Part shown: positions 1 through 64,000 of the stretch, piece after piece
How the letters are laid out: each line of letters opens with the position of its first letter
How positions within the stretch are numbered: position 1 is the stretch's first letter
Sequence record: NC_052656.1
From: Escherichia phage anhysbys
Reading direction: 5' to 3' (one strand)
DNA: 64,000 nt
Notes under the pieces: generated by a model
The model's input: the letters and a program-made list of their open reading frames with translations, nothing else
The model's database searches: none
What the model was told of the DNA's origin: nothing
Position numbers and translations under genes: made by a program

Positions 1-166
1 CATTCCAAATCATGCTTTGAACAATCTTATTTTGGTCCCCTTCAGGCATAAATTCATCTAAACGGTAATCGTCATTACCTACCGCTTTTGCTGCATAACG
101 GCTTTCAATCTTTGCTGAATTAGCCAGTTTCTGCCGTTGTGTTTTAGCTGCGGTTTTATTTCCCAT
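1..166 (-). CDS. hypothetical protein, N-terminal fragment (gene runs off the window start)
   Basis: minus-strand ATG at 166-164 with AGGAG ~8 nt upstream; frame open to position 1; missing from the ORF track only because no stop lies inside the window. Confidence 0.35.
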   Translation of the reverse strand, partial: MGNKTAAKTQRQKLANSAKIESRYAAKAVGNDDYRLDEFMPEGDQNKIVQSMIWN

Positions 167-182
167 AGTAGCACTCCTTTTA

Positions 183-203
183 GAAGGGGCCGAAGCCCCT
201 TTA
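183..203 (-). terminator. GC hairpin GGGGC-CGAA-GCCCC 3' of lysozyme gene
   Basis: perfect 5-bp stem with tetraloop at 186-199; U-run is weak on the minus strand, so terminator function is uncertain; same 14-mer recurs at 4478-4491. Confidence 0.35.
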
Positions 204-704
204 TTAGTTGTAAGCATCTAAAGTTCCAGAAGTCAGAACTTTAATTACTCGTTCAGCACGGTTTGGCGTCTGGCTATACCATCGGCTTTTACGCATGTTT
301 TTACCTGCTTGAGTATAATATGCATTGCTGATTAAAGTCAAGCTATTTTGAAACCCTTCAGCACCTTTTAACCCCAACTGGAAAACCATGTTGATTATTC
401 CCAATTTACGAGTATCACTAACCTTATCATAGATTGGTGATAAGATAGTACTGTTTTTTATGTCTCTCTTCACTTTTGCAACATCGTCAGCAAAGATTTG
501 ACGGGCTTCTTTTTCTGTGATAACTCCATTAGTCTTACGACCAAGAAGATTATCTAAGATTTGAATAGCCTTTGCTTTATCTTTTATTTTAGTCAGAAGG
601 TGTCCTATGCCGACTGTCCAATAACCAAGATGGTCTTGATAAACAGTAAGCTTCAGTCCTTCATCGACTCGTAGCATATCAAACTCATCTACTACTTTAG
701 CCAT
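204..704 (-). CDS. endolysin, T4-type lysozyme (glycoside hydrolase family 24)
   Basis: 166 aa; N-terminus [30 protein letters not shown] closely parallels T4 lysozyme [30 protein letters not shown], including the catalytic Glu/Asp/Thr positions. Confidence 0.9.
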   Translation of the reverse strand: [166 protein letters not shown]

Positions 705-711
705 TTACTTC

Positions 712-861
712 CTACTCGTCGTCTCCTACTCCGTGATCCAACTCGTTAAACAACAGATGTTCTGGAGAAGTTTCACGTTTTGGTTTCGTTTTCTTTATGT
801 TGGACTTCAGCTCATTTGCCAAAGCACGAGAAAAGATCTTACGTTTCTGTTTACTTTTCAT
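712..861 (-). CDS. small basic protein (49 aa), hypothetical
   Basis: ATG at 861 with GGAG ~11 nt upstream; Lys/Arg-rich; below ORF-track size cutoff; fills the gap between glutaredoxin and lysozyme. Confidence 0.25.
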   Translation of the reverse strand: MKSKQKRKIFSRALANELKSNIKKTKPKRETSPEHLLFNELDHGVGDDE

Positions 862-866
862 AATTG

Positions 867-1127
867 TTACTCCGCAATTTGAGCCATGAGATCACGCAGT
901 TCGGTAAAACCGCCTACGTATGTTACCTCCCCGTTCACTTCAGACAGAATTTGTGGAAATGTGCGTGGAGGAACTCCGGTAAGATCAACAACTGTTTTAG
1001 TCATTGATTCTAAATCATAGTCTTGATCAAGACTTAAATATTCAAACTGTTTATTGCGCATGGTTAATAGTTGTTTTGACATTTCGCAAAATTGACAGTT
1101 AGGTTTACCAAAAATTACAAATTCCAT
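867..1127 (-). CDS. glutaredoxin/NrdH-like redoxin
   Basis: 86 aa with N-terminal CQFC (CxxC) active-site motif; thioredoxin-fold size; same module as nrdAB. Confidence 0.75.
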   Translation of the reverse strand: MEFVIFGKPNCQFCEMSKQLLTMRNKQFEYLSLDQDYDLESMTKTVVDLTGVPPRTFPQILSEVNGEVTYVGGFTELRDLMAQIAE

Positions 1128-1969
1128 TACCTCTCCTTATTAAGTAATACTGCTAAAGACTGTTCAATACCTTTATTTAAATCTGATTTTGTAAGATAGT
1201 GACTGGTTACTAATTGTGACTTCACCGGACGTGCTGCTGGAGCATTATAGGTTGAAGCTGATACCGCCGATATCTTAACAGGTTCTGGCATCTGTGTCAA
1301 GATCTTTTCCGCAAACTCCGCCCAAGAAATAAAATGGCTTCCTGCAAAATGGTAAGTCTTAACAGACCTTGACCAACCTGTTTTTAATACTTCAAAAATA
1401 GCTTCTGCTAAATCTGGAGCATATGTTGGACAAGAGAACTGATCAGCAACAACAATAAAATCACGTTGTCCATCATTATAGCGAGACAACATGGTTTTTA
1501 GAAAGTTATTTCCAAATTCGCTATATACCGAGGCTGTTCGAATAATATATGCATTTGGGTTAACTCCTCGCACCATTTTTTCACCGAGTTCTTTCGTATA
1601 CCCATAATTGTTTATTGGGTTAGGTGTAGTATCTTCAAAAATAGGATGAGAATAATTAAAAATATAATCTGTAGAAATATGCACAAAATCAATTTTAAGT
1701 TTGCTGCACACTGCCGCAATATTTGCAGGTCCATACGCATTAACAGCCAAAGCAGTAGCAAAATCATGTTCTGCTTTATCTACAGCCGTATAAGCAGCGC
1801 AGTTAATAACACCGTCTACATAATCTTCAACAATAGCGTTTCGCACAGCTTCAAAATTTGTAATATCTACACGTTCTTTAGGATAAATTAAAGATACATT
1901 CGAAGGAACCACTTTACGTAAAGCTTGTCCCAGTTGTCCATTACCACCTAATACCAGATATGTTAGCAT
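1127..1969 (-). CDS. rmlD: dTDP-4-dehydrorhamnose reductase-like (RmlD family)
   Basis: 280 aa; Rossmann GGNGQLG; NCAAYTAVDKAE, STDYIF, YGYTKELGE (YxxxK), NNFLKTML parallel E. coli RmlD as recalled from memory. Confidence 0.75.
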   Translation of the reverse strand: MLTYLVLGGNGQLGQALRKVVPSNVSLIYPKERVDITNFEAVRNAIVEDYVDGVINCAAYTAVDKAEHDFATALAVNAYGPANIAAVCSKLKIDFVHISTDYIFNYSHPIFEDTTPNPINNYGYTKELGEKMVRGVNPNAYIIRTASVYSEFGNNFLKTMLSRYNDGQRDFIVVADQFSCPTYAPDLAEAIFEVLKTGWSRSVKTYHFAGSHFISWAEFAEKILTQMPEPVKISAVSASTYNAPAARPVKSQLVTSHYLTKSDLNKGIEQSLAVLLNKER

Positions 1970-2529
1970 ACACCCTCACTACGTAGCTGTTGAAAAGATT
2001 TAGCCATTGCATCTTTTGTTGATAAAATAGGTTTAAAATCTTCATCAAAAATCATATCAAAGCCCCAATCGATCCCTATATCAGGATCATCCCAACGTAA
2101 ACTTTGTTCACTAGAAGGGTCGTATGGAGTTGTGCATTTGTATTCAAAGATAGCATCCATACTCAAAACTATAAAACCGTGTGCCAAACCAGGTGGAAGC
2201 CAAAACTGCGTATGGTGTCGTGCACGAAGAACAACACCGTCCCAAGCACCGTAAGTTGGACTATCTTTACGTAAATCTACAGCGAAATCCAATACTTCTC
2301 CACTTACACAACGAACAAGCTTACCTTGCGGGTTGTTTGTTTGGAAGTGCATTCCTCGCAAAACACCGAAGTTTGATTTAGACATGTTATCTTGAACGAA
2401 AGTTTGTCTACCAATAATATCTTCGTATTTTTGTTCATTGTATGTTTCTAAAAAGAAACCACGATCATCTTTATAAACGTCTGGTTTGATAATTACCGCA
2501 CCTTCAATTTTTGTTTTTTCTACTTTCAT
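1963..2529 (-). CDS. rmlC: dTDP-4-dehydrorhamnose 3,5-epimerase (RmlC, cupin fold)
   Basis: 188 aa; DDRGFFLETYN, FVQDNMSKS, VLRGMHFQ, GKLVRCVSGEV.DFAVDLRK, FWLPPGLAHGF, PSSEQSLRWDD track the RmlC family almost block for block. Confidence 0.85.
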   Translation of the reverse strand: MKVEKTKIEGAVIIKPDVYKDDRGFFLETYNEQKYEDIIGRQTFVQDNMSKSNFGVLRGMHFQTNNPQGKLVRCVSGEVLDFAVDLRKDSPTYGAWDGVVLRARHHTQFWLPPGLAHGFIVLSMDAIFEYKCTTPYDPSSEQSLRWDDPDIGIDWGFDMIFDEDFKPILSTKDAMAKSFQQLRSEGVC

Positions 2530-2538
2530 TTTCTCTCC

Positions 2539-2865
2539 TTACCAGACATGTTGAGAAATAATAGTTTCCGTTTTAATGTTATATTTTTCAAGTAGCTCTG
2601 CATAGGCTTCTTTTGCATTCTCATTTAATTGCTCAAGATCTACAGCTACGCTTCCTTCTCCGCCTTCTAAATAAATACCATATATGCAATAAGACTCATC
2701 AGCATCGTAGAAAGGAGAGATGCGACTTAAGTCCAGACCTTCTTGTAAGAACCAGTTAAAATCTCCGTCAAATTCTTCTTCAATTCTAGGATCTTCTCCT
2801 ACAGCCTCTTCCCACTTATTAAAAGGTGCACCCTGTAACATACGCCATTCGATATCAATACCCAT
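2539..2865 (-). CDS. hypothetical acidic protein
   Basis: 108-aa ORF, coding-like composition, in operon context; no recognisable motif. Confidence 0.5.
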   Translation of the reverse strand: MGIDIEWRMLQGAPFNKWEEAVGEDPRIEEEFDGDFNWFLQEGLDLSRISPFYDADESYCIYGIYLEGGEGSVAVDLEQLNENAKEAYAELLEKYNIKTETIISQHVW

Positions 2866-3019
2866 TTTTCATCTCCTCCTCTTCTTGAGCAGCTTTAATA
2901 ATTGCTTCATAAATATCGTAAGCAATGCCTCCACAACATCTAGCTTCGAAAGCTATTGCTTCTGCAATGTGGTCTGTTAATTCTCGTGGAATTCGGACAT
3001 ACTCTTTTTCACTCTCCAT
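2855..3019 (-). CDS. small hypothetical protein (54 aa)
   Basis: ATG at 3019 with GGAGG 7 nt upstream; stop overlaps the start of the downstream gene (translational coupling); below ORF-track cutoff. Confidence 0.3.
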   Translation of the reverse strand: MESEKEYVRIPRELTDHIAEAIAFEARCCGGIAYDIYEAIIKAAQEEEEMKNGY

Positions 3020-3161
3020 CTTCTACCTCCGACCCTGCTTTTTCAAATACTACTACTCGTCCTTCACCATGACAATTCAGGCAAGGAAATGTTACCATAA
3101 TTTCCACTTCCATCTGTCCAGTCCCACCACACACAGGACAAAAAATAAGTTTTTCAGCCAT
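3009..3161 (-). CDS. small zinc-ribbon protein (50 aa)
   Basis: ATG at 3161 with GGAGG upstream; two CxxC pairs (CPVCGG...CLNCHG); stop overlaps the next small ORF's start. Confidence 0.35.
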   Translation of the reverse strand: MAEKLIFCPVCGGTGQMEVEIMVTFPCLNCHGEGRVVVFEKAGSEVEDGE

Positions 3162-3370
3162 TATTCCTCCTTAATTATTTCAAACTTGGCAACACCATTT
3201 ACAATAATATGACCACAAGACATAACTCCTAGCCAAGGATCGCCGTTTTTCTTCAGGCGTTTACCGAATACATCACAAAAACCATTCTTCATTTCGGAGG
3301 CTTCATAAGAAGCCCCTTTGTCAAAAACGTCTTTGAATGTGTCGATTATACCAACACATCTCAAAATCAT
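3161..3370 (-). CDS. hypothetical protein (69 aa)
   Basis: ORF with ATG/TAA overlap to nrdB stop; no motif recognised. Confidence 0.45.
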   Translation of the reverse strand: MILRCVGIIDTFKDVFDKGASYEASEMKNGFCDVFGKRLKKNGDPWLGVMSCGHIIVNGVAKFEIIKEE

Positions 3371-4455
3371 TAGAAGTCAAGCTCCTCATCATCAGAGAGA
3401 TCTTTGTTAGCTGAATTCAATTTGTAATTAGTTAACTGAATCTCTTGGGCTGCTGACTGAATCAAATCAGGATTCAACCATTTTTCCATCCAAGCTAAAG
3501 GACTATGTTTAGGTGCTTTAAACTTGGCTTTCATTTTCAATCGACGATAAATAGGAGCAGCATTGAAATAAACCCACTGTTTAGACAATTCGGCGTTAAG
3601 ACCTACAATAAAACGACCTTCACTAAACAGGTAGTCACACCACTGTTCCTCTTGTTCAACAACAGTGTCGAGGATCAAAGTCAACTCTTCAATATTGTCT
3701 TCGTAAATTTTACGCCAAATTGGGTCATGCATCAATGCATCAATTACAGCATAATCCATCTTAACATGCAAGATTTCATCTAGCATAATTTTCTGGATCA
3801 GCTTACAAGCCCCAACAAACAATTGTTGTTCTGCCATAGCAAAAGTAGCAGAGAAGGAAGATATAAACTGAATACCTTCTAATCCAATCAGGGCTACCAT
3901 CCCTTTAAGAATCAGCAATCGAAGTTCATCGTTAGCTTCAATCAATCCTAGAGCATACTTATGACCAGCTTCTTCCAACTGACCCATGATATCAGCAATG
4001 ATACCCATACGATTGAAAATTTTATCATTAATCATAATCTGATTGATGACTTCAATTGGATCTGGAGTACATTGACGGATTATTTCAGAATACGTTAACG
4101 CATGGAGAACTTCCATTTCACTCTGCTTCATCATCATAGCACAGGCTTCATTGTTACTCAAGAATGGAGAGAACAAAGTGATGATTGATTTTGCAAGAGA
4201 ATCATTTTCCCATTGGAACGATAAGTTTTTAATCATAACATCATAGTTGTTTTTAGAACAAGCTACGAAATCTTTACGTGTCTGATCCAAGTTAACTTCG
4301 TTTTCATCCCAATCTTGTGCTTTTTGAAGTTTGTAGAGTTTGTGCATTTCTGGATAAGTTACGTTAACAGAATCAAAGATCCCTAATTGCTCCCCCAAAA
4401 ATACTGGATATTTTCCTGTTTTGTAAACTTCGTTGTGTAAATTAATTGCTGCCAT
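3370..4455 (-). CDS. nrdB: ribonucleotide reductase class Ia small subunit (NrdB)
   Basis: 361 aa, ferritin-like helical protein directly downstream of nrdA; typical size and architecture; uninterrupted (no intron). Confidence 0.85.
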   Translation of the reverse strand: MAAINLHNEVYKTGKYPVFLGEQLGIFDSVNVTYPEMHKLYKLQKAQDWDENEVNLDQTRKDFVACSKNNYDVMIKNLSFQWENDSLAKSIITLFSPFLSNNEACAMMMKQSEMEVLHALTYSEIIRQCTPDPIEVINQIMINDKIFNRMGIIADIMGQLEEAGHKYALGLIEANDELRLLILKGMVALIGLEGIQFISSFSATFAMAEQQLFVGACKLIQKIMLDEILHVKMDYAVIDALMHDPIWRKIYEDNIEELTLILDTVVEQEEQWCDYLFSEGRFIVGLNAELSKQWVYFNAAPIYRRLKMKAKFKAPKHSPLAWMEKWLNPDLIQSAAQEIQLTNYKLNSANKDLSDDEELDF

Positions 4456-4469
4456 TTAAAATTCTCCTC

Positions 4470-4492
4470 AATAAAAAGGGGCCGAAGCCCCT
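4470..4492 (-). terminator. intrinsic terminator/attenuator between nrdA and nrdB
   Basis: minus-strand GGGGC-TTCG-GCCCC hairpin followed by TTTTTATT. Confidence 0.55.
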
Positions 4493-4499
4493 AGTTTCA

Positions 4500-6740
4500 T
4501 CACATCTTGCAAGCTTCACAACCACCATCAGAATCTTCTTGTGCTAAAGAGTCTGCTGATTTTGTTCTACTATTAAGGTAATACAACGACTTACCACCCA
4601 GTCTAGCAAAATTCAGAATAAACTGCATCTCAGCTTTCACTGATAAACGTCCACCTACCAATTTAGAATAATCTAGCCAAGAATCACAAGAAATTCCTTG
4701 GTCCGTAAACTTGGTAAAGATACCATACATTTCTGCAAGGTCTTTAGCAGGAGTGTCCCAGGCGGACTGGTAGAACATTTTCAGTTTTTCGTAGTCTGGA
4801 ACAATAAATAATACACTACCTTTCTGACTTTGTTTATACATAATAGTATCACGAACAGGATACAGAGAGTTAGTAGTATTGCTTACCAAACTGCTGGACT
4901 CATTAGGTGCGATAGCAGCCAAGACACTGTTACGGATACCACCTTGTTCAATGATTTCAGCACGTAAGCCTTCCCAATCCATTTTAAGATCAAAATTACC
5001 GATACTATCTACTGTTTTAGCATAAGTGTCAATTGGTAGCCAACCTTGAGGCCATTTGGTCTTATCGATCCATTCCGCATTACCTTTTTCCTTAGCCAGA
5101 CGCAGAGAGGCTTTTGCCAACCAAAAGTAATGACGTTCTGCAAGTTCATGCATTAATTTTTTAGCATAAGCATCTGAATAATTTACAAAATTACTTGCCA
5201 AGTAATGTGCTAAGTTTGTAATACCTACACCAATAGATCTACGTGCTTTAGCAGTTATTTCGTTATGTTTAAATGGATAATCCATTGTTTCAATAACGTT
5301 GTCAATTGTCAATACAGTGTAGTATGCAACATCCTCATATTCTTCAGGTAAGACACGACCAGCAACAATAGAAGATAAGAAGCATAAAGCCAATTCTTGA
5401 TCTTCTGTATTCTCACCAGTAAAGAGATCCGGCATACTGTGGAAAGCTTTAGTTGGTAAGAAGATCTCTTGACACAGGTTTGATTGATACACCGTATCCA
5501 GGAAAGGTGTATGGTTGTTAACGTTGTCCGCAAAGAACATGTAAATACGTCCTGTTTCTGCACGTTGAACAATAATCTCTGTCAGAAGATCACGAGCCTT
5601 AACAAATTTTTTCTTAATGCGACGACGGCTTACTTTGTCATAAACTGCATCAAACTCTTCTTCACTTTTATACAAAGCTTCATAAAGTTCAGGAGCATCA
5701 TCACAACTAACTAACATCCAATCTTCGTTTTTTGCTGCTCGACGCAAGAACGAACGGTTAACAACAATAGAATAATCCAGTTTGTCTACTCGTTTATCTA
5801 TAGGTGTTGTTGGATTCTTCAGTCGAATCAGATCGTCGAAGTCTGGTTCAAGTATGGTAAAGGTAACTGTAGCACTACCTCCACGGCTTGCTTGCTTCGA
5901 AGCTCCAACACTATCTTCCATCCATTTCAGATACGGAAGAAGACCACCATGAATAATACGATTATTCTTAACACCTTGACCTGTGGCACGAGTTTGAAGA
6001 TTAACACCAATACCTGCGTTATTCAACGTATACTCATGAGCTAAGTAATTAGCAATGGCTAAAGACTCTGCTGTGTCATCTGCACGGAATAAACAACAAG
6101 ACGCACTTCCTTTGATTGGAGTTCGTAGAGTTGTCAGATATGGTGATGGCAGATTAATCTTAAGATCGCTAACATAAGTATACAGTTTTTTAATATCTTC
6201 TATACGGCGTTCTTTTGGTTGGATCTCCATAACCTTCATTGCGATACCAATGAAAAGAAACTGTGGAGACTCATGCACCACATCGTTTACTGCATCTCGG
6301 ATAAGATATTTATCCACCATCTGACGTAAAACAGAATAGCCATAAGTTAGATTTTTATTATGCTTTACAATCTTACCAATTTCTTTGATCTCTTCATCAG
6401 TATAATCCATTTTAGCCCAATGTCCACGTTCTACCATATCATGATAAAAGGTATTCAGTGAAGGGATACTGTGGTATCCCCCATGAGCCTGTTTGTAAAT
6501 CATACCCAGAAGAAGTCTTCCTGCCATATCACTGTAAGCTTGTGTTTTCTTGTCAATACACGCTGCAATCATTGCTTTATGCAGATCACGTGTAGACACA
6601 CCGTCATAACACCGCTTCACAGCTTCTAATTCAATTTCAGACCAGTTTAGTTTACCTGCTGCAAATTCAGACCACTTGCGAAGTTTTTCTGGATTAAACT
6701 CCTCTATCTTACCGTTAGATTTAGTTACAAAACGAATCAA
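4500..6740 (-). CDS. nrdA: ribonucleotide reductase class Ia large subunit (NrdA)
   Basis: 746 aa; active-site region SNLCQEI, C-terminal Cys pair (CEAC), size matches NrdA. Confidence 0.9.
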   Translation of the reverse strand: MIRFVTKSNGKIEEFNPEKLRKWSEFAAGKLNWSEIELEAVKRCYDGVSTRDLHKAMIAACIDKKTQAYSDMAGRLLLGMIYKQAHGGYHSIPSLNTFYHDMVERGHWAKMDYTDEEIKEIGKIVKHNKNLTYGYSVLRQMVDKYLIRDAVNDVVHESPQFLFIGIAMKVMEIQPKERRIEDIKKLYTYVSDLKINLPSPYLTTLRTPIKGSASCCLFRADDTAESLAIANYLAHEYTLNNAGIGVNLQTRATGQGVKNNRIIHGGLLPYLKWMEDSVGASKQASRGGSATVTFTILEPDFDDLIRLKNPTTPIDKRVDKLDYSIVVNRSFLRRAAKNEDWMLVSCDDAPELYEALYKSEEEFDAVYDKVSRRRIKKKFVKARDLLTEIIVQRAETGRIYMFFADNVNNHTPFLDTVYQSNLCQEIFLPTKAFHSMPDLFTGENTEDQELALCFLSSIVAGRVLPEEYEDVAYYTVLTIDNVIETMDYPFKHNEITAKARRSIGVGITNLAHYLASNFVNYSDAYAKKLMHELAERHYFWLAKASLRLAKEKGNAEWIDKTKWPQGWLPIDTYAKTVDSIGNFDLKMDWEGLRAEIIEQGGIRNSVLAAIAPNESSSLVSNTTNSLYPVRDTIMYKQSQKGSVLFIVPDYEKLKMFYQSAWDTPAKDLAEMYGIFTKFTDQGISCDSWLDYSKLVGGRLSVKAEMQFILNFARLGGKSLYYLNSRTKSADSLAQEDSDGGCEACKM

Positions 6741-6756
6741 CTTCTCCTCCCTATTA

Positions 6757-6999
6757 TTAATGCATATTCAAAACATCTACATCATAACCGAACTTCATTT
6801 CATTAAAAAGTCCATTAGCATATAGAAAACCTTCAAAATGAGTTATGTCATCAAACCCTTTTGCTTTTGCTCGACGGTCTGCTTCTTGTCTTTTAGGAGA
6901 TAAACGTTTTGAAGTGTCTAGAATTACAGTTACATTACAACCAACAGTTTCATCAAAATAGACTTCGATTTCACAGCCTTCATATTTATTATCAGTCAT
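6757..6999 (-). CDS. hypothetical protein
   Basis: ORF 6757-7011; start placed at the second ATG (6999), which has a GAGGG Shine-Dalgarno. Confidence 0.45.
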   Translation of the reverse strand: MTDNKYEGCEIEVYFDETVGCNVTVILDTSKRLSPKRQEADRRAKAKGFDDITHFEGFLYANGLFNEMKFGYDVDVLNMH

Positions 7000-7007
7000 T
7001 GTCCCTC

Positions 7008-7418
7008 TCATTGATTAGTATCATCTGCTTTCGCAGGATCATAAGAGTTACCGAAATCATCCATCTTAATATGTGACGCACCCCAACCTGTAAATTCTTC
7101 ATCACCAAAATGAAAAATATCGTTTTCTTGATAGATTCGTTTAAAACCACAATTAGGTGAAACAGGGAAAGTGAAAAGCGTTGTATTTGCAAACACTACT
7201 CGCTTATCGTTATTGCTTCGGATATTCACATTACGCTCAACAGAATAGTGTGAATCTTCAGCCATACCCAGCATTACAAGCGACGCTCTAATAACAGCAT
7301 TTTGTTTCTCGTGTGGGATATTGCCATTGTGTTTATTTGATTCTAGTTTCCAGATAGGGGTAGACATTACAGTAGACATGCTTACGGTAGCCCAAGTTGT
7401 AGTATTTACTAATGACAT
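7008..7418 (-). CDS. hypothetical protein
   Basis: ORF-track start at 7451 is a GTG inside a hairpin; ATG at 7418 has AAGGAG 5 nt upstream. Confidence 0.45.
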   Translation of the reverse strand: MSLVNTTTWATVSMSTVMSTPIWKLESNKHNGNIPHEKQNAVIRASLVMLGMAEDSHYSVERNVNIRSNNDKRVVFANTTLFTFPVSPNCGFKRIYQENDIFHFGDEEFTGWGASHIKMDDFGNSYDPAKADDTNQ

Positions 7419-7470
7419 ATTTTCTCCTTCATTTTGAATGGGAGGACTCACCTCCTCCCAGTATTGTGCT

Positions 7471-7500
7471 ATATTATACTAAAACTAATACTAAAGTCAA
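7471..7500 (-). promoter_or_regulatory. sigma70-like promoter (TTGACT-16-TATAAT) on minus strand
   Basis: reverse complement of 7495-7500 is TTGACT and of 7473-7478 is TATAAT; followed by 5'UTR hairpin GGGAGGA/TCCTCCC. Confidence 0.5.
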
Positions 7501-7516
7501 TAATTATTTAAACAGA

Positions 7517-8515
7517 TCACCATTTAGTATGATTTGTTAAAAGTTGACGATGTTGAATCCAGCCTTTGAAATTGCCAGACCAAAACTTACCATTACGATC
7601 TACATGGGTAATACCTGGTTCCCAAGAGTTAAAATCCCAAGGAGCATTGATAAACAAATCTTCAAAACAGTTCTCCCCATATTGTTCGCATGTTTCTTGC
7701 ATTGGGGTGGCTTGATGTTCAAACGGAGAAGCATGAACCTTGCGCCCAGTCAGCAAACGACCATAGATATCTAAAGCTTTATCTTTAGTTGCATTCAAAC
7801 GACGATAGCTAACCTGTGCACAACACGAAGCTGAAATAGCTTTGGCTTCTTCCAAAGTAAGCACAACAACTTCTCCAGATTCATCTTGAACATAGTATCC
7901 ACCAAAAACAAAATGATCGTCACCTTCTGTGCCAATATTATCATAGAAATGGTCTACATAAGGTGTGTGCCATTGCCCTGGTTTCAGCACTTCTGGTGTA
8001 GATTCTTCATACTCTTTGTGCATCTCTTTAGCCAAAGCTTCGATAGTAGGATCGGCTTCTTTGTCATCACGTAGCCACCAGAAATTTTCATATTCTGTTG
8101 CTGTCAGAACTGTTTTAATTCGTTGGAAAGGTTCCAGAAGACGGTTTGCAACTTGTTTGTGGTACCCTGCCAAAGAGAATTCTTCTGCAAAACGTGCTGC
8201 ACTAAGCGCGGCAAGATCCCACCACTCTTGAGCAGTATAACCTGCATCAATAAGAGCATCATGGTCAACACCTTTGTCCTGCATACCAGGTTGGTTAGCC
8301 CCAAAACGATAAGGACGAGCAGGCTGATTTCGAACCATTTCGATCAGTGTTTTAACAGGTATAGCACGGCTAGAAGCAGCATTACGACTGAACAGGCGGT
8401 GAGTCATCAGTTCTGAATGAATAATACGTGGATATTCAAGTTCGAAAGTTACAATCTCTTTTCCGTCTTCAGTGATGGAATGCGCAATAATACTAGCCGA
8501 AATCTGTTTTGTCAT
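7517..8515 (-). CDS. thyX: flavin-dependent thymidylate synthase-like (ThyX family)
   Basis: 332 aa; THRLFSRNAASSRA matches the ThyX signature RHRx7S (cf. RHRIASYNELSGRY) but with Thr replacing the first Arg. Confidence 0.6.
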   Translation of the reverse strand: MTKQISASIIAHSITEDGKEIVTFELEYPRIIHSELMTHRLFSRNAASSRAIPVKTLIEMVRNQPARPYRFGANQPGMQDKGVDHDALIDAGYTAQEWWDLAALSAARFAEEFSLAGYHKQVANRLLEPFQRIKTVLTATEYENFWWLRDDKEADPTIEALAKEMHKEYEESTPEVLKPGQWHTPYVDHFYDNIGTEGDDHFVFGGYYVQDESGEVVVLTLEEAKAISASCCAQVSYRRLNATKDKALDIYGRLLTGRKVHASPFEHQATPMQETCEQYGENCFEDLFINAPWDFNSWEPGITHVDRNGKFWSGNFKGWIQHRQLLTNHTKW

Positions 8516-8524
8516 TTTTTCTCC

Positions 8525-9133
8525 TTAGTTTTTAAAATTGTTCAAAGTGTTAAAAACATCCAAACATGTTAGCCACTGATCTTCTAAACCTGTGATCACA
8601 ACATTTGGTTTTTTCTTTAGTTCTTCTAGATGGTTATCTTTATAAGGCGTATTAAAATATATTTTAACCACTTCATCTGGAAAATATAGTAGGTTATCAG
8701 CCCTGTCATCTATTGCTATATCACAAGGCAATAAGTATTTTTCTTTCGTAGCAAAAAAGCCGTTGCCAGATCCTTTGCTAAAATCAATCGTATCTAATGT
8801 TCTTAAAACATGCTTATGTTTAGAACTTAAGTGACCACCTTTTGTCACACTTGCGATCAAAAGATTGCTACCTTTCCTTGAAACATACTTTAAGAAATCT
8901 GGCATACCTGGAACAAAACCCATTGTATCATAGAGATGAGGATTATCCAGAAATCCGTAAGGATCTATATTGAACTCCTCCCTGAAACCAGGAAAGTAGT
9001 TGGTAAGATCATAGTCTGCATTTTTTGTGAATGTGTCTATCTTAACACCAAGTCCACTAATCTTATTCAACCATTCTAACCAAGCAACATCTAATGGAGC
9101 CACAACTAAATCCCAATCACATACTATCTGCAT
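8525..9133 (-). CDS. HAD-superfamily 5'(3')-deoxyribonucleotidase-like
   Basis: N-terminal DxD (VCDWDLV) and C-terminal IAIDDRADN resemble the NT5C/HAD motifs. Confidence 0.5.
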   Translation of the reverse strand: MQIVCDWDLVVAPLDVAWLEWLNKISGLGVKIDTFTKNADYDLTNYFPGFREEFNIDPYGFLDNPHLYDTMGFVPGMPDFLKYVSRKGSNLLIASVTKGGHLSSKHKHVLRTLDTIDFSKGSGNGFFATKEKYLLPCDIAIDDRADNLLYFPDEVVKIYFNTPYKDNHLEELKKKPNVVITGLEDQWLTCLDVFNTLNNFKN

Positions 9134-9149
9134 AAAACCTCCTCTCTCT

Positions 9150-9180
9150 TTTAGTATAGTTATCTTATACTAACTTTCAA
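9150..9180 (-). promoter_or_regulatory. candidate promoter (TTGAAA-16-TATACT) on minus strand
   Basis: reverse complement of 9175-9180 is TTGAAA, of 9153-9158 is TATACT; very short leader before the 9133 start, so uncertain. Confidence 0.35.
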
Positions 9181-9745
9181 TTTCCTGCAATAGGATTTTG
9201 ACTATTTGTTTACGGCGTTTTGCTACTGTGCTTTCAGGTTCTATTTTACGCTTCTTCAGCCATGCTTTATCTTTCTTAGCTCTGCACAAAGCTATCGCTT
9301 CTTTTTCAGCTTTCGCTTCTTCAAAAGATATACCTTGTTTATCTGCATAAGCAAGAATAGAGTTGCACAATTTACAAACCATTCGCAAATCTTCTTCTTT
9401 CACATAGATTAAACGGAAAACAAAAAGAGGAATATCATCAAAACATTGAAGTTGTTTTGCTGCGTGAATATGATCCACTTGGAAGTCTTTCATTCCTCCT
9501 CTATGTCCACATATTTCGCACTCACAATTCCAAACTTGTTTTGGTTTTCCAGTTTTCTTGTCTATCATCACATTGCCGTCTTTATCTACTCGATCAACTT
9601 TAAAACGCCTTGCATTGATAACCTTAATTTTATTAGGGTGTCTCATCCATGCTTTTCTAAAACATCCCCTAAGATAAGTATAAAATTCAGCTTGTGTTTT
9701 CCAGGGTGTTCCTTCACCCCACATTATTTTTGGTTCACCTGCCAA
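9170..9745 (-). CDS. HNH endonuclease (free-standing, homing-endonuclease-like)
   Basis: 191 aa; CECEICGH...DHIH...CKLCN = CxxC / DH-x-H / CxxC-N arrangement of the HNH fold. Confidence 0.6.
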   Translation of the reverse strand: MAGEPKIMWGEGTPWKTQAEFYTYLRGCFRKAWMRHPNKIKVINARRFKVDRVDKDGNVMIDKKTGKPKQVWNCECEICGHRGGMKDFQVDHIHAAKQLQCFDDIPLFVFRLIYVKEEDLRMVCKLCNSILAYADKQGISFEEAKAEKEAIALCRAKKDKAWLKKRKIEPESTVAKRRKQIVKILLQEIES

Positions 9746-9790
9746 TATTGCTCACCTTTTTAGCTGTATATTCCCCTGGTGGGATATTGT

Positions 9791-9823
9791 GTTTAAAAAA
9801 CAAAAGGCGGTCTAACCCCGCCT
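9791..9823 (-). terminator. intrinsic terminator
   Basis: minus-strand hairpin AGGCGG...CCGCCT followed by TTTTGTTTTTT; lies inside ORF-track entry 9735-9968, which is therefore rejected. Confidence 0.6.
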
Positions 9824-9912
9824 TGCACATTGTTTCTGGAATAGTCAAAGTTAGTAAAAGTTTATCACCTTTTCGGTTGAATATTTTATAAACTTCTCCT
9901 GCTCCATATTGT

Positions 9913-10314
9913 TTAGTATTGCTCGCCACTAATACGTTCCTTAAGTTGTTTAATAGCTTCGATTGCATCTACATAAGAAGAGTTATACATGTGTTTCAGT
10001 GCTACTCGTACTAAAGGATCTTTTGTGAAGAAATCAATAAGAAGCATAGCTTGATCATGTTTAGCTGCATTTGTCATAGATGGATAATTTTCACGAACCA
10101 TATACGTGTTATTTTGCATAAGGGTTCTTTCTAGTTCAATACAATGAATAGCTTTATCTAGGTTAATCTGACGTTCACCTTTAATACGTGTTGCGTATTT
10201 TGCCAATTTGCAAAAACAAGGTGTGCCACCAACCAAATAAGCTAGTTCAATAGGTTGCATTGCCATTTTTGTGTAGTGATCACCGTCAACCTGATTATCA
10301 AAAGCATTAGACAT
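9913..10314 (-). CDS. DUF3310-like phage protein
   Basis: GDHY...QPIE...KYATRIKG...DLDKAIHCIELE pattern recalled for the DUF3310 family. Confidence 0.45.
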   Translation of the reverse strand: MSNAFDNQVDGDHYTKMAMQPIELAYLVGGTPCFCKLAKYATRIKGERQINLDKAIHCIELERTLMQNNTYMVRENYPSMTNAAKHDQAMLLIDFFTKDPLVRVALKHMYNSSYVDAIEAIKQLKERISGEQY

Positions 10315-10579
10315 AATTTTCCTCCTGAATTCCTACTGCGCCTTCTTCTGGGTAATCTGTATAATAAGCTACCCTACCTTGATAGATAACATCACCATCA
10401 TCATTGTAGATTGCTGTATCTTCTTGAATTGTTATTTCAACGTCAAGTAAATCTGGGTCTTTCTCGATGGTATAGTTTAAACCTAACATTTCAAACAGTT
10501 CGAAAATTTCGTTACCTGTTAATGTAATGCTCATATTTCCTCCTTTTATTGTGGTTAGCAGAGTATACACTAATATCAA
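10307..10579 (-). CDS. hypothetical protein
   Basis: 90-aa ORF downstream of a strong promoter; acidic. Confidence 0.45.
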   Translation of the reverse strand: MILVYTLLTTIKGGNMSITLTGNEIFELFEMLGLNYTIEKDPDLLDVEITIQEDTAIYNDDGDVIYQGRVAYYTDYPEEGAVGIQEENYV

Positions 10580-10590
10580 ATTTTTGTCAA
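10562..10590 (-). promoter_or_regulatory. sigma70-like promoter (TTGACA-17-TATACT) on minus strand
   Basis: reverse complement of 10585-10590 is TTGACA and of 10562-10567 is TATACT, 17-nt spacer. Confidence 0.6.
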
Positions 10591-10614
10591 TAAAAAAGGG
10601 AGCAATAAGCTCCC
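10591..10614 (-). terminator. intrinsic terminator
   Basis: minus-strand GGGAGC-TTATT-GCTCCC hairpin followed by TTTTTTATT. Confidence 0.65.
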
Positions 10615-10620
10615 TGATTA

Positions 10621-11580
10621 TTAGATTCCAATAATAGTTGCTGCTCGTTTATCTTTGGATCTGGTGTTTGCTCTACTACGTGACAAACCTCCACAAGATT
10701 CACAACGAATGATATCGAAAGAACTTACCGCAGTGTGGTATTGCTTACCAGTAACAACGTGAACATGATCACTGCCGCAACGAGAACAACGGACTTTCTC
10801 ATCTGGGTAATAAGCGGATAAGTTAGGATGCTGTGGAATCCACGGAAGGATTTTCATATACAAATCACGAAGTGAAACAACATCACCATCATTGTAAATC
10901 TGCATACGTTCAAAAGCATCACGATCACCTTCACAACATGCTTTCCATAAAGGGAACCCCTCGTTATCCAGTTTTTCACTTTCTGTTTCAAAATACGCTC
11001 CCATCTCTTTAAGAGAATTGGAAGGAAGTGCAAACTGTTTCTTAGCTGCCTTCAAGGTATCAACAACTACATAGTTAGAAGGTGGAGCCATATCATGATA
11101 TGCGAAGCGTTGGTTAATGTATGCACGGTCAAACTTGTACCCATTGTGAGCCACAACAACATCAGCTTCATTCAGAAGATTCCAAAGATCTTGGCAAAGT
11201 TCCCAATCATCTGTATGATCGATATCGAAAAGAGGATAAGAAGATAAATTCTTACCTTCTACTTCACCTGTATACAAATCAGCAGAAGAGTAAGATAACA
11301 AATAACCCCTACGAATTACCTGGTCTGGAGAAATGAAGGCTTTGAATCGACGGAAAGTATATGCAATCTCTGGTGCAGTTTCAACATCAATAATTTTAAT
11401 AACTGGTTGTTTCTTTTTAACTGGCTCTTGTTTACTTGCACCGAAACGTGCAAGAAAATCATTTACTGTGCTTTTTCTTGTTGGACTACCTAAAACAATT
11501 GCTGCAATATTGCGAGAAGACATACCCTCTGCACTCATACTAAGGATATCTGCTTTCTGCTCTTCTGTTAATCTGCTCAC
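10621..11580 (-). CDS. DEDD-type 3'-5' exonuclease with N-terminal HTH and C-terminal zinc ribbon
   Basis: IIDVETAPE (Exo I DxE), VVVAHNGYKFDRAYI (Exo II), YNDGDVVSLRDLY (Exo III); CSRCGS...CESCGG zinc ribbon. Confidence 0.5.
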   Translation of the reverse strand: MSRLTEEQKADILSMSAEGMSSRNIAAIVLGSPTRKSTVNDFLARFGASKQEPVKKKQPVIKIIDVETAPEIAYTFRRFKAFISPDQVIRRGYLLSYSSADLYTGEVEGKNLSSYPLFDIDHTDDWELCQDLWNLLNEADVVVAHNGYKFDRAYINQRFAYHDMAPPSNYVVVDTLKAAKKQFALPSNSLKEMGAYFETESEKLDNEGFPLWKACCEGDRDAFERMQIYNDGDVVSLRDLYMKILPWIPQHPNLSAYYPDEKVRCSRCGSDHVHVVTGKQYHTAVSSFDIIRCESCGGLSRSRANTRSKDKRAATIIGI

Positions 11581-12695
11581 TCTGCCTCCTGTTGTGAGAT
11601 GTATGACTGAAGCATACTCTCAAATGTTGTATCGTCATTATCCCAGCGTTTCATGTATACCAACTGGAAAATTGTTTCTATCCATTCATCTGTTGTCATA
11701 TGGACTTCTTCTCCATCCCAAGAAGTAAAATTAACGCCATCTGGGAACCACGAGTAGTAAGTATCTTTAACTGTTTGGAAAAGTTCTGCTTGAGTTTTAC
11801 AAGCTGAAAGAAGATTAAAACAAGTAATATCTCCGAACTTAATATCAAAATCTTGATAAGGTCGGATACTATCTGTTTTATCTCCCATTAGCATCTGATA
11901 GGCTAACCAATAACTTCCCCAACCTTTAACTTCTTTCTTTTTACCTTTATCTACGATCCATATGTCGCCAATAGACTCGTCAATAAGAATTATATCTGGA
12001 TTTTTAAATACTCCATCCTCTTTGTAGAAATTAAAAAGGATACTAGGAGTATGTAAACTATCTTTATCTATAGACACTACGATATAAGAAAATTTACCCG
12101 TCCTTTTATAATCTTTATAACCTTGGAAACCATACTTCTCTAACTCATCGTCAGCCTCTATTACAGTAACAACATCACCATTGTGGAACTCCACAAGATA
12201 ATCTTTGGTTTCTGAAAGCTGAAGTGGTTTGATATCTAATCGTTCAGATTTATATTCTACAGGCATTTTGAAGGCGTGTCTGAAAGTTTTTCCTACGCCA
12301 ATAACTCCGCAATATTTTTCTAAACGTAGATGTTTTAGAATACCTAAGACTTTTGTTTTAGCTGCTTGGAAGGTGTGTCCGATATCTTCTGGCGGGTATT
12401 GCTTATCAATAATTTCGAACTCTTCCTTTGTGAAGGGACGTTTGTTTTTGGAGGCTCTTTCTGCATTTGTATCTCCTAGCCAACCTCCAATTTTAGTCTT
12501 ACTTTTACCCCAAAACTCTGTCTTATTTTTAAATTCCTTTTGAGCACCTGAAGGGATGTGCTTCGCAATGATTGTTCTTTTCTCTAATGCAGACGCTGCT
12601 TGGAAAGCGATCTGATCATAATCAATTGCAGCTATTGTTTCTTCGTTGACATATAAATGAAGATCTTCAGGTTTAATTAAAATATAACCGCTAAT
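11577..12695 (-). CDS. rnh: T4 RNase H-like 5'-3' exonuclease/flap endonuclease; boundaries uncertain, no canonical start codon
   Basis: frame is open from 12707 to 11577; upstream part encodes ETIAAIDYDQIAFQAASAL (cf. T4 RNase H ICLIDFSQIALSTAL), then EADD, SIDKD, GDKTD motifs; first in-frame ATG is 12266 (ORF-track start), far too late; candidate AUU start at 12695 after GGGGG. Confidence 0.55.
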   Translation of the reverse strand: MSGYILIKPEDLHLYVNEETIAAIDYDQIAFQAASALEKRTIIAKHIPSGAQKEFKNKTEFWGKSKTKIGGWLGDTNAERASKNKRPFTKEEFEIIDKQYPPEDIGHTFQAAKTKVLGILKHLRLEKYCGVIGVGKTFRHAFKMPVEYKSERLDIKPLQLSETKDYLVEFHNGDVVTVIEADDELEKYGFQGYKDYKRTGKFSYIVVSIDKDSLHTPSILFNFYKEDGVFKNPDIILIDESIGDIWIVDKGKKKEVKGWGSYWLAYQMLMGDKTDSIRPYQDFDIKFGDITCFNLLSACKTQAELFQTVKDTYYSWFPDGVNFTSWDGEEVHMTTDEWIETIFQLVYMKRWDNDDTTFESMLQSYISQQEAE

Positions 12696-12707
12696 ATTTC
12701 CCCCTAA

Positions 12708-12917
12708 TTATTCATCGTCATCCTCTGTTGAGAATGTTTTAGTATACGGACATTGACGACTTTTCGGGATTGCTATAACTTCATCTTGGTTAGCGTTAGA
12801 ATAGTAGCAATATTTTGTGTTGCCATTAACTTCAGAATCAGACAAGATTAAAGTAATTTGACCTGCTGCTACTGTGAAACTAAAAGCTAAAAGAACGACT
12901 GTCAGAATCTTTTTCAT
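12708..12917 (-). CDS. small secreted protein (signal peptide, two Cys)
   Basis: MKKILTVVLLAFSFTVAAG signal-peptide-like N-terminus; AGGAGG RBS. Confidence 0.45.
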   Translation of the reverse strand: MKKILTVVLLAFSFTVAAGQITLILSDSEVNGNTKYCYYSNANQDEVIAIPKSRQCPYTKTFSTEDDDE

Positions 12918-12927
12918 AACGCCTCCT

Positions 12928-12956
12928 AAAAAGCCTACCTCATTAAGTAGGTAGGC
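12928..12956 (-). terminator. hairpin terminator/attenuator
   Basis: minus-strand GCCTACCT...AGGTAGGC hairpin followed by TTTTT, then AGGAGG RBS. Confidence 0.45.
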
Positions 12957-12989
12957 ATAATATCATAACTAATCCCGCAAGTCAAGAAC

Positions 12990-13868
12990 TTATTTAAGGA
13001 TTGTTGCTTTGGTTAAATCTTCCATCAGACCTCGAATCTCATTGAAGCACAGAAGGACTGAAGCTTCAATACTACCTTCTTCGTCTGCAAAATATTTCGG
13101 AAAACGTAGTTTAGAAAGTTTAAACTCTTTATCCACTACAAAATCTACAACACCATCATATTCAAGACCGATTGCAACCACATCTTTACCATCTTCTTTT
13201 AGTTCGACAGCTTTAGACTCGTATAGGGATTCTTTACTCCAAACAACAACGCCCTCGCTATCCTCCATTTTGATATAATTTCCGAGAGTAATACGATCTG
13301 CTTCGTGATTCTCCAACAATTCGCCAAAACCTTTTACAATAGCTTCTTCGTGCACACTAAAACCTACCGAAGGGAAAGTCCCCAGAACGGAACGGAGGAA
13401 AGAAGTAATCTCTTCTGCAACCTTTTTACTTCCATTAAGAACATAAAGAAGATTCGTAGTTTTATCCAAGACAACATAGTTAAAGAAATCTTCAGGTTCT
13501 GTTTCAGGCAATAGTGCAAATTCAATATCTTCCTTCATTGCTTTGACTACTTCTTTATCAACATAAAACTCTTTACCTTCGCTCCCCATGTCCTGACGCA
13601 TTTCTTCTAGACGTTCATTCAGAATACGTTTAACTTTCTTTTTATCTACTTTCTTCACAGATTGACCTACATTAAGTAGTTCAAGATCTGAAAACTCTTT
13701 TACAAATTTAGAGTCATCTTCGAAACGAACAAGACCGATAGTGTGTGACTGGGAGCCTTCTGCCGTTACAAATTCCAGAGGAATATCTGTAATGCTGTTA
13801 AGGGATGCTACAGAAGCATTGTCACCAACAACCATAGGCAGAGCGGATTTAAAAGATTTTACAAACAT
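12990..13868 (-). CDS. hypothetical acidic protein (292 aa)
   Basis: long ORF with AGGAGG RBS; no confident motif. Confidence 0.5.
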   Translation of the reverse strand: MFVKSFKSALPMVVGDNASVASLNSITDIPLEFVTAEGSQSHTIGLVRFEDDSKFVKEFSDLELLNVGQSVKKVDKKKVKRILNERLEEMRQDMGSEGKEFYVDKEVVKAMKEDIEFALLPETEPEDFFNYVVLDKTTNLLYVLNGSKKVAEEITSFLRSVLGTFPSVGFSVHEEAIVKGFGELLENHEADRITLGNYIKMEDSEGVVVWSKESLYESKAVELKEDGKDVVAIGLEYDGVVDFVVDKEFKLSKLRFPKYFADEEGSIEASVLLCFNEIRGLMEDLTKATILK

Positions 13869-13924
13869 GTTTCCTCCTATTTAATACATCTCACATTACC
13901 GCCCATAAAGGGCGGCTTACAACA

Positions 13925-14650
13925 TTACTTGTTAATAATACCTGCAATATTAGGTTTGACAAAGGTCGATGGTTTCATGATCTTACCTTTATCATCAAAG
14001 AATACATACACTTTCTGTTTTTCATTATAAACAGCATGAACACCAGTGTATGCCCCTTCTGGACGATTGGCATTTCGTTCTTCAATTGCAGCGCATTCTT
14101 GTGCAATTGCTGAATCGATATCTGAAGTTTTCCAGGTTTTCAGCAACTGTTGTTTAGTTGGATACTTGGAATCATTACTTTTCAATACCTCTTTAATAAC
14201 TTTCTTTTCTGGATATTTTGAACGGATTAGAGTGTCACGAGACATACGCATAATACCAGCAGCCATTAGTGCCATTTGAACTGGCTCTGTAAATGTTTGT
14301 TCCAAAGCATCGAAATCGGTATACACAGTTGGAGTAAAAACATCGCCTACAGCATAGTCCAAGAAATTCATCGTATGTTCTTCACCAAAGAACATGTAAG
14401 TCAGATAACTGGATACTACAAAAATATCCGCTGCTGCATCCAAGAGTTCTACATGATCGTTTACTTTCGCGGCTGTTTCATACTCTTTAAGCTCTTCACG
14501 AACGAACCCGATTTGGGACATAAATAGCTCTTGAGTGAATTCAGGTTGTTCACCACCTCGTGCTTTGGCATTCCAATCAATCACGTGCTTTGCTGCATTT
14601 TTGAAAAATTCAGTATCGAATTTAATATCTTTAAAAAAATTCTCGATCAT
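13925..14650 (-). CDS. MazG-like nucleoside triphosphate pyrophosphohydrolase (putative)
   Basis: EELKEYETAAKVNDHVELLDAAADIFVV resembles the MazG EExxE/D helix motif; weak. Confidence 0.4.
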   Translation of the reverse strand: MIENFFKDIKFDTEFFKNAAKHVIDWNAKARGGEQPEFTQELFMSQIGFVREELKEYETAAKVNDHVELLDAAADIFVVSSYLTYMFFGEEHTMNFLDYAVGDVFTPTVYTDFDALEQTFTEPVQMALMAAGIMRMSRDTLIRSKYPEKKVIKEVLKSNDSKYPTKQQLLKTWKTSDIDSAIAQECAAIEERNANRPEGAYTGVHAVYNEKQKVYVFFDDKGKIMKPSTFVKPNIAGIINK

Positions 14651-14659
14651 TATAACTCC

Positions 14660-14842
14660 TTATTTAAAATAGCTTTCTAGAAAGTTGCTAATATTTACTA
14701 CAGTCTCACCCATGTAAATTCCTGCGAAACCGAAAACAAGCATACGTGGAATATTGAAATACCATTTATCCGCCGGAAAAGATGCCAGAATTACAATAGC
14801 AATTGCTATCAACATCATAAGAATTGTTGCTAAAATTATCAT
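14660..14842 (-). CDS. small membrane protein (60 aa, two hydrophobic segments)
   Basis: ATG at 14842 with GGAGG 7 nt upstream; ATGA overlap with upstream ORF stop. Confidence 0.35.
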   Translation of the reverse strand: MIILATILMMLIAIAIVILASFPADKWYFNIPRMLVFGFAGIYMGETVVNISNFLESYFK

Positions 14843-15033
14843 AAAAATGCCTCCAGGTATTTTGCACAATGGTAAGCTAAGAAACAAGAAACTACCGCAT
14901 ACCCAACTCCAGACATACATGAATCAATCGCAATACATACGGTTCTTTTCTTTGAATTCTTAGGAAAGCTTTCCGAAGCATTCATACAATAAAAAGAAAG
15001 CACACTGAAAACGATTAAAATGGCTAAGAACAT
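14839..15033 (-). CDS. small membrane protein (64 aa)
   Basis: GGAGGAAAA-ATG start; N-terminal TM helix MFLAILIVFSVLSF. Confidence 0.45.
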   Translation of the reverse strand: MFLAILIVFSVLSFYCMNASESFPKNSKKRTVCIAIDSCMSGVGYAVVSCFLAYHCAKYLEAFL

Positions 15034-15042
15034 TTTTCCTCC

Positions 15043-16170
15043 TTATTCTGCTGGTTCCCAAGTACCTGGGATCATTTCTCGAATACGAACACCAACAGGT
15101 TTTGTTGGAATACCTTCATCTGAAAATTCTTCATACTCTATTTCAACGAACTGATTAATCAAGGTAGAAGCATTCTCTGCTTTACGATAATTGATAGTCT
15201 CATGAGCATCTTTACGCATTAAGAATTCGACTACTTTACCATTTTCCATCTCACCTGTCAACACTCCATCACCATTTTTATCACTTTTTGAATTTGTTAC
15301 TTTAACTTCAAGGGTGTGGCGAGGCTTACGTTTAATAACGTCATAAGAACGTTTATCAAATTCGTAAACTCCGTGAGCATTACGATATACTACACCTTCA
15401 GCTTTCTCAAGTAAAGCTTTTTCATAGAAAGCATCAAACTGTTCTTGGTTTTCAATATACTCTGTATGAACTACGCAAATAAGCTCGTCAAGACCATAAT
15501 CTTCAACTACTGCCTTAAGAGCAGTAAGAACATCAACACGTTTTTCAAACGGTAGATCTGGAACTGGAATATCATATACGTAATAATTCAGCAAAGGTGT
15601 ATTTGCATTATGCTTCTTCCAGGCACTGTTAATTTGTTGCAGACTAAGGACACCTAACCCAGCAAACACTTCACCATCAAGAGGATGACCAACAACTTCA
15701 CTAATAAAGTTTGGAATACCTTTCCAATGAGGTGGCAGGTTATACACTTCCCCAGCTTTTGATAAACACTCCCCTTTCATGTTAATCATAGAACGTAACC
15801 CGTTCAGTTTGTATTGTGCATAACCAGGGAACACAACCCTTTCAGGATAATCTTTATAATCCTGGCATTTCATTGGTGTAGAAGGAACATGGTTTTCAGC
15901 TTCTTCTTTTGTTTTATAATAGCCATTCTTTAACTGTTTTGTCCATTTGGCAAAAGCTTCAAGTTCAGCTTGTTCTTCTGGTGTTGTTTCATTGGAACGA
16001 CCGATGTTTTTTGCTTCTGCTGTATAAGATTTTTCTGTGATTTTTCCACCTACCCTTCCATGAGCTACAGTAACAACTGCACCATCTGTATACACTGTCC
16101 ACTGTTTAAGTTTTCCTTTTGAATCTTTACCATACAGCGTTTGATTTGTTTGTTGCATTAGTCCTCCCAT
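15043..16170 (-). CDS. ATP-dependent DNA ligase
   Basis: 375 aa; adenylation motif I variant KLNGLR (KxDG-type); small size typical of phage ATP ligases. Confidence 0.65.
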   Translation of the reverse strand: MGGLMQQTNQTLYGKDSKGKLKQWTVYTDGAVVTVAHGRVGGKITEKSYTAEAKNIGRSNETTPEEQAELEAFAKWTKQLKNGYYKTKEEAENHVPSTPMKCQDYKDYPERVVFPGYAQYKLNGLRSMINMKGECLSKAGEVYNLPPHWKGIPNFISEVVGHPLDGEVFAGLGVLSLQQINSAWKKHNANTPLLNYYVYDIPVPDLPFEKRVDVLTALKAVVEDYGLDELICVVHTEYIENQEQFDAFYEKALLEKAEGVVYRNAHGVYEFDKRSYDVIKRKPRHTLEVKVTNSKSDKNGDGVLTGEMENGKVVEFLMRKDAHETINYRKAENASTLINQFVEIEYEEFSDEGIPTKPVGVRIREMIPGTWEPAE

Positions 16171-16379
16171 TTAAAAACTGAAATTTTCAATCTGTTACAC
16201 ACTTCATCCAAATCTGCGTCGAGTAACGTTGTAGATGTTGCCAACATATAATCAATGCTTGTGAAACCTTGCCCTTTGGCATAGTCAAGCATATCTTCAT
16301 ACATATCTTCAAGATCACCGTCATCAAAAGTAGCTAGAAAATCCTCGTCCCCGCTACGAACATAAAATGCAGTACTCAT
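16158..16379 (-). CDS. small highly acidic protein
   Basis: 73 aa, Asp/Glu-rich. Confidence 0.45.
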   Translation of the reverse strand: MSTAFYVRSGDEDFLATFDDGDLEDMYEDMLDYAKGQGFTSIDYMLATSTTLLDADLDEVCNRLKISVFKWED

Positions 16380-16567
16380 TCATCTTCATCCCAAGATTCA
16401 AAAACGCAGCAATCATCGGTTTCTATAATACCAACACGTCCGCAGGTATTGCAAGTGATTTTATCACCGTAGAATAAATAATTTTTATCACCCTCTGTGT
16501 TTACAGTTATGTCATTACTACCACAAGGGCAAGTCAGCCAACCAACAACAACGATATCTTTTTTCAT
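16376..16567 (-). CDS. small zinc-ribbon protein
   Basis: CPCGS...CNTCG Cys pairs. Confidence 0.45.
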   Translation of the reverse strand: MKKDIVVVGWLTCPCGSNDITVNTEGDKNYLFYGDKITCNTCGRVGIIETDDCCVFESWDEDE

Positions 16568-16576
16568 AATCCCTCC

Positions 16577-16903
16577 TTAAGCGTTCAGTTCGTTGTTGAG
16601 TTCGTAAATCTCTTCTTGAAGAGCATCAATCTCTTCCTCCAAACGGGAGATCTCTTCTTTTAGATATACCATTTCTGATTCTTTCTCTTCTAATTCATTT
16701 TCAAATTTTACTTTATTCGCCTCATTTTCATAATGCAGTTCAGCGTAATCATCACGCATTTGTTCAATAAGATGAATCAGAGATAAGATATAGTTATCCC
16801 CAGTTTCATCTCGCCACTCTTCCCCGTGGCGCAAGATTGTGATTCGTCCCGTGTTTTCATCTAAAATTGTCTCATATTTACGATCATCTGTATAAATCTG
16901 CAT
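16577..16903 (-). CDS. coiled-coil protein, hypothetical
   Basis: C-terminal heptad-like E/L-rich segment. Confidence 0.45.
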   Translation of the reverse strand: MQIYTDDRKYETILDENTGRITILRHGEEWRDETGDNYILSLIHLIEQMRDDYAELHYENEANKVKFENELEEKESEMVYLKEEISRLEEEIDALQEEIYELNNELNA

Positions 16904-16912
16904 TATTACTCC

Positions 16913-17317
16913 TTATTGAAGTTTAAGTGAACCACGAAGACGTTTCTCTTGCTGATCACGAATATATTGTGGAACCTCGTGAATTGAATCATTACCGTGC
17001 CTATTTTCAACAACTAAAGAGATAACTTGATAACCAAACTCTTCAGCAAGAGTTAGATAAGGTTTAAGTTCTTTCTCTGTGGTTGAAGTGTTAGAAACAA
17101 TAATCTTGTTAAGATTAGATGCCATAGCATCACGAACAATACTCTGACACCATGCGTGTGCTTTACCTACATTTTCTGGCTTCCAATCGTAAACACCACT
17201 TTCTGTATAATGATATTGATCTGCCTCACAGATAGGCCAATAACCTTCAGAAATAATTTCTGCTACCGTAGATTTACCAGCACCTGAAACGCCACGTAAA
17301 ATGATAAGTTGTTTCAT
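16913..17317 (-). CDS. P-loop polynucleotide 5'-kinase (Pnk kinase-domain-like)
   Basis: Walker A GVSGAGKST near N-terminus; 134 aa, size of T4 Pnk kinase domain; adjacent to RNA ligase. Confidence 0.6.
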   Translation of the reverse strand: MKQLIILRGVSGAGKSTVAEIISEGYWPICEADQYHYTESGVYDWKPENVGKAHAWCQSIVRDAMASNLNKIIVSNTSTTEKELKPYLTLAEEFGYQVISLVVENRHGNDSIHEVPQYIRDQQEKRLRGSLKLQ

Positions 17318-24477: not shown

Positions 24478-24749
24478 CCAACACAACATTAAGGGCACTG
24501 TGATTGATCGTCGTATCCTGTGCACAAGGTCTGTTCGAAAGACAGTGTTCTTAGTATTGTGTTGATCACACAAAGAGTCACCTGAAACTTGACCGGAGTA
24601 GGGTTGGATGGGGCAAAAGAAGAAGCGGCTCTCCCATCGACAGCAACGAAGAATAATATTTGACTTTGGTTTTGTATTATTTTAAGTTAGCTTACCGAAC
24701 GTAGGGCTAGTCACCCAATGGGATACTCGTCACTGTCCCACTCAATAAA

Positions 24750-24783
24750 ACTATTGACAACCAATAGTAAAATGTAGTATAGT
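24750..24783 (+). promoter_or_regulatory. promoter with conserved ACTATTGACAA -35 element
   Basis: TTGACA at 24754-24759, TATAGT 18 nt downstream; precedes tRNA-Gly. Confidence 0.55.
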
Positions 24784-24794
24784 AAAGATGTAGG

Positions 24795-24865
24795 GCGTTC
24801 TTGGTGTAGCGGTAGCATTCCGTCCTTCCAAGTCGGCGGCACGAGTTCGATCCTCGTAGAACGCT
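24795..24865 (+). tRNA. tRNA-Gly (anticodon TCC)
   Basis: acceptor GCGTTCT/AGAACGC, anticodon loop CTTCCAA, discriminator T, T-arm ACGAG-TTCGATC-CTCGT, CCA. Confidence 0.75.
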
Positions 24866-24966
24866 CCAAATTATTTAATAAAGGGTTGCCAGAAAACTTT
24901 CTCTTTTACTCATGGTTTTCTCCTTCTCTCACACCTCTTCTGGTTGCCCTTCATTAAATGATTTAT

Positions 24967-25039
24967 TGGTTTGTAGTGTAGTCCGGTAGCACACGACACT
25001 TTGACTGTCGTAGGTTTGGTTCAAATCCAGACAGACCAG
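24967..25039 (+). tRNA. tRNA-Gln (anticodon TTG)
   Basis: acceptor TGGTTTG/CAGACCA, anticodon arm CGACA-CTTTGAC-TGTCG, T-loop TTCAAAT, discriminator G, CCA. Confidence 0.8.
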
Positions 25040-25047
25040 CCATATAA

Positions 25048-25121
25048 CGGAATTTAGCTCAGTTTGGTAGAGCATACGCTTTGGGAGCGTAGGGTCGCAG
25101 GTTCGAATCCTGCAATTCCGA
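25048..25121 (+). tRNA. tRNA-Pro (anticodon TGG)
   Basis: acceptor CGGAATT/AATTCCG, D-arm GCTCAGTTTGGTAGAGC, anticodon loop TTTGGGA, T-arm GCAGG-TTCGAAT-CCTGC, CCA. Confidence 0.85.
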
Positions 25122-25130
25122 CCAATCAAA

Positions 25131-25201
25131 TGTTTCGTAGTTCAATGGTAGAACCCACGACTGATAATCGTGAGACACAAGTTCGATTCTTGTCGAAACA
25201 A
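25131..25201 (+). tRNA. tRNA-Ile (anticodon GAT)
   Basis: acceptor TGTTTCG/CGAAACA, anticodon arm CACGA-CTGATAA-TCGTG, T-arm ACAAG-TTCGATT-CTTGT, CCA. Confidence 0.8.
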
Positions 25202-25206
25202 CCAGT

Positions 25207-25276
25207 TTCCCGTTAGACTTACAGGATAAGAGTTCCACAACTTATTGTGATGCTGGTTCGAATCCAGCACGGGATA
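25207..25276 (+). ncRNA. tRNA-like element with 4-nt anticodon-position loop (pseudo-tRNA or structured RNA)
   Basis: perfect T-arm GCTGG-TTCGAAT-CCAGC and 6/7 acceptor pairing, but anticodon-position hairpin is CACAA-CTTA-TTGTG (tetraloop); no encoded CCA. Confidence 0.25.
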
Positions 25277-25282
25277 CATAAT

Positions 25283-25358
25283 AGCGGGATAGAGGAGTCT
25301 GGTCGTCCTCGCCAGTTTCATATGCTGGAGATCATCGGTTCAAATCCGATTCCCGCCT
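25283..25358 (+). tRNA. tRNA-Met (anticodon CAT), second copy; could be initiator or Ile2 type
   Basis: acceptor AGCGGGA/TCCCGCC with A1-C72 mismatch, D-arm GAGG...CCTC, anticodon loop TTCATAT, T-arm ATCGG-TTCAAAT-CCGAT, CCA. Confidence 0.7.
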
Positions 25359-25476
25359 CCAAATATCGCTTGCCAGCGGTATCTTTGAAGACCTTGCCTG
25401 GTTCCTTCTAAGATGGAGGGGTGCGACTCCTTAACGCACAATTATAATAAAGCATTTCAAATTAACAGTATTTATT

Positions 25477-25500
25477 AGCCTCCTTATTGGAGGCTTTTTG
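25477..25500 (+). terminator. intrinsic terminator after tRNA array
   Basis: AGCCTCC-TTATT-GGAGGCT hairpin followed by TTTTT. Confidence 0.7.
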
Positions 25501-25518
25501 CTATCTATTGAATAAAAC

Positions 25519-25547
25519 TTGACTTATTATTTTTTATATGTTAAGAT
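25519..25547 (+). promoter_or_regulatory. candidate promoter (TTGACT-17-TAAGAT)
   Basis: hexamers upstream of the AGGAGG RBS of the 25569 ORF. Confidence 0.45.
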
Positions 25548-25568
25548 AAAGTTTAGGAGGATTTTATT

Positions 25569-25865
25569 ATGCCTAAACTAAAACGTGGTCGTGGAAGACC
25601 AACAGCCGAAATGCAACAGATCTACGCAATGGATGCGGCGCAAGCAAGTGTAAAAGAATTATTTGCAGAGCATTATTTAGAAGCTATGCGATATATTGTT
25701 GAACTTGTTAATGATAAGGATGCAGCAAAACCTCTCCGCTTCCAAGCAGCTAAAGCTATTAAAGAGCAAGTAGAAGAATGGTTAGAAGAACATTATGAAG
25801 CTATGGAAGAAGAAACCCCTGCCGTGCAGAATACAGATGACGTTCCTAAAAAGATCGTAATCTAA
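25569..25865 (+). CDS. hypothetical DNA-binding-like protein (possible small terminase subunit)
   Basis: 98 aa; N-terminal KRGRGRP basic patch, acidic C-terminus; position ahead of terminase but separated by spanins, so assignment is weak. Confidence 0.4.
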   Translation: MPKLKRGRGRPTAEMQQIYAMDAAQASVKELFAEHYLEAMRYIVELVNDKDAAKPLRFQAAKAIKEQVEEWLEEHYEAMEEETPAVQNTDDVPKKIVI

Positions 25866-25879
25866 TCCCTCTCCTCTCT

Positions 25880-25950
25880 TGGGGCTTTGCCCCTCCTCCT
25901 TGTTATTTTTAACACCCCTCTCCGAAAGGTTAGGGGCTTTTTTATTTTTA
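25880..25950 (+). terminator. tandem hairpin terminators
   Basis: GGGGC-TTT-GCCCC then CCCCT...AGGGG followed by CTTTTTTATTTTT. Confidence 0.6.
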
Positions 25951-25954
25951 ATGC

Positions 25955-25984
25955 TTGCAATTGTATATCATTTTGTGATAAGAT
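25955..25984 (+). promoter_or_regulatory. candidate promoter (TTGCAA-18-TAAGAT)
   Basis: upstream of GAGGAGG RBS at 25992. Confidence 0.4.
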
Positions 25985-26005
25985 CAGATATGAGGAGGAT
26001 AAAAT

Positions 26006-26176
26006 ATGCGCAATTTTGTAGTTAAAAATGATTTTAACCGTTCTTCTTATCATAAAGATAAAAAGAATGATTACACACGGGCTTGGAACTTGGAGGAAGA
26101 ACTTTATGATGACAGAGAAGACGTGGGAAGAGATCCTAGCGGAGGCTCAACCGATGGAAGTGAAGAAGATAGTTAA
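26006..26176 (+). CDS. small hypothetical protein (56 aa)
   Basis: ATG with strong GAGGAGG RBS 7 nt upstream; competes with overlapping ORF-track entry 26028-26243 (RBS-supported internal start at 26106). Confidence 0.3.
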   Translation: MRNFVVKNDFNRSSYHKDKKNDYTRAWNLEEELYDDREDVGRDPSGGSTDGSEEDS

Positions 26177-26226
26177 CAACGCCCCTTCTCTTCCTAAAAT
26201 AAAATTTTATGAGGAAGTAGAAGATA

Positions 26227-26613
26227 ATGAATCTAAAGACTAAAACTGTATTAAGTTTTGTTTTAATTGTTATTCTTGCAGGAATGTTTGCTTATAACAA
26301 GATACGTGAGTCTGGCTACAAAGATGGTGTTGCCTATCAAACACAAGTATATCAAGCAGCCCAAGCAAAAGCAAAACAAGATTTTGATGTTCTTCAAAAA
26401 AGAGCAGATGAAGAAAGAGCATTATTAAATACTCAAATAAACAACTTGTCTAAAAACAATGCACAATTAAAAGCAGATTTAGAGAAGAAGAAACAAACGA
26501 TCAATGAGGATACAACGAATTATGCAAAAACTAATTCTGGCAGTATGTCTTGCTTTGCCCCTAATGATGACGGGTTGTTCATCATCAACAAAAGTTTCCC
26601 CAGTTCTTATTGA
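26227..26613 (+). CDS. i-spanin (Rz-like): N-terminal TM anchor plus periplasmic coiled coil
   Basis: TM segment VLSFVLIVILAGMFAY followed by K/Q/A-rich coiled coil; o-spanin ORF begins inside its 3' end in another frame. Confidence 0.55.
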   Translation: MNLKTKTVLSFVLIVILAGMFAYNKIRESGYKDGVAYQTQVYQAAQAKAKQDFDVLQKRADEERALLNTQINNLSKNNAQLKADLEKKKQTINEDTTNYAKTNSGSMSCFAPNDDGLFIINKSFPSSY

Positions 26614-26848
26614 TGAGTGTAAGGCTGTAGCCATAGAAAAGGTTAAAGGTCCAGATTCGGACTTGATGGATAAAGTATCGACACCTGTGCCATACACTAA
26701 AAATCAAATTGCAAAAGGGGTTAGTAGATCTGAAGTTGTTAACAACCAAACTCAAAACAATGCTCTTTGGGAGCAAGATAGACGAAAGGTTCTAGGTTTA
26801 CAAACATATATTAAAACACTGCAAGAAAAAGGTATTATTGCTGAATAA
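26522..26848 (+). CDS. o-spanin (Rz1-like outer-membrane lipoprotein), start overlapping i-spanin gene
   Basis: signal peptide ending in lipobox-like LMMTGC; start could also be the upstream in-frame ATG at 26504. Confidence 0.55.
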   Translation: MQKLILAVCLALPLMMTGCSSSTKVSPVLIDECKAVAIEKVKGPDSDLMDKVSTPVPYTKNQIAKGVSRSEVVNNQTQNNALWEQDRRKVLGLQTYIKTLQEKGIIAE

Positions 26849-26857
26849 GGAGGGAAT

Positions 26858-28933
26858 GTGGCAAAGAAAAAGGCAGCAGGTAGTTTAGCTGGAGTAGATA
26901 TTGAAGTAAAGGCTCAACCAGGTAAACAGACTCTTGCAATGGATTTAATGCCAGAAGTTATGATTTATGGTGGTGCCGCTGGATGTGTTTCTGCTGAAAC
27001 GGAATATCTTACAAAAGATGGTTGGAGGCAGATTAGTGAATATTCGGGAGAGGATATTTACCAATATAATCCTAAGAATAAGCGTTTAGAATTGGTAACA
27101 CCTTATTTTGTAGAATACGATTTAAATGGAGATAACCTATACAGAATAACAAATGGTGTAGGATTATTCCAAGAACTTAGTATGGAACACCGTTTTGTAT
27201 TCTATAAGAAAAAGAAATCAAAGAAACATTTCGAGATTCTTGTAGGAGATCTTATTGCATTACAGCAAATAGGAAAACCCCTGCAAGGTTATGTAGAAAA
27301 TCCATTCGGTAAACGTGTTCCTTTTAACATACCTGGTAAAAAGAGCACTTACTTAAAAATACACGAGGTTATTTCAACAGATGATAAGAAATATTGTTTT
27401 GAGACTCCAAGCAGCTATATTGTCTTTAGACGTGGCGATCACTGCTTCGTTACTGGGAATAGCGGCAAGTCTCGTCTGCTATTGCTGAAAGCTTTAAAAT
27501 ACGCCTACAAAGACCCTTTGTTTGGTGGAATACTTTTCCGTAAGAACACCACTGCTCACCGTAAACCAGGTGGTCTGTTTACAGAAGCAAAACGTTTGTA
27601 TCTTCCTTTACAACCACACGTAAAAGAAAGTACAATGGATATCATTTTTGAAGCCACTGGTGGTGGAACCCTCAAATTTGACCATTTGGAAAATGATAAC
27701 GTAACAGCAGAAACAAACCATCAGGGTACCCAGTATTCAATGGTAGGTTTTGACGAGTTAACCCACTTCACACAATATGAAATGCTATATCTTCTGGGAC
27801 GTATGCGTTCAGAGTCAGAAACAAGTTTCATGTTGTGCACATGTAACCCTGACGCAGATAGTTGGGTTTTGAATTGGGTGTTACCTTATCTTGATGAGGG
27901 TGGTTATCCTAGAGAAGATATGTGTGGTAAACAAAAATATTTCATCATTGTTAACGATGAACCTGTTTTTGCTGACACACCTGAAGAACTGAAAGAAAAA
28001 TATCCAGAAAACTGTTTCATGGAAAACCCTAATACAGGGGAGACAGTTGTTATTGAACCACAAACTTTCGTATTTATTGGTGGGACAATATTTGATAACC
28101 CAGAACTCATTAGGCTTAACCCTAATTACTTAGCACAGCTTAAATCACAAACAGCGATCAAAAGAGCACAGCTTCTGGACGGTTGTTGGTTTGCACGTAT
28201 CCAGAAAGAATCTTTCTTTCAACGTGAATGGTTACATAAAATATCTTATAAAGATGTTCCTAACAATCTTAAACTAATGCGAGCATGGGATAAAGCTGTT
28301 TCAGTTCCTACAGAAACTTACCGTTATCCAGACTATACAACATCTGTCAAAATGGGTAAAGATCAAGATGGTAATATCTACATCTTTGGCGACTATGATT
28401 ATGATGCTGTGGATGAGAAAAGTAAAATTTTCGGAAGGTTTCGAAGACTACCTGGGGAAAGGGATAACCTGATTCTAAATCAATGTAAGATTGATGGACC
28501 AGAAGTTACAGTAGTGCTTCCTAAAGACCCATCTGGTGCTGGGACAATAGAATACACAGAGTCTGCAAAGAAACTTATTCTAGAAGGTTTTGTTGTTAAA
28601 CCAGATGCTATGCCAGGTAACAAGAAAAAGCTTCAGCGTTTTATGCCTTTTAGTAGTGCGTGTCAAAACGGTTTTGTTTATATTGTTGAAGATTCTTTCC
28701 CTAATGTGGAAACTTTAACCCACTTTTATAAAGAATTGGAATCTTTCAATGGTGAAAGATCTACAGCCACTATTAAAGATGACATTCCCGATGCTGCTGC
28801 CTCTTGTTTTAATACTCTGTCAAAAGAGAATACTTTCAAAGCAGTAGCTATCCCTACAACAACAAATGCTCCTACAGGATACAGTAGAATGAACAGCGGA
28901 TTTCACCAGCCGTATAGTGTCCGTAAAAGATAA
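26858..28933 (+). CDS. terminase large subunit (TerL), interrupted by an in-frame mini-intein
   Basis: GTG start after AGGAGG; Walker B MVGFDELTHF, coupling motif LCTCNPD, nuclease Asp motifs GDYDYD / VLPKDPSGAG; Walker A is split as ...IYGGAAG | 159 aa | SGKSRLL. Confidence 0.85.
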   Translation: MAKKKAAGSLAGVDIEVKAQPGKQTLAMDLMPEVMIYGGAAGCVSAETEYLTKDGWRQISEYSGEDIYQYNPKNKRLELVTPYFVEYDLNGDNLYRITNGVGLFQELSMEHRFVFYKKKKSKKHFEILVGDLIALQQIGKPLQGYVENPFGKRVPFNIPGKKSTYLKIHEVISTDDKKYCFETPSSYIVFRRGDHCFVTGNSGKSRLLLLKALKYAYKDPLFGGILFRKNTTAHRKPGGLFTEAKRLYLPLQPHVKESTMDIIFEATGGGTLKFDHLENDNVTAETNHQGTQYSMVGFDELTHFTQYEMLYLLGRMRSESETSFMLCTCNPDADSWVLNWVLPYLDEGGYPREDMCGKQKYFIIVNDEPVFADTPEELKEKYPENCFMENPNTGETVVIEPQTFVFIGGTIFDNPELIRLNPNYLAQLKSQTAIKRAQLLDGCWFARIQKESFFQREWLHKISYKDVPNNLKLMRAWDKAVSVPTETYRYPDYTTSVKMGKDQDGNIYIFGDYDYDAVDEKSKIFGRFRRLPGERDNLILNQCKIDGPEVTVVLPKDPSGAGTIEYTESAKKLILEGFVVKPDAMPGNKKKLQRFMPFSSACQNGFVYIVEDSFPNVETLTHFYKELESFNGERSTATIKDDIPDAAASCFNTLSKENTFKAVAIPTTTNAPTGYSRMNSGFHQPYSVRKR
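26984..27460 (+). mobile_element. mini-intein (Hint domain only, no homing-endonuclease domain) in the TerL P-loop
   Basis: 159 aa starting Cys (CVSAETEYLTKDG, block-A-like), ending ...FVTGN followed by Ser +1; SMEH as block-B-like SxxH; excision restores the P-loop GAAGSGKS. Confidence 0.6.
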
Positions 28934-28936
28934 TTG

Positions 28937-28965
28937 TTGACAAAAGTCACTTTAAAGTGTATTAT
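28937..28965 (+). promoter_or_regulatory. sigma70-like promoter (TTGACA-17-TATTAT)
   Basis: near-consensus hexamers between terminase and portal genes. Confidence 0.6.
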
Positions 28966-29034
28966 AACTAGATAGGTGAGGTTGTATATAATACAGCCTT
29001 GCCTTAACGATTTTATACCTGACTGGAGGAACAA

Positions 29035-30600
29035 GTGTCAACAGGAAAAAGAACGTACACTAAAAAGTCAGAATACTGGGACAAAGGTGCTGCAAATAAA
29101 GCTGCTCTCTCTCCAACAAAAGAGGCAGAGAAAGAGAAAACGTTACTCCTGTCACCTGAAATAGGAACGATCGGATTAAACTCAATCAAAGCATTTACGA
29201 ATTTCATGCAACCCTATGAGACTCGTTTCCCAGAATGTATTCGCACTTTTAAAGAGATGGGTGAAGACCCTGATGTAGCTACTGCTCTTGACGCTACATA
29301 TATCTTTGTAGATAGAGCATTCTTTGATTTCAAGATAAAATACAATGTAAACTCGGCAAAGTCAAGAAAAGCTGCTAAGTTTATTGATTACATGTTACGC
29401 AATATGCAAGCCCCTCTACGTCAATATGTTAGATCACTTTTGACATATAAGCAATATGGTTTTGCATTCGCAGAGAAAGTTTATGAGTTGGATGAAGATC
29501 CTAAAAGTCCTTACTTTGGGTATTGGCGATTGACCAAATTGGCTTTTAGACCACAAGACACTCTTCACATGGCTCAACCTTTTACATATTCGGCAGACGG
29601 ACGTTCTATTCTATCTGTTAACCAGAATATCACCAATACGATGTTAGCTCCAGGTAATACAACTTTAGAAACGGGTATTAAAGAAATTCCTTTCAGTAAA
29701 GTTTTATTTGTTGGTAGCAACATTACAGAGAATAACCCATTAGGAGTTAGTCCGCTTTTAGCTGTATATCGTAGCTGGCGTGAAAAATCTCTTATTCAGG
29801 AATTTGAGGTTATTGGGGTATCTAAAGATTTAGGCGGTATGCCAGTTCTTAAGGTTCCAAGTGACATTCTAAACAGGGCATCTTTAGATCCTGCGGGGGA
29901 TGAAGCACAATCTCTTCGAGTTCTCCAAGCCAACATCGCTAACCTGCACTCTGGTGAGCAAGCCTACATGGTGTTGCCTTCAGACGTTTATGAAGGCACA
30001 GTGATGCGTCAATACGATCTTGTATTCCAAGGTGTTGATGGCACGGGTAAACAGTTTGACACTCAAGCACTAATCAAACAACGTAAACTGGATATTTATA
30101 ACCGCTTTGGTGCGGGTGTGTTGATTATGGGTGATGGTGACGCAGGAAGTTTTGCGCTTTCTGACAACAAACAAACACTATTGTCTCATTTTATTGAGCG
30201 AGATGTAGATATTGTTGTAGAAGCTATAAACTCTCAACTGATCCCTCAAACACTACGACTAAACAATATCTTCCTTTCTGATGAAGATATGCCTAAGTTT
30301 GTCAGTGGTGAAATGGGTGATCCTGATATTGAAGTAAATGCTAAAGCTATTCAGCAGTTGGTAGCCTCTGGTGCAATACCTTTAACCCCAGAAGTTATTA
30401 ACGAGTTTCTTGAAAAAATTGGTTTTGAATATCGCATCCCTGATGATATTGTTGCCAATAAAGAGAAATTCTTTGAATTCATGGATAACTATATGCCTGA
30501 CAAAACTTCACGATCAGGAGATGGTTTAGCTACAGCGGGAACTGGAACGTCTGATACTGTTTCTGCTCTAGATCCTTCAGCACAAAACCTGTCGAATTAA
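29035..30600 (+). CDS. portal protein
   Basis: 521 aa, GTG start after GGAGG; assignment by position directly after TerL and by size. Confidence 0.6.
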   Translation: MSTGKRTYTKKSEYWDKGAANKAALSPTKEAEKEKTLLLSPEIGTIGLNSIKAFTNFMQPYETRFPECIRTFKEMGEDPDVATALDATYIFVDRAFFDFKIKYNVNSAKSRKAAKFIDYMLRNMQAPLRQYVRSLLTYKQYGFAFAEKVYELDEDPKSPYFGYWRLTKLAFRPQDTLHMAQPFTYSADGRSILSVNQNITNTMLAPGNTTLETGIKEIPFSKVLFVGSNITENNPLGVSPLLAVYRSWREKSLIQEFEVIGVSKDLGGMPVLKVPSDILNRASLDPAGDEAQSLRVLQANIANLHSGEQAYMVLPSDVYEGTVMRQYDLVFQGVDGTGKQFDTQALIKQRKLDIYNRFGAGVLIMGDGDAGSFALSDNKQTLLSHFIERDVDIVVEAINSQLIPQTLRLNNIFLSDEDMPKFVSGEMGDPDIEVNAKAIQQLVASGAIPLTPEVINEFLEKIGFEYRIPDDIVANKEKFFEFMDNYMPDKTSRSGDGLATAGTGTSDTVSALDPSAQNLSN

Positions 30601-30628
30601 AAATATTTAATATTTTTTAATTTTTCTA

Positions 30629-30657
30629 TTGACAAAACAACAAATATCCTGTAGACT
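30629..30657 (+). promoter_or_regulatory. sigma70-like promoter (TTGACA-17-TAGACT)
   Basis: hexamers upstream of the 30694 gene. Confidence 0.5.
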
Positions 30658-30693
30658 AAGATTTATGGGATATCTGTTTTTAAGAGGTTTCAA

Positions 30694-31173
30694 ATGGAAC
30701 TCAATAAAGATACACTGTGGGAACTCTTCAAAACCTTCGCTGGTTTTAAAGAGAATTCTGAATCCCAACAAGATTCTATACCATCTCAAAAACCTGAAAC
30801 TCTAGTCAAACAAAATAAATTTGATGAAGAAAAGATGCAGGTTATTGAGGTCTTGTATTGTCCACCTGAAGAAGACGATCTCCACGGAGAGCGCATGTCT
30901 GATTTGGAAATCAGGAAGATGGTTGACAACTTCAATGAGAATATTACCAATATTAGCGGTAATCTTGGTCACATGAAGAACACCGATAAGTTTGCTCCAA
31001 TTAAAGCTTGGGTAAATGAAGTCGATTGTTACATTGGTGACGAACTCGTTGTGGAAGGAACTCCCCTCGTTAAAATCCAATTCAACGACCCTGAATTATA
31101 TCAAGCTCGTAAAGACGGCGTTCTTAAAGGTTTGAGTATAGGCGCAATGGGCGTTAAAGTCAAGAAGGACTAA
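30694..31173 (+). CDS. head morphogenesis protein (possible prohead protease, XkdF-like)
   Basis: position between portal and scaffold; GLSIGAMG motif; assignment weak. Confidence 0.35.
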   Translation: MELNKDTLWELFKTFAGFKENSESQQDSIPSQKPETLVKQNKFDEEKMQVIEVLYCPPEEDDLHGERMSDLEIRKMVDNFNENITNISGNLGHMKNTDKFAPIKAWVNEVDCYIGDELVVEGTPLVKIQFNDPELYQARKDGVLKGLSIGAMGVKVKKD

Positions 31174-31175
31174 TC

Positions 31176-32291
31176 GTGGCAAATACATATTTAACTAACG
31201 TAGACTTTTCAGGAAAAGCTACGGAAGAGTCACTAGGTGCTCATATTGCTTACACTTTTGATTTTCAAGGTGGAGCGGCATCTGGTTATAATACCCCCCT
31301 TTTATTTAAGTCAGACGGATCTCCAGACATAACTTTTGAAAAGTTAGAAGCTCTCACTAAAATGGGAGAAGATGTTACAGAGTTACGTAAAAGCTATATT
31401 CAACAAGTGATGGATCGCATTTCTGAAAAAGTGCGTGAAAAATTTGAAGCTGGTTGGGATTGGGTTTACGTTATTGATGCTGACTTCGATGCGAACGTTG
31501 CAATTTTCTGTTCAGATAACGGTATGTTCTCTGTTGGCTTTAAAGTTGACGGACTGAATGTTGAAGTTGAAGAGGTTGCTAAACCTGTTGTTCGTGTTAC
31601 TGATTATCAAGTTGTTGATGGTGATGTAATGATCTCCATTGATTTCTTTGAGGACGTTTTAGACGATGCTTTGAGTAATCTCGTTAAGAGTTCCTTGAAA
31701 CAAAGTCAAGTTAAAGATTATTTAGTGAAAGCTCACGCTAAAGCTAATACAAACTCTGTGGATGCAGAGGCTAACCCCGCAGGTGATAAATCTGCAAACA
31801 CAACTGGAATCAATAAAGGAGAAACCCCTTTGGAAAATATCAACAAAGAAGAATTCCTGAAATCTGCTGAATTCCAAGAACTGATGAAAGCACAGATCGC
31901 TGAAGCTGTAGAAAAAGCAGCAGCAGATGCACGTGCAGCCGCAGAACTTGAAGCACAGGAAAAAATCGCTAAGGCAGAACAGGAAGCAGAAGAACTTCGT
32001 AAAGCTGAACAAGCTCGTATCGAAGAAGAATATACAACTGTTGTTAAATCCTATTCTTTCGTAGAAGAAGACAAAGTTGAAGCTCTCGTTAAATATCTGG
32101 TAGACAATAAAGATATCGCTGAAACTATCGTCAAAGCATTCGAAAAAGCACGTGCAGAAGTGGACGCAGTTAAGAAAGAATTTGGAACAGAACGTGGTGT
32201 TGACGTGATCAATACTCAACCTGTAGCTAAATCTTCTTCTGAACTGATTAGTCAGAAAGCTGCTGAACTTAAAAAAGCCCAGAAACAATAA
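31176..32291 (+). CDS. scaffolding protein (putative)
   Basis: GTG start 2 nt after upstream stop; long Ala/Glu/Lys-rich coiled-coil C-terminal half; position before capsid genes. Confidence 0.45.
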   Translation: MANTYLTNVDFSGKATEESLGAHIAYTFDFQGGAASGYNTPLLFKSDGSPDITFEKLEALTKMGEDVTELRKSYIQQVMDRISEKVREKFEAGWDWVYVIDADFDANVAIFCSDNGMFSVGFKVDGLNVEVEEVAKPVVRVTDYQVVDGDVMISIDFFEDVLDDALSNLVKSSLKQSQVKDYLVKAHAKANTNSVDAEANPAGDKSANTTGINKGETPLENINKEEFLKSAEFQELMKAQIAEAVEKAAADARAAAELEAQEKIAKAEQEAEELRKAEQARIEEEYTTVVKSYSFVEEDKVEALVKYLVDNKDIAETIVKAFEKARAEVDAVKKEFGTERGVDVINTQPVAKSSSELISQKAAELKKAQKQ

Positions 32292-32310
32292 TCTTAGGAG
32301 ATTAAATTAA

Positions 32311-32709
32311 ATGGCTAAAGGAATTACTTTATCTAACTCTCGCCAGGAATTCGGACACCTGGTTCTGGGTGGAGTGTTTAGCTCTGACCTTGGACACTGT
32401 GTACGTGAAGTTAACCTGGTTAAAACAGCAACCATGAAAATTGGTTCTATCCTGAAAGCTGACAACACTGAAGCTGCTAAAGCTGAAGCTGCCGATGCTG
32501 CTAAAGTTCTGATTTGGACTGATGCTCTGTTCGGTATTGACGATGTAGCAGTAGGTGACACTTTCACCGCAGTTGTTGGCGTACGTGATCTTACTCTGAA
32601 CCGCTTTGCAGTATACTACAAAGATGGCTCCCTTGTAGATGAAGCTGGCGTAGCAGCACTGGAAACACATGATCTGAAACTGACCGAAAAAGTCGTTTTC
32701 ACTTCTTAA
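32311..32709 (+). CDS. head decoration protein (putative)
   Basis: 132 aa immediately upstream of the major capsid gene, same TAGGAGATTAA RBS and host-like codon usage. Confidence 0.4.
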   Translation: MAKGITLSNSRQEFGHLVLGGVFSSDLGHCVREVNLVKTATMKIGSILKADNTEAAKAEAADAAKVLIWTDALFGIDDVAVGDTFTAVVGVRDLTLNRFAVYYKDGSLVDEAGVAALETHDLKLTEKVVFTS

Positions 32710-32730
32710 TTTTAATAGGAGATTAATATA

Positions 32731-33732
32731 ATGCCAGCAGTAATTTTAGATCAGGTTGTAGATTTCAGCCCTATGATCGAACTTCAGGATTCCCCTGATA
32801 CACTGATTGCCAGCCTGAATCTGTTCAGTGTTGACTATCATTCAACTACCGCTATTGAAATCGGTAAAGAAAAAGCTGAAGATGCTCTGATCTCCGCTCG
32901 TGAGCGTGGTGGTGAGCGTAACTTCCTGAGCATGAAAAATCCAGAACTGAAAGCGTTCCGCATTCCGTTCTTCCCTCTGGATAAAAACATCAAAGCTCAA
33001 GATATTCAATCTTTCCGTAGCTTTGCAATGGCAGGAATCAATGACTCTCTGCGCACAGACGCTGAAGTTGTTAACCGCTATATGTCCCAGATTCTGCGTG
33101 ACGTAGCAAAAACCAAAGAGAAAATCTTTGCAGAAGCAGTTATGGGTCGTGCCTATAACGGCGTAGGTGGTGCAGCTAACTCTGCATACAACTGGTATAC
33201 AGAATGGGGTGCTACCCAGAAATCTGTTGCTGTAGACTTTGCTTCTACCACTGTTTCTCCAGCAGCCACTATCGAGAAAGAAGCTCGTGCTTACATCATC
33301 GATACTAAACAAGATGGCTCTACCGCTACTCGTATCGTAGCTCTGTGTTCTCGTGAATTTTTCGCATCTCTGGTTAACTCTCCATTTGTTCGCCAGGCAT
33401 ATCAGTATTTCCAGGGAACTCCTAACCTTCTGCGTGATCGCCTTAGCGGTAACATGGATGTTCAGGTGTTCGAATGGAACGGTGTAACTTACATTGAAGA
33501 TATCCACGGTAACATCCCTGCTGGTGAAGCATATGTTCTGCCTATGGGTATCGAAGGTATGTTCCAGGCGCACTACGCTCCTGCGGATACTCCAGAACTG
33601 GCTAACACCCAGGCTCGTGAACTGTATACCTTCATGATCAGCCAGCACCGCACTATTCAGCTTCAGTCTGAATTCTCGCTGCTCGCAGTTAACACCCGTC
33701 CAGAACTGGTAGTTAAACTGACTACGGCTTAA
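32731..33732 (+). CDS. major capsid protein
   Basis: 333 aa; strongly host-optimal codon usage (CTG/CGT/GGT); followed by strong terminator; lambda-like order portal-protease-scaffold-decoration-capsid. Confidence 0.7.
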   Translation: MPAVILDQVVDFSPMIELQDSPDTLIASLNLFSVDYHSTTAIEIGKEKAEDALISARERGGERNFLSMKNPELKAFRIPFFPLDKNIKAQDIQSFRSFAMAGINDSLRTDAEVVNRYMSQILRDVAKTKEKIFAEAVMGRAYNGVGGAANSAYNWYTEWGATQKSVAVDFASTTVSPAATIEKEARAYIIDTKQDGSTATRIVALCSREFFASLVNSPFVRQAYQYFQGTPNLLRDRLSGNMDVQVFEWNGVTYIEDIHGNIPAGEAYVLPMGIEGMFQAHYAPADTPELANTQARELYTFMISQHRTIQLQSEFSLLAVNTRPELVVKLTTA

Positions 33733-33751
33733 TAGAACTCTGTTAAGATTA

Positions 33752-33786
33752 GAGGCTCGTCCGTGATGGGCGAGCCTTTTCTGTTT
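33752..33786 (+). terminator. intrinsic terminator after major capsid gene
   Basis: hairpin AGGCTCG...CGAGCCT followed by TTTTCTGTTT. Confidence 0.65.
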
Positions 33787-33816
33787 ACAATAAGAGTTTA
33801 CAACGAGGAGATTGAT

Positions 33817-34161
33817 ATGTCAAACCCAGAATTGAAACGTTACTTTAGTTATCACGAAATGATTCGTGATTTCGAATCGCTTTCACCACTGATCGATGCT
33901 GATAAAACATTAGTATCTGCGCCACCAATGTCTTTCTATCTGAAAGATGGTCGTGTTGCATTAGGTGGAAACTTCATTCACTTCCTCACGCGTTTGAGAG
34001 AAGAAACAGGTATTCTTGTGCATCCTTTTGCAAGTGAAGAACACATGGGTTACTATCTTGTAAGTTACGAAGATTATGCACCTGTAAAAATCAAAGAAGA
34101 AGTTTTAAAAGTAGAAGCGGTAGACACTCCAGCTAAAAAACGTTCCCTTCGTAAAAAATAA
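33817..34161 (+). CDS. head-tail joining protein (putative)
   Basis: start moved to ATG 33817 (GAGGAG RBS) because the ORF-track start overlaps the terminator. Confidence 0.4.
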   Translation: MSNPELKRYFSYHEMIRDFESLSPLIDADKTLVSAPPMSFYLKDGRVALGGNFIHFLTRLREETGILVHPFASEEHMGYYLVSYEDYAPVKIKEEVLKVEAVDTPAKKRSLRKK

Positions 34162-34170
34162 GGTGGGTTT

Positions 34171-34719
34171 ATGCTGAATGCGGTAGAGTTGGCACCACTG
34201 ATCCGAATTCTTGTTTATAACCCTTCTCAAGAAGTATTGCCAGATGCAATGCTGATTCAGATCATCCAAACTTGGATTGATATTATAGGGAATGAAGATA
34301 AGGATAAGTGTGCAGTATTGTGGAACAGCTTGATTTCTGTTTTAGAGTATTTATGGAACAACGATGTTCTTAACAACAGTACTCAAACAGGAGGAGCTAT
34401 GTCCCGCAGAGAGAAGATGGGTGAAGTCGAAGTTGAAGTTAAATTTAACAACGGTCAAGTAACTTATAAGTCTCCGTGGGAAGATATCTATCATAACTAT
34501 TTAAATGGTCTTATGGTCATTCCTGGGTGCACGGCAGGACGAGGGGCAACCAGTAAAGTTCTTATTGGCGGTGTTGATGCTCGTGAGATTGATCGAGTAA
34601 ACAGCGATCCTAACTCTGTGAATGGTCTTGGTAATGTTGCAAGTGTTGATCGTAATACCCGCAACGTTAATTATTTGCGAAATTACGGACCTGTTTCTTT
34701 TTATCGTAGGGACAAATAA
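34171..34719 (+). CDS. head completion/connector protein (putative)
   Basis: position in head-tail junction block. Confidence 0.4.
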   Translation: MLNAVELAPLIRILVYNPSQEVLPDAMLIQIIQTWIDIIGNEDKDKCAVLWNSLISVLEYLWNNDVLNNSTQTGGAMSRREKMGEVEVEVKFNNGQVTYKSPWEDIYHNYLNGLMVIPGCTAGRGATSKVLIGGVDAREIDRVNSDPNSVNGLGNVASVDRNTRNVNYLRNYGPVSFYRRDK

Positions 34720-35207
34720 TGGAAAGTGAGATCTTACCAGGTGACGATACAGATTGGGAAACCATTATCAAAAAGATGATGGACCTTGAACAAGTTCAAA
34801 TCGAAGCTGGTTTTTTAACAAACAAAAGGCATCCTGAATCAGATCTCACTATTCCTGCAATAGCAGCTATTCAACAATATGGTAATGAAACAAATAACAT
34901 ACCTGCTCGCCCTTTTATAACAGATGGTGCTGTTATCTCACAGAACAATATCGCTAAAAAGATGAAGCAGGTGTTTGCAAATTACTTACTGAATAATGTC
35001 GGGTTAGCTGTTTTTGAGCCTATAGCGAGAGCCTCTAGAGAAGGAATAGCTCAAGCGATTGCAATGCAACGTTATCGTCCTTTATCTCCTGTGACAATTA
35101 AGATACGACAAGATAAAGGCAACTATTCTAATCATATCTTAATAGATACGGCACACATGATAAATGCAATCGAAACAAAAATCACAAAAAGCAAGTCTAA
35201 AAAATAA
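34719..35207 (+). CDS. neck/tail completion protein (putative)
   Basis: ATGA overlap with upstream gene. Confidence 0.4.
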   Translation: MESEILPGDDTDWETIIKKMMDLEQVQIEAGFLTNKRHPESDLTIPAIAAIQQYGNETNNIPARPFITDGAVISQNNIAKKMKQVFANYLLNNVGLAVFEPIARASREGIAQAIAMQRYRPLSPVTIKIRQDKGNYSNHILIDTAHMINAIETKITKSKSKK

Positions 35208-35252
35208 CTTGCATAAACTTTGTTTTTGATGTATACTAAAAAGGAGATACAA

Positions 35253-35669
35253 GTGTTACTAGATCAATTTACTCTCCTTGATCTAACTGAATACCAAGGT
35301 CGTAGACGAGTCTACAAAGAGGCCGTTGGTTCAGTTATTGCTAACTTAGAAAGTAGTGTAGAATATGAACCATTTACTATTGAAGCGGCAAGCTTACAAC
35401 CGATATCTGGTAAAACACTGAATGCACTACCCGAAGGTTACAGATCTAAGGCTCAATATAGTTTCTGGACTAAAACAGAAATGAAGGGGTTACAACAAGG
35501 AACAGAACAGTTATCAGATCAAATATTGATAGATGGTAAATGGTATTCTGTTTATTCCCTTAAAGATTGGACCAGAACATCTTTCTTAGTCCATCATCAT
35601 TGTGTTGCAATATTAGACGATCAAAACAACTCCTGGTCTTATGGAACAGAAGGAGGAAACTTTGGCTAA
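35253..35669 (+). CDS. hypothetical structural protein
   Basis: GTG at 35253 with AAGGAG 6 nt upstream; ORF-track start 35220 is a TTG without RBS. Confidence 0.4.
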   Translation: MLLDQFTLLDLTEYQGRRRVYKEAVGSVIANLESSVEYEPFTIEAASLQPISGKTLNALPEGYRSKAQYSFWTKTEMKGLQQGTEQLSDQILIDGKWYSVYSLKDWTRTSFLVHHHCVAILDDQNNSWSYGTEGGNFG

Positions 35670-36300
35670 TATTTACCAACAAATAGAAGCATACGAAAAT
35701 GCCATCTACTTAAATATAGGTGGCTTCCTTCAAGAATTAGTGGGGTTGCCAGTCTATGTTATGGATAAGCCATTCATTAAACCGGATACTCCTTACCTAG
35801 CACTACGTATTATCACTTCCAGCGATTCTGGAGGTTGGTCTTACCGAAGCTCTATTCAAAATGATATGTATTCCTACGAGATGGATAATACCTACGAGAT
35901 TGAACTTGTAGCCTATCGTGGAAGACCTACCACTTTGATGAGCTATGTTCTGGCTGCTCTCCGTGGTGCAGAGGAATTAAAATACAAACATCTCTATTCT
36001 AAAGGTCTTGGTTTTTTAGGAGCCTCCAATATAGCTCAAGCCAATACAATTGTAGACGGAGATAAGACTGAATTAAGAGCGCGTATGGTTATGACGTTCA
36101 ACACTCGTATGAGTATTGAAGATATTGCTACTACACCAATAGAAGCAATCAACATGCACATCCGTTCATTCAGAGATAGTTACAATGATCCTATCCCTTT
36201 AGATTTAATTCTAAACAGGGTTTATGCAATTACTTTGGTTCCAGGCGAATACTCGTCAGTCAATCAAAATGGATCATTATTTAACAACCCTACCGAATAA
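35641..36300 (+). CDS. tail terminator/neck protein (putative)
   Basis: 219-aa ORF; alternative TTG start at 35663 has AGGAGG 5 nt upstream. Confidence 0.4.
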   Translation: MEQKEETLANIYQQIEAYENAIYLNIGGFLQELVGLPVYVMDKPFIKPDTPYLALRIITSSDSGGWSYRSSIQNDMYSYEMDNTYEIELVAYRGRPTTLMSYVLAALRGAEELKYKHLYSKGLGFLGASNIAQANTIVDGDKTELRARMVMTFNTRMSIEDIATTPIEAINMHIRSFRDSYNDPIPLDLILNRVYAITLVPGEYSSVNQNGSLFNNPTE

Positions 36301-36334
36301 ACTCATTGGAATTAAGTTTCTAACAGGAGCATAA

Positions 36335-37708
36335 ATGGCAACTTTTCGTGAAAAGGTAGCAACCGTAACTTTACTGTATGGTGCTACATCAATTCGTGAA
36401 ACCCAGTTCGATATTCCCCTGATCCTTACAGGTCAGAACGTAACTGGCGAAGCGATTCAATATTACTCTTCTTCCGATGCACTTTTGGAAGCAGGTTATG
36501 GATTAAATGATCCAGCGTATATTATGGCAGTCAAACTGTTTAACGGTTTGTTCCCACCAGATCAAGTCATGGTTGGTAAGCGTGAAGTTACAAACTTTAC
36601 TCTAACTCCAATCGTAGAAGATAGTGCAACTTACACAATTACCATCAAAAATGGTACCAAGAAAAAAGAATTTAAATTCATTGCTGATGACACTGCAACT
36701 GCACAAGAGATTGTAGTTGGTCTGACTGAAATGATCAATGCAGATCTTGTTTATGGCCCACTGTTTACAGTAGCTAACAACGGCGCTGCAATGACTTTCA
36801 CTCCAGTAGAAGGTAAGTTTGGTTCTATTGACAGCACAGGTTTCACTCAAGAAACTGTCTATGCTAATGCTATTACGGAAGATATTGCTGCTCTGCATGA
36901 TATTGATAGTAGCTGGTTCTGGACCCTTTCAGATTCCCATGAAACAGAAGATGTTCTAGCTTTGGCTGCATGGGTAGAAGAGAATGATAAAGTTTACTTC
37001 TTCTCTAGCTCTGAACCTGGAATTAAAACGAAAGCAGAAGATAACGTTCTGGAACGACTGAATGACCTCGGTTATAATAACACTTGCTTTGCTTTGTGGA
37101 TGACCGATGCAGATTCTGTATTCCCAGAAGCGGCAGTTGTTGGTGCAATCTGTTCTCGTCAACCTGGTTTAACTACTCTTCACGGTAAAACACTGGTAGG
37201 TGTAGAGATCGAGAAACTGGATCAGACTTCGGAAAACAATATTGTTCAACAGAACGGTAACATCTATCGTAAAGAGCATGGAACTCTGTTCTATCGTGAT
37301 GGATTGATGGTTAGCGGTTTCTTTGTTGACTATGTTGTTCATGCTTTGTGGTTTAAAGCTCGCACAGAAGAATCACTGTTTACACTGTTTAAACAACAGT
37401 CTATGCTGGGTGGTGGTGTTCGTGCTACTTCAAACGGTCTGGCTTTGATTCGACAAGCTGTTCTGGCTAACCCGATCCAAGTAGGTATCCTCAACGGTTC
37501 CATCGCTAATGAAGTTGTTACTTCTGAAGAGACTGGTTTGCGTGTCGATCTGAAACCTATTGTTTATATTCCTTCTCGTGCCGATATGACTGATGCGCAA
37601 ATCAATGCTCGTCTGGTCGATGGGATGAAGATTGAATATGTTTACGCTGGCTTCTTCCATTACGTTAAAGTTCAGGTCAACGTCCTGACTAACCGTACTG
37701 CAAACTAA
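36335..37708 (+). CDS. tail sheath protein (putative)
   Basis: 457 aa followed by a 159-aa tube-sized protein; host-like codon usage; terminator downstream. Confidence 0.55.
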   Translation: MATFREKVATVTLLYGATSIRETQFDIPLILTGQNVTGEAIQYYSSSDALLEAGYGLNDPAYIMAVKLFNGLFPPDQVMVGKREVTNFTLTPIVEDSATYTITIKNGTKKKEFKFIADDTATAQEIVVGLTEMINADLVYGPLFTVANNGAAMTFTPVEGKFGSIDSTGFTQETVYANAITEDIAALHDIDSSWFWTLSDSHETEDVLALAAWVEENDKVYFFSSSEPGIKTKAEDNVLERLNDLGYNNTCFALWMTDADSVFPEAAVVGAICSRQPGLTTLHGKTLVGVEIEKLDQTSENNIVQQNGNIYRKEHGTLFYRDGLMVSGFFVDYVVHALWFKARTEESLFTLFKQQSMLGGGVRATSNGLALIRQAVLANPIQVGILNGSIANEVVTSEETGLRVDLKPIVYIPSRADMTDAQINARLVDGMKIEYVYAGFFHYVKVQVNVLTNRTAN

Positions 37709-37710
37709 TA

Positions 37711-37736
37711 CGGCGGGGGTTAAGCCCCCGTTATCA
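37711..37736 (+). terminator. hairpin terminator/attenuator
   Basis: CGGGGG-TTAAG-CCCCCG hairpin after sheath gene; weak U-run. Confidence 0.45.
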
Positions 37737-37754
37737 AAATAAAGAGGATCTATA

Positions 37755-38234
37755 ATGGATAAAATGCTTACTGGCGTAATGGCCTACGACCCATCTCAAG
37801 TTATCCTTTCATTAGGTGGTTGGGAACCGTGGGGTTTTGCGGCTGATACTAAAATCGTTATTGCTAAATCTAACGATATTATCAACCCTTATTCAGGGAC
37901 TGATGGTGACGTTTCACTAGCTTTGAGTCGTAACCGTTTGGGAACACTCACAATGTCTTTGCAACGCACATCTCCAGCTAACGAAGTACTTGCAACATAT
38001 GCACAAACAATGTATTCTACTCGTCAAGTAGCATTCAGCGTTTACTTGGAAGACCCACGTGGCTATTACATTAGCACGATTGGATGGATTCAAAGTCAGC
38101 CTGAAGATACTATTGGCGAAATGATTACAGAGAACCAATGGGTTATTGGTCTTAAAGATGCAAGCCTTCTGCGTAATGAAGTTGGTGTAGGTTTGAGCAC
38201 CCTTAACTCAATCTCTGCTCTGACAATTCAATAA
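37755..38234 (+). CDS. tail tube protein (putative)
   Basis: 159 aa between sheath and chaperone genes. Confidence 0.5.
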   Translation: MDKMLTGVMAYDPSQVILSLGGWEPWGFAADTKIVIAKSNDIINPYSGTDGDVSLALSRNRLGTLTMSLQRTSPANEVLATYAQTMYSTRQVAFSVYLEDPRGYYISTIGWIQSQPEDTIGEMITENQWVIGLKDASLLRNEVGVGLSTLNSISALTIQ

Positions 38235-38241
38235 TAAATAA

Positions 38242-38262
38242 AGGGCAGAAATGCCCTTTTTA
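38242..38262 (+). terminator. intrinsic terminator
   Basis: AGGGCA-GAAA-TGCCCT followed by TTTTTAT. Confidence 0.7.
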
Positions 38263-38279
38263 TCATTAGAGAGGAAAAT

Positions 38280-38762
38280 ATGTCACAAGAACAAGATAAC
38301 ACAATTCAAAAATATGCTCGACCAGAAGAAGTAGTTGAGATTCCGTTAGATGGAAACAGATCTGTTACTTTCCGTATTATGAAGTGGAGTCCATCTAAAG
38401 TGTTTGACAGGATTCCAGAATTGGGTAGTGTTCTGGTTGTTCCTATGACTATGTACAGCACAGCAACAATGTCCGCAGACGAAGACCTTGAGTCACGTAT
38501 TGCTATGGCACTGATCCAACTTTTTGCAGGTTTGGAAGAAAAGAATTTAACTGTCTTTTTGCGTAAAATTTTAGATGAGGTTTATACTCAAGACGGTTAT
38601 AACGTTGCAGAAAATTTTGATGAATTATTTATGGCTCACCCAGAACTAGTGTTAGATCTTACGGCTAAAGTTCTGGAGGTAAACTACGGCCCTTTTTTCA
38701 AACGAGGTTTCGGAAAACTGTTCACACAGCTTCAGGCGATGACGAGTTTAGCAGCAAATTAA
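38280..38762 (+). CDS. tail assembly chaperone (short, in-frame product)
   Basis: two-ORF arrangement between tube and tape-measure genes. Confidence 0.55.
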   Translation: MSQEQDNTIQKYARPEEVVEIPLDGNRSVTFRIMKWSPSKVFDRIPELGSVLVVPMTMYSTATMSADEDLESRIAMALIQLFAGLEEKNLTVFLRKILDEVYTQDGYNVAENFDELFMAHPELVLDLTAKVLEVNYGPFFKRGFGKLFTQLQAMTSLAAN

Positions 38763-39028
38763 CACCTGCGATTGAACATGCTATCGACACAGCAACGAAA
38801 ACCCTTACTTTGAAGTGGTATGAGGTTATTCTTTGCAAAGTCGTTAAAGATACCTCGGAAACACTGAAAACATTGGATAACTACGGTGTAGATTATCTTT
38901 TAAAACTATATGAGTATTTAACATACGAAGAGTATGTTGAAGCCATGTATGTTAAAGACACTTCAATAAAGAGAAAACATCAAAACCAGACAAATAAAAT
39001 GTCAGATTTGTTTAAGAAACTTGTTTAA
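38280..39028 (+). CDS. tail assembly chaperone, -1 frameshift fusion product
   Basis: slippery heptamer T_TTT_TTC at 38693-38699 in frame 0; the -1 frame is open from 38669 through ORF 38810-39028. Confidence 0.5.
38693..38699 (+). other. programmed -1 ribosomal frameshift slippery site (U UUU UUC)
   Basis: X_XXY_YYZ heptamer inside the overlap of the two chaperone frames. Confidence 0.5.
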
Positions 39029-39048
39029 TCCAACACGAGGAACATACT

Positions 39049-41037
39049 TTGTTAGAAATTAACGCCTCCAAAATTAGTAACGTGGTTACGTTTAAGGTGG
39101 ACAAGAACAGTCTCAAGGAAGCAAAAGATGCCGTGTTGAGTGTTCAGAAGTTTGCAAATAAAATGCAACCCACTATGAACATGACCAAGTTTAGACAACA
39201 AATGAAAGAGATTGAGCGTGAACTTAAGAAAGCTCAAACTCAAAGTCAAAAACCTATGCGAGCACCTACTCCCGCTGGAGCGGGTGCTCCTGTAGGTGGA
39301 TCTGGCAGACCAAGAACTCCTAAAACCCCGCAAGGAAGAGAAGAAGAAAAAGCTCGTAAAGCGGCTGAACGCGAAGCTAAAGCAGCAGCACGTAGGGAAG
39401 ACTTAGGTAATCTTCGTTTGCAAAACTTTAACTACCGAGCAAAAGCGTTTAGTAAAGCCAGCCCTGGCGCTATGCAAGAAGCTAGAGACGTTATGGGTAA
39501 AGCTGTAGAGCAATACAAAAAGGGTGAAATAACTCTTCAACGTATGAACCAAGCTCTTGCTCACCAGTTAGATGCCTTACGCAGATCTCATCGTGAAAAG
39601 AATGCTGAAATAGAAGACGAGGTTCGCGGTCGTCGCCGTATTCGTAGAGAGCTAGAAGCAGAAGCTAAAATGCGTATACGTATGCGAAATCGTGAACTTA
39701 GAGATATAGAACGCAACCGTAAGCGTGAATTAGCTCAACAAAAACGTGATCGTGATCGTCGATATGGACAATTAAAAGAAGGTGCAGCAGGTCTTAATCC
39801 ACGTATGATTGCATCCTCTTTGATAGGTGCTGGGCTGTTTGCAGGTGGTTCTGTAGTTGGTAACACTTTGATGAATACTAACGAAAGAATTAAAATGGTT
39901 AGTCGCGGTGCTGAAAACGTCCAAACAAATGCTAACTCTATTTTAACAATGACCGCATGGGGTGAACAAAACGGTGTAGACTCGGCAAATATTATTAAAG
40001 CAATAGATAACATTAAAGACGTTCGTGAACGTCTAGGTAATACCATGATGAACACCAAATGGAACGCAAAAGAAGGGAAATGGAAAGGTGGTGATAACGG
40101 TATTACTGATATTATGAATGCTTTTGGTTGGAACCCCGATCAAATAAAACATTTGCAAAATGACCCGTTAGCTTTTATCCAAGCCACTGTTAATGAAGGC
40201 GAACGTCGAGGCATGAACTCTGCTCAAATCGGGCGACTTCTTGAAAACCTTGGTGATGACCTTATGCACTACCAACGCATGTTTAGTAAAAATGGCGAAG
40301 GTTACAATGAAACATTGAAAATGCTTCAAAGAACAGGTGCAACATTAACTCAAGAACAAATAGATGCTTCTAAAGAGTTTACTCGTTTTGCTGCAACAGT
40401 TCAGCTTGTAGGTCAAGGTATGCAGAACCACTTCTTAGAGGGTTTTGTGAAAGCGTTACCTAAAGATGATTCTTGGTTGGATAACGTTAAAGTGCTAGAT
40501 CAGTTTGCCAAAGATTTAGGTGAAGAACTCGGTAAGACAACAGTTCAATTAGGAGGTTTTGCTAAAGAATTGGGAGATGGTTTCGGATCTTTTACCAATT
40601 GGCTTAAAGAAACATTCCCAGATACATTCGGAGACAACACAGATCCTAATAAATCTATGGCACAAAAAGCATACGAGGCAACGCAAAGTGGAGACAGCAA
40701 TCCTGTAGCAGATTGGTTGTATAATTTAACAGGTATTGATACACAAGATATTGGTCGTATGTGGAGAGGAGAACAAACAAGGACACGTGCTTTTGGATTT
40801 GGTAATCCTCTTGAAGATTTACGTGAATCAGCCTATACACCTAACGTAAGTTTGGCTCGTAATCAACCTGTTGTTGAGAATACGGTAGCAATACCAAGTG
40901 ATCTTATCAAAGTTACGATCAGTCCTTCTTCCGAGTTTGGAAATATTCTTGATGCAAGAATTCAAAATAGCGGAAATAGCATTTTCCAACGTTTATCTCT
41001 TTCAACTCTAAGTGGACAATCTAACACTGGTGGTTAA
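39049..41037 (+). CDS. tail tape measure protein
   Basis: 662 aa, TTG start; Arg/Lys/Glu-rich coiled-coil N-terminal third; position after frameshifting chaperone. Confidence 0.7.
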   Translation: MLEINASKISNVVTFKVDKNSLKEAKDAVLSVQKFANKMQPTMNMTKFRQQMKEIERELKKAQTQSQKPMRAPTPAGAGAPVGGSGRPRTPKTPQGREEEKARKAAEREAKAAARREDLGNLRLQNFNYRAKAFSKASPGAMQEARDVMGKAVEQYKKGEITLQRMNQALAHQLDALRRSHREKNAEIEDEVRGRRRIRRELEAEAKMRIRMRNRELRDIERNRKRELAQQKRDRDRRYGQLKEGAAGLNPRMIASSLIGAGLFAGGSVVGNTLMNTNERIKMVSRGAENVQTNANSILTMTAWGEQNGVDSANIIKAIDNIKDVRERLGNTMMNTKWNAKEGKWKGGDNGITDIMNAFGWNPDQIKHLQNDPLAFIQATVNEGERRGMNSAQIGRLLENLGDDLMHYQRMFSKNGEGYNETLKMLQRTGATLTQEQIDASKEFTRFAATVQLVGQGMQNHFLEGFVKALPKDDSWLDNVKVLDQFAKDLGEELGKTTVQLGGFAKELGDGFGSFTNWLKETFPDTFGDNTDPNKSMAQKAYEATQSGDSNPVADWLYNLTGIDTQDIGRMWRGEQTRTRAFGFGNPLEDLRESAYTPNVSLARNQPVVENTVAIPSDLIKVTISPSSEFGNILDARIQNSGNSIFQRLSLSTLSGQSNTGG

Positions 41038-41044
41038 TAAAATA

Positions 41045-41067
41045 CCTCGCTTCGGCGGGGTTTTTTC
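41045..41067 (+). terminator. intrinsic terminator
   Basis: CCTCGC-TTCG-GCGGGG followed by TTTTTT. Confidence 0.7.
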
Positions 41068-41075
41068 GTTTCCCT

Positions 41076-41106
41076 TGACACGAAGTTTCTATATGTGTTA
41101 CAATAA
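41076..41106 (+). promoter_or_regulatory. sigma70-like promoter (TTGACA-18-TACAAT)
   Basis: hexamers after the tape-measure terminator; leader contains GGAAGA...TCTTCC hairpin. Confidence 0.5.
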
Positions 41107-41163
41107 TCAATATGGGAAGATCTTGCGTCTTCCTTTTGGCATTATCATTACCACGAGGTTATC

Positions 41164-41871
41164 ATGGCAGCAATGACTCCACAACAGTCGGTGAGAGCCG
41201 TCTACAAGGCAGAACAGGAAATCAACTCTACCGAGAATAAAAATACCTCGGCATCTACCGTAAAGGGTGATAATGGTTTCTGTATTTTAGCAAGTGTTTA
41301 TAATAGTTCAAGCGATCAATACATTCAAAACTTTAAAGCAATTACTTTCGATTCAGTCCCTGAAATAGGTGTAACTCGTGAAGCAGATGTTACAAGTTTT
41401 CCTGTGGAATCAGGATCGGATGTAAGCGATCACGTTCAGATAAAAAATAACAGATTTAAACTTTCAGGTATAATTACCGAAACACCAATTCGACTTATGC
41501 GAGATCAATTATACAGTGCAGGTGTAAATGGAGCGAGGATTTCTCAAGCAATAGAATATCTGGACCAAATATTTGAGTCAAGACAACCAATAGTCCTTTT
41601 GACAGAACACAGAACTTTTGAAAATGTTATTCTCAAAGGCTACTCTTATGATTATAAATCTGAATTTGCTATGCAATTTGATTTAGAGTTCGAACAAATC
41701 CGTCTAGTCTCTAAGGCCACTACTAACGCTATCGCTGTAAAAACAGCACCAAATAAGTCAACTGGTGGTGATGTGAAAGGACAGGTTCCATCTGGCGGTC
41801 CTAAAGTGGATAACCCAATTACAAGAAACACTGCGTCATCTACTGGAACACCAACTAATACGGGGAATTAA
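41164..41871 (+). CDS. tail/baseplate protein (putative)
   Basis: position downstream of tape measure. Confidence 0.4.
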   Translation: MAAMTPQQSVRAVYKAEQEINSTENKNTSASTVKGDNGFCILASVYNSSSDQYIQNFKAITFDSVPEIGVTREADVTSFPVESGSDVSDHVQIKNNRFKLSGIITETPIRLMRDQLYSAGVNGARISQAIEYLDQIFESRQPIVLLTEHRTFENVILKGYSYDYKSEFAMQFDLEFEQIRLVSKATTNAIAVKTAPNKSTGGDVKGQVPSGGPKVDNPITRNTASSTGTPTNTGN

Positions 41872-41873
41872 TA

Positions 41874-42287
41874 ATGGCAACATATTCTAAGACAACCCGA
41901 TCTACAAGCAATTCTGGTTATAGTGCAGTATATTTAGAAGATCATTCAACATACTTTGCATGGTATTTGAAAACAGAGGAATATCCAGACCAAACCTATA
42001 CAGTAACTTTAGATGGTGTTGATTACGATATCCGTTTAAGGTGGAATACAAGAGATGAATCTTGGCAATGCCAAATAGGATTGTCTGGGGGTGATCCAAG
42101 TATAAGTTTCAAAGTTACAAATGGTTTAGATCTTCTTAAACCTTATAAATATCTTGAAAGTGTGCCAGATGGTCAATTGTATATAGTAGATACAGTTAAG
42201 ATTAATGGTCGTCCTGGGTATACAACTACAGGTCGAGATAAACGTTTTGTATTGGTTTATATTGATAATAAACCTAATCAGGCGTAA
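41874..42287 (+). CDS. baseplate assembly protein (putative)
   Basis: 137-aa ORF in baseplate block. Confidence 0.4.
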   Translation: MATYSKTTRSTSNSGYSAVYLEDHSTYFAWYLKTEEYPDQTYTVTLDGVDYDIRLRWNTRDESWQCQIGLSGGDPSISFKVTNGLDLLKPYKYLESVPDGQLYIVDTVKINGRPGYTTTGRDKRFVLVYIDNKPNQA

Positions 42288-42296
42288 GGAGATAAT

Positions 42297-43307
42297 ATGG
42301 CAGAAAGAGAGTATACAAAAGCTCCTGCCCCTAATTTAAACAGGGCATACAAATTATTAATTGGTTCTGCCACAAACACAATACAGAAGAGAACTAAGAA
42401 CTCGGCATTTAAATCTACAGTAGATTTGGATACCAAGTTAGGGACAACAGAAAAATCCTCTTCTAATTTGTATTTGTTGCAAGACCATCAAATAACCTTC
42501 AGTATTAAGAAAGATAATAACAAAGATCCTAACCAAGCAGAGATTGTAGTTTATAACCTTTCGGATGATACTGTTAACTATATAAACCGTGGTATCCGAA
42601 ATAACTTGGCTGTTGCTTTAGCGGTAGGATACGAAGGTGAAGAGTTGGTTATGATCTTCAAAGGAACTATCCAGTGGGTTAGTGATACTTTTGACTCGGT
42701 AGACAGGAAAACCACTTTACACTGTTTGGATGGCGGTATTAACATTGCAGAAGCAAGAACAAGTCGCAGTTATCCAAAAGGAACTAAAATCAAACGTGTT
42801 GTGACAGATTTGGTAAAGGATTTAGGAACTACAGAAGGTAATATACACGTAGATAATGATCAAACCTTATCTTCAGCAACAGCTATGTGTGGAAACACTT
42901 CACATTACCTAGAACATATTTGTAAAAGTATTGATCATAATGTGTCAATACAAGATGGATCTGTTTATGTCACTCCTCGTTCACAAATGTCTAGTGCACG
43001 TAGCGCCTATATTAGCCCTGAAACTGGTTTAATAGGAAGCCCAGAACCATTCCACAACGATATTAAACCTACTAAAAAAGTTACCAAATCCTCTAAGAAG
43101 GCAAAGAAACCTACAGATGGTGTTAAATTTAAATGCCAAATGAATGGTGCAATCTTACCAGAAAAAACAATCTGGTTAAAAAGCCGAGATTATGATGGTC
43201 CATTTAAAGTAGTCTCTGTTTCCCACAATGGGGATAAAGAAGGTAAAGAGTGGGTTACTGAAGTGGAATGTGTATCCGTGTCTGAAATAATGACTAAGGA
43301 GAAATAA
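42297..43307 (+). CDS. baseplate hub protein (putative, gpD-like)
   Basis: 336 aa, size and position typical of myovirus baseplate hub. Confidence 0.4.
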   Translation: MAEREYTKAPAPNLNRAYKLLIGSATNTIQKRTKNSAFKSTVDLDTKLGTTEKSSSNLYLLQDHQITFSIKKDNNKDPNQAEIVVYNLSDDTVNYINRGIRNNLAVALAVGYEGEELVMIFKGTIQWVSDTFDSVDRKTTLHCLDGGINIAEARTSRSYPKGTKIKRVVTDLVKDLGTTEGNIHVDNDQTLSSATAMCGNTSHYLEHICKSIDHNVSIQDGSVYVTPRSQMSSARSAYISPETGLIGSPEPFHNDIKPTKKVTKSSKKAKKPTDGVKFKCQMNGAILPEKTIWLKSRDYDGPFKVVSVSHNGDKEGKEWVTEVECVSVSEIMTKEK

Positions 43308-44041
43308 TGGACGCATTAAATTTTGTCACAGCAATGCGTGGCTTAATGACAGAACAATTGGCAGAAGTCCATACAGCCCTGCCAGTCCGTGTGACTGGCG
43401 TTAATTATGGTGCTAAGACTGTCACCTTAGAATCTATTGTTAAAAACACCCGATCTAGCGAAGATGAAATAGATTACCCTACTTTTGAAGATGTTCCTTT
43501 TATGGTTAATGGTGGTGGGACAGGAAGAATCTCATTCCCTATTAAATCAGGAGATTTAGGGACCGTTATATTTTCTGAACGAGATCCTTCTAATGCACTG
43601 CAAACTAGTGGGGAAACTTCTTCATCATCCACTTTTATGCAGCCTTGTGGATTATACCCTATTTGTTTTATTCCTAAAATAGCTACAGGAACAGATTCAA
43701 CAGAAGCTGTAGATTCTGAAAAGGTAGTTATTTCTAATAACAAAAACACGTACGCTTCTTTCGACCCTACAGGTAATATTTCAATATGGAATAGTCAAGG
43801 GATGAAAATAGATATTACTACCTCCGGTATTACTATTACAGATGGCACAGGGACTTTGGATCTAAAAGGTGGTAATTTAACTTTCAAAGGCGGCGTAGCA
43901 GATATCAATGGTCTTAAAATAGATCAGAACGGTTTGATGACAGATGGTAATGGCATCGGATTCCATACTCACACGCACACGGTTCGTAACATTCAGAGCG
44001 GTAGCTCAAGTGCCGAGTCCTTAAAACCAACAGGAGCCTAA
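43307..44041 (+). CDS. baseplate central spike protein (putative)
   Basis: C-terminal Gly/Thr-rich repeats (ITITDGTGTLDLKGGNLTFKGG) and HTHTH, as in spike/needle proteins. Confidence 0.4.
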   Translation: MDALNFVTAMRGLMTEQLAEVHTALPVRVTGVNYGAKTVTLESIVKNTRSSEDEIDYPTFEDVPFMVNGGGTGRISFPIKSGDLGTVIFSERDPSNALQTSGETSSSSTFMQPCGLYPICFIPKIATGTDSTEAVDSEKVVISNNKNTYASFDPTGNISIWNSQGMKIDITTSGITITDGTGTLDLKGGNLTFKGGVADINGLKIDQNGLMTDGNGIGFHTHTHTVRNIQSGSSSAESLKPTGA

Positions 44042-44042
44042 C

Positions 44043-44669
44043 ATGGGAATCCCTTTTGACTTAAAACTTGGACCAAACAACGACCTCATCATGGACGATG
44101 GGGATTTGGTCCTTACCACAACCAGAACAGAAATTGCAGCACAAACTCTTGGGATAACTCTGAACACGTATCGTGGGGAGTGGTTTTTAAATACTAACTT
44201 TGGTGTTCCTTACTTACAAGAGATTATTGGTGTTGCCAGAAAGAAAGATATTGTAGACAGAATATTTTTAGCAGAGATTGCCAAAAACGTTTACATCGAT
44301 ACAATAAACAGTTATAAATCTGCTTATGATATGGACCAACGTTATTACTCAATGACAGTTATGGTCACAGTTGGAGCAGATACAGTAACATCTATATTCA
44401 ATACTCAACCTTCTGAAGAGTTTATTTACCCTGAAGCTGGTGAAGACAATGCAGCGATCATTTGTGAAGCTTACAGTATTGTTGAGAATTCGAATAGACT
44501 TTATCGCTTTATCAACTTTGTTGGTTTGCCACGTGATACCTACTCTACTTGGTGGAATGAATGGTCCACAGAGTCAGCAGTGGAAAGAATCATGGTTAAC
44601 GAAAAAGGTGATGCATTAGCTACAAACAATGATTTCGGTATAACAGCTATGACAGGAGTAGAAGAGTAA
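44043..44669 (+). CDS. baseplate protein (putative)
   Basis: 208-aa ORF, 2-nt spacing to neighbours. Confidence 0.4.
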   Translation: MGIPFDLKLGPNNDLIMDDGDLVLTTTRTEIAAQTLGITLNTYRGEWFLNTNFGVPYLQEIIGVARKKDIVDRIFLAEIAKNVYIDTINSYKSAYDMDQRYYSMTVMVTVGADTVTSIFNTQPSEEFIYPEAGEDNAAIICEAYSIVENSNRLYRFINFVGLPRDTYSTWWNEWSTESAVERIMVNEKGDALATNNDFGITAMTGVEE

Positions 44670-45142
44670 TGGCAGATTTAACTACGATCAAAATTTCTGA
44701 TCTTACACAAACAACCTCTGTATCTGATACAGATTTCTTTGTAACAGATCAGGCTGGAATAACAAAGAAAACTTCTTTGAAAGTGCTATTGAGTGGTGCA
44801 GGGGTAACTAGAAACCGTCTGAATGCACGGGGAACAGTAACTAGCACCTTGGCATTAGATATTAGTTCAGCAGAATACTTTTCAGCAACTTTATCTTCTT
44901 CAACGTGCACAATTAGTTTTACTAATATTCCAGTAGCAACAAATGCAGTTTTAAACTTTACTTTAGCTTTGCGTCAAGGAAGTGGTGCAAATAAAGTCGT
45001 ATGGCCTTCTTCTGTAAAATGGAGTTTTGGTCGTTCCCCAGTTTTGAGTTATCGTCAAGGTGCAACAGACACTTTTGAGTTTATCAGTTATGATAATGGA
45101 GCAACTTGGACAGGTAGCTTAGTTTTAGCAGGAGTTATTTAA
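44669..45142 (+). CDS. baseplate/tail fibre-associated protein (putative)
   Basis: 157-aa Ser/Thr-rich ORF. Confidence 0.4.
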   Translation: MADLTTIKISDLTQTTSVSDTDFFVTDQAGITKKTSLKVLLSGAGVTRNRLNARGTVTSTLALDISSAEYFSATLSSSTCTISFTNIPVATNAVLNFTLALRQGSGANKVVWPSSVKWSFGRSPVLSYRQGATDTFEFISYDNGATWTGSLVLAGVI

Positions 45143-48018
45143 TGTCAAGAGTTAAGCACAATATTGACAACACGTTTCAGTTGATTGAAGGGTTGGTTCA
45201 GTTTTTGGAAAGAAATACTGGGCTTACCATAGATCCTACGGTTCAGCATTACATTATCAACCCACAAAACGTATTGGCGAACAACAGACACTTTATTAAC
45301 TGGACAGCGCAGGAAGGGCAACCAAACGGTGACGCTACTACCGAAGGTCAATCTGTGCTTATCACTGGTTTTGCTTATGCATATTTGGCTACAGGGGATA
45401 AAAAATATCTTGAATCTGCCGAGAAGTATTGGCAAGCCTATATAGATCACTTCTTCGGGGGCCAACCTATTCCTGATCCTCCGGCTAAGTATCGTCCCAA
45501 CTGGATCATCAATGGTAAAGAACCACGTTTAGCACATTACCCTCTCACAGATGATGGGTATCCTACGCACGGTGGGTTCAAAGGTAGTATGATGACTTGG
45601 ATTAACGGAAGGACTGTTATTCCTAAAGGTGCACCGCATTGGGGGGAATACTTAGATAAAGCTTGGTTTGCTTTCAATGGCAATCTTGGTTGGAACTCCG
45701 TTAACGCAACAGTTTATGCAACTAATCCAGATGGTTCAACCAACTGGAAAGAATATGGAGATCAGTGGGACGTTGAATGGATTATAGATCGTCTAGGACG
45801 TAAAGTTGATTGGGATGGTAACATTTTATCTACAGGTCACAGCTTCGCAGAATATGGAACAGTGCAACTTAAAAATGCTTCTGTGAACGGTGATTATAAA
45901 TTCAACTACGCTACATGCAATCCTGTAGAACACGGTGGATATCTGCTTAAGCGTAATGAGATGTGGCATAACCGTCCTGTAAACGTTCCGGTAGAGTTAG
46001 GTTATCAAGATAATGCTTCCGATGCTGAAACGTGGTGGTGTGATGCAAACTACTTGATGTATCAGATCACAGGAGAGAGAAAATACTGGCTTTGCTGGCA
46101 ATCTTCTTTATTGTTGTGTCAAGACTACTCAAACATCGATATGTTTGATAAATTCTTCCGTAGATCTACGACAGCAATAATTCCTTTTACAGACGGTATC
46201 TCGTATGATTACTCATACCCATCTACAGCAATACCTAAATATTCTCGTGACGAGTTAGGCTACACAGTAATTCGCCAAGATGTTGCAGCACAAACAACTC
46301 TAGAACAACAGGCAGTTTGGTTCAGAGTGGATCAGAATTCAAAACTGCGTATTGAGTTTCAAGGTGTAGATGATGCAGGGGAAGGTGTTCTTTTCCGTCC
46401 AGAGTTAGAATTAAGCAAGACTAAGAGTGAAACAGACACAGTGACATATCGTTGTGGCTTACCTCTTGGTGCAGCTAATATGACTAAGATGGATATACCT
46501 TTATCTAGTTTTATGCGCACTGAACCTCCTGGAGGTGGTGTATATATTATTGCTGAACCCAGAATTATTGTTGACTGGGGAAGCAATACTGTGATACAAT
46601 ATAAATATGCAACTGGTATTGCTGGGACAAATAGTGATCAGATAGTTTCTGCTAATATGGATTCAGATGGTGGTTTTACTGTTGGGTTTTGGTTAACACC
46701 AACTAAAACAGCCAATTTAAAATCTATTACATATCGTTCATACGCAGATGATTTTAACATCACTATTACGGATTCCGCAGGTTGGAGATGGTGGGCCATG
46801 TTAGAAAAAACAAATTCTGCATGGGTTACTAAAGCTTTAAGTCCTGCTGATTTCAAATTAAGCACTTGGCAACCTAATCACAATGACACAGAGACAAAAC
46901 CTTCGTCAATAAACCTGACTACTGTTGATCAGATCAACATTGCATTGGATTCTGAACCTGCAAATGGCTTGACAGGGGCAATCGACTTTTATTGCGTTAA
47001 CGATATCCCATCTTTGTATTCTTCAGCCGCTGGCGATGATTACACAATGTATTTCAGGGTTACAGTTTCATCTGAAAATCCTTATACAGCAAAACTTGGA
47101 GATTGTACAATACTGGACTACAAACTTGACAGTTTGAATTATACTCCAGGAATCATTCCATTTTCCAATATTAGTGATCCTAACACAGCATTATATGACG
47201 GTTGGCGTGGTATTCCTTACCCAGGTTATCAATACCCATCCTTATATTGTTTTAAAGGGAGAGATATTGACTGGGTTCGTATGAACAACAGTATAGACTT
47301 TTTATATGATTCACAAATGTGGTTTTATAATAAGTTTGCCCCTGTAATGCCTGGGCCAATGGCACAAGCTTATGTTTGGGATCGTTGGGATGCTCATAAA
47401 TATGGAAACAAAAATGAGTTCACAATGTATCATTGGAACGATAAAGCTTGGGATGGTTATGAAGCACGAGCATTCTTCTGTGCGTGTCATACGGTATACG
47501 AACTAAAGCGACGAGGAGCCGAAGTTCCTGAAAAACTTTTAACAGTTTGTAAAAACTGGATCAACTACCTGAAGTGGTTCCAAGATAACAACGAAGGAAG
47601 AACACCAACAATATTTTATCCCAACGGAGAAGTGGCTGCGCCTGTAGATGACTTTACAAGTCACATGTCTGCGCTCTTTATGGCGGGATGTGCTATAATG
47701 GGGATGGCTGGATATGATTCAGAAATTCCTAACATTAAAATAGTAGCAGACCGCTGTTTTGAACTTATTCAGGAAAACTATATTGTTCTTGGTCCTAATC
47801 ACGTTATGAATGGTTGTTGGAGTGCTGCTCCTAGACCAGACAGTGATAACGGAGTCTTCTTTGGCTTCCACGCTGGAGAGTTGTTACGTGGTTTTGGGTT
47901 GTATGCTTTATACAAAAAACTTAATCCCCAAAATGCATTACCTGTTTTGGATTCGAGCAATATTCCTGCACTTACTGTTTTGACAATGGCAAACATTAGT
48001 GTGGACGTTACCGAGTAA
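45142..48018 (+). CDS. large tail-associated protein with alpha/alpha-toroid glycoside hydrolase/lyase-like regions (candidate depolymerase)
   Basis: 958 aa; VLITGFAYAYLATGDKKYLESAEKYWQAY and C-terminal aromatic/Gly-rich helical segments resemble (alpha/alpha)6-barrel enzymes; inferred. Confidence 0.45.
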   Translation: MSRVKHNIDNTFQLIEGLVQFLERNTGLTIDPTVQHYIINPQNVLANNRHFINWTAQEGQPNGDATTEGQSVLITGFAYAYLATGDKKYLESAEKYWQAYIDHFFGGQPIPDPPAKYRPNWIINGKEPRLAHYPLTDDGYPTHGGFKGSMMTWINGRTVIPKGAPHWGEYLDKAWFAFNGNLGWNSVNATVYATNPDGSTNWKEYGDQWDVEWIIDRLGRKVDWDGNILSTGHSFAEYGTVQLKNASVNGDYKFNYATCNPVEHGGYLLKRNEMWHNRPVNVPVELGYQDNASDAETWWCDANYLMYQITGERKYWLCWQSSLLLCQDYSNIDMFDKFFRRSTTAIIPFTDGISYDYSYPSTAIPKYSRDELGYTVIRQDVAAQTTLEQQAVWFRVDQNSKLRIEFQGVDDAGEGVLFRPELELSKTKSETDTVTYRCGLPLGAANMTKMDIPLSSFMRTEPPGGGVYIIAEPRIIVDWGSNTVIQYKYATGIAGTNSDQIVSANMDSDGGFTVGFWLTPTKTANLKSITYRSYADDFNITITDSAGWRWWAMLEKTNSAWVTKALSPADFKLSTWQPNHNDTETKPSSINLTTVDQINIALDSEPANGLTGAIDFYCVNDIPSLYSSAAGDDYTMYFRVTVSSENPYTAKLGDCTILDYKLDSLNYTPGIIPFSNISDPNTALYDGWRGIPYPGYQYPSLYCFKGRDIDWVRMNNSIDFLYDSQMWFYNKFAPVMPGPMAQAYVWDRWDAHKYGNKNEFTMYHWNDKAWDGYEARAFFCACHTVYELKRRGAEVPEKLLTVCKNWINYLKWFQDNNEGRTPTIFYPNGEVAAPVDDFTSHMSALFMAGCAIMGMAGYDSEIPNIKIVADRCFELIQENYIVLGPNHVMNGCWSAAPRPDSDNGVFFGFHAGELLRGFGLYALYKKLNPQNALPVLDSSNIPALTVLTMANISVDVTE

Positions 48019-48026
48019 GGGGTAAA

Positions 48027-50180
48027 ATGAAACAAGCTATATTTACTGTCACGCGAGACAAGAGAGTAAATGCGAGTTCATTTAACTACACGACTGTTGA
48101 CGGAACAGCAGTCGCTGGTAGAGATTATATTGCAAAATCGGGAACACTTGTGTTCCCTGATGATGCTGATTCTGCTACTATTGTGGTTGAAGTATTTGAA
48201 CGACCAAAGAACTCAATAGATCTTAACTTCTCCCTCCAAGTTTCAGGGATTAGTCAAAATAACATGATGGTTGAAACAACCATCAATTGTATTATAACTA
48301 CTATCCAAGAAAATACTACTCCAATAACTTGGACTACAAAAGACGTTAAAATGTTCTCTCCTATGTATTGGACAATAGATTCTCAAGCAACGGAAAGTTG
48401 TTCTATTGTATCTCATGGAGACTCTTTTACTGCAAGATTTGTAAACAGAACAACAGCAGGTTTGGCAGGGGTTATCTGGAGCACAGTTGACAAATATGAC
48501 CATAAAGGTGTTGGGTATTTGCCTCACACAGATTTAAGTTCAGAGAAACTTTGGTTTAAAATGGAAATTAGTCAAAACATGCCAGGTTTTAAAGAAGAAC
48601 CTTTGGTGCCGACTTTGACTGTAACTCTCCTGGATAAAAGTGTTCATTATGTCAGTTTAGGATTCTACGCTTCAGATATTTCAGAAGATGGTAAAACAGC
48701 CACAATAAAGTTAGATTTTGGTAATATCTTTTCTGGCCCTAATAATGATATTCCTTTGGATATGAGTGCTGTAGATAATATTTTCTTCTCTTTGATTACA
48801 GCAAGGTATGAAGAAATAGAAGAGATTGTACCTATTGCCAGTCAAGAGGCTTGGTTTACTTTCACTCTTCTTGAACCTACTTCTGGTTACAGTATGATGA
48901 AAGTCAGCAACCTTGTCCAGCCTGAACATGATATTCACATGTGCACATCTTATGATGATATGTATAACCTGACTCCAGAGAGAGTTATTTATAATACATA
49001 TGCACTAGGTTATCGTGGAATGATTAACCATTACAACGGAATGTCTCACTATTATGAGTTCTCATGGAACGGAACATCTTGGGCTTTAAATAGATCTGTT
49101 TTCCTGAATCCGGCTACAGAAGCTTGGCTTAACAGTTTCCATTCTATAGCTAATGAAAATGGCTACACAATAATGAACTCTTTGAGTTTTGAGTTGATGA
49201 GCACAGTTTGTCCTGTTGAATGGGTCCAGCATGATTGGAACGATGCTCTTGCAGCAACAGGGTATAAGCCTCCTAGTTACGTGTTGTCTCCAACTATTGA
49301 CGAAGGTATGGAATATTTGCAAAATGTTATTAACAAAATAGCATCTATTTCTCAAGCTAATAACATTCCAGTCGTCATTCAAATTGGTGAACCTTGGTGG
49401 TGGTATAATACAGCAAGTAAAATGCCTTGTATATATGATTACACTACCAAACTGGCATTCAATACAGAAACAGGTTTATTTGCACAAGATGCAGGAACAA
49501 TAGATGATTATAAAACAGGAACGCCGTTTGACGAATACTATGCATTTTTGTCTCGTAAACTAGGATTAAGAGTTACAAAGTTTGCAACAGATACTAGAGC
49601 AACTTACCCAGGAGCCAAGGTAACATTGCTTCCGTTCTTGCCATCAATTATCGGCAACGGTTTGATGGAGAAAGTTAACTTCCCGTCTGATTACTACATT
49701 CCTGAAGCTTTTGATTTTTACTGTTCAGAGTGTTATGACTGGCTTCTGGAAGGTAAGATGATGAAAGCATTTGATGCAATTACTATACCACATGAAAAAT
49801 TAGGTTTTGAATATTCTGATATTCACTACCTTTCAGGTTTTGTTCCAGATGCTACTCTTGCACCTTTGTATGGCTTTGATCCTAAATCAAACTACCGCAC
49901 ATATCTTTGGAAGATGATTATAGGTAACATAGTGTTGAACGCCAATAAGTTTGACGGACTTACACAATATATATGGGCCTATCCTCAAATAATGCATGAT
50001 TCTATCACGGTAGTTAATTCTCAATCCCAAGTTTTCTATATGGGTAACGTGCCTTTGAACGTTTATTTACAGGATATCACTCTTAAACAGGTAAATGTTG
50101 AGATTGCCACCATAAGTGGAATTACATTAGCCACTAAATCTGGAGAAGATTTAGTAACAACACAAAAATTTTATATATAG
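48027..50180 (+). CDS. tail protein with N-terminal Calx-beta domain
   Basis: 717 aa; VTRDKRVNASSFNYTTVDGTAVAGRDYIAKSGTLVFPDDADSATIVVEV matches the Calx-beta consensus. Confidence 0.5.
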   Translation: MKQAIFTVTRDKRVNASSFNYTTVDGTAVAGRDYIAKSGTLVFPDDADSATIVVEVFERPKNSIDLNFSLQVSGISQNNMMVETTINCIITTIQENTTPITWTTKDVKMFSPMYWTIDSQATESCSIVSHGDSFTARFVNRTTAGLAGVIWSTVDKYDHKGVGYLPHTDLSSEKLWFKMEISQNMPGFKEEPLVPTLTVTLLDKSVHYVSLGFYASDISEDGKTATIKLDFGNIFSGPNNDIPLDMSAVDNIFFSLITARYEEIEEIVPIASQEAWFTFTLLEPTSGYSMMKVSNLVQPEHDIHMCTSYDDMYNLTPERVIYNTYALGYRGMINHYNGMSHYYEFSWNGTSWALNRSVFLNPATEAWLNSFHSIANENGYTIMNSLSFELMSTVCPVEWVQHDWNDALAATGYKPPSYVLSPTIDEGMEYLQNVINKIASISQANNIPVVIQIGEPWWWYNTASKMPCIYDYTTKLAFNTETGLFAQDAGTIDDYKTGTPFDEYYAFLSRKLGLRVTKFATDTRATYPGAKVTLLPFLPSIIGNGLMEKVNFPSDYYIPEAFDFYCSECYDWLLEGKMMKAFDAITIPHEKLGFEYSDIHYLSGFVPDATLAPLYGFDPKSNYRTYLWKMIIGNIVLNANKFDGLTQYIWAYPQIMHDSITVVNSQSQVFYMGNVPLNVYLQDITLKQVNVEIATISGITLATKSGEDLVTTQKFYI

Positions 50181-50188
50181 GAGTAAAA

Positions 50189-52264
50189 ATGTCAACTACA
50201 ATTACTAATTTACCCGAAACATCAAAAGTTAATGATTCTGATTACCTGGTTTTAGACCAACCTGATAAGACTGTTAAAAGCACAGTTTCCAACTTTCTTA
50301 CTGACACTGGGGTGGTTTTAGCCACCCAGTTGAAAGATACAGATGGAGCAGATATGATCGGGGTTCCAACAACAGAAACTTCTTTGGGGGAATTGCTTTC
50401 ATCTGATGATATGGCCATCAAATATAGTTATGTCAACCCAACAATCAGTGAAAGGCTTGGGCGTGAAGGGGCGAAGGTTGTTTTGGTCGGCGACAGTCTG
50501 AGCAGTTTCTTCAACATAGATTCTGTAAACACAGCGTCTATCTTTGAGTCTTACCTGCGCCGCAAGATCATGGAATTCAACAGTACGGCGAAGTTCTATA
50601 ACAGAGCCATCGGCGGCAAGCGTTACTATGACTTGGGTAGAAATGAACCGCCTCTTAATGCTCTGAAGAGCGGATACCCTTGGTATACAGACACGTCCAA
50701 GCGTTGGATGACTTACTTGGACGATCTTAAACCAGATGTGATCTTCTTGGCCTTTGGTATGAACGATGGCGCTGGCTGGGACGTGGGTAACTTTCAACAA
50801 GATAACTTCTTCAAGATGATGGAAGAACTTAAGTCCATCAGTTCAAGCCCTGAGTTGGTGTTTTGTACTAATATTCTTCCTTCTACAACACATGTTGATA
50901 CCGCAACAGAAGACCAGCAGCAGGGGCGTGATGCGATGGCTGGCTGGACAAGAAGTTTTGCCAGAAAGGCGGGATATAGCTTCCTTGATCTTCATAGACG
51001 TTTCAAATGCTTACGTGATGGTGTAGACCCGTGCATGGCTAGTTATGCCCGTAAAACCATTCAGAAAGTGGTGTCGCTTCCGTATGTACACACCGCCCAG
51101 TGTGATATGTATTCGGCTCGGGTAATTTTGATCGATCCAGCCGTCGCGACCACAGGTATTAGATTCCAGTTGTCGAAGTATTCTAACAACTTCATGACCT
51201 TGAAATACGATACCACGACATCGCGCTGGATAACGACCGCATATACAGCTTCTTTCTCTTCCGTTGGCATCGCTGATCAGAGTTCTATGCCTGGCCCAGC
51301 CCCGGCTGAGGGAACAGAGATATACTTCACCATGAACGGTGACGTTGTCGTAATAACCATCGGCATCAACACATATCCGGTGTTCAGCCGTAATATTGTG
51401 CGCTTCGGTGGTAAATTCTTCCCTCAAATCGGCGGAACTGGTGATATTCGGATTGACATGATTGAGGGTACACCTATCCCTGTTAAATCAGAGTTGACGG
51501 ATTATGATTGCTACAACACTGACGGCGATGGCGGGAATGGCATCAACCACCCAACAGCCAAAGCGAGTTCCCGAATTTATACTCGCGTTGTTGACGACTG
51601 GTTCAGTATGTTTGCTGGGTCTGTTAGTTCCAGAAAGCAGGTGCTGGACATTGACTTTGTCAACGGCACTGTTGTGGTGAGAAACCCGTATAGCCCAGAA
51701 CTATCTTGTGAAGACAAAATCAGCGCCGCCCTGACTTTTATCAACGGATCACTCGCATACCAACGCGACGCTCAGGGACGTGTCATTGGAGCGGTGTTTG
51801 GGGCTACGAACAGAGCGTATGTTGACCAGGCTTTCTTCAATGCTTATGCGGGGAATTACAGCCAGCTCACATTTGAAGTAGAGTTCGTTGCCCCGAGCGC
51901 CCAGGCATACATCTGCACGTTCGGGGAAAACACCACAAGTGACCGAATCATAGCTCAGGTCACAAGTGATTTACGCCCAAGAATCACGGCAGCCGTGGCA
52001 TCACAAGCCAGCGACCTTTTCGGTTCAGCTTCGTTCCCATTTGTTGCTGGACGGAAATACGCTTTGAAATTCTCTTTAGATTGTGAGAATTCGGTCGCGC
52101 AGATGTGGGGGCAGAACAACTCCGCGCGAGGTAACATCAACGTCACCCCTATAACCGCCATATCTCCGGCGACGCTATCCAAGCTGAAACTTGGTTATGC
52201 GTCAACTGGAACATTTGGTGTAGATGTCGTGGTTTCAAGAATCAGAGTCTGGTTCTCCAACTGA
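50189..52264 (+). CDS. tail fibre/spike with SGNH (GDSL) hydrolase domain (candidate surface-polysaccharide esterase/deacetylase)
   Basis: 691 aa; block I VVLVGDSLSSFF, block III GMNDGAGW; AT-rich N-terminal ~80 codons, GC-rich remainder. Confidence 0.6.
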   Translation: MSTTITNLPETSKVNDSDYLVLDQPDKTVKSTVSNFLTDTGVVLATQLKDTDGADMIGVPTTETSLGELLSSDDMAIKYSYVNPTISERLGREGAKVVLVGDSLSSFFNIDSVNTASIFESYLRRKIMEFNSTAKFYNRAIGGKRYYDLGRNEPPLNALKSGYPWYTDTSKRWMTYLDDLKPDVIFLAFGMNDGAGWDVGNFQQDNFFKMMEELKSISSSPELVFCTNILPSTTHVDTATEDQQQGRDAMAGWTRSFARKAGYSFLDLHRRFKCLRDGVDPCMASYARKTIQKVVSLPYVHTAQCDMYSARVILIDPAVATTGIRFQLSKYSNNFMTLKYDTTTSRWITTAYTASFSSVGIADQSSMPGPAPAEGTEIYFTMNGDVVVITIGINTYPVFSRNIVRFGGKFFPQIGGTGDIRIDMIEGTPIPVKSELTDYDCYNTDGDGGNGINHPTAKASSRIYTRVVDDWFSMFAGSVSSRKQVLDIDFVNGTVVVRNPYSPELSCEDKISAALTFINGSLAYQRDAQGRVIGAVFGATNRAYVDQAFFNAYAGNYSQLTFEVEFVAPSAQAYICTFGENTTSDRIIAQVTSDLRPRITAAVASQASDLFGSASFPFVAGRKYALKFSLDCENSVAQMWGQNNSARGNINVTPITAISPATLSKLKLGYASTGTFGVDVVVSRIRVWFSN

Positions 52265-52276
52265 CGGAGTCTTTAA

Positions 52277-52405
52277 TGAATATTGACATATCTCCTATTC
52301 TTCACACCCTGGTCGCTACCACCCTGCAAGCAATTGCGGGGTTACTCCTGGGAGACTGGGTGATCGGAGCAGTGATGGGTTGTACGTTCTTCGCCGCCCT
52401 TTAAT
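52277..52405 (+). CDS. small hydrophobic peptide (42 aa), GC-rich
   Basis: ATG with GGAG 8 nt upstream; single predicted TM helix; GC-rich codons unlike surrounding phage genes. Confidence 0.3.
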
Positions 52406-52430
52406 TCCTGTCGGCGCTATTGATAGGCAT

Positions 52431-52453
52431 CCCCGCTTCGGCGGGGTGTTTTA
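52431..52453 (+). terminator. intrinsic terminator
   Basis: CCCCGC-TTCG-GCGGGG followed by TGTTTT. Confidence 0.7.
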
Positions 52454-52477
52454 AAACTACAACATGAGGACTAACCC

Positions 52478-52786
52478 ATGAATAAGATGTTCACACAGCC
52501 CACTGGCCCAGTGGCTAAACAGGTTAATAAACAAGGCATTGCCCGTAAGTTTGGTGTTAAACAATCTGAGGTTGTTTACTTCTCAGTTGGTGTGGATTTG
52601 GGTGGGTATAAGGTTATCTATGATAAGGAGACGCAAAGGGCGTATTCCCTACCTGCTGATATTGCCCCAGGTACTACTGCCATTAATCTTAGTGCTGCCG
52701 GAGTATTAGTTCACTCTGCGGGTAATGTGGACCTTGGGGAATTAGCTGCATATCGTGATTTAAAAAGTAATGAGAACGCACTATGA
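52478..52786 (+). CDS. hypothetical protein
   Basis: 102-aa ORF; ATGA overlap with downstream membrane protein gene. Confidence 0.4.
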   Translation: MNKMFTQPTGPVAKQVNKQGIARKFGVKQSEVVYFSVGVDLGGYKVIYDKETQRAYSLPADIAPGTTAINLSAAGVLVHSAGNVDLGELAAYRDLKSNENAL

Positions 52787-53025
52787 GAAAATTTTTAATA
52801 GGTATGTTCTGTACATATCCTGATAATAAAGTCAGTTCTACGAAAGTCTGGAACGCTGTAGGCATGTCGGTTATGACAGGCATGTTTATCTTTTTAGGAA
52901 TAGAAAAAGAAATTCCTGAATGGATGGGTTGGGCTTTTGTTTTCATGATAACTCCTTCTCGCCTCATGAAAAATCTTATTGATTTACGCTGGGGCAGATC
53001 ACAATCTACCAAAGAGGATGACTAA
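52783..53025 (+). CDS. holin-like small membrane protein (two TM segments, charged C-terminus)
   Basis: 80 aa; hydrophobic stretches VWNAVGMSVMTGMFIFLGI and WMGWAFVFMITPS, C-terminus RWGRSQSTKEDD. Confidence 0.4.
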   Translation: MRKFLIGMFCTYPDNKVSSTKVWNAVGMSVMTGMFIFLGIEKEIPEWMGWAFVFMITPSRLMKNLIDLRWGRSQSTKEDD

Positions 53026-54512
53026 TGGACGAATATGGTTTGACAGATGCGGGATTTGTAATCCCGACTTTTGACGATGTTTTAAACAACTACATGACAG
53101 CAGTAAAAAACACATTTGGTGCAGATGCAGCCACTTCGGAAGATACTGTGATCGGACAACTGTTTAGAATAATTGCATACACAGATTACACATTGTGGGA
53201 AGGTATGCAAGGTGTTTATAATACTCAAACACTGGATGGTGCAGAAGGTATTTATCTTGACGAAATCTTTTCTAAACGCGGTTTCTATCGAGCAGGGGCA
53301 GCAGCAAGTACAGGTTATGCCTATGTTAAGAGTAATAACAAAGCAGCTTGGACTTATGAGTTAGGCACGGATATTTACTTCAACTCTGATAGTGATATGA
53401 ACTACTATGTTAGCACACCAACTATGTTGAATGCTAAGATTGCAGCTTATCAAATCTCTCGTGCTAATGCAACTGCTACAGGTGTTCCAAATATTACTTT
53501 TTATGCACAAAGTGCGGTGGATGGGGGACTAAACAGTAAAACACTTGCACCTGGTTCTTCTACATTTATAACCGATCTTGAAACTTTTATCAAGGCGAAT
53601 TTAACAGAAGCTGATCGTAGTCTTGTATTTTCTGATTCAGGTAACTTATCAATTGGTTTTACTTCTTTAACCAGCGATACTCCAGTGGGACTAGTAACTC
53701 CTATCAAATTTTATGCCAGTGTTCCAGTTGGAACCAAATGGAGTGAAATTCCAGTAGTTGCAGCAGAGAAAGGATACAATCCTGTTGGTGTGGAGTCTAT
53801 TACAGGGATATCTTCTACCTTTACAGGTTATCTTGACAGTGGTAACTTTTATTCATTTTCTCCTGGTCGGGATGTTGAGACAGACGCAGAATTCCGCTCT
53901 CGTTTCAATGACAACGTTGATGAAGCTAACGCAGGGACACGAGCAGCTATTGTGAAAGCTCTGTTACTTACAGATGGTGTCACTAAGGTGAAGATTTATG
54001 ATAACCCTACGTTACATGATCAAGAACACGCTCCAGCTATGACTTTCCAGACTATAGTTTATGGTGGCAGTGCAGAAGAAATTGCAAATGTTATCTATAA
54101 AACCAAACCAATCAACACTTTGACACACGGAACAACTAACATAACAGTTACAACAGAAGATGGAGGACAAGAAATTATTCGCTTCTCTCCTGGTGCTTCT
54201 GCTATGTATTCCGTAAAACTTGTTTATCAAACTGTCAACGGAACAACTTTAAGTGGAACAGAAAAACAAAACATCGTAGAAGCTTTACAAAACCTGCAAG
54301 CTTACTTTGAGTTAGGTTCTTCAGTAACGAACGATCAAATCAAAGGTGTTATTTACGCAGCACTTGCTTTTGGACGCTTGACTTCTCTTCGTGTTTATGT
54401 TAAACTTAATACTGAGGATGACAGTAAATATACAGAGAATAATATAATTCCTGCTTATAATGTTGTCCCTTCTTTTGACCTTGATAACATTTCTTACGAG
54501 TATGGAGTGTAA
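53025..54512 (+). CDS. baseplate J-like protein (putative)
   Basis: 495 aa; position and size; weak N-terminal resemblance to baseplate J family. Confidence 0.4.
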   Translation: MDEYGLTDAGFVIPTFDDVLNNYMTAVKNTFGADAATSEDTVIGQLFRIIAYTDYTLWEGMQGVYNTQTLDGAEGIYLDEIFSKRGFYRAGAAASTGYAYVKSNNKAAWTYELGTDIYFNSDSDMNYYVSTPTMLNAKIAAYQISRANATATGVPNITFYAQSAVDGGLNSKTLAPGSSTFITDLETFIKANLTEADRSLVFSDSGNLSIGFTSLTSDTPVGLVTPIKFYASVPVGTKWSEIPVVAAEKGYNPVGVESITGISSTFTGYLDSGNFYSFSPGRDVETDAEFRSRFNDNVDEANAGTRAAIVKALLLTDGVTKVKIYDNPTLHDQEHAPAMTFQTIVYGGSAEEIANVIYKTKPINTLTHGTTNITVTTEDGGQEIIRFSPGASAMYSVKLVYQTVNGTTLSGTEKQNIVEALQNLQAYFELGSSVTNDQIKGVIYAALAFGRLTSLRVYVKLNTEDDSKYTENNIIPAYNVVPSFDLDNISYEYGV

Positions 54513-54514
54513 AA

Positions 54515-55144
54515 ATGGCAGTGAGTGTTGACCATGTAACAACTTGGGCCAGTATCAATGAAGATGTTAAAAACCTTCTGATTGAAGATTTTAAATCTTC
54601 TCCTAACATTGTCAAACTCCTCTACATCGTATCCAGTGAAAAGCAAAAGATAGATCAGGCAATGATCTATCTTGCTAAACACCGCTTGATCTCTACAGCC
54701 ACAGGCAAATACCTAGATATCCTAGGGGAAGAAATGGGGATCGAACGTAATGGCTCTGATGATGAAGAGTATAGAACAATATTAAAAATCAGGGCTTACC
54801 GCGTAGCCTCGTCGGGGACTCGTGGTGACATAATTGATATCTTCGCCCGTTTCACAGGAACAGAGCGTGAAACGCTTAATACCTATGTAGGTTTGAATAA
54901 AACCTTTGACGTGTTTTTCTACAACCTGTGTCTTCAATCTGATCAAGCTTTAGAACAGTTGCTAAGTGTTTTTCCTATTATTAGCAGCTACCGTCTTGGA
55001 GCAAAAGCAGGATCAGCTTTTGGTTTTAGTTCTTATTATGCTACCAAACCGCCTCATGGTATTGGTGGTTTAGGTTCCCTGTACATGGAATCTACTGGGG
55101 ATGAAACAGGACGCATGTGTACGCTTCTCAAGCAAATAGATTAA
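54515..55144 (+). CDS. baseplate/tail protein (putative)
   Basis: 209-aa ORF following J-like gene. Confidence 0.4.
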   Translation: MAVSVDHVTTWASINEDVKNLLIEDFKSSPNIVKLLYIVSSEKQKIDQAMIYLAKHRLISTATGKYLDILGEEMGIERNGSDDEEYRTILKIRAYRVASSGTRGDIIDIFARFTGTERETLNTYVGLNKTFDVFFYNLCLQSDQALEQLLSVFPIISSYRLGAKAGSAFGFSSYYATKPPHGIGGLGSLYMESTGDETGRMCTLLKQID

Positions 55145-55153
55145 GGAGTTTAA

Positions 55154-56185
55154 ATGGCGAAGCCAATATATTATCCTGACTGGGCTACACAAACTGTAAC
55201 GCTCCCAGGAACTTTAAACACAAACAAAATTAGACCTAAAGAAACTATCCGCGCAGTCGGTATGGACTATGGTCAGATCATGACTTGCGAAGAAATGAAC
55301 TGGATTCTTAATAACATCGGTTTGTGGATTCGTTATTTGGTTGATGATTTTATTCCTACTTTACCTAATACTTACTTGCCTTTAGTGGGAACTAAGATTA
55401 CAATGGCTGGTGATGCTACTGGTGAGGCTACTTGGAATGGTGATAAAGAAGTTATTTTATCTATACAAGTTCAAGATAACAGCCATAATCACTTATCGGC
55501 AAACATTACAGACGCTACTAGTTCAATAGTAAAACCAAATGTATTGGTAAAACGTGATGCAGGTGGTGCTATTTACGGTGGTGATATTTATGTTAATGGC
55601 ACTTCCACAACAGATCCTGCAACCCTGTTCTTCAAAAACTTTGCAGGACAAACAAATGGTGAGATTTCTGCCGAGTATCAAACCGGAGGCCAGCTTTACA
55701 TCTATCGTAGAAATCCTAGCACAGGTGGCATTGCGGCTGGCGTTCGTTTATATGATGCTGGTTATGTTCTAATTGACAATCCAAGATCGAATAGTGGACA
55801 AGATACTTCAAACGGAAATGCTTTGGTCCGCTTAGATTATTTGAACTCTCGTTTAAGCTCTCTTCAAAATACATTACAAACAAACATTAACAGCGTTCAA
55901 AATAATTTGAATAATGTTAATAGTAATTTAAATTCTCGTATTGATAATTTGCAAAACAGCTTACAAAGTCAAATAAACTCGCTTCAAAGTCAAGTGAATG
56001 CACGTGTAACGGCAGTTCGTATTAATGGACGTATTCAGTTAGGTGTATCAGAATCCCCTTACTATGCTGGTCACGTTATGACTGGTTGGGCTTTCGGTAA
56101 TAAGAAAGAACTTCGTGGTGCTTCTTATTGGTCTGGACCATTGCAATACTATGTAAATGGTGGATGGGTAACAGTAAGCTACTAA
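55154..56185 (+). CDS. tail fibre protein
   Basis: 343 aa; Asn/Gln/Ser-rich heptad-like repeats (LQNTLQTNINSVQNNLNNVNSNLNSRIDNLQNSLQSQINSLQSQV); followed by assembly chaperone. Confidence 0.55.
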   Translation: MAKPIYYPDWATQTVTLPGTLNTNKIRPKETIRAVGMDYGQIMTCEEMNWILNNIGLWIRYLVDDFIPTLPNTYLPLVGTKITMAGDATGEATWNGDKEVILSIQVQDNSHNHLSANITDATSSIVKPNVLVKRDAGGAIYGGDIYVNGTSTTDPATLFFKNFAGQTNGEISAEYQTGGQLYIYRRNPSTGGIAAGVRLYDAGYVLIDNPRSNSGQDTSNGNALVRLDYLNSRLSSLQNTLQTNINSVQNNLNNVNSNLNSRIDNLQNSLQSQINSLQSQVNARVTAVRINGRIQLGVSESPYYAGHVMTGWAFGNKKELRGASYWSGPLQYYVNGGWVTVSY

Positions 56186-56200
56186 GTAGGAGAATAAATA

Positions 56201-56740
56201 ATGAATATTGTTTACGATGGTTTTGAACTATATACTCCAGAACCTAATGAAGATACGCTCTTTTTAATTGGTTTAGGGGTAGGATTTTTAAGAGATTCCT
56301 CTGGCAGGGATTGGTATGATTTGTCGAAAGAGTTAGATGCTAAGTATCCTGATGCATATTTTGTTAGTTTAAATACTGATAACTTAGTCTTAGGTGTAGG
56401 GGAAGATGCAGTAGGATTATTCCCCCACAATATGCGTGTTGTTGTTACAGATAGTGTTCCAAAAGGTATGACCGAATATCCAAGACAATGGAGATATAAC
56501 GGAACAACTTTTGAAAAACATAATACTTGGACACAAGAAGATGTGGATACCACGTTAGAGACAGAATTGACGTGGGCTGGAAACCAAATAGGTGCTTTGA
56601 CAGATTTGCAAGAGTTACAAGGTCTGTCAGAGGAACAAGAAAAATGGTTAAAAGCTGTTAAGTTATATCGAGCATCTTTAGTTCTATTAGATCTGAAAGA
56701 CTTGAACAACATTCAATGGCCTGATAGACCTACTCAGTAA
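56201..56740 (+). CDS. tail fibre assembly chaperone (Tfa-like)
   Basis: 179 aa directly after fibre gene; C-terminal ...NNIQWPDRPTQ resembles the conserved Tfa C-terminus. Confidence 0.5.
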   Translation: MNIVYDGFELYTPEPNEDTLFLIGLGVGFLRDSSGRDWYDLSKELDAKYPDAYFVSLNTDNLVLGVGEDAVGLFPHNMRVVVTDSVPKGMTEYPRQWRYNGTTFEKHNTWTQEDVDTTLETELTWAGNQIGALTDLQELQGLSEEQEKWLKAVKLYRASLVLLDLKDLNNIQWPDRPTQ

Positions 56741-56750
56741 GGGATACAGT

Positions 56751-57086
56751 ATGGAATTTCAAGAAGCATGGGGACTTGCCAAGGATGCAATTATCCCTTT
56801 AATCGGAGTCATCTGGTTCTTTTTCAAACAAAAAATGGATAAATTCGGCTCTGATCTTGAGGAAATGGAGGAGAAAAGTCGAGAGCTAGAGAAGAAGTTG
56901 GTTTTTGTTGAATCAACTTATGCAACTAAAGCCGAACTTACCCAGATGCTAAATCAAATTAACTCTACATTAATGGCAAATAATAACACTCTTGAGCAAA
57001 AAATTGAAAAGATTATGGACCTCAAGAATGCGACTATTCAAATGATGCTAGATGACATAGTTAAACGTACACAGAATAAGGGGTAA
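56751..57086 (+). CDS. small coiled-coil/membrane-anchored protein
   Basis: 111 aa; N-terminal hydrophobic segment then coiled coil. Confidence 0.4.
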   Translation: MEFQEAWGLAKDAIIPLIGVIWFFFKQKMDKFGSDLEEMEEKSRELEKKLVFVESTYATKAELTQMLNQINSTLMANNNTLEQKIEKIMDLKNATIQMMLDDIVKRTQNKG

Positions 57087-57089
57087 TTA

Positions 57090-60000
57090 ATGGCAACATT
57101 CCCAACATATCCAGCAACGTCTCTTGAACAGGGCGTAGATCTGGTTATTTTCTCGTCTAACCAACTCCATGATGTTATTAATGGAAGTGCTACAGAGAGT
57201 ATTGAAACAGAATCAGGGTTGATACCAACCCTTAGAAAAGCCCTTGTTGACAACTTCTTTTTTAAGAGTCCCTTGGATTGGGCGCAAGGCACGAATGAAA
57301 CAGTTTTTAACCAACTTCGCTATTTCCAGAATGGAGTGTTGAGTGGTTATTACTATGCGCCTAATGCTACACTGGTAAACCCTATCCCTATGCAAGGTAC
57401 TCCAGTAGGGGATAATAACTGGGTATTGTGGGGACTGAAGACAGAACAATTAGCAACAGAAGTCACCCCTTGGGTATATTCTGGTGCAACTGGTTATGAA
57501 ACAGTAATCAGCCCTCCCTACATCTTTGATAGTGCTATTGTTACGATCAATGGTGTTATTCAGGTTCTGGGAGAAGCTTTCCGCATAGAAGATAGTAAAA
57601 TCATCTTATCTGAACCTTTGGGACATGATCCTGCAACAGGACTACCAAACAAGCTTTTTGCTTATATTGGTAAAATCGTAGCTTCCGCAGATACAGATCC
57701 TAACCTAGAGAACCGTCTTGTCAGTTTAGAAACAAAAACCGAAGAACTGACAGAAAGTATGGATAAAGTTCCGCTGCAAACCATTGCTCGTAAGTATGGT
57801 TTGTTAGACGATGAGGTAGCTTATGCTACAGTAGGACAGTCTTTAACAGGTATTAAAGCTCTGTATGATCCGGTAGCACAGTCTTCCTACACATTACCTC
57901 CTAGCATCACAGGAACTTTAACATCCTTATCTGTTTCTGGAGTAATGACTTATTCTGGAGGATCTGTAGACCTTTCTGCACTGGCTGTTGAGCGTGGACA
58001 GTTTGTTCATTTGCCTACAAGCTTTGGTAATAACGTAACTCTGACAGCTAAAAATCAGACGATTGGACGTGGTGCTGGTCGTTATCGTTGGGCTGGAAGT
58101 TTACCAAAAAGCATTTTGGCCTCTGATACATTGGAGACAAGCGGTGGATTAGGTCCAAATGCATGGGTTCTGACCAATACAGAAGGACTGTTAACTCCTC
58201 GTGGTGGAACATACAACGATTTATTCGATGTTGTCTACTTGTCAGAATTTGCTAACAACACAACAACATATACCACACCAGAAGCAGCTTTCCAAGCGGC
58301 ACTGTTAGCAGCAAAAGCTTCGAAAAGCAAGATTCTCGATGCTTACGGTTGCGATATGACTTTCACGACAAGCTCTTTTGATATTCAAGGTATCACTTTG
58401 CGTGGGGGTGTGTTCCGTGGTCAACGCGACTATCGTGTGCAAAATGCTACAGTAGAAGGCACAACTTTCCGTAACTCTCGTGTTATGTATTGGGGTGGTG
58501 CTGTGCGCATGTTCGATTGTTTGTGGGACGGTGCTCCTCGCGCAGGTCAAGTTGGTAGCTTGGTATTCCAAGGCAACCCAATATCAGGTACTTTTGAAAT
58601 TGATAACTGTACTTTTAAAAACGGGTTGTATGGCATCCTTCAACAAGGAACAGGAGAACCAGTAACACGTGGTGTCTTCCGTAACCTTACCTTCATGGAC
58701 ATGCAAGGTGATGCAATAGAACTGAACGTCATCAATAAACATTATGACGATGGTTGTGTGATTGAGAATATTTACCTGTCTAATATCGATGGAACTAATG
58801 CTCCTATTCCTCTGTCGAACTGGGGTATCGGTATCGGTGTAGCTGGTAAAGGACCATATGGTTACGGAATCCCTGATGATCAATATTGTAAGAATATTAC
58901 AATTCGTAACGTTTTTGCAAAACGTTGCCGTCAAATTGTCCACGTAGAAGTTGGTCGTAATATTTCTATCGAAAACATTCATGGCGATCCAGATCAAACC
59001 GTATCTGTTGGGACAGGTTTGGCAACTGGCGCAGTTGTAATGTATGGAAGTAAAGACTTTACGATTGATGGTGTTTATGGAGAGCCTAAAACAGATGGTA
59101 GCACACTTGCAAGTAATATCCGTATGATTTACTTGGAGTGGGGAACTAACGCAGTTCTGGATGAAGAGGGTAATCCGGTAGTTCCGGCACAGGGCAGACC
59201 TTCAAATCCATGCTTTAACTATTCTGTTCGTAACATTCACACCAAAACTGGGCGTGTTTTTGCGGGAGTTTCCGCTGGGCCAGGTTATGAAAACAGAGTT
59301 AGCTTTGAAAATATTCGTTGCGCTGCATTGCAGTTGTTCGGTATAGCTTCTTGGCTTTCAATGTCTAACATCACTTGTAATATCTTCGATTGTGTTGGTC
59401 AACCTGAATCTGGTCCAGGGACATTTTATGATGGATTCTTCCGTAGAGAAAAATCTGTTCTTGAAATGGTTAACGTAAACTGTTACCCAGATGGCAAGAC
59501 GATGGTTACTGGTCGTCCACAGTGGAGCCGTTGCCGTTACTCTGATATTCATCGTGTCAACTGTAATGTTGAAGCTAATATGTATACCAATATCGCAGGT
59601 GGTATTGGAGCTATCGTAGGAACAACGGGCAAAGTTTATTACTTAGAGCCTAATCCTAGTCGAAACATTGATGGAATGCATTTCCCAACAGGGAAAGAGT
59701 TTGACAAAGGTGATATGATAGTCAAGGCGGATAATACGTTCTTCCTTGTGACAACAAGTGGGGCATATATTCCAGATATCCCAGCTTTCGGTATTCGAGC
59801 TACACAGGCAGGAGATACCTTCCTGACACAGAACTTGACTCCTAACGGGACAGCAACAAATGCTTCTTGGTTGTATCATTACCCTCTGTCAGCAGGGACA
59901 CGTATCCGTATTCCTGGTGCTGGTGTAGGTGGAGCAGATTTGGACACAGTTATTACTCGTGCGCCTTATCAAGATAATGATACGTGGACTAACCCAGTTA

Positions 60001-60143
60001 AAATAGACATTGCAGATCCAATTGTAACGCCTACAAGTGCTGGAGTTAGAATTAAAACCATACCTAATGATTCCAGTAATGTTTCTGTAGGTAATACTGC
60101 GGTTATTCGCCCAACGCCAGTAGTAGATGTGCCAACAACCTAA
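57090..60143 (+). CDS. tailspike with parallel beta-helix (pectate-lyase-like) domain
   Basis: 1017 aa; repeated N/G-x-hydrophobic rungs (NITIRNVFAKRCRQIVHVEVGRNISIENIHGD, RNSRVMYWGGAVRMFDC). Confidence 0.5.
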   Translation: MATFPTYPATSLEQGVDLVIFSSNQLHDVINGSATESIETESGLIPTLRKALVDNFFFKSPLDWAQGTNETVFNQLRYFQNGVLSGYYYAPNATLVNPIPMQGTPVGDNNWVLWGLKTEQLATEVTPWVYSGATGYETVISPPYIFDSAIVTINGVIQVLGEAFRIEDSKIILSEPLGHDPATGLPNKLFAYIGKIVASADTDPNLENRLVSLETKTEELTESMDKVPLQTIARKYGLLDDEVAYATVGQSLTGIKALYDPVAQSSYTLPPSITGTLTSLSVSGVMTYSGGSVDLSALAVERGQFVHLPTSFGNNVTLTAKNQTIGRGAGRYRWAGSLPKSILASDTLETSGGLGPNAWVLTNTEGLLTPRGGTYNDLFDVVYLSEFANNTTTYTTPEAAFQAALLAAKASKSKILDAYGCDMTFTTSSFDIQGITLRGGVFRGQRDYRVQNATVEGTTFRNSRVMYWGGAVRMFDCLWDGAPRAGQVGSLVFQGNPISGTFEIDNCTFKNGLYGILQQGTGEPVTRGVFRNLTFMDMQGDAIELNVINKHYDDGCVIENIYLSNIDGTNAPIPLSNWGIGIGVAGKGPYGYGIPDDQYCKNITIRNVFAKRCRQIVHVEVGRNISIENIHGDPDQTVSVGTGLATGAVVMYGSKDFTIDGVYGEPKTDGSTLASNIRMIYLEWGTNAVLDEEGNPVVPAQGRPSNPCFNYSVRNIHTKTGRVFAGVSAGPGYENRVSFENIRCAALQLFGIASWLSMSNITCNIFDCVGQPESGPGTFYDGFFRREKSVLEMVNVNCYPDGKTMVTGRPQWSRCRYSDIHRVNCNVEANMYTNIAGGIGAIVGTTGKVYYLEPNPSRNIDGMHFPTGKEFDKGDMIVKADNTFFLVTTSGAYIPDIPAFGIRATQAGDTFLTQNLTPNGTATNASWLYHYPLSAGTRIRIPGAGVGGADLDTVITRAPYQDNDTWTNPVKIDIADPIVTPTSAGVRIKTIPNDSSNVSVGNTAVIRPTPVVDVPTT

Positions 60144-60149
60144 TGGAAC

Positions 60150-60172
60150 AGAGGGGGAATCCCCCTCTTCTT
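60150..60172 (+). terminator. hairpin (weak terminator)
   Basis: GAGGGGG-AAT-CCCCCTC hairpin; poor U-run. Confidence 0.35.
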
Positions 60173-60204
60173 CCAATAGAATGGTCTAATGATAGGAGAG
60201 ATAA

Positions 60205-62229
60205 ATGAATTTAACAAGACCTAATAGTGCGATAGCCGATCTGGTAGAAGCTACTTATCGAAAACGTCGCAGCTTTGAGGCAGGTTTTACATTACGTAAT
60301 TCCCGTGAAGTTTTGCTGTTAGCAGCAGAAGGGAATTATTACCAATGGAAAGGAACTTTTCCTAAAATAGTTCCAGCAAACTCTACGCCAGCCACCACAG
60401 GTGGTATTTCTTCCCTTGCATGGCAAAATGTTGGGACCGCTGATGATATAGCAATTATCAATGCCAAGTTTACGGCAGTGCAGCAACAGATTGATGATCT
60501 GTCGGAAACAATACCTGAAGCTGGTAAATCGGCTTATCAGATCGCACTTGATAATGGTTTTGTTGGAACAGAAGCACAATGGCTTGCTTCTTTGAAAGGG
60601 GATACTGGTGCTCAACTTAATATTAAAGGATCATTAGCAAGCACTAGTGAACTACCATCCACAGGTAACGTTGCAGGGGATGGTTATATCGTAGGTGATG
60701 TAATCTACGCTTGGGATGGTTCTGTTTGGAAACTTATTTCTTCTCTTGGGCCAGAAGGTAAATCAGCTTACGAGGTATGGTTGGCAGATGGTAATACAGG
60801 ATCTGTTTATGATTTTCTTACCTCTATAAAAGGTGATAAAGGAGATGTTGGTCCTACAGGGCCACAGGGAGCACCTGGTGTTAACGCCAACGGTTTTGAT
60901 TATCGTGGAGATTTGCCTTCTACAAGTAACTTACCACAACCTAACTCTGAAAACGTAAGCCAAGCTTATTCTATCAGTGGTAATCTTTATGTCTCTAATG
61001 GGACAGCTTGGGTCAACATGGGTAATATTGTTGGTCCTCAAGGTCCACAAGGTGAGGCAGGTAAAGACGGTCTTGATGGAACAGATGGAGATGAAGGGAA
61101 ATCTGCATATCAAAGTTGGCTGGATGCTGGTAATGAAGGGACAGAAGTAGATTTTATTGCTTCCTTAAAAGGAGAGAAGGGTGACAAAGGTGAGAAGGGC
61201 GATCCTGGTCCACAAGGTGAACAGGGTGTTCAGGGTATCCAAGGTCCGGTTGGTGCAGGTCTTTCTGTAAATGGTGAATTGTCAGATGTTTCAGAACTAC
61301 CTTCTGTAGCGGAGGTTGGTGATGCCTACGTTGTAAAAAATGATCTTTACGTGTGGATCGACGACAATCAAACGTGGCTCAATGTAGGTAGTTTGGGTGG
61401 TAGATCTATTACAGCTAAAGGTCATGTTGCAAATGGAGAAGCTCTCCCTGTTTATAATAATTATGGTGATGCCTATTTAACTGAAGACACCAGTAATCTT
61501 TACATCTATACCTACGATCAAGACACCAATTCCGCATCTTTTGTTGACATGGGAAGTATTAAAGGCGACAAAGGTGAAAAAGGGGATAAAGGAGATAAGG
61601 GTGATCCTGGAACAAACGGAACCAACGGTACTGATGGGACCAACGGTAAGGACGGCGCACAGTGGTTTGTAGCAACAACTAATCCAGTCGCAGGAGACGG
61701 TGCTATCAATGATTACGCCTTCAATACTACCACTGGAGCAGTGTTCAAGAAAACAGATTCTTCTACTTGGACACTTATAGGAACTCTTCCTAGTATACCA
61801 GAAGCCCCTCAAGACGGCTTGACGTATGGTCGTTCTGATGGGAACTGGATTGAAATATCAGGATCAGATCCTACGGAAGCTATAACACCAACTAGAGTTA
61901 CAGCAGGTTTCATGGAACTTGAAACAACTACTGCCAACTCTGGAGCATCTTGGACTCCTTCTGGAACTTCCAATATGTATGTTGTTACAGTAACCGATGC
62001 TTTAACAGTTGGAGCATGGCCTGGTGTCACTGGCTCTACAAAACCTAAAGCATTTTCAGCAATGATTTATTTGATTCAAGATACAACGGGACACACGGTT
62101 ACACTAGATGCGTCTTATGGAGCACTGAATGATACAGAAATAGCAACTACTGCTAACGCAGTAACAATTTTGCAATTAACGTATCCTGGTGTGGGTAATA
62201 TCGTGGACATGGTTGTTGTAACACGATAA
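60205..62229 (+). CDS. tail fibre with collagen-like Gly-X-Y repeats and repeated ~30-aa modules
   Basis: 674 aa; GDKGDVGPTGPQGAPG, GEKGDKGEKGDPGPQGEQGVQGIQGPVG, GDKGEKGDKGDKGDPGTNGTNGTDGTNGKDG; three copies of GKSAY(Q/E)xWLxxG...SLKG module. Confidence 0.6.
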   Translation: MNLTRPNSAIADLVEATYRKRRSFEAGFTLRNSREVLLLAAEGNYYQWKGTFPKIVPANSTPATTGGISSLAWQNVGTADDIAIINAKFTAVQQQIDDLSETIPEAGKSAYQIALDNGFVGTEAQWLASLKGDTGAQLNIKGSLASTSELPSTGNVAGDGYIVGDVIYAWDGSVWKLISSLGPEGKSAYEVWLADGNTGSVYDFLTSIKGDKGDVGPTGPQGAPGVNANGFDYRGDLPSTSNLPQPNSENVSQAYSISGNLYVSNGTAWVNMGNIVGPQGPQGEAGKDGLDGTDGDEGKSAYQSWLDAGNEGTEVDFIASLKGEKGDKGEKGDPGPQGEQGVQGIQGPVGAGLSVNGELSDVSELPSVAEVGDAYVVKNDLYVWIDDNQTWLNVGSLGGRSITAKGHVANGEALPVYNNYGDAYLTEDTSNLYIYTYDQDTNSASFVDMGSIKGDKGEKGDKGDKGDPGTNGTNGTDGTNGKDGAQWFVATTNPVAGDGAINDYAFNTTTGAVFKKTDSSTWTLIGTLPSIPEAPQDGLTYGRSDGNWIEISGSDPTEAITPTRVTAGFMELETTTANSGASWTPSGTSNMYVVTVTDALTVGAWPGVTGSTKPKAFSAMIYLIQDTTGHTVTLDASYGALNDTEIATTANAVTILQLTYPGVGNIVDMVVVTR

Positions 62230-62233
62230 CAGA

Positions 62234-62257
62234 AGCCCCGAAAGGGGCTTTCTTTTT
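62234..62257 (+). terminator. intrinsic terminator
   Basis: AGCCCC-GAAA-GGGGCT followed by TTCTTTTT. Confidence 0.7.
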
Positions 62258-62270
62258 ATGGAGGGTTTAA

Positions 62271-64000
62271 ATGTTTCCAATTCCAATATTTACTATTATG
62301 ACCAGCACTGGTGTCGTTCCTCTGCCAGCAGGCATTGTTAAAAAAGTAATTACTTTAGATTACCCAGATAACGCTGGTAATTCTAACAGCAGTTTAGCAA
62401 TTTTGCTTAATGATGGTAGATTGTTTACTCAAGGCGCAAACCTCTTTGGTGAGATTGCAGATGGAACTCGTAGTGCACGATTCAATAATTTCCACTTAGC
62501 TTCTACTGTAGTAGCGGATGTGTTTACCGCAGATCGTTGTTTTGTTATTAAAACTAACAGTGGGGGATGGCAATATTCAGGATTGACAGCAGGGTTGGTA
62601 GGATCTATAGCAGCAGGTGGTACGGATGCATGTGTAACTACTTGGACCAGCTTTCCATCTGTAATAACAGGGACTATTTCTTTAGCCAATCTTAAAGAGG
62701 TTAAAGGAGGGTATAACAATACTCTCTGGTTAATGAATAGTGGTGTTCTTTACGGATCTGGTCAAAACACAGTAGGCAGTTTAGGTGCAAGTACTACTAA
62801 CGAAGTTTCTACTCCTCGTCAGATAACAAGTTCAGCAGTTGCTTTTGATGCAGGTTACAACCAATGCTCTTATGTCAACAATGTGGGAACCTTGCGTGTT
62901 TGTGGAGCTAGTAAAGGTTTAGCAGGTAATAATAACACAACAACCGCTTTTGTCAATGCCACGATATCCACTACTGAAACAGTGTATGTCAAAGATTACA
63001 TCAATACAGTTTCCCAGACAATAATTGTAGGAGATACCTCCGGTGGCGCGGGTACAGTAAACTACTTATATGTTAGATCTAATACAGAAACAACCTACAC
63101 TAAACTGGACACCTTTGCAGCAGGTTTCTCAACATGGAAATTTCCACCAAGCCGCCACTCTTTTTTCGTTGGGATCAATAATTCCTTGTGGGCTATTGGT
63201 AAGAACTACACTGCAAACTTAGGTTTGGGGTATGATTCTGCGAGCGGAGATCCACTACAAGTGGGAAAACCAGTTAAACCTGAAGGAGTGGGTTCCTGGG
63301 ATATAAACAAGCTCACAAGCGTTCATACGCTGAATATGGATATTACTAACCAATTAGGTTATCAAGGAACCTTTTTCGTTTATAACGGGGATATGTATTA
63401 TTCCGGTATTTGGAAAGATGGGAAAGCCTCGTATTTGTTCAATAGTGGTCTAAACTATAATAAATTCACACCAATAGCAAGCTCTGTGATTACGGGGGAT
63501 GTGCTGGCAACTAGCTTAACTACAGATTCTTTAGGAATTTGTATTGTAGGTGGAACTAAACAGTTGACACATTCTGTTAGCCCAGAAGGAGGTAAACTTT
63601 TCAATATTAAATACACTTCTTCTGCCCCTGCAAACATGACAATATCATCCACTGGTTTAATGACTTTCCATGCAGAAGGTGGTTTTGATGCGGGTATGAC
63701 AGCCTTAAACGCTGAAGGAACAACTTTATCAGATACCTCTGGAGGATATGCTTCAACATTAAGTGTTTACACCCCTAGCTTATCTGCAATGGATGTAGGA
63801 ACAACACAAACAATGGTAGCAGAAATAACGCCAACAGGGGCAGCAAGCTTACCTGGTATGGTTGTTGAGTATACAACTACAGACCCTAATGTTGCTACAG
63901 TAGATCCTACAACTGGTGTAATAACTGGTGTTGGTGACGGTGGTTGTAGAATTGGTTGCACAGCTACGTATCAAGGTGTTGTTACCGCTTCTGATAGTTC
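62271..64000 (+). CDS. tail fibre/adhesin with propeller-like repeats and C-terminal Big_2-like Ig domain (runs off window end)
   Basis: GGAGGG RBS then ATG 62271; frame open to 64000 (absent from ORF track for lack of stop); Gly/Ser/Thr-rich repeats; final ~80 aa resemble a bacterial Ig-like domain. Confidence 0.5.
   Translation, partial: MFPIPIFTIMTSTGVVPLPAGIVKKVITLDYPDNAGNSNSSLAILLNDGRLFTQGANLFGEIADGTRSARFNNFHLASTVVADVFTADRCFVIKTNSGGWQYSGLTAGLVGSIAAGGTDACVTTWTSFPSVITGTISLANLKEVKGGYNNTLWLMNSGVLYGSGQNTVGSLGASTTNEVSTPRQITSSAVAFDAGYNQCSYVNNVGTLRVCGASKGLAGNNNTTTAFVNATISTTETVYVKDYINTVSQTIIVGDTSGGAGTVNYLYVRSNTETTYTKLDTFAAGFSTWKFPPSRHSFFVGINNSLWAIGKNYTANLGLGYDSASGDPLQVGKPVKPEGVGSWDINKLTSVHTLNMDITNQLGYQGTFFVYNGDMYYSGIWKDGKASYLFNSGLNYNKFTPIASSVITGDVLATSLTTDSLGICIVGGTKQLTHSVSPEGGKLFNIKYTSSAPANMTISSTGLMTFHAEGGFDAGMTALNAEGTTLSDTSGGYASTLSVYTPSLSAMDVGTTQTMVAEITPTGAASLPGMVVEYTTTDPNVATVDPTTGVITGVGDGGCRIGCTATYQGVVTASDS

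Follow-up and report, generated by a model that had tools for sequence, protein, structure and literature searches.

The locus and its genes

Here, we present an analysis of two genes for deoxysugar nucleotide synthesis, rmlC and rmlD, in a 64,000-nucleotide stretch of phage DNA (the window). The source phage is a Phapecoctavirus, i.e., a phAPEC8-like coliphage, 99.5% identical to published genomes. The features of the locus are as follows.

867..1127, minus strand: glutaredoxin gene (PF00462); its start overlaps the rmlD stop (TAATG)
1127..1969, minus strand: rmlD, dTDP-4-dehydrorhamnose reductase (SDR), 280 aa, assigned from profiles and catalytic residues
1963..1969, minus strand: 7-nt rmlC/rmlD overlap ATGCTAA, with the rmlD start codon inside the rmlC stop region, read from the sequence
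1963..2529, minus strand: rmlC, dTDP-4-dehydrorhamnose (dTDP-6-deoxy-D-xylo-4-hexulose) 3,5-epimerase, 188 aa, assigned from profiles and catalytic residues
2534..2538, minus strand: GGAGA, the rmlC Shine-Dalgarno sequence and deletion junction, from comparison with phAPEC8
2539..2865, minus strand: conserved 108-aa acidic ORF (phrog_15453), immediately preceding the rml operon in its two-gene and four-gene forms
3370-4455: NrdB
4500-6740: NrdA
7517-8515: ThyX-like protein
8525-9133: NT5C-like nucleotidase

An earlier sequence-only reading had described overlapping rmlC and rmlD homologues at 1127-2529 in the neighborhood of nrdAB, thyX, and a nucleotidase gene. We found the two ORFs there on the minus strand, overlapping by 7 nt, and the neighboring ORFs and their profile matches lie where that reading had placed them. 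The ATGCTAA overlap is predicted to couple translation of rmlC and rmlD. The glutaredoxin gene and the rml genes are predicted to belong to the same tightly packed transcription unit, which would extend from nrdB to a lysozyme gene; the only terminator-like hairpins, at 4477-4492 and 183-202, bound this block, in a promoter/terminator scan with counts no higher than background. The 108-aa ORF had no Pfam match. The ThyX-like protein is found in 1033 phage records, among them rV5, ICP1, and N4-like phages, and most of these records are without rml and glycosyltransferase (GT) genes. Because these records are spread across many unrelated phage groups, the gene is not specific to the rml pathway, and we rejected it as a candidate pathway-specific dUMP hydroxymethylase.

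RmlC scored 225.4 bits against the rmlC equivalog TIGR01221 (cut-off, 155.75), covering profile positions 1-174 of 176, and matched PF00908 with an E value of 1e-66. RmlD exceeded the cut-off of the rmlD equivalog TIGR01214 by a narrow margin (239.5 and 224.05 bits, respectively), matched PF04321 (E value, 1.5e-73), and scored below the enterobacterial-type model NF007440 (118.6 versus a cut-off of 308). The solved structure closest to phage RmlC is that of Salmonella enterica RmlC (1dzr; E value, 4e-56), and the mono-epimerases NovW, EvaD, and ChmJ rank lower among its solved relatives. For phage RmlD, the closest solved structures are those of Bacillus anthracis (3sc6) and Clostridium acetobutylicum (1vl0), both RmlD proteins (E value, ∼1e-44). 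Loss of catalytic residues, which the sequence-only reading had named as speaking against its assignment, is not seen in the alignments. In RmlC, H61, K70, Y130, and D173 are conserved (H63, K73, Y133, and D170 in S. enterica, comprising the His-Asp dyad, the Tyr acid, and the Lys), as are all of the dTDP-binding residues R23, E28, Q46, N48, and R58. In RmlD, the NAD(P)H-binding motif G8xxG11xxG14 and the SDR triad T100/Y122/K126 (corresponding to T104/Y128/K132) are present. Compared with phAPEC8, RmlC and RmlD are 99.5% and 97.9% identical, respectively, and the flanking genes are shared; a scan of IMG/VR with RmlC returned only two loci, of which one is a fragment of the same phage type. 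As judged from equivalog scores and conserved residues, rmlC and rmlD are bona fide homologues with intact catalytic residues, as had been claimed.

The sugar made could nevertheless be a different one if RmlD reduced the 4-keto group with the opposite stereochemistry, giving dTDP-6-deoxy-L-talose or another 6-deoxyhexose. PF04321 includes reductases that form 6-deoxy-L-talose, the C4 epimer of L-rhamnose. The narrow passing of the equivalog cut-off fits with this idea, as does the divergence of phage RmlD, which shares 32% identity with Escherichia coli K-12 RfbD and no more than 45% with any cellular RmlD; moreover, a distant relative pairs the GT module described below with a different RmlB-like SDR. 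However, the rmlD equivalog is the best profile, the best solved relatives are authentic RmlD enzymes, and the full ancestral operon is a canonical rmlBACD set. Altogether, we regard a sugar other than L-rhamnose as quite improbable.

Loss of rmlB and rmlA and retention of rmlC and rmlD

No RmlA or RmlB was detected in the 64-kb window using tblastn with the phAPEC8 and phi92 proteins; the sole match, of RmlB to rmlD, is an expected SDR-fold cross-hit. Beyond the window, neither gene is annotated in a 99.5%-identical complete genome. The earlier remark that both are absent thus holds for the window and extends past it, and the pathway encoded by the phage is incomplete in both the window and the annotation of that genome. 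Because the order rmlB-rmlA-rmlC-rmlD is found at the same syntenic position in phAPEC8 and in phi92, a phage of the sister genus, the comparison identifies the four-gene operon as the ancestral state.

Relative to phAPEC8, exactly 1876 bp, comprising rmlB and rmlA, are missing between two GGAGA repeats; in phAPEC8, GGAGA precedes both rmlB and rmlC, and the window retains one copy. From this alignment, we conclude that the absence of rmlA and rmlB represents a precise deletion at the rml locus and is no artefact of the window end. We suggest that the two genes were removed by a deletion between the 5-bp repeats, both ribosome-binding sites, and that rmlC consequently came to lie directly behind the 108-aa ORF with a Shine-Dalgarno sequence predicted to be functional.

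The deletion allele is widespread. Approximately 20 of the 63 Phapecoctavirus records, i.e., about a third of the genus, lack rmlAB, and the 10 two-gene phages examined all share one and the same junction; they originate from Indonesia, Thailand, Egypt, France, Denmark, and elsewhere. The same allele is present in ESCO37, ETEC-TG, dw-ec, ZCKP1, Mt1B1_P17, and nepoznato. We considered whether the deletion lineage had arisen once, as a monophyletic group, and rejected this; in a tree of the flanking sequences, two-gene and four-gene phages are interleaved. Recombination between ESCO5 and ESCO37 has been documented (PMC10269720).

Importantly, all 17 relatives examined have intact rmlC and rmlD, and no frameshift, stop, or active-site change was found in any of the 10 deletion phages. 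The piN/piS ratio of rmlC is 0.032 in deletion phages versus 0.027 in four-gene phages, and that of rmlD is 0.105 versus 0.165, in a test whose power is limited by low divergence and in which recombination may import polymorphism older than the deletion. These ratios argue that both genes are under purifying selection in the deletion phages. If instead the pathway broke when rmlB and rmlA were lost, rmlC and rmlD would be non-functional relics in the process of decay. Half of the operon is gone in phages that are evidently viable and have been isolated worldwide, as such a scenario would have it. Against it stand the absence of inactivating changes in all 10 deletion phages, piN/piS values (0.03 and 0.10) as low as those of four-gene phages, and the survival of a correctly spaced rmlC Shine-Dalgarno sequence; in addition, the missing steps are available from the host in 98% of E. 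coli genomes, and the deletion phages ETEC-TG, Mt1B1_P17, and ZCKP1 have kept the GT cluster. We consider decay of the two genes very improbable.

Of 5426 complete E. coli genomes, 5309 (98%) carry the rffG-rffH pair; by contrast, only 2386 and 2348 carry rfbD and rfbC, respectively (∼44%). Identity to the host isozymes is 65% for phage RmlA (with RffH) and 51% for phage RmlB (with RffG). The difference between the near-universal rffG/rffH and the uneven rmlC/rmlD would therefore make the rmlBA half of the operon the dispensable one. With rmlB and rmlA lost, the phage would have to rely on its host to carry out the first two steps. We suggest that these steps are carried out by RffH and RffG of the enterobacterial common antigen (ECA) pathway and, in some strains, also by RmlA and RmlB; phage RmlC and RmlD would then convert dTDP-4-keto-6-deoxy-D-glucose to dTDP-L-rhamnose. 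In this way, the phage would itself secure the two final steps, a capacity that more than half of E. coli strains lack. RffH and RffG catalyze both steps that the phage has lost and yield the substrate of RmlC, but they are host genes, and we infer their complementation of the phage pathway from this match and from their frequency.

The same host intermediate could be put to another use. RmlC and RmlD may act without a dedicated acceptor, draining dTDP-4-keto-6-deoxyglucose from the synthesis of ECA (via dTDP-Fuc4NAc) and O-antigen, while dTDP-L-rhamnose would feedback-inhibit the host glucose-1-phosphate thymidylyltransferases, with the effect that surface receptors are altered and/or dTTP is spared for phage DNA. 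That dTDP-L-rhamnose feedback-inhibits RmlA is well-established enzymology. The two-gene form cannot raise the flux through the pathway and can only redirect a host intermediate, one produced for ECA in 98% of E. coli; its genes lie within a dNTP-supply operon with nrdAB, grx, and thyX; and ECA or other surface glycans are the receptors of related phages (PMC8594841; PMC11990801). On the other hand, RmlA and RmlB are also encoded by the four-gene form, which is ancestral and remains the more common one; the two enzymes would raise dTTP consumption and therefore make little sense if the aim were to spare dTTP. Moreover, the conservation of the GT cluster and its co-occurrence with the rml genes imply that a glycan is in fact made. 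Diversion as the sole function of the two enzymes is, in our view, unlikely.

A glycosyltransferase cluster and the fate of the sugar

The sequence-only reading had proposed that glycosyltransferases be sought outside the window, and four such genes were found in near-identical genomes. In the 99.5%-identical genome ETEC-TG, they lie ∼10 kb past the window end, immediately upstream of the genes for primase-helicase, which they adjoin, and DNA polymerase. From these relatives, we infer that the source genome carries the cluster. The cluster comprises two GT-B/GT4-like paralogues, one GT-A enzyme with a DxD motif, and one small GT. The rml and GT modules both lie on the minus strand among early/middle genes for DNA metabolism and replication, a context to be expected of DNA modification rather than of virion decoration.

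GT3 and RmlC have matching distributions, with 63 records each at ≥95% identity and parallel counts by organism; because this pattern largely reflects shared ancestry within one subfamily, it is weak evidence that the two are functionally linked. In a distant relative, a gene for an RmlB-like 4,6-dehydratase is inserted inside the GT module. GT3, the GT-A DxD enzyme, has among its structural neighbors dTDP-bound SpsA and the rhamnosyltransferase RmlT of Listeria; all of these neighbors are glycan- or protein-directed, and no DNA glycosyltransferase is among them. The fold of GT1 is closest to GT4-family enzymes with lipid-linked or small-molecule acceptors, and T4 AGT and BGT rank 15th and 33rd, respectively. 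GT1 and GT2 look like retaining GT4-family enzymes. Enzymes of this kind typically use UDP- or GDP-sugars, and dTDP-rhamnose is possibly used by only one of the four GTs.

Searches of PDB chains with the GT1, GT3, and GT4 sequences gave nothing significant, and a Foldseek search of BFVD with GT3 returned only generic GT2-like viral proteins, the majority of them unnamed. NCBIfam had no match to GT1-4, and PADLOC had none to GT1-4, RmlC, RmlD, or the 108-aa ORF; these searches therefore do not connect the locus with known defence systems.

Temperate HK97-like, P22/Sf6-like, and lambdoid phages also carry the GT4-GT3-GT2 module or the GT3-GT2 pair; there, it adjoins lysis, terminase, and portal genes, and the sequenced neighborhood holds no nucleotide-metabolism genes. 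The only other phage relatives of GT3 are the GTs of Cluster F mycobacteriophages (327 records), at ∼26% identity over 130 residues (E value, ∼1e-7 to 1e-8), a similarity at the generic GT-A level.

Three roles had been put forward for the sugar, namely DNA hypermodification, capsid/tail glycosylation, and remodelling of the host surface. Of these, DNA hypermodification has emerged as the least supported. By analogy to T4 and RB69, phage GTs might transfer rhamnose from dTDP-rhamnose onto a modified base and thereby evade host nucleases, an idea that has been raised before (PMC7552041). The rml genes do lie within a nucleotide-metabolism block (nrdAB, thyX, grx, and a nucleotidase gene), the GT cluster directly precedes the replication genes named above, and GT3 has faint matches of ∼40 residues to the TET-associated glycosyltransferase family PF20691 (E value, 1e-3) and to a beta-glucosyl-HMC alpha-glucosyltransferase phrog (E value, 8e-6). 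However, the Pharokka/PHROG annotation of a near-identical genome, in which many proteins are "hypothetical," contains no homologue of a dCMP/dUMP hydroxymethylase, TET, or JBP, and the ThyX-like protein that might stand in for one is shared with 1033 phage records, most lacking rml and GT genes. Restriction-modification systems are reported to find Vequintavirinae and phi92-like phages, whose rml and GT genes are the same, "exceptionally susceptible" (PMC8594841), and the sensitivity reported for the sister genus argues against protected DNA. Fold comparisons of GT1 and GT3 revealed no specific affinity to DNA glycosyltransferases, and the module is also carried by small temperate phages without nearby nucleotide-metabolism genes. 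Modification of DNA is thus disfavoured, and we rate it as improbable.

Rather, we suggest that dTDP-rhamnose is most likely consumed by the phage GT cluster and that the GTs would build a rhamnose-containing glycan on an acceptor other than DNA. Such an acceptor is favored by the location of the GT module beside lysis, terminase, and portal genes in temperate phages and by the distant kinship of GT3 with the GTs of Cluster F mycobacteriophages, a group reported to O-glycosylate its capsid. As the acceptor, a phage protein, in particular a virion protein, is the most likely candidate, followed by a host envelope glycan or lipid-linked intermediate, with DNA last. The more specific proposal, that the rml genes feed a portable glycosylation module not recognized before, with a GT4-GT3-GT2 core duplicated to four genes here and shared by large lytic coliphages and small temperate phages of enterobacteria, so that a rhamnose glycan is placed on virion proteins, is put forward tentatively, as a possibility that we would not expect to hold in its full form. 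We know of no glycosylated virion protein in any Stephanstirmvirinae phage, and in the literature that we searched, none of these phages has had an enzyme activity, a metabolite, or a glycoconjugate measured. Taken as a whole, we find it fairly probable that an active RmlC and RmlD pair, having lost rmlB and rmlA by deletion, relies on the host for the first steps and supplies a GT cluster that builds a non-DNA rhamnose glycan.

Relation to known systems and implications

Compared with the bacterial RmlABCD system (rfbBDAC of S. enterica and E. coli; 1dzr, 1kbz, and 3sc6), the phage shares both enzyme families with their catalytic residues, and the ancestral phage operon holds all four genes. 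However, the phage studied here encodes only the last two steps, the ancestral gene order is B-A-C-D instead of B-D-A-C, and the genes lie in the nucleotide-metabolism operon of a lytic phage rather than in an O-antigen cluster; moreover, the sequences form a phage-specific lineage, with RmlD at most 45% identical to cellular proteins. The rmlBACD operon of phAPEC8, other Phapecoctavirus phages, and Justusliebigvirus (phi92) is the orthologous locus and differs in that the source phage carries the 1876-bp deletion allele lacking rmlB and rmlA.

Among viral systems, T-even phages glycosylate their DNA, with glucosyl-hmC in T4 and arabinosyl-hmC in RB69. They resemble the phages discussed here in being lytic myophages with early-expressed GTs and, in the case of arabinosylation, with sugar-nucleotide enzymes among the DNA-metabolism genes; in contrast, no hydroxymethylase is annotated here, relatives are reported to be sensitive to restriction, and the GT folds show no particular likeness to AGT or BGT. 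Mimivirus has a UDP-L-rhamnose pathway that serves its fibre glycans and thus likewise combines a virus-encoded 6-deoxyhexose pathway with virus-encoded GTs, but its pathway is UDP-based, uses a bifunctional eukaryote-type enzyme, and stands in an unrelated sequence context. Cluster F mycobacteriophages O-glycosylate their capsid, as PMC11256854 and PMC13445384 state with reference to Freeman et al. 2023. They share with Stephanstirmvirinae phage-encoded multi-GT clusters, and GT3 is distantly related to their GTs; however, as far as the same secondary citations describe it (PMC11256854; PMC13445384), the Cluster F phage Che8 has no sugar-nucleotide pathway, and the likeness is at the level of the generic GT-A domain.

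Previous publications have described the dTDP-rhamnose pathway in these phages and noted that one of them lacks rmlA/B (PMC7552041; PMC10269720), and the rml genes themselves are not new because they have been annotated and discussed in Phapecoctavirus genomes. What we add is the 1876-bp deletion allele between GGAGA repeats in approximately a third of the genus; the intactness of rmlC and rmlD and the evidence for purifying selection on them in deletion phages; the frequencies of rffG/rffH versus rmlC/rmlD in E. coli; and the four-GT cluster that co-occurs with rml and whose portable core is also found beside temperate-phage head genes.

Phapecoctaviruses and their phi92-like relatives are broad-host-range coliphages that are widely used in therapy and biocontrol studies. 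They invest two to four genes in an activated deoxysugar and four more in glycosyltransferases. If the sugar decorates virions, antibody recognition and the pharmacokinetics of therapeutic phages would be affected, and a rhamnose glycan on virion proteins would make these the first phages of Gram-negative bacteria with a described virion glycosylation system; the rmlBA-deletion allele would in that case represent a natural experiment in which the supply of a precursor has been outsourced to the host ECA pathway. Remodelling of the host envelope would instead concern superinfection and the biology of receptors, and modification of DNA would concern the evasion of host defences. Moreover, because two-gene and four-gene alleles both occur naturally and rmlCD is unevenly distributed among E. 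coli, a ready genetic system exists for analyzing host dependence.

RmlC and RmlD among nucleotide-metabolism genes

The sequence-only reading had described adjacent, overlapping genes for RmlC and RmlD, the last two enzymes of dTDP-L-rhamnose synthesis, beside nrdAB, thyX and a nucleotidase gene, and had seen no RmlA or RmlB in the window. This description was borne out in full: both ORFs have Pfam and NCBIfam equivalog matches, the ORF listing and profile matches place NrdB, NrdA, a ThyX-like protein and an NT5C-like nucleotidase in the neighbourhood, and tblastn located no RmlA or RmlB in the 64 kb, with just the expected SDR-fold cross-match of RmlB to rmlD.

1963-2529, minus strand: rmlC, 188 aa (PF00908, E 1e-66; TIGR01221, 225 bits, cut-off 156)
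1127-1969, minus strand: rmlD, 280 aa (PF04321, E 1.5e-73; TIGR01214, 239.5 bits, narrowly above the NCBIfam rmlD equivalog cut-off of 224)

Among solved structures, the phage RmlC is closest to S. enterica RmlC (1dzr, E 4e-56) and the phage RmlD to the B. anthracis and C. acetobutylicum RmlDs (E about 1e-44). In explicit alignments, RmlC keeps H61/K70/Y130/D173 (equivalent to H63/K73/Y133/D170) and five dTDP-binding residues, and RmlD keeps GxxGxxG and T100/Y122/K126; every catalytic and cofactor residue checked is retained in both. The two gene assignments are sound. rmlC and rmlD share 7 nt (ATGCTAA), and the glutaredoxin gene start overlaps the rmlD stop.

Several other features of the region deserve mention. 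The ThyX-like protein (7517-8515, minus strand, 332 aa) begins its ThyX motif with THR where RHR is canonical, and its 31.6 bits fall far short of the NCBIfam thyX cut-off of 87.9. In all, 1033 phage records from many unrelated groups (rV5, ICP1, PAK_P1-like, N4-like, Caulobacter phages) encode full-length homologues; the protein belongs to a large, divergent, phage-specific ThyX clade, of which we know of no biochemical study. Just downstream of this gene, a near-consensus sigma-70 promoter-like site (7473-7500, minus strand; TTGACT, 16-nt spacer, TATAAT; 11/12 matches, with regional promoter-like counts at background) faces the next small ORFs and nrdA. In the composition profile of the window, GC skew switches from negative to positive near 22 kb, coinciding with the change from minus-strand early/metabolic genes to a plus-strand tRNA cluster and structural genes in the annotation of a near-identical genome. 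Genomes 93-99% identical over the query region carry the labels Acinetobacter phage ABPW7 (OP562383), Klebsiella phage ZCKP1 (MH252123), Campylobacter phage B15 (MG065650) and Pseudomonas phage PsgM04F (OR584014), which would fit either a very broad host range or some wrong host labels.

A deletion allele lacking rmlB and rmlA

In phAPEC8, a packed minus-strand rmlB-rmlA-rmlC-rmlD operon has a conserved 108-aa ORF on one side and the glutaredoxin gene on the other. Because the four genes recur with unchanged order and position in phi92 (sister genus Justusliebigvirus), the four-gene operon is ancestral for the subfamily. The window corresponds to phAPEC8 minus exactly 1876 bp. GGAGA precedes both rmlB and rmlC in phAPEC8, and the single copy left in the window (2534-2538) immediately follows the 108-aa ORF stop codon and now acts as ribosome-binding site of rmlC. 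The junction is base-identical in 10/10 two-gene phages retrieved, which come from Indonesia, Thailand, Egypt, France, Denmark and elsewhere. By record counts, rmlAB is present in about 43 of 63 Phapecoctavirus entries and missing from about 20. When the shared 4-kb flanks are placed in a neighbour-joining tree, two-gene and four-gene phages are mixed: BI-EHEC, with four genes, sits within the window's clade, and ESCO37 and Mt1B1_P17, each with two, cluster with the four-gene phage ESCO25. This mixing is compatible both with a single deletion allele reshuffled by homologous recombination and with recurrent deletion at the GGAGA repeat; ESCO5 and ESCO37 have been documented to recombine (PMC10269720).

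In phiWec179/181/186/188/190 (LC739533-LC739539), rmlB-rmlA DNA is 86-89% identical to that of phAPEC8, whereas the RmlC protein is just 64-65% identical, a phi92-like level; the operon is therefore a mosaic between the two genera. The nrdB-nrdA gap is another site, within the operon seen in the window, where a gene is present in some phages and absent from others: in ETEC-TG and phi92 it contains a gene for an HNH homing endonuclease (comparison loci L003 4496-5152 and L008 272-928), in phAPEC8 a different small ORF, and in the window (4455-4500) no HNH gene, just a terminator-like hairpin (4477-4492).

In E. coli, RffH and RffG supply dTDP-4-keto-6-deoxy-D-glucose, the RmlC substrate, for enterobacterial common antigen. 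Both genes are annotated in K-12, and rffG-rffH is found in 5309 of 5426 complete E. coli genomes (98%). The corresponding counts are 2386 (44%) for rfbD and 2348 (43%) for rfbC, from DNA-level searches that very divergent rmlC/D alleles may escape. Sequence identity is 65% between phage RmlA and RffH and 51% between phage RmlB and RffG. The simplest reading of these gene frequencies and the established pathway is that phage RmlA and RmlB would be redundant in nearly every host, and RmlC and RmlD needed in more than half.

Origin and maintenance of rmlC and rmlD

Relatives of RmlD at 99% to about 51% identity that lie on long contigs are all on phage-sized ones (113-157 kb), with many other matches in this range on short fragments that do not allow judgement. 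The next matches are cellular and at most 45% identical (Bacteroidota, Halobacteriovorax, Erwinia). Other RmlC homologues in the phage collection are in an Acinetobacter jumbo phage, cyanophage S-B05, Sphingomonas phage PAU and gut metagenomic fragments. Identity to the K-12 proteins is low (RfbD 32% to phage RmlD, RfbC 46% to phage RmlC). The rml genes are old in this phage lineage and have been inherited vertically; they were not recently captured from E. coli.

Both genes are full-length in 17/17 phages, and no variable position touches a catalytic residue. From pairwise Nei-Gojobori estimates, piN/piS in two-gene versus four-gene phages is 0.032 versus 0.027 for rmlC and 0.105 versus 0.165 for rmlD, at low divergence and with older polymorphism able to arrive through recombination. 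Intact genes and low piN/piS thus give no sign of relaxed constraint after rmlBA loss. Separately, rmlC synonymous diversity among the 17 phapecoctaviruses (window 1963-2529 against loci L001, L002 and L011-L024) is 0.107, with very low piN; neighbouring values are 3 to 9 times lower (rmlD 0.032, glutaredoxin 0.033, lysozyme 0.012), which suggests that divergent rmlC alleles are exchanged via recombination.

A glycosyltransferase module and its possible acceptor

A search for glycosyltransferases beyond the window, proposed in the sequence-only reading, yielded four consecutive genes (187, 227, 315 and 314 aa) in the complete genome of ETEC-TG, which is 99.5% identical; they lie directly upstream of the genes for the primase-helicase and DNA polymerase. 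None of these glycosyltransferase genes (GT1 to GT4) is inside the window; from ETEC-TG, the cluster would lie about 10 kb past its end.

24160-27304 of locus L004 (ETEC-TG), outside the window: glycosyltransferase module

GT3 has invariant FDDD and YGxED motifs and is modelled (pLDDT 88) as a GT-A enzyme whose structural neighbours include GlfT2, polypeptide GalNAc-T1, dTDP-bound SpsA and the Listeria rhamnosyltransferase RmlT. We infer that dTDP-beta-L-rhamnose would most plausibly be used by GT3, as an inverting GT2-like enzyme. For GT4, recognisable relatives are confined to phage families. At >=95% identity RmlC and GT3 each match 63 records, and at 60-90% about 60-65, and their counts per organism label are nearly the same; this distribution links the cluster to the rml genes, largely through shared ancestry. 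More telling is a distant 135-kb relative in which an RmlB-like NDP-hexose 4,6-dehydratase gene, for a 6-deoxyhexose enzyme, lies inside the module (GT4, dehydratase, GT3, a GT2-like gene, then primase-helicase and PolA). Comparison of L004 with L025, L026, L027, L028, L029, L031 and L032 defines a conserved GT4-GT3-GT2 module, to which Stephanstirmvirinae add GT1 by GT2 duplication and which is also carried by distantly related large lytic phages. In a Serratia prophage the module separates the lysis cassette from terminase/capsid genes; a P22/Sf6-like contig has GT2-GT3 placed between its terminase and portal genes, and a lambdoid contig has GT3-GT2 between its Q-antiterminator region and the holin gene. 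This portable three-gene phage module is likely the consumer of the rml product.

The roles proposed from the sequence were DNA hypermodification, capsid/tail glycosylation and host surface remodelling; the interpretation is partly supported, with DNA the least likely target. The setting of both modules among replication and nucleotide-metabolism genes would suit DNA glycosylation, as would faint 40-residue matches of GT3 to a TET-associated glycosyltransferase and the T-even beta-glucosyl-HMC alpha-glucosyltransferase family. However, the near-identical genome has no annotated hydroxymethylase, TET or JBP candidate, and T4 AGT and BGT come no higher than 15th and 33rd in the list of structural neighbours of GT1. 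The ThyX-like protein was rejected as a pathway-specific hydroxymethylase because most of the 1033 records encoding it (rV5, ICP1, Pseudomonas, N4-like) have no rml or GT genes. Moreover, small temperate phages carry the module at late-operon/moron positions with no nucleotide-metabolism genes in view, and phi92-like phages, with the same gene set, are credited with 'putative dTDP glycosylation machinery' in the BASEL paper (PMC8594841) but reported there as exceptionally susceptible to restriction-modification systems. Altogether, DNA is an improbable acceptor. The only other phage relatives of GT3 are glycosyltransferases of Cluster F mycobacteriophages, which, according to secondary citations, glycosylate their own capsid (PMC11256854, PMC13445384). 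A phage (virion) protein is our tentative first choice of acceptor, followed by a somewhat less likely host envelope glycan or lipid-linked intermediate and, well behind, DNA; the lack of any acceptor, or one of another kind, has a weight between the first two.

The first 4 kb of the window are 98-99.5% identical to about 60 published Phapecoctavirus genomes (phAPEC8-like, Stephanstirmvirinae), many already annotated with the dTDP-4-dehydrorhamnose epimerase/reductase, and the absence of the thymidylyltransferase and dehydratase genes from ESCO37 was reported in 2023 (PMC10269720). Both the gene finding and its speculative reading are already published (among others in PMC7552041), and the feature is annotated in dozens of genomes; the literature searched yielded no functional study. 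Our analysis adds that the missing half corresponds to a clean Shine-Dalgarno-to-Shine-Dalgarno deletion, an allele that part of the genus carries; that there is evidence for maintenance of rmlC and rmlD; that host gene frequencies give a quantitative rationale for complementation by the host; and that a portable three-gene glycosyltransferase module is the likely consumer. The question of what therapeutic coliphages of this kind glycosylate is a real and readily testable one.

Follow-up and report, generated by a model that had tools for sequence, protein, structure and literature searches.

Among flavoenzymes, ThyX stands out by its unusual mechanism, and it is a target for antimicrobials. 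The canonical enzyme is a homotetramer, each active site being formed by three subunits; it carries FAD, oxidises NAD(P)H, turns dUMP into dTMP with CH2THF and can complement thyA. Its best reference is the Thermotoga maritima protein TM0449 (PDB 1O26/1KQ4; Pfam PF02511; NCBIfam TIGR02170), whose numbering is used below for canonical residues. In current mechanisms, R78 stabilises FADH- and Tyr91 acts as general acid. R78 has been described as a conserved arginine stabilising FADH- (PMC11940539), and R174 of T. maritima ThyX as the arginine activating dUMP (PMC8316439). The importance of Tyr91 was emphasised in both reports (PMC11940539, PMC8316439): the residue is strictly conserved and with alanine in its place, carbinolamine is consumed more than 100-fold more slowly (PMC8316439).

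The window analysed here (64,000 nucleotides of Escherichia phage anhysbys, NC_052656.1) carries at positions 7517..8515 a minus-strand ORF of 332 codons plus stop, starting with ATG and ending with the stop codon at 7517-7519. Direct reading of the sequence located an AAGGAG ribosome-binding site on the same strand (8521..8526), 5 nt upstream of the ATG and overlapping the TAA stop (8525-8527) of the preceding gene. The peptide ELMTHRLFSRNAASSRAIP is present in this ORF, with T38, H39 and R40 followed by S48, S49 and R50. The complete segment, T38-H39-R40-L-F-S-R-N45-A-A-S48-S49-R50 (8366..8404, minus strand), is a variant of RHRx7S-x-R in which the canonical RHRx7S reads THRx7S. In both the HMMER and the hhalign alignments, T38-H39-R40 coincides with T. 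maritima R78-H79-R80, S48 with S88 and R50 with R90, and the match is therefore homologous rather than a chance pattern. The position after R50, occupied by Tyr91 in canonical ThyX, is A51.

Assignment to the ThyX fold was confirmed, together with the three features that a first-pass annotation had reported: a ThyX-like protein, a threonine in place of the first arginine of RHR, and an unusual length. The Pfam Thy1 model (PF02511) matched with 35 bits (E 1.6e-8; gathering cutoff 24.8), T38 occupies the R78 position in 137 of 144 family representatives, and the 332 residues compare with 220 (native T. maritima chain) to about 258 (M. tuberculosis) in solved ThyX chains. The Pfam match was limited to profile positions 59-191 and query residues 22-175. 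The TIGR02170 thyX equivalog model scored only 31.6 bits against a cutoff of 87.9, covering profile positions 60-208. A phmmer search of the PDB with the single protein returned no relevant match, whereas the family profile (HMMER) did match ThyX.

These partial matches are most likely explained by a circular permutation of the ThyX chain with pieces added at both ends, a reading drawn from three sequence tests that agree. The HMMER family profile hit three separate pieces of T. maritima ThyX, their order swapped, with residues 32-72 of the T. maritima chain falling on family positions 217-259. Against the canonical profile, hhalign aligned query residues 226-277 with T. maritima 20-69 (E 2.6e-6) and residues 21-175 with 61-200 (E 1.8e-5); when the canonical profile was duplicated in tandem, both pieces fused into one alignment covering residues 15-330 (E 2e-9, probability 96%). 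Finally, in silico re-ordering, with the relocated block placed first, brought the Pfam Thy1 score up from 35 to 47 bits, its coverage growing from 59-191 to 14-191. The N-terminal module precedes the core in canonical ThyX; here this order is reversed.

It is unlikely that no true permutation took place, and that in a ThyX with a canonical core the N-terminal helices disappeared while a superficially similar C-terminal domain was acquired independently. The individual profile matches are modest (E 1e-5 to 1e-6), Pfam misses canonical beta1-beta2 even in the re-ordered construct, where the match begins at profile position 14, and a strand at residues 6-14 could be the equivalent of beta2. The tandem-profile alignment is nevertheless unbroken and about 1000-fold more significant than the single pieces. 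Moreover, the relocated block keeps the canonical motif order, ...S..AxVS(F/Y)... followed by ...H-x-(S/T)-P-F-E-H, its residues S228, S236, H261, E266 and H267 are invariant or nearly so, and its predicted order, beta-beta-alpha-alpha-short helix, agrees with the canonical module. Inteins also occur at the H261 site, as expected of an active-site element.

Under the permutation, the chain can be divided into five parts, all encoded on the minus strand. Residues 1-19 (8459..8515) form an added N-terminal beta-strand (residues 6-14, with an invariant S13), delimited from AF2 secondary structure and conservation, that lacks a counterpart in the canonical alignment; in the AF2 model, computed as a monomer, this strand is predicted to pair with the counterpart of canonical beta3. 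The ThyX core follows (residues 20-176, 7988..8458), corresponding to T. maritima 60-200 by hhalign, Pfam and NCBIfam; it carries the THR..S..R motif, R125 (R147), N144 (N169) and R149 (R174), the last two delimiting the aligned segment N144-F-W-W-L-R149 (8069..8086). Residues 177-199 (7919..7987), lying between the two homologous blocks, bridge the canonical C-terminus and the relocated N-terminal module and contain an invariant W182-H183-x-P185-Y186 (H183 in 150/150 and P185 in 149/150 representatives). The relocated module itself (residues 200-268, 7712..7918; HMMER, hhalign, Pfam) comprises beta1-beta2-alpha1-alpha2 and the His53 loop, so that canonical H53-E-T-P-F-E-H59 reads H261-A-S-P-F-E-H267 and stands C-terminal to the core. 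A family-specific extension, recognised by conservation and high pLDDT, closes the protein (residues 269-332, 7520..7711). It consists chiefly of short beta-strands with a conserved W..G.TH.D..G..WSGNF.GWIQ.RQL, in which R323 (133/133), Q321 (128/133) and N315 (124/133) stand out, and hhalign found no reliable counterpart for it in canonical ThyX. The first-pass annotation had overlooked that the length reflects the permuted architecture and these extra terminal elements.

Conservation was counted in sequences representing 150 clusters formed at 50% identity. H39 (144/144), R50 and A51 (145/145 each), R149, H261 and S236 (150/150 each) are invariant, and S48 (143/145), R125 (146/148) and N144 (148/149) nearly so. 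The dUMP-binding or -activating residues S88, R90, R147 and R174 are thus represented by S48, R50, R125 and R149, and the His53 loop, which stacks on flavin/folate, by H261 to H267. The frequency of T38 indicates that the threonine is a family trait and therefore not a local mutation. The replacement of Tyr91 by A51 had escaped the first-pass annotation, as had the fixation of both Thr38 and Ala51 in a large phage-only family. Family members carry inteins at five sites, every one within conserved active-site motifs. As far as the alignments can tell, the roles of R78 and Tyr91 must have passed to other invariant residues throughout the family, or else the chemistry must be tuned differently; R30, H183, R238 and R323 are candidates for these roles on the basis of their conservation.

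The family was found in 1033 phage records and also in prophages, with over 1600 clusters below E 1e-30; the permuted form is typical of lytic phages with Gram-negative hosts. A cellular housekeeping gene was considered and rejected: a 10-sequence alignment searched against 185,579 species genomes located only 31 loci, most of them on phage-sized MAG contigs or in prophages. The prophage contexts of these cellular-genome loci carry integrase and exonuclease genes. Literature searches on permuted ThyX, phage ThyX biochemistry and thyA complementation returned nothing on this family, and no biochemical or genetic test of any of its members.

The gene neighbourhood points to nucleotide metabolism. 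Immediately upstream and translationally coupled lies a gene for a 202-aa protein resembling NT5C-family 5'(3')-deoxyribonucleotidases (8525..9133, minus strand; Pfam NT5C 26.1 bits, cutoff 24.8), annotated as 'deoxyribonucleotidase' in phAPEC8_ev052, the 98.5% identical phage from which annotations were taken. The alpha (4500..6740) and beta (3370..4455) subunits of a class Ia ribonucleotide reductase (RNR), identified from ORFs and this annotation, are encoded on the same strand, the former 0.8 kb downstream, and a glutaredoxin gene is also close by. In the Justusliebigvirus VEcB, from the sister genus, a thymidine kinase gene stands two genes upstream of the ThyX-like gene, with the same NT5C-like neighbour in between; a dCTP deaminase is encoded nearby in a Gamaleyavirus, and RNR adjoins in ICP1 and Pseudomonas phage VCM. 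Neither annotation nor tblastn revealed ThyA, DHFR, Dut or a canonical ThyX in the genome, where the ThyX-like gene is the sole candidate, and the sole annotation, for a thymidylate synthase.

Altogether, the product of the ORF is probably a ThyX superfamily member with a circularly permuted chain, most likely a thymidylate synthase supplying dTMP for phage DNA. The absence of another synthase candidate and of DHFR, and the synteny with genes for RNR, glutaredoxin, the NT5C-like protein, thymidine kinase and dCTP deaminase, favour this bona fide synthase. By analogy with the canonical enzyme, the protein would be a homo-oligomeric flavoprotein that produces dTMP by methylating dUMP at the expense of methylene-tetrahydrofolate and reduced flavin. 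S48, R50 and R125 would hold dUMP, R149 would activate it, and H261 would stack on flavin/folate. Such an enzyme would contribute to the dTTP supply of an AT-rich phage genome (about 39% GC), with no need for DHFR. The low TIGR02170 score and the replacement of R78 by Thr and of Tyr91 by Ala are counterpoints to this reading. The host has its own ThyA, and a thymidylate synthase role is therefore not forced by necessity.

The first-pass annotation had left the choice between a bona fide synthase and a ThyX-derived enzyme making a modified pyrimidine, and had drawn attention to the rmlCD genes nearby. The synthase gained ground from the considerations above and the modified pyrimidine lost it. 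An enzyme of the latter kind would release another C5-modified deoxyuridylate, e.g. 5-hydroxymethyl-dUMP, by hydration instead of reduction of the exocyclic-methylene intermediate, and its product would be rhamnosylated in Stephanstirmvirinae through rml-derived dTDP-rhamnose. Such a diversion would fit the substitution of R78 and Tyr91, residues implicated in flavin-hydroquinone stabilisation and acid catalysis; the coupled NT5C-like deoxynucleotidase could deplete dTMP, and rmlC (1963-2529) and rmlD (1127-1969) lie on the same strand at a distance of about 5 kb. Olsen et al. also raised the speculative possibility that hydroxymethylated nucleotides of these phages are glycosylated with rhamnose (PMC7552041). 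However, the window holds only these two rml genes: rmlA and rmlB, both present in phAPEC8_ev052, have been lost in this phage. The genome annotation lists neither a glycosyltransferase nor an hmdUMP kinase, and the 5-hmdU pathway (ThyA-type dUMP hydroxymethylase, 5-hmdU DNA kinase and transferases) is represented neither by a ThyA detectable by tblastn nor by any annotated component. RmlC was found in only 167 phage records against the 1033 with the T38/A51 architecture, and this trait is therefore not tied to rhamnose; on the same counts, a rhamnose-gene link as a property of the family was judged weak and discarded. Besides, the thymidine kinase gene of VEcB argues that thymidine nucleotides are wanted. 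Finally, the related rV5-like and phi92-like phages, the latter carrying rml along with the ThyX-like gene, have been reported (PMC8594841) as 'exceptionally susceptible' to restriction-modification systems, which favours ordinary dTMP synthesis. A modified-base product is accordingly improbable. Its fullest form, in which the permuted enzyme with R78T and Y91A stops before the reductive step and releases a non-thymine C5-substituted dUMP (e.g. 5-hydroxymethyl-dUMP) that is decorated with rhamnose via rml in Stephanstirmvirinae, is very unlikely, but if true it would mean that phage DNA can be modified through a flavin-dependent route based on ThyX.

Methylation of a nucleotide other than dUMP, e.g. 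UMP, as with PolB in polyoxin biosynthesis, or dCMP, is quite unlikely too. The altered sites contacting base or sugar would be R78 (T38) and Gln75 (E35), the latter replaced in 131 of 144 representatives. Yet R149, whose counterpart R174 deprotonates uracil N3, is invariant, as are the phosphate-binding S48, R50 and R125, the neighbouring genes (RNR, dCTP deaminase, thymidine kinase) serve deoxynucleotide supply, and full conversion of cytosine to m5C would clash with the reported restriction sensitivity. As for a catalytically dead protein acting as dUMP- or flavin-binding regulator or decoy, the missing R78 and Y91 might suggest it, but across these more than 1600 clusters a complete set of catalytic-type residues is under very strong purifying selection, and the family hosts inteins, as is typical of essential enzymes; both make it highly improbable. 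A pseudogene or inactive remnant was likewise rejected in view of the conservation pattern and the intein sites.

The ThyX-like gene of the window is an ordinary member of its family and most likely a dTMP-supply gene. That family forms a large natural clade lacking R78 and Tyr91, with a permuted chain. It is present in roughly 1000 sequenced phages, among them rV5, ICP1, phAPEC8, Pakpunavirus and N4-like phages, which serve as models or matter for therapy. It constitutes a natural experiment on which active-site features of ThyX are truly indispensable. Labels of its members vary inconsistently between 'hypothetical protein' and 'thymidylate synthase', because annotation models see only half of the gene.

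Compared with canonical ThyX, the phage protein keeps the equivalents of H53, E58, H59, H79, N85, S88, R90, R147, N169 and R174, and shares the nucleotide-metabolism gene neighbourhood and a genome without a DHFR partner. It differs in that about 59 N-terminal residues of the canonical chain come after the core, in about 110 extra residues (N-terminal strand, WHxPY linker and C-terminal extension), and in the replacement of R78 by Thr, Tyr91 by Ala and R165 by Thr, R80 being retained in only about 78%. The chlorovirus PBCV-1 enzyme A674R (PDB 4FZB/2CFA) has the colinear order of cellular ThyX; in superposition with the query, only 135 residues match sequentially. PolB of Streptomyces cacaoi (PDB 4P5A), a UMP/dUMP C5-methylase, likewise has the canonical segment order; it belongs to a bacterial secondary-metabolite pathway and shares only 19% identity with the query. 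ThyA-family phage enzymes, such as T4 Td and the dCMP/dUMP hydroxymethylases, are analogous as phage-encoded catalysts of C5 one-carbon transfer to pyrimidine nucleotides, but their fold and mechanism are unrelated and none was found in this phage by tblastn. ThyA-type genes were counted in 4423 other phage records, and in the ThyA family product or substrate has been switched by small active-site changes.

The ThyX-like gene was found as a single long ORF of 332 aa with an ATG start (ORF listing, 7517..8515, minus strand). An AAGGAG ribosome-binding site, as read from the sequence, lies five bases 5' of this ATG (8521-8526, minus strand) and overlaps the TAA stop of the preceding gene (8525-8527). 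The signature peptide ELMTHRLFSRNAASSRAIP was present in the ORF, which scored above threshold against Pfam Thy1 (PF02511; 35 bits, E 1.6e-8, threshold 24.8 bits), the match being restricted to profile positions 59-191, or residues 22-175; PHROG 85 ('thymidylate synthase') gave 368 bits. The variant motif and the extra length reported in the first-pass annotation were thus confirmed. This region is 98.5-99.5% identical to genomes of Phapecoctavirus, the phAPEC8-like E. coli myophages of subfamily Stephanstirmvirinae, and in the relative phAPEC8_ev052 the gene is labelled 'putative thymidylate synthase'. Within the permuted ThyX variant described below, the gene of the window is unremarkable and had been annotated before.

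An AlphaFold2 model built on a 58-sequence alignment was confident (mean pLDDT 93.5, pTM 0.91) and matched ThyX structures of PBCV-1 (4fzb, score 12.5), M. tuberculosis (2af6, 12.2), H. pylori (3ah5, 12.1) and T. maritima (Tm; 5chp, 10.9), as well as the PolB UMP/dUMP methylase (4p5a, 10.8), so that the proposed kinship with ThyX was borne out structurally. Sequential alignment to these structures covered just 135-159 residues, with a target-normalised TM-score of about 0.5, indicating that part of the ThyX chain is unmatched in sequence order. The family HMMER profile aligned to T. maritima ThyX, whose sequence and +12 tag offset were verified against 1KQ4, in three separate segments: ThyX 32-72 (alpha1-alpha2 and the H-E-T-P-F-E-H loop) corresponded to profile 217-259, near the C-terminus, ThyX 73-102 to profile 26-55 and ThyX 167-211 to profile 132-176. 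Comparison by hhalign with a canonical profile of 60 Thermotogota ThyX sequences gave two matches in swapped order, residues 226-277 on Tm 20-69 (E 2.6e-6) and residues 21-175 on Tm 61-200 (E 1.8e-5). Alignment to a tandem-duplicated canonical profile is the classical test for circular permutation, and here a single continuous alignment was obtained (residues 15-330 against tandem 55-361, E 2e-9, probability 96%), with strands 202-219 placed on canonical beta1-beta2. In an independent test, putting residues 177-268 in silico ahead of 20-176 lifted the Thy1 score from 35 to 47 bits and widened profile coverage from 59-191 to 14-191. Predicted secondary structure of residues 202-267 was strand, strand, helix, helix, short helix, the order of the canonical N-terminal module in structure 1O26.

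Read from these alignments, the chain order would be permuted into five parts: a new strand (1-19), a core equivalent to Tm 60-200 (20-176), a linker with an invariant WHxPY (177-199), a module equivalent to Tm 1-59 (200-268) and a new C-terminal extension with invariant R323 (269-332). Such an order would account for the length of the protein relative to ThyX, and we regard a circularly permuted ThyX fold with this architecture as highly probable.

Conservation of active-site residues was counted among 150 representatives of 50%-identity clusters. Retained positions were H39 (Tm H79, 144/144), N45 (N85, 139/144), S48 (S88, 143/145), R50 (R90, 145/145), R125 (R147, 146/148), N144 (N169, 148/149), R149 (R174, 150/150), S236 (S30, 150/150) and H261 (H53, 150/150), together with E266 (E58) and H267 (H59). 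Four were replaced: T38 stands for Tm R78 (Thr in 137/144), A51 for Y91 (Ala in 145/145), T140 for R165 (Thr in 146/149) and E35 for Q75 (Glu in 131/144); R40 (Tm R80) was Arg in just 113 of 144. In ThyX, R174 activates dUMP (PMC8316439), and R78, a conserved arginine, stabilises FADH- with its guanidinium turned towards N1/C2=O of the reduced isoalloxazine (PMC11940539). Ser88 and Tyr91 are described as 'strictly conserved'. The general acid is proposed to be Tyr91, acidified by Arg90, and in Y91A the consumption of the carbinolamine is more than 100-fold slower (PMC11940539; PMC8316439). By alignment, therefore, the family keeps the dUMP-binding and -activating set and the His53 loop, and is a natural 'R78T' and 'Y91A'. 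Six invariant residues are specific to the family (R30, H183, R238, N315, Q321 and R323) and are candidate substitutes for R78 and Tyr91 in these roles.

Inteins bearing HNH or LAGLIDADG endonuclease domains interrupt the long members of the family (among these homologues P0128, P0143, P0205, P0152 and P0227, all from outside the window). Five distinct sites were found, all within active-site motifs: after H33, after R40/L42, between S48 and S49, after the LRxH motif (R149-x-H151) and directly after H261. Inteins typically sit at conserved catalytic sites, and an insertion at the relocated H261 loop is consistent with a place for this loop in the active site.

A tblastn search of 50,697 phage records detected homologues in 1033, and in 992 of these at least 80% of the query length was covered. 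Among the carriers are rV5-like phages, ICP1, Pakpunavirus-type Pseudomonas phages, N4-like Gamaleyavirus, phiCbK-like phages, roseophage DSS3phi2 and Flavobacterium phages. An exhaustive HMMER search returned at least 5000 matches at E <=1e-3 and 1634 clusters (50% identity) at E <=1e-30. A screen of 185,579 species-representative prokaryotic genomes for two family-specific peptide patterns gave only 31 loci, mostly phage-sized MAG contigs. Integrase, exonuclease, SbcCD-like and MazG genes adjoin the gene in Burkholderia paludis and Komagataeibacter xylinus, a prophage context; by this distribution the family is viral. For colinear ThyX the count is 2682 phage records, chiefly of actinophages and cyanophages, so that the permuted form makes up a second, sizeable lineage of viral ThyX. 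Three records labelled 'Campylobacter phage' B15, A110a and C5 (MG065650, MG065689, MG065659) encode proteins 99%, 72% and 53% identical to the query; they resemble Stephanstirmvirinae or Vequintavirus genomes, making these host labels doubtful.

In phAPEC8_ev052 the gene shares its strand with a 'deoxyribonucleotidase', two small ORFs, class Ia RNR alpha and beta, rmlBACD and glutaredoxin. The complete annotation of that genome contains class Ia and class III RNR, glutaredoxin, the ThyX-like gene, deoxyribonucleotidase and a MazG-like protein, and no ThyA, DHFR, dUTPase or dCMP deaminase; tblastn with E. coli ThyA, FolA and Dut and T. maritima ThyX gave no match at E <0.03 in phAPEC8_ev052 or the window. 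The ThyA query was valid, since it recovered 4423 phage records, T4 td among them. ThyX-type chemistry gives tetrahydrofolate, not dihydrofolate, and the absence of DHFR fits it. Genes for dNTP supply also neighbour the homologue in unrelated phages: nrdA at a distance of 3 kb in ICP1, RNR and glutaredoxin directly downstream in Pseudomonas phage VCM, and dCTP deaminase 1.5 kb upstream in a Gamaleyavirus. The order in VEcB, of the sister genus Justusliebigvirus (72% identity), is thymidine kinase, NT5C-like gene, ThyX-like gene, RNR, rmlBACD. With a phage genome of about 39% GC (table, PMC7552041), extra dTTP supply would plausibly be useful, and the biological role is likely conventional.

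Several further features were observed around the gene. The preceding NT5C-family 5'(3')-deoxyribonucleotidase-like gene (8525-9133, minus strand; Pfam 26.1 bits, barely above cutoff), whose stop codon lies inside the ribosome-binding site, remains paired with the ThyX-like gene in VEcB. An HNH endonuclease gene (9170-9745, minus strand) occupies the place of the VEcB thymidine kinase (locus L008, 10854-11417). Directly after the ThyX-like stop codon is a near-consensus sigma70-like promoter, TTGACT-16 nt-TATAAT (11/12; 7500-7473, minus strand), followed, before the next ORF (start 7418/7451), by a GC-rich hairpin GGGAGG...CCTCCC (both within 7437-7500, minus strand). RNR alpha is separated from the ThyX-like gene by a pair of small ORFs (7008-7451 and 6757-7011, minus strand; PHROGs 15711 and 15807); one is called 'minor head protein' in phAPEC8_ev052, which seems doubtful from its position. 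In VCM, a 114-aa ORF directly downstream of the ThyX-like gene (locus L006, 5938-6282), annotated 'thymidylate synthase' (phrog_3506), had no Pfam match; it could be an accessory subunit or have been mis-annotated.

The first-pass annotation had also weighed a modified pyrimidine because of the nearby rmlCD genes, and Olsen et al. had speculated about a possible glycosylation of hydroxymethylated nucleotides through the dTDP-rhamnose pathway that phapecoctaviruses and phi92-like phages carry (PMC7552041). Service of the ThyX-like protein in such a rhamnose-tied pathway is unlikely. RmlC homologues occur in 167 phage records against 1033 for the ThyX-like protein, and the T38 and A51 features are family-wide. 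The window retains rmlD (1127-1969), rmlC (1963-2529) and a 108-aa ORF (2539-2865), all on the minus strand; the rmlA and rmlB found between rmlC and this ORF in phAPEC8_ev052 are lost, leaving an incomplete dTDP-rhamnose pathway that would need host RmlA/RmlB-type enzymes. In VEcB, thymidine kinase stands two genes upstream of the ThyX-like gene. In the study of Maffei et al., Vequintavirinae and phi92-like relatives (no Phapecoctavirus among those tested) proved 'exceptionally susceptible' to restriction-modification despite putative dTDP-glycosylation machinery (PMC8594841), but plain 5-hmdU need not block restriction. Of the earlier interpretation, the ThyX-like assignment therefore stands, with thymidylate synthase favoured over the rmlCD link.

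A circularly permuted phage ThyX acting as a thymidylate synthase is the best explanation of these data, and one we hold with reasonable confidence. We found no report of a permuted ThyX, or of an assay of any family member, in the open-access literature, and a description may exist elsewhere. Canonical, flavin-dependent ThyX is the closest known family; as its fold and most catalytic residues are shared, the protein probably works like ThyX. It departs from canonical ThyX in three defining features, namely the RHR arginine, Tyr91 and colinearity, and its score also falls short of the curated NCBIfam thyX equivalog threshold (31.6 against 87.9 bits). This natural loss of R78 and Tyr91, combined with permutation, should be of interest to ThyX enzymologists.

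Follow-up and report, generated by a model that had tools for sequence, protein, structure and literature searches.

The question raised by this locus is where translation of a nuclease gene begins when its reading frame offers no ordinary start codon over a long 5' part. On the minus strand of the window (the whole stretch of 64,000 nucleotides from Escherichia phage anhysbys, NC_052656.1), a frame of 376 codons is open from 12707 down to 11577 and is bounded on its 5' side by the TAA at 12710-12708. As the initial annotation had described, with every coordinate correct, the frame contains no ATG, GTG or TTG ahead of the ATG at 12266, which is codon 147; the ORF lister returned only a 229-aa ORF for the locus. 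The 64-kb window has 49 stop-to-stop frames that reach 150 codons or more, and in these the first canonical start was found a median of 4 codons in. The nuclease frame was the extreme outlier of this set, with 147 codons to the first canonical start, and the next two frames had 68 and 57. Given the density of ATG, GTG and TTG codons in the window itself (4.9%), a run of 147 codons would lack a start with a probability of about 6e-4. The frames with the next-longest leaders, at 58584-59201 and 32842-33819 on the minus strand, were rejected as genes with noncanonical starts, being antisense shadow frames that lack a Shine-Dalgarno (SD) sequence. The reading that we favor, with a probability of about 0.8, is that a 372-aa flap-endonuclease (FEN)-type 5'-nuclease of this phAPEC8-like coliphage is translated from the AUU at 12695, which would be a weak, IF3-sensitive start shared clade-wide. 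The features of the locus are listed in Table 1.

Table 1. Features at and around the nuclease gene (positions in the window)
Feature	Position	Strand	Basis or remark
Promoter-like site TTGACT-17-TATTAT, TG extended, with hairpin and T-run, 5' of the 69-aa ORF	12933..12985	minus	Consensus scan
Upstream 69-aa ORF, predicted signal peptide, acidic C-terminus	12708..12917	minus	12 nt from the end of TAA 12710-12708 to the ATT
Shine-Dalgarno AGGGGGA	12699..12705	minus	5/6 match to AGGAGG; 4-nt spacer to ATT 12695
Proposed initiation codon ATT (AUU)	12693..12695	minus	SD spacing; near-cognate homologous codons; ESCO13 annotation
Proposed full-length CDS, FEN-like 5'-nuclease	11577..12695	minus	ATT 12695-12693 to TGA 11579-11577; 372 aa
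Asp25 codon, motif AIDYDQ, end of strand beta1	12621..12623	minus	D in 59/59 homologues
Internal ATG (Met144), start in most database annotations	12264..12266	minus	SD match 2/6; probably not a start
DnaQ-like 3'-5' exonuclease, annotated "DNA polymerase exonuclease subunit"	10621..11580	minus	Pfam RNase_H_2, E=9.5e-10
Terminator-like hairpin and T-run 3' of the downstream exonuclease gene	10597..10615	minus	Consensus scan

The missing start codon could reflect a sequencing or assembly indel, the alternative named in the initial annotation, or a pseudogene peculiar to one genome; the absence of a start codon is the sole point in favor of either. The 91 nt around the start were ungapped in 63 phage records, 51 of them at ≥99% identity and 12 at 95 to 99%, and the protein encoded by the 376-codon frame was 100% identical across 63 records. 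An indel artefact is excluded because these independently sequenced genomes are ungapped over the start region and identical in protein, and divergent lineages carry the same start architecture. The probability left to an indel or a pseudogene is negligible.

The part of the frame ahead of the internal ATG appears to be coding. In comparison with seven relatives, the N-terminal 142 codons changed mainly at third positions; two of these comparisons gave 34/18/64 and 42/29/82 differences at first/second/third positions. Of the residues before Met144, D25 and R139 were invariant in 59/59 homologues and D27 was conserved in 58/59. The structural model places two core strands, 16-25 and 127-137, ahead of Met144, and a helix at 26-36 is predicted to follow the first of them. 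From the motif and the secondary structure, rather than from a reported alignment, we infer that Asp25 is the counterpart of D19 in T4 RNase H (T4 LIDFSQIA). These comparisons support the view that the N-terminal 143 residues are coding and conserved. Conservation, codon position bias and fold thus agree with the conserved FEN N-terminus that the initial annotation had placed upstream of 12266, and its quotation of the T4 RNase H N-terminus was exact. ORF finders, and five of the eight database records that were inspected, would have the 229-aa C-terminal protein made alone, with the 147 upstream open codons as an untranslated remnant. This is very improbable: the ATG at 12266 lacks an SD, and Met144, which lies inside the conserved FEN motif GKTFRHAFKMPVEYKSER, is kept in just 8/59 homologues. 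The upstream part is under protein-level constraint, contains the invariant D25 and forms core strands of the model (pLDDT 96), and orthologues in the outgroups have the full length and start canonically. The ATG at 12266 is therefore probably not a start, as judged from these comparisons.

The ATT at 12695 is well supported as the only credible start, by its spacing from the SD and by the near-cognate codons found at the homologous position in 15 lineages. Textbook spacers in E. coli are longer than 4 nt, but this value is the commonest one in the window, where 17 of the 42 genes with an SD matching at 5/6 or better have it. AGGAGG or AGGGGG occupies the SD position in relatives as well. The initial annotation had suggested AUU initiation behind a G-rich SD and had offered three ATT codons; the comparison favors the one at 12695, whereas those at 12683 and 12677 lack an SD at usable spacing, as do the ATA at 12635 and the ATT at 12626. 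When the region from -45 to +48 was folded for 12 lineages, z-scores ranged from -1.1 to +1.8 and the lineages had no helix in common, so a regulatory RNA structure around the start was rejected.

Across the 15 lineages (50 to 100% protein identity), the homologous codon was ATT in seven, ATC in four, ATA in three and CTG in one, and it was located 23 to 24 codons ahead of the invariant Asp. All 15 carried AGGAGG, AGGGGG or AGGAGA (5-6/6 match to AGGAGG) 4 to 5 nt upstream. These lineages form one clade, and the putative initiation signal, an SD followed after 4 to 5 nt by AUU, AUC, AUA or CUG, is inherited throughout it, in Phapecoctavirus, Justusliebigvirus and uncultured relatives. Outside the clade, in the sister lineage and in outgroups such as rV5 and Certrevirus, TTG, ATG or GTG is found at about the position of the ATT, 21 to 26 codons before the invariant Asp. 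The check proposed in the initial annotation, whether orthologues start with ATG at the homologous position, was thus answered differently inside and outside the clade: a canonical codon, ATG or otherwise, was found in the outgroups, and ATT, ATC, ATA or CTG in the 15 clade lineages. The codon set by itself would also fit a conserved hydrophobic residue, so the argument for a start rests on the SD and on the stop codons just upstream. In lineages L015 and L034 an in-frame TAA is located immediately 5' of the ATC, and therefore no upstream codon can be the start there. Lineages L109 to L111 have an in-frame ATG 8 codons downstream of the near-cognate codon; it lacks an SD but could be their real start.

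The product is supported as a FEN-superfamily nuclease by its predicted fold, which consists of a PIN-like alpha/beta core and a helical DNA-binding region. The carboxylates expected to bind the two metal ions (D25, E180, D182, D183, D210, D212, D272 and D275) were invariant in 59/59 homologues, and hhalign aligned the EADD, DKD and GDxxD motifs with T4 E130/D132, D155/D157 and D197/D200. By our reading of the motifs, Gly133 occupies the position of T4 D71. Y148 and K149 were also invariant, R152 was found in 57/59, and these residues aligned to YYKKNR of T4 RNase H (T4 Y86-K87...R90). The window protein gave no Pfam match, including to 5_3_exonuc_N (PF02739) at the curated threshold. PF02739 matched 16 of the 59 homologues, and the five strongest of these, examined individually, scored 26 to 28 bits, below the gathering score of 34.3. 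NCBIfam, PDB sequence and profile searches with the window protein gave no match, and by sequence neither orthology to T4 rnh nor its RNaseH_C domain was found. Information on the family came from PHROG 107 and the fold searches alone. Because the Pfam thresholds for the 5'-3' exonuclease and T4 RNase H domains were not reached, the name RNase H is a fold-level assignment. The protein thus belongs with the FEN enzymes by fold and motifs but not by a curated sequence family, and the RNase H/flap-endonuclease identity given in the initial annotation is upheld as a FEN-superfamily fold but not as a Pfam sequence-level domain.

About 213 of the 372 residues align with T5 D15, T4 RNase H and E. coli ExoIX. 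Relative to these enzymes, the phage protein would have a large insertion, roughly at residues 39-125, between beta1/alpha1 and the FRH..YK motif, according to the model and the positions of the T4 motifs. The genes of all three enzymes have ordinary start codons, unlike the phage nuclease gene. Closer relatives are rV5 ORF94 and the Vequintavirinae "putative exodeoxyribonuclease", which are orthologues of 37 to 42% identity over the full length. In rV5 ORF94 the SD and the 4-nt spacer have the same geometry (AGGAGG-GTCT-TTG-AGT), but these orthologues use a canonical TTG, or ATG or GTG, at about the position of the ATT.

In the mechanism that we propose, initiator fMet-tRNA would read the near-cognate AUU at 12695, on which the 30S subunit would be set by the AGGGGG 4 nt upstream, and translational coupling may add ribosomes that finish the 69-aa ORF 12 nt upstream. 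Measurements in E. coli put precisely four codons, AUA, AUC, AUU and CUG, in the second tier of initiators, at 1 to 2% of the AUG level in one reporter system and 0.02 to 3% in another (10.1101/063800), and the repression of near-cognate initiation is an established function of IF3 (PMC2268962; PMC5499595). Because IF3 proofreads against these four codons, initiation on AUU would be expected to be weak, at the roughly 1 to 3% of AUG that E. coli reporters give. A further expectation is a dependence on IF3 and the ribosome state of the infected cell, and a weak IF3-dependent start would hold a potentially harmful nuclease at a low level. We infer the use of AUU, a low IF3-sensitive output and, tentatively, a selected weakness of the start.

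By analogy with infC, the initial annotation had taken AUU initiation to imply translational autoregulation. The product gives no support to this, being a FEN-fold nuclease and not an initiation factor, and no sign of feedback was seen. The infC gene is autoregulated in that its own product, IF3, is the factor that discriminates against AUU. Because only the product of infC is itself the AUU discriminator, an AUU-initiated nuclease gene would be IF3-sensitive rather than autoregulated. In other respects the gene resembles the near-cognate-start class of the infC/pcnB type, with a required N-terminus that lacks a canonical start and a conserved SD at functional spacing. As in infC, a conserved AUU stands behind an SD, and IF3 discrimination lets the IF3 level set the output of infC (PMC2268962; 10.1101/063800). 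Unlike infC, the nuclease gene has no feedback loop via IF3, and in its clade the start codon varies among AUU, AUC, AUA and CUG. The genes infC and pcnB are the only confirmed AUU starts in E. coli (10.1101/063800). pcnB, encoding poly(A) polymerase I, is similar in that a nucleic-acid enzyme possibly harmful in excess is held low by an AUU start; it differs in being a host gene, and its orthologues switch between AUG, GUG and UUG from phylum to phylum (10.1101/063800), whereas the nuclease gene is a phage gene that keeps a near-cognate start across a whole phage clade.

The neighboring genes bear on two other explanations. In every relative checked, the upstream stop is located 0 to 24 nt before the nuclease start, often overlapping the SD. 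The phi92 homologue of the 69-aa ORF is annotated with a signal peptide. Downstream, the GTG start of the exonuclease gene overlaps the stop of the FEN gene (GTGA) and is preceded by AGGAGG and 4 nt. The promoter-like site is a possible start of a three-gene transcription unit. A fusion of the nuclease to the 69-aa ORF by stop codon readthrough or frameshifting would fit the window, where the two ORFs share one frame, with the TAA at 12710-12708 in it, and a metagenomic protein of 444 aa (P0005) resembles such a fusion. However, this protein is a gene-caller artefact in which TAG, carried by the locus, was read as sense. The frame relation varies among relatives, the upstream ORF being in +1 in phi92 and phiWec179, two in-frame stops separate the ORFs in L015, and a signal peptide would be senseless on a replication nuclease. 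A fusion is therefore extremely improbable.

A larger, though still minor, probability falls to the explanation that ribosomes which have just terminated at the upstream ORF drive the use of ATT by re-initiation, so that the weak codon is tolerated rather than selected as an IF3-sensing throttle. The upstream stop adjoins or overlaps the SD in all lineages examined (e.g., TAGGAGG in phi92, L014, L015, L023 and L109), the nuclease gene would be the middle one of three in a compact unit, with the GTGA overlap downstream, and re-initiation on noncanonical codons has been used in E. coli experiments (PMC2268962). Such a juxtaposition of stop and SD is, however, normal in compact phage genomes and is also seen at ATG-start genes of the window, and relatives differ in which gene lies upstream, a methyltransferase in the case of L109. 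Re-initiation is itself IF3-sensitive (PMC2268962), so IF3 dependence would remain, and this explanation overlaps initiation on AUU 12695 rather than excluding it. Whether the weakness of the start is under selection is a separate matter. At least five changes have occurred at the start codon and none led to a canonical start, which has a probability of about 0.1 to 0.2 under neutral third-position drift and is not significant alone. Because the absence of ATG among these changes is statistically weak, selection for a weak start is only suggested. We consider it rather doubtful that a near-cognate start has been selected across the Stephanstirmvirinae-like clade as a throttle tying flap endonuclease synthesis to IF3 and the ribosome state, perhaps with the phage tRNA(CAU). 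If true, the phage would be exploiting initiation fidelity for regulation, which goes beyond tolerating a weak start. The initiator-like tRNA(CAU) of the phage, at 25283-25361, lacks the three G:C anticodon-stem pairs that are inspected by IF3 and the P site.

If a conserved phage gene of essential type is indeed expressed from AUU in E. coli, it would give a ready comparative series for near-cognate initiation and IF3 proofreading during infection, with AUC, AUA and CUG variants in relatives. No description of the start of this gene was found in the literature on phAPEC8, ESCO13 and phage ATT starts, and the ESCO13 paper is silent on it (PMC5374246); the literature searches likewise turned up no proteomics or ribosome profiling that maps the N-terminus. 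The ATT start is already present in one annotation, the ESCO13 record (GenBank KX552041.2, CDS ESCO13_00118/AQM50955.1), where the start is placed at the homologue of ATT 12695 with an RBS feature. This is an annotation only, without comparative or experimental support, and the sister record ESCO5 v3 truncates the gene. The other seven of the eight inspected clade records shorten the gene, some to 229 aa and the rest by starting it at an internal GTG or TTG. The 229-aa version from Met144 is annotated in five records (phAPEC8 RefSeq, iGC_PHA_EC001, EF1-1, Ro121c4YLVW and ESCO5). If the gene starts at a weak ATT, most records therefore annotate just the back half, which is predicted to be nonfunctional, and assignments of structure, function and family made from the truncated proteins would be wrong. 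Gene finders restricted to ATG, GTG and TTG can in this way misannotate a whole clade systematically, and an SD combined with a cross-clade alignment would recover the true start. Metagenomic gene callers gave scattered false N-termini and one false fusion, and the phi92 record carries the remark "No RBS identified."

The frame of the nuclease (FEN) gene follows a TAA (12710-12708, minus strand) and reads TTA GGG GGA AAT, ATT (12695), AGC GGT TAT, ATT (12683), TTA and ATT (12677), remaining open down to TGA at 11579-11577, as the initial annotation had correctly located it. The first ATG, GTG or TTG of the frame is ATG 12266, at codon 147, which explains why a mechanical ORF list gives only a 229-aa ORF. 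The window contains 49 stop-to-stop frames of ≥150 codons, and their median distance to the first ATG, GTG or TTG was 4 codons; the runners-up to the FEN frame had 68 and 57 codons. Canonical-start codons made up 4.9% of the long frames, and the probability of finding none in 147 codons was about 6e-4. The stretch is not a chance pattern, and the absence of a canonical start, as first observed, is real. Neither runner-up was accepted as a second non-canonical start; each is Cys-rich, odd in composition, without a Shine-Dalgarno (SD) sequence and looks like the antisense shadow of a plus-strand gene.

A sequencing indel had been offered as the alternative. With tblastn, the whole 376-codon frame was matched at 100% protein identity in 63 phage records, including phAPEC8, ESCO5, ESCO13 and ZCKP1 (genus Phapecoctavirus, subfamily Stephanstirmvirinae). 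The 91 nt around the start were ungapped in 63/63 (51 at ≥99% and 12 at 95-99% identity), which excludes an indel.

The 143 residues preceding Met144, which is encoded by ATG 12266, are part of the enzyme. Residues D25 (59/59 homologues), D27 (58/59) and R139 (59/59) come before Met144, as do core-sheet strands 16-25 and 127-137 of the AlphaFold2 model. Predicted strand beta1 (residues 16-25) ends in D25, a helix comes next, and this region resembles that of T4 RNase H (AIDYDQIA in the window, LIDFSQIA in T4). Differences from seven relatives over the 142 N-terminal codons were mostly at third positions (e.g., 34/18/64 and 42/29/82 for codon positions 1/2/3), indicating purifying selection on this frame. 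The coding, conserved FEN N-terminus claimed in the initial annotation was thus borne out. ATG 12266 was rejected as the start: it has no SD (2/6 matches), and just 8/59 homologues carry Met at position 144, against 23 with Thr and 19 with Leu; it falls within the motif GKTFRHAFK-M-PVEYKSER. The 229-aa product would miss one metal ligand and part of the fold.

The protein had no match in Pfam, NCBIfam, PDB sequences or the PDB profile. PHROG 107 ("exonuclease") matched residues 14-371 of the 376-codon frame (E = 1e-55), and each half of the frame matched on its own. The 5'-3' exonuclease N-terminal domain PF02739 was touched by 16/59 homologues, the five strongest scoring 26-28 bits against a cut-off of 34.3. 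An AlphaFold2 model from the 59 homologues (pLDDT 96.4, pTM 0.90) and an hhalign alignment to T4 RNase H, in which the motifs YK..R, EADD, DxD and GDxxD were aligned, therefore assign it to the FEN-superfamily 5'-nucleases by modelled fold and catalytic motifs, with predicted activity. The earlier label "RNase H/flap-endonuclease" holds at this level but not in the sense of a sequence-level orthologue of T4 RNase H. The subfamily is divergent. Only ~213/372 residues superpose on known FENs. By our reading of the model and motif positions, the protein differs from T4 RNase H in a ~90-residue insertion (roughly residues 39-125, between beta1/alpha1 and FRH..YK) and in a nearly invariant Gly133 where T4 has the metal-ligand Asp71.

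As the initial annotation had suggested, orthologues were compared at the homologous position. Their 5' ends were taken from GenBank phages, IMG/VR and metagenome assemblies and aligned on the invariant Asp.

Proposed start regions of FEN orthologues (SD, spacer and homologous codon, or the codon alone; L numbers are orthologue loci)
Lineage	Identity to window protein (%)	Start region
phAPEC8-like	100	AGGGGG-AAAT-ATT
phi92-like	77-78	AGGAGG-TAAT-ATT
phiWec179-like	83	GGGGGA-ATT-ATC
L014, L023	75-78	AGGAGG...-ATC
L015	75	aggaggag-TAA-ATC
L035 group, L041, L113	64-65	ATT
L112	60	ATT
L109	57	ATT
L110, L111	53-55	ATA
L016	52	ATA
L017	50	CTG

All 15 distinct lineages of ≥50% identity have a near-cognate codon that is separated by 4-5 nt from an AGGAGG-like hexamer and precedes the invariant Asp by 23-24 codons. 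At roughly this position, every locus of ≤43% identity has ATG, GTG or TTG; in the closest relatives among them (Vequintavirinae-like) the canonical start lies 21-26 codons before the Asp. The rV5 orthologue (AGGAGG-GTCT-TTG-AGT) and the Certrevirus orthologue (ATG-GGT-TAT) are examples. A neighbour-joining tree grouped the 15 near-cognate lineages into a single clade whose sister lineage has TTG. An in-frame TAA directly precedes ATC in L015, so that no start is possible further upstream. Although L109-L111 have an SD-less in-frame ATG 8 codons downstream of the near-cognate codon, they share the preceding peptide, K-I-T/S-x-x-F-K/N-T-I-S, with L016/L017.

The clade's codons, AUA, AUC, AUU and CUG, are exactly those measured as second-tier initiators in E. 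coli, where one system put them at 1-2% of AUG and a second at 0.02-3% (Hecht et al., 10.1101/063800); that paper counts no AUU start in E. coli as confirmed apart from infC and pcnB. Taken by itself, the codon set could reflect a conserved hydrophobic residue, and the proposed start assignment rests on the adjoining upstream stops, the SD and the outgroups' canonical starts at that position. This codon changed at least 5 times within the clade and never to a canonical start (P roughly 0.1-0.2 under neutral third-position drift), which suggests, short of demonstrating, selection for weakness; active selection for a weak start is plausible but unproven.

In the window, AGGGGG (5/6 of AGGAGG) is followed after 4 nt by ATT 12695. 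This spacing is the commonest after an AGGAGG-like hexamer (17/42 window genes) and recurs in the gene downstream (AGGAGG-CAGA-GTG). Of the ATT codons initially proposed, 12695 is retained; neither 12683 nor 12677 has an SD. The comparison across lineages, the weightiest part of the evidence, gives strong support to AUU initiation at 12695 (probability about 0.8). No conserved RNA structure was found around the start.

In such initiation, the initiator tRNA would read AUU in the P site with the 30S subunit held by the SD, and IF3 proofreading would keep it inefficient and make it vary with the level of IF3, with temperature and with nutritional state (PMC2268962, PMC5499595). The likely mechanism is a weak, IF3-sensitive and possibly coupled start. 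Termination-reinitiation from the upstream ORF may contribute, since its stop lies 12 nt before ATT 12695 and, in relatives, an upstream stop either overlaps the SD or precedes the start by 0-24 nt. Because the upstream gene differs between relatives in its frame relation and even in its identity, a fusion or readthrough product is disfavoured. The translational autoregulation proposed initially does not follow, because feedback in infC exists only through its product, IF3, being the discriminator, whereas this gene codes for a FEN nuclease.

A consensus scan suggests a putative three-gene unit of the 69-aa ORF, the FEN gene and a DnaQ-like exonuclease. The strong hairpin at one edge (GCCTACCT...AGGTAGGC TTTTT), with the promoter-like site directly before it and the SD of the 69-aa ORF directly after, could terminate the rdgC unit or act as a stabilising 5' stem. 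Lying between rdgC and the nuclease gene, the 69-aa ORF is conserved in Stephanstirmvirinae; a signal peptide is predicted for it (and annotated for its phi92 homologue), its C-terminus is acidic (..STEDDDE) and no family matched it.

Coordinates of features in the window
Feature	Position	Strand	Remark
Promoter-like site and hairpin	12985-12933	minus	consensus scan; one edge of putative three-gene unit
Strong hairpin with T-run	12933-12956	minus	consensus scan
69-aa ORF	12708-12917	minus	
Terminator-like hairpin	10615-10597	minus	consensus scan; other edge of putative unit
Open frame with a 68-codon start-less stretch	58584-59201	minus	rejected
Open frame with a 57-codon start-less stretch	32842-33819	minus	rejected
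10-tRNA cluster	23439-25361		
tRNA called "Met (CAT)"	23439-23513	plus	in the cluster
tRNA(CAU)	25283-25361	plus	

GenBank KX552041.2 (ESCO13) has a CDS from exactly the equivalent of ATT 12695, with an RBS feature; the ESCO13 paper is silent on this start (PMC5374246), and no description of it was found in the literature. The 229-aa form is annotated in phAPEC8 RefSeq, iGC_PHA_EC001, EF1-1, Ro121c4YLVW and ESCO5 v3. Orthologues in other genera are mis-annotated too: phi92 (L005, NC_023693.1, gp085) and Antha (L027) from an internal GTG at codon 33 of the open frame, and phiWec179 (L004) from an internal TTG, all three having an SD and ATT or ATC upstream. A comment in the phi92 record reads "No RBS identified; weak Prodigal statistics". 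Gene callers run on metagenomes placed the start at various internal TTG, GTG and ATG codons. P0005, a metagenomic 444-aa "fusion" of the nuclease with the signal-peptide ORF upstream of it (L023, Logan SRR30397360 contig), was rejected as the artefact of a gene caller that took TAG for a sense codon; the L023 DNA has this TAG and, on look-up, does not translate to P0005. Non-canonical AUU starts and FEN nucleases are already known; a clade-wide, phage-borne member is new, and has practical consequences for annotation.

Two phage tRNAs were also noted. At 74% identity to metY (the gene upstream of rimP-nusA), the tRNA(CAU) looks like the E. coli initiator tRNA, with 4 places matched in each E. 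coli genome. An A1.C72 mismatch and an A11:U24 pair are present, and the T-arm is near-identical to the initiator's. The anticodon stem (CCAGU/GCUGG) is without the run of three G:C pairs typical of bacterial initiators. For the tRNA called "Met (CAT)", the best matches in 40 E. coli genomes were genes annotated as tRNA-Ile (top hits at 83-84% identity), so it is probably not a Met tRNA but a lysidine-type tRNA-Ile2 that reads AUA.

Follow-up and report, generated by a model that had tools for sequence, protein, structure and literature searches.

Two putative structured RNA modules within the tRNA array of Escherichia phage anhysbys

Background

The tRNA arrays of phages are at present taken to consist of tRNAs alone and to serve codon supply or anti-defence. 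The species 1 and species 2 RNAs of T4 are co-transcribed with the tRNAs and excised from the precursor, and their function is still unknown. GOLLD and ROOL are phage-borne non-coding RNAs which are often found near tRNA genes. The hexamer of the HIV-1 DIS kissing loop is GCGCGC or GUGCAC. Theta ribozymes are minimal double pseudoknots from phages which apparently infect Bacteroidota and Bacillota (PMC10879173), and another report (PMC12286853) describes the assembly of GOLLD and ROOL into homo-oligomeric complexes.

Based on comparative folding, we propose that an interval in the tRNA array of Escherichia phage anhysbys consists of two conserved, folded, non-coding RNA modules which are read on the tRNA strand. 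While small RNAs in phage tRNA operons are already known, both modules represent new RNA families, absent from Rfam. Rfam/Infernal scans (Rfam 15, 4227 models, gathering and E-value thresholds) of the window and 13 related loci showed no family overlapping either module. A full-text literature search with conserved 13- and 15-mers returned no paper, and literature searches covering the tRNAs of Phapecoctavirus, phage tRNA arrays, P1 and RNase III brought up nothing relevant to either module.

The tRNA array and its promoters

The window, that is the whole 64,000-nucleotide stretch of DNA analyzed (NC_052656.1), carries the tRNA array of a Phapecoctavirus (phAPEC8-like, Stephanstirmvirinae). 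The features framing the interval are:

23439-25361, + strand: tRNA array (ARAGORN and Rfam)
23786-23815, + strand: sigma-70-like promoter, TTGACA-18-TAGATT, heading the first tRNA sub-array (promoter scan)
24406-24480, + strand: tRNA-Thr(UGU), with encoded CCA at 24478-24480 (ARAGORN, Rfam)
24477-24566, + strand: Module 1, predicted rod plus three-way apical domain, about 88 nt (covariance model R1, 92.7 bits, E 5e-23)
24567-24745, + strand: Module 2, predicted multi-helix RNA, about 180 nt (homologues in 14 lineages)
24754-24783, + strand: sigma-70-like promoter, TTGACA-18-TATAGT, 11/12 matches, of the second sub-array, before tRNA-Gly
25477-25495, + strand: intrinsic-terminator-like hairpin and T-run at the end of the whole array

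The promoter at 24754-24783 bounds the two-module region on its 3' side. On the + strand no terminator-like site was identified by a promoter/terminator scan from the 23786 promoter to 24754. Because there is no terminator between tRNA-Thr and the 24754 promoter, the simplest reading is that transcription from 23786 continues through the interval, and the 23786 promoter is the probable source of a transcript crossing both modules. A look-alike, TTGACT-17-TAAGTT, located within the P4 hairpin of Module 2, failed the promoter scan.

Additional tRNA-like elements were observed in the array. A tRNA at 24136-24220 was detected by Rfam (39 bits), missed by ARAGORN, and is tRNA-Tyr in the annotation of relatives. 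The long-arm tRNA at 23824-23910 reached 37 bits with the tRNA-Sec model, for which the gathering score is 47; PsgM04F and phiWec188 have the corresponding gene annotated as tRNA-Ser, and the "tRNA-Pseudo-TGA" feature of Klebsiella phage KP2025 gave a similar sub-threshold tRNA-Sec match. Two elements called by neither ARAGORN nor Rfam, at 24316-24405 and 25205-25282, are tRNA-like, with a 6-7-bp acceptor stem, a T-arm (GCAGG.../CCTGC and GCTGG-TTCGAAT-CCAGC) and aberrant D/anticodon regions. This E. coli-type Phapecoctavirus array is also matched by database entries which name Pseudomonas, Acinetobacter or Campylobacter as the phage host, PsgM04F among them with 84% over the two-module region; such host labels look doubtful.

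Conservation and division of the interval

The segment 24481-24794 is 95-99.7% identical to some 60 Phapecoctavirus genomes, and almost none of these records annotates a feature there. Conservation of the interval is far above chance expectation, reaching about 98% identity even where the flanking tRNA-Thr genes of two genomes represent clearly distinct alleles. Two parts of approximately 160 nt (24478-24640) and 50 nt (24695-24745) are nearly invariant even across differing tRNA-Thr alleles; the segment 24642-24692 is swapped for unrelated hairpins among relatives. Citrobacter phage Tr1 and Klebsiella phage KP2025 possess only the second half, directly after the CCA of tRNA-Thr, and in a 46-kb Klebsiella siphophage the first 85 nt occur alone, upstream of the tRNAs of that phage; therefore, the interval is considered to be two independent units. 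Both are very probably functional structured RNAs.

The initial annotation had described 24481-24750 as a structure-rich spacer between tRNA-Thr and the next promoter, lacking a cloverleaf or an ORF with an RBS, and had proposed either a small RNA or a remnant of lost tRNA genes. It is borne out in part. The flanking features are those given above and the interval lacks a cloverleaf, none being found by ARAGORN or, even at E<=10, by the Rfam tRNA model; the real unit begins at 24477-24479, over the CCA of tRNA-Thr, and stops near 24745. The last bases of tRNA-Thr, C24479 and A24480, also open the 5' strand of the Module 1 rod. The interval is non-coding, although its ATG ORF (24608-24685) does have GGAG 9 nt upstream. 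The small-RNA proposal can be sharpened to two independent, covariation-supported modules on the tRNA strand. The remnant proposal is not supported: at E<=10 the interval gave no match to the tRNA model in the window or in eight relatives, and by synteny the relatives carry at this site the same non-tRNA modules, with the same folds, or other rod inserts, rather than ordinary tRNAs. The outcome which the initial annotation had named as refuting, ordinary tRNA genes at this position in related phages, was thus not observed.

Module 1

The predicted parts of Module 1 are:

24479-24501, + strand: rod 5' strand, consisting of P1 CAACACAA (24479-24486), C24487 and ATTAAGGGCACTGT (24488-24501)
24502-24541, + strand: apical domain, with the near-invariant strands GATTGATCGTCGT and TCTGYTCGAA
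24517-24529, + strand: apical hairpin CCT/AGG with the 7-nt loop GTGCACA (middle pair covaries)
24542-24564, + strand: rod 3' strand, consisting of ACAGTGTTCTTAGT (24542-24555), A24556 and TTGTGTTG (24557-24564)

The minimum free energy (MFE) of Module 1 was -33.2 kcal/mol (z -4.81, 0/200 shuffles), and its single-sequence MFE fold is the comparative structure. The helix of the rod is kept across all lineages; its 22 bp with one mismatch (C24487 opposite A24556) correspond to the geometry of an RNase III substrate, about two helical turns (at least 20 bp) of mostly Watson-Crick double-stranded RNA in which an internal loop is allowed. Among 20 distinct sequences 83.8% of the cells were paired compared with 71.8% after shuffling (0/500), and the covariation score was 0.337 versus 0.136 (0/500), shuffle statistics which overstate independence, many of the sequences being close relatives. 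Slid controls paired in only 35-49% of cells, and double-sided changes were recorded at twelve pairs. The covariation signal holds even though, for sequences of the prophage type, MAFFT aligned the outer helix in the wrong register.

Within the apical domain a 3-bp helix (TCG 24508-10 / CGA 24536-38) is predicted, which is invariant and hence gives no covariation signal. The middle pair of the apical stem is C-G, A-U or U-A depending on the lineage. The loop hexamer at 24520-24525 (GUGCAC) is self-complementary, and the homologues carry GGGCCC, GUGCAC or GCGCGC, with the exception of two of the 20 sequences, in which it is the non-palindromic GUGCCC. Positions 2 and 5 of the hexamer covary (GC in 7 sequences, UA in 6, CG in 5, other in 2), and the loop sequence is 96.7% complementary compared with 81.4% in shuffles. 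Since they are too close together for pairing within the loop, either a kissing duplex or a DNA palindrome is indicated; a self-complementary loop kept by covariation is what a kissing loop would present.

Distribution and paralogs of Module 1

The distribution given here is based on phage, IMG/VR and E. coli collections, a scan of GTDB having yielded one species representative (Citrobacter braakii). Pattern scans located Module 1 in 53 IMG/VR contigs, mostly of temperate-phage size, and in 132 E. coli genomes, including prophages and phage-plasmids of about 110 kb, in which it is situated inside a tRNA array. It occurs with compensatory changes in lambdoid prophages, a Klebsiella siphophage and SSU5-like phage-plasmids; the copy of a lambdoid Klebsiella phage has Q and four tRNAs on one side and the holin (lysis) gene on the other. 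Covariance model R1 found no second copy in the window.

With the same model, four rod elements were identified around the tRNAs of P1, having the same basal stem and other tips, some of which are T-arm-like (GGGTTCGAATCCC, GGGTTCATATCCC). In P1 (L109, AF234172; 261-1289) the rods flank tRNA-Asn and tRNA-Thr and share their strand. Two CDSs annotated in P1, plp and upl, run antisense over rod elements and are possibly mis-annotated, and a sub-threshold STnc100 match follows the rods (L109 1281-1400). Weak DicF-like matches were also seen near Module 1 copies.

A 186-nt insert between tRNA-Thr and Module 1 is present in PsgM04F (L002 1315-1500), SF1-1 and phiWec188. In PsgM04F the first 94 nt or so of this insert are a diverged Module 1 paralog (R1, 27 bits), and in two further loci (L072, L054) the slot after tRNA-Thr is taken by a third insert of rod-like form. 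Immediately before Module 1, the E. coli phage-plasmid pDETEC87 (L052 3866-3998) has a 133-nt "tRNA-OTHER" which, read by hand, is a tRNA with an insert of about 58 nt in the anticodon region. Two additional small hairpin modules (GUGAAUGCGCAGGCUGAUGCGC, GCCGGAGAUCAGCACCGGC) follow Module 1 in temperate phages (L012 6110-6200, L008 1585-1705, L052 4085-4220); they recur alone in well over 100 of the 239 phage records with any match to this region, and some 500 genomes of E. coli have them too.

Module 2

Homologues of Module 2, which range from about 140 to 225 nt, were retrieved from IMG/VR and metagenomes using degenerate patterns. The predicted parts in the window are:

24584-24601, + strand: conserved single-stranded 5' block, GAAAC (24584-88), TGAC (24590-93) and AGTAG (24597-601)
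24607-24638, + strand: P2, GATGGGG (24607-13) / TCCCATC (24632-38), enclosing P3 (covariation)
24642-24692, + strand: P4, a hypervariable, swappable hairpin (per-lineage folds)
24695-24703, + strand: invariant joining strand CCGAACGTA
24704-24716, + strand: Pk hairpin, GGG/CCC with loop CTAGTCA (covaries among lineages)
24720-24739, + strand: P5 hairpin, GGGA/TCCC with the conserved 12-nt loop TACTCGTCACTG

These parts suggest a compact junction RNA composed of P2[P3], P4, Pk and P5 with invariant joining strands. The MFE folds of the central segment, run independently, gave the P2[P3]-P4 layout in 14/14 lineages. Per-sequence folds revealed seven distinct complementary stems for P2 across lineages, versions including GAUGGGG/UCCCAUC, GAUGGAA/UUCCAUC, GAUUGG/CCAAUC, GGUUGG/CCAACC, GACAAGA/UCUUGUC and GUCAGG/CCUGAY; P2 also encloses an optional insert hairpin. 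P3 is weak in the window, with only 2-3 bp and the conserved loop GAAGCGG (24622-28), which is GANCGG across lineages, and double-sided changes occur at 5/5 of its pairs. The sequence of P4 is unrelated between close relatives and is a hairpin every time. Pk is GGG/CCC, GGA/UCC, GAG/YUC or GC/GC by lineage, with one A.C exception and the loop YUWGUCA, and P5 changes from GGGA/UCCC to GAGA/UCUC in three lineages, 100% of its cells being paired.

Only P3 and P5 were scored for pairing because P2, Pk and part of P3 are in inconsistent registers in the MAFFT alignments (A2, A4, A5); for P2 and Pk the pairing was taken from folds of the single sequences and from anchored segments. In alignment A4, P3 and P5 together had 96.8% of cells paired compared with 79.9% after shuffling and at most 59.5% when slid, and the covariation score was 0.536 versus 0.194 (0/500). 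No variation, and hence no covariation, exists in the strands GAAAC, UGAC, AGUAG and CCGRACGUA or in the loop UAYNCGUCACUG; consequently the interactions of the core, in which GAAAC/TGAC/AGUAG and CCGAACGUA are the strands of interest, cannot be inferred from covariation. A candidate TGAC/GTCA pseudoknot and an AGUA/GAA loop-E reading likewise involve invariant bases which carry no covariation signal. Taken alone, the window copy has ordinary stability (z -0.43), and the MFE fold of the whole copy differs from the comparative fold. A leader/tail helix closing Module 2 is suggestive in Tr1, KP2025, L062 and L071 but not significant. HDV-like, hammerhead and hairpin-ribozyme motifs threaded by hand onto Module 2 were not conserved and were dropped; a hammerhead-like CUGAUGA...GAAA occurs in L062 only.

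Of the three hairpins proposed initially, GATGGG...CCCATC is real and covaries, being P2. CTGT-TCGAAAG-ACAG overlaps the 3' strand of the covariation-supported long helix of Module 1, and a T to C change in relatives breaks it. CCCA-AT-GGG is impossible, since its CCC pairs with GGG at 24704-24706 and its GGG belongs to the GGGA/TCCC hairpin at 24720-24739.

In all 14 lineages Module 2 is located within a large phage tRNA array, mostly between tRNA-Thr(UGU) and tRNA-Gly(UCC), and among isolates it is restricted to Stephanstirmvirinae-like phages. In nine lineages, the window not being one of them, it stands directly after the tRNA CCA (CCA followed by GA..). What comes next varies: a promoter and tRNA-Gly in the window, KP2025, L054, L072 and L078; a tRNA directly in L071; a homologous 108-aa ORF with a strong SD, 22-24 nt past P5, in Tr1, L056 and L073; and an unrelated 64-aa ORF at the same spacing in L062. 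The 108-aa product (L009 1572-1898, L056, L073) bears the motif HxxHCSCYGLEDQWEPE; it had no Pfam match, and no homologue was found anywhere in the window. Downstream of Module 2 in a metagenomic phage tRNA array (L075 1904-1952) there is a sub-threshold match to hammerhead type III (32.4 bits, E 0.002), and the KP2025 array (L053 194-446) gave two YrlA (Y RNA-like) matches of 40 and 34 bits.

Other spacers of the array

The initial annotation regarded such a spacer as unusual in so tightly packed a genome; for this array that does not hold, its other inter-tRNA spacers being long-stem structures too. The spacer after tRNA-Gly (24869-24966) forms a 23-bp rod (z -5.68), kept in seven relatives with 8 compensatory pairs, which closes a conserved pyrimidine-rich loop, UUUCUCUUUU..CUCAUGGUUUUCUCCUUC, with an anti-Shine-Dalgarno-like CUCCUU. 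In the spacer between tRNA-Ser and tRNA-Tyr (24006-24135) an 11-bp closing stem surrounds three hairpins (z -4.07). Both spacers would fit the same layout of a long stem plus cargo.

Alternative explanations

Some deposited annotations place small protein-coding genes, on either strand, in the interval; short hypothetical CDSs are recorded in WPEC1 and PsgM04F, and the GGAG ahead of ORF 24608-24685 would agree with this. However, that ORF, the only one starting with ATG, is ended by an in-frame TAA two codons after its start in relatives of PsgM04F type, the variants of Module 1 differ by two single-base indels in otherwise invariant sequence, P4 is replaced wholesale between relatives, more than 60 related records leave the interval blank, and the short ORFs showed no conservation of reading frame when compared among relatives, so a coding function is scarcely credible. 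Decay of lost tRNA genes is a very improbable origin of the modules and is largely refuted. It would account for the position inside a tRNA array, for the T-arm-like tips of some P1 rod paralogs and for the genuine tRNA-like leftovers elsewhere in the array (24316-24405, 25205-25282), but within 24481-24794 neither RF00005 (E<=10; gathering score 29 bits) nor ARAGORN (tRNA/tmRNA) found a match, the relatives carry the same non-tRNA folds in place of tRNAs, and purifying selection acts on helices which are not those of a cloverleaf. The arms of the Module 1 rod might instead be terminal inverted repeats of a small mobile or recombination DNA element (MITE-like, or integron attC-like with ..AAC / GTT.. 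termini around a variable centre), the loop hexamer being a palindromic protein-binding site, and this we consider unlikely. The rod CAYAAC-AGGT-AAGRRCAYT ... GTTGTG does flank different tips in P1, the PsgM04F insert and the window, the spread over unrelated phages is mosaic, differing inserts share the slot after tRNA-Thr, and GGGCCC, GTGCAC and GCGCGC are DNA palindromes. On the other hand, cells of G.U type outnumber those of A.C type by 27 to 4 and Module 1 is on the tRNA strand in 14/14 loci with tRNAs nearby, and this excess and shared strand both point to an RNA read on the + strand. Moreover, the 40-nt tip is nearly invariant between virulent and temperate phages, neither a transposase nor an integron integrase was seen beside the copies examined, and Module 2 would be left unexplained.

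Module 2 could in principle be a 5' leader, riboswitch-like or protein-binding, which controls the next gene, as the 108-aa ORF with its strong SD in three lineages and the unrelated 64-aa ORF at a matching distance in L062 would suggest. Module 2 is kept, however, whatever stands downstream, including the promoter and tRNA-Gly of five lineages and the tRNA of L071, and the 108-aa ORF is without a homologue in the window; a leader is improbable. We judge it quite unlikely that Module 2 is a self-cleaving ribozyme or other cis device which makes the 3' end of the upstream tRNA in the manner of theta ribozymes. Its start exactly past CCA in 9/14 lineages, its long invariant unpaired strands, as in ribozyme cores, and the precedent of tRNA-adjacent theta ribozymes in phages (PMC10879173) are in its favour; yet models of HDV-like, hammerhead, hatchet, twister and pistol ribozymes had no match at E<=10 in the window and eight relatives, the helix order, by hand, does not thread onto a nested double pseudoknot, and Module 2 is not beside a tRNA in the window, L054 and L072. 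In an HDV/theta test by hand, which sought the nested double pseudoknot (P1, P1.1, P2, P3, P4) with a catalytic C in J4/2, the first 7 nt after CCA had no complement in Tr1 or L062 at the internal site where this fold demands one. The combined proposal that Module 2 is a new class of catalytic RNA cutting after the tRNA CCA, and that Module 1 rods are horizontally exchanged cassettes with a type-A tip homodimerising through its loop, is likewise quite unlikely; if true, Module 2 would be the enterobacterial-phage counterpart of theta ribozymes.

Proposed processing and significance

The reading which we favour, with some reservation, is that of two unrelated RNA modules which are co-transcribed with the tRNAs and freed from the precursor by host RNases. 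Transcription of both modules together with the tRNAs would start at the 23786 promoter and encounter no terminator before 25477, and cleavage of this polycistronic precursor by host RNases would release both modules as small, stable RNAs. In Module 1 the rod would be the processing part, judged by its geometry an RNase III-type stem, and the three-way tip the functional cargo, the self-complementary loop of which may allow two copies to kiss. Because Module 2 normally begins exactly at the 3' end of tRNA-Thr, its 5' end would be set by tRNA 3' maturation. Both products may then act as stable small RNAs comparable to the T4 species 1 and 2 RNAs, candidate roles being those of a decoy, a regulator or a processing scaffold. 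These specific steps of processing and dimerization are put forward tentatively, as a model.

The present data indicate that the "spacers" of tRNA arrays are conserved RNAs in their own right and under selection, both here and in many other phages, among them P1, lambdoid prophages, SSU5-like phage-plasmids and large virulent myoviruses. At least two families are involved, and genome records now leave them blank or cover them with dubious small CDSs, so that annotation could be improved, for example in the plp/upl region of P1. The modules provide defined targets for studying the processing of polycistronic phage tRNA precursors and are candidate phage small RNAs acting on the host, and the self-complementary loop of Module 1 is a simple handle for experiment.

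Comparison with known systems

Searches of the T4 tRNA locus using nhmmer (both alignments, E<=10) and cmsearch with R1 found nothing. Words shared with T4 rnaC (GAGTAG, TTGAC, GGAACGT) were unsupported by nhmmer and were set aside. The T4 species 1 and 2 RNAs (rnaC and rnaD, "small, stable RNA" in the T4 record) resemble the modules in being small non-tRNA RNAs which lie in a tRNA cluster, on the tRNA strand and abutting a tRNA; rnaC has a T-arm/acceptor-like 3' domain which is absent from Modules 1 and 2.

GOLLD and ROOL are many times larger, and no Rfam match to them was found here. Like theta ribozymes, Module 2 is a structured non-tRNA RNA which, in nine of its 14 lineages, stands close to the 3' end of a phage tRNA, the distance in theta ribozymes being a few nucleotides; Module 2, at about 140-225 nt, has another helix order and no match to HDV models. 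The kissing loops of HIV-1 DIS and phi29 pRNA share with Module 1 a short hairpin with a self-complementary hexamer followed by A, a structural analogy only, with the dimer of Module 1 being putative. Integron attC sites and MITEs share with it imperfect inverted repeats, ..AAC / GTT.. ends, extrahelical bases and mosaic spread; in contrast to these, Module 1 is co-oriented with tRNAs, has an excess of G.U-type cells and a conserved centre, and has neither integrase nor transposase near the copies examined.

In the RNase III stems of the rRNA operon, T7 early RNA and dicF, as in Module 1, a rod flanks cargo within a polycistronic transcript. The Module 1 rod of about 22 bp with one mismatch/bulge and the 23-bp rods of neighbouring spacers are similar to such stems, a likeness which derives from predicted geometry, and the conservation of sequence in the Module 1 rod exceeds the requirements of RNase III. 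Based on these comparisons, the closest analogy appears to be a functional one, to the stable small RNAs of phage tRNA operons combined with RNase III processing stems.
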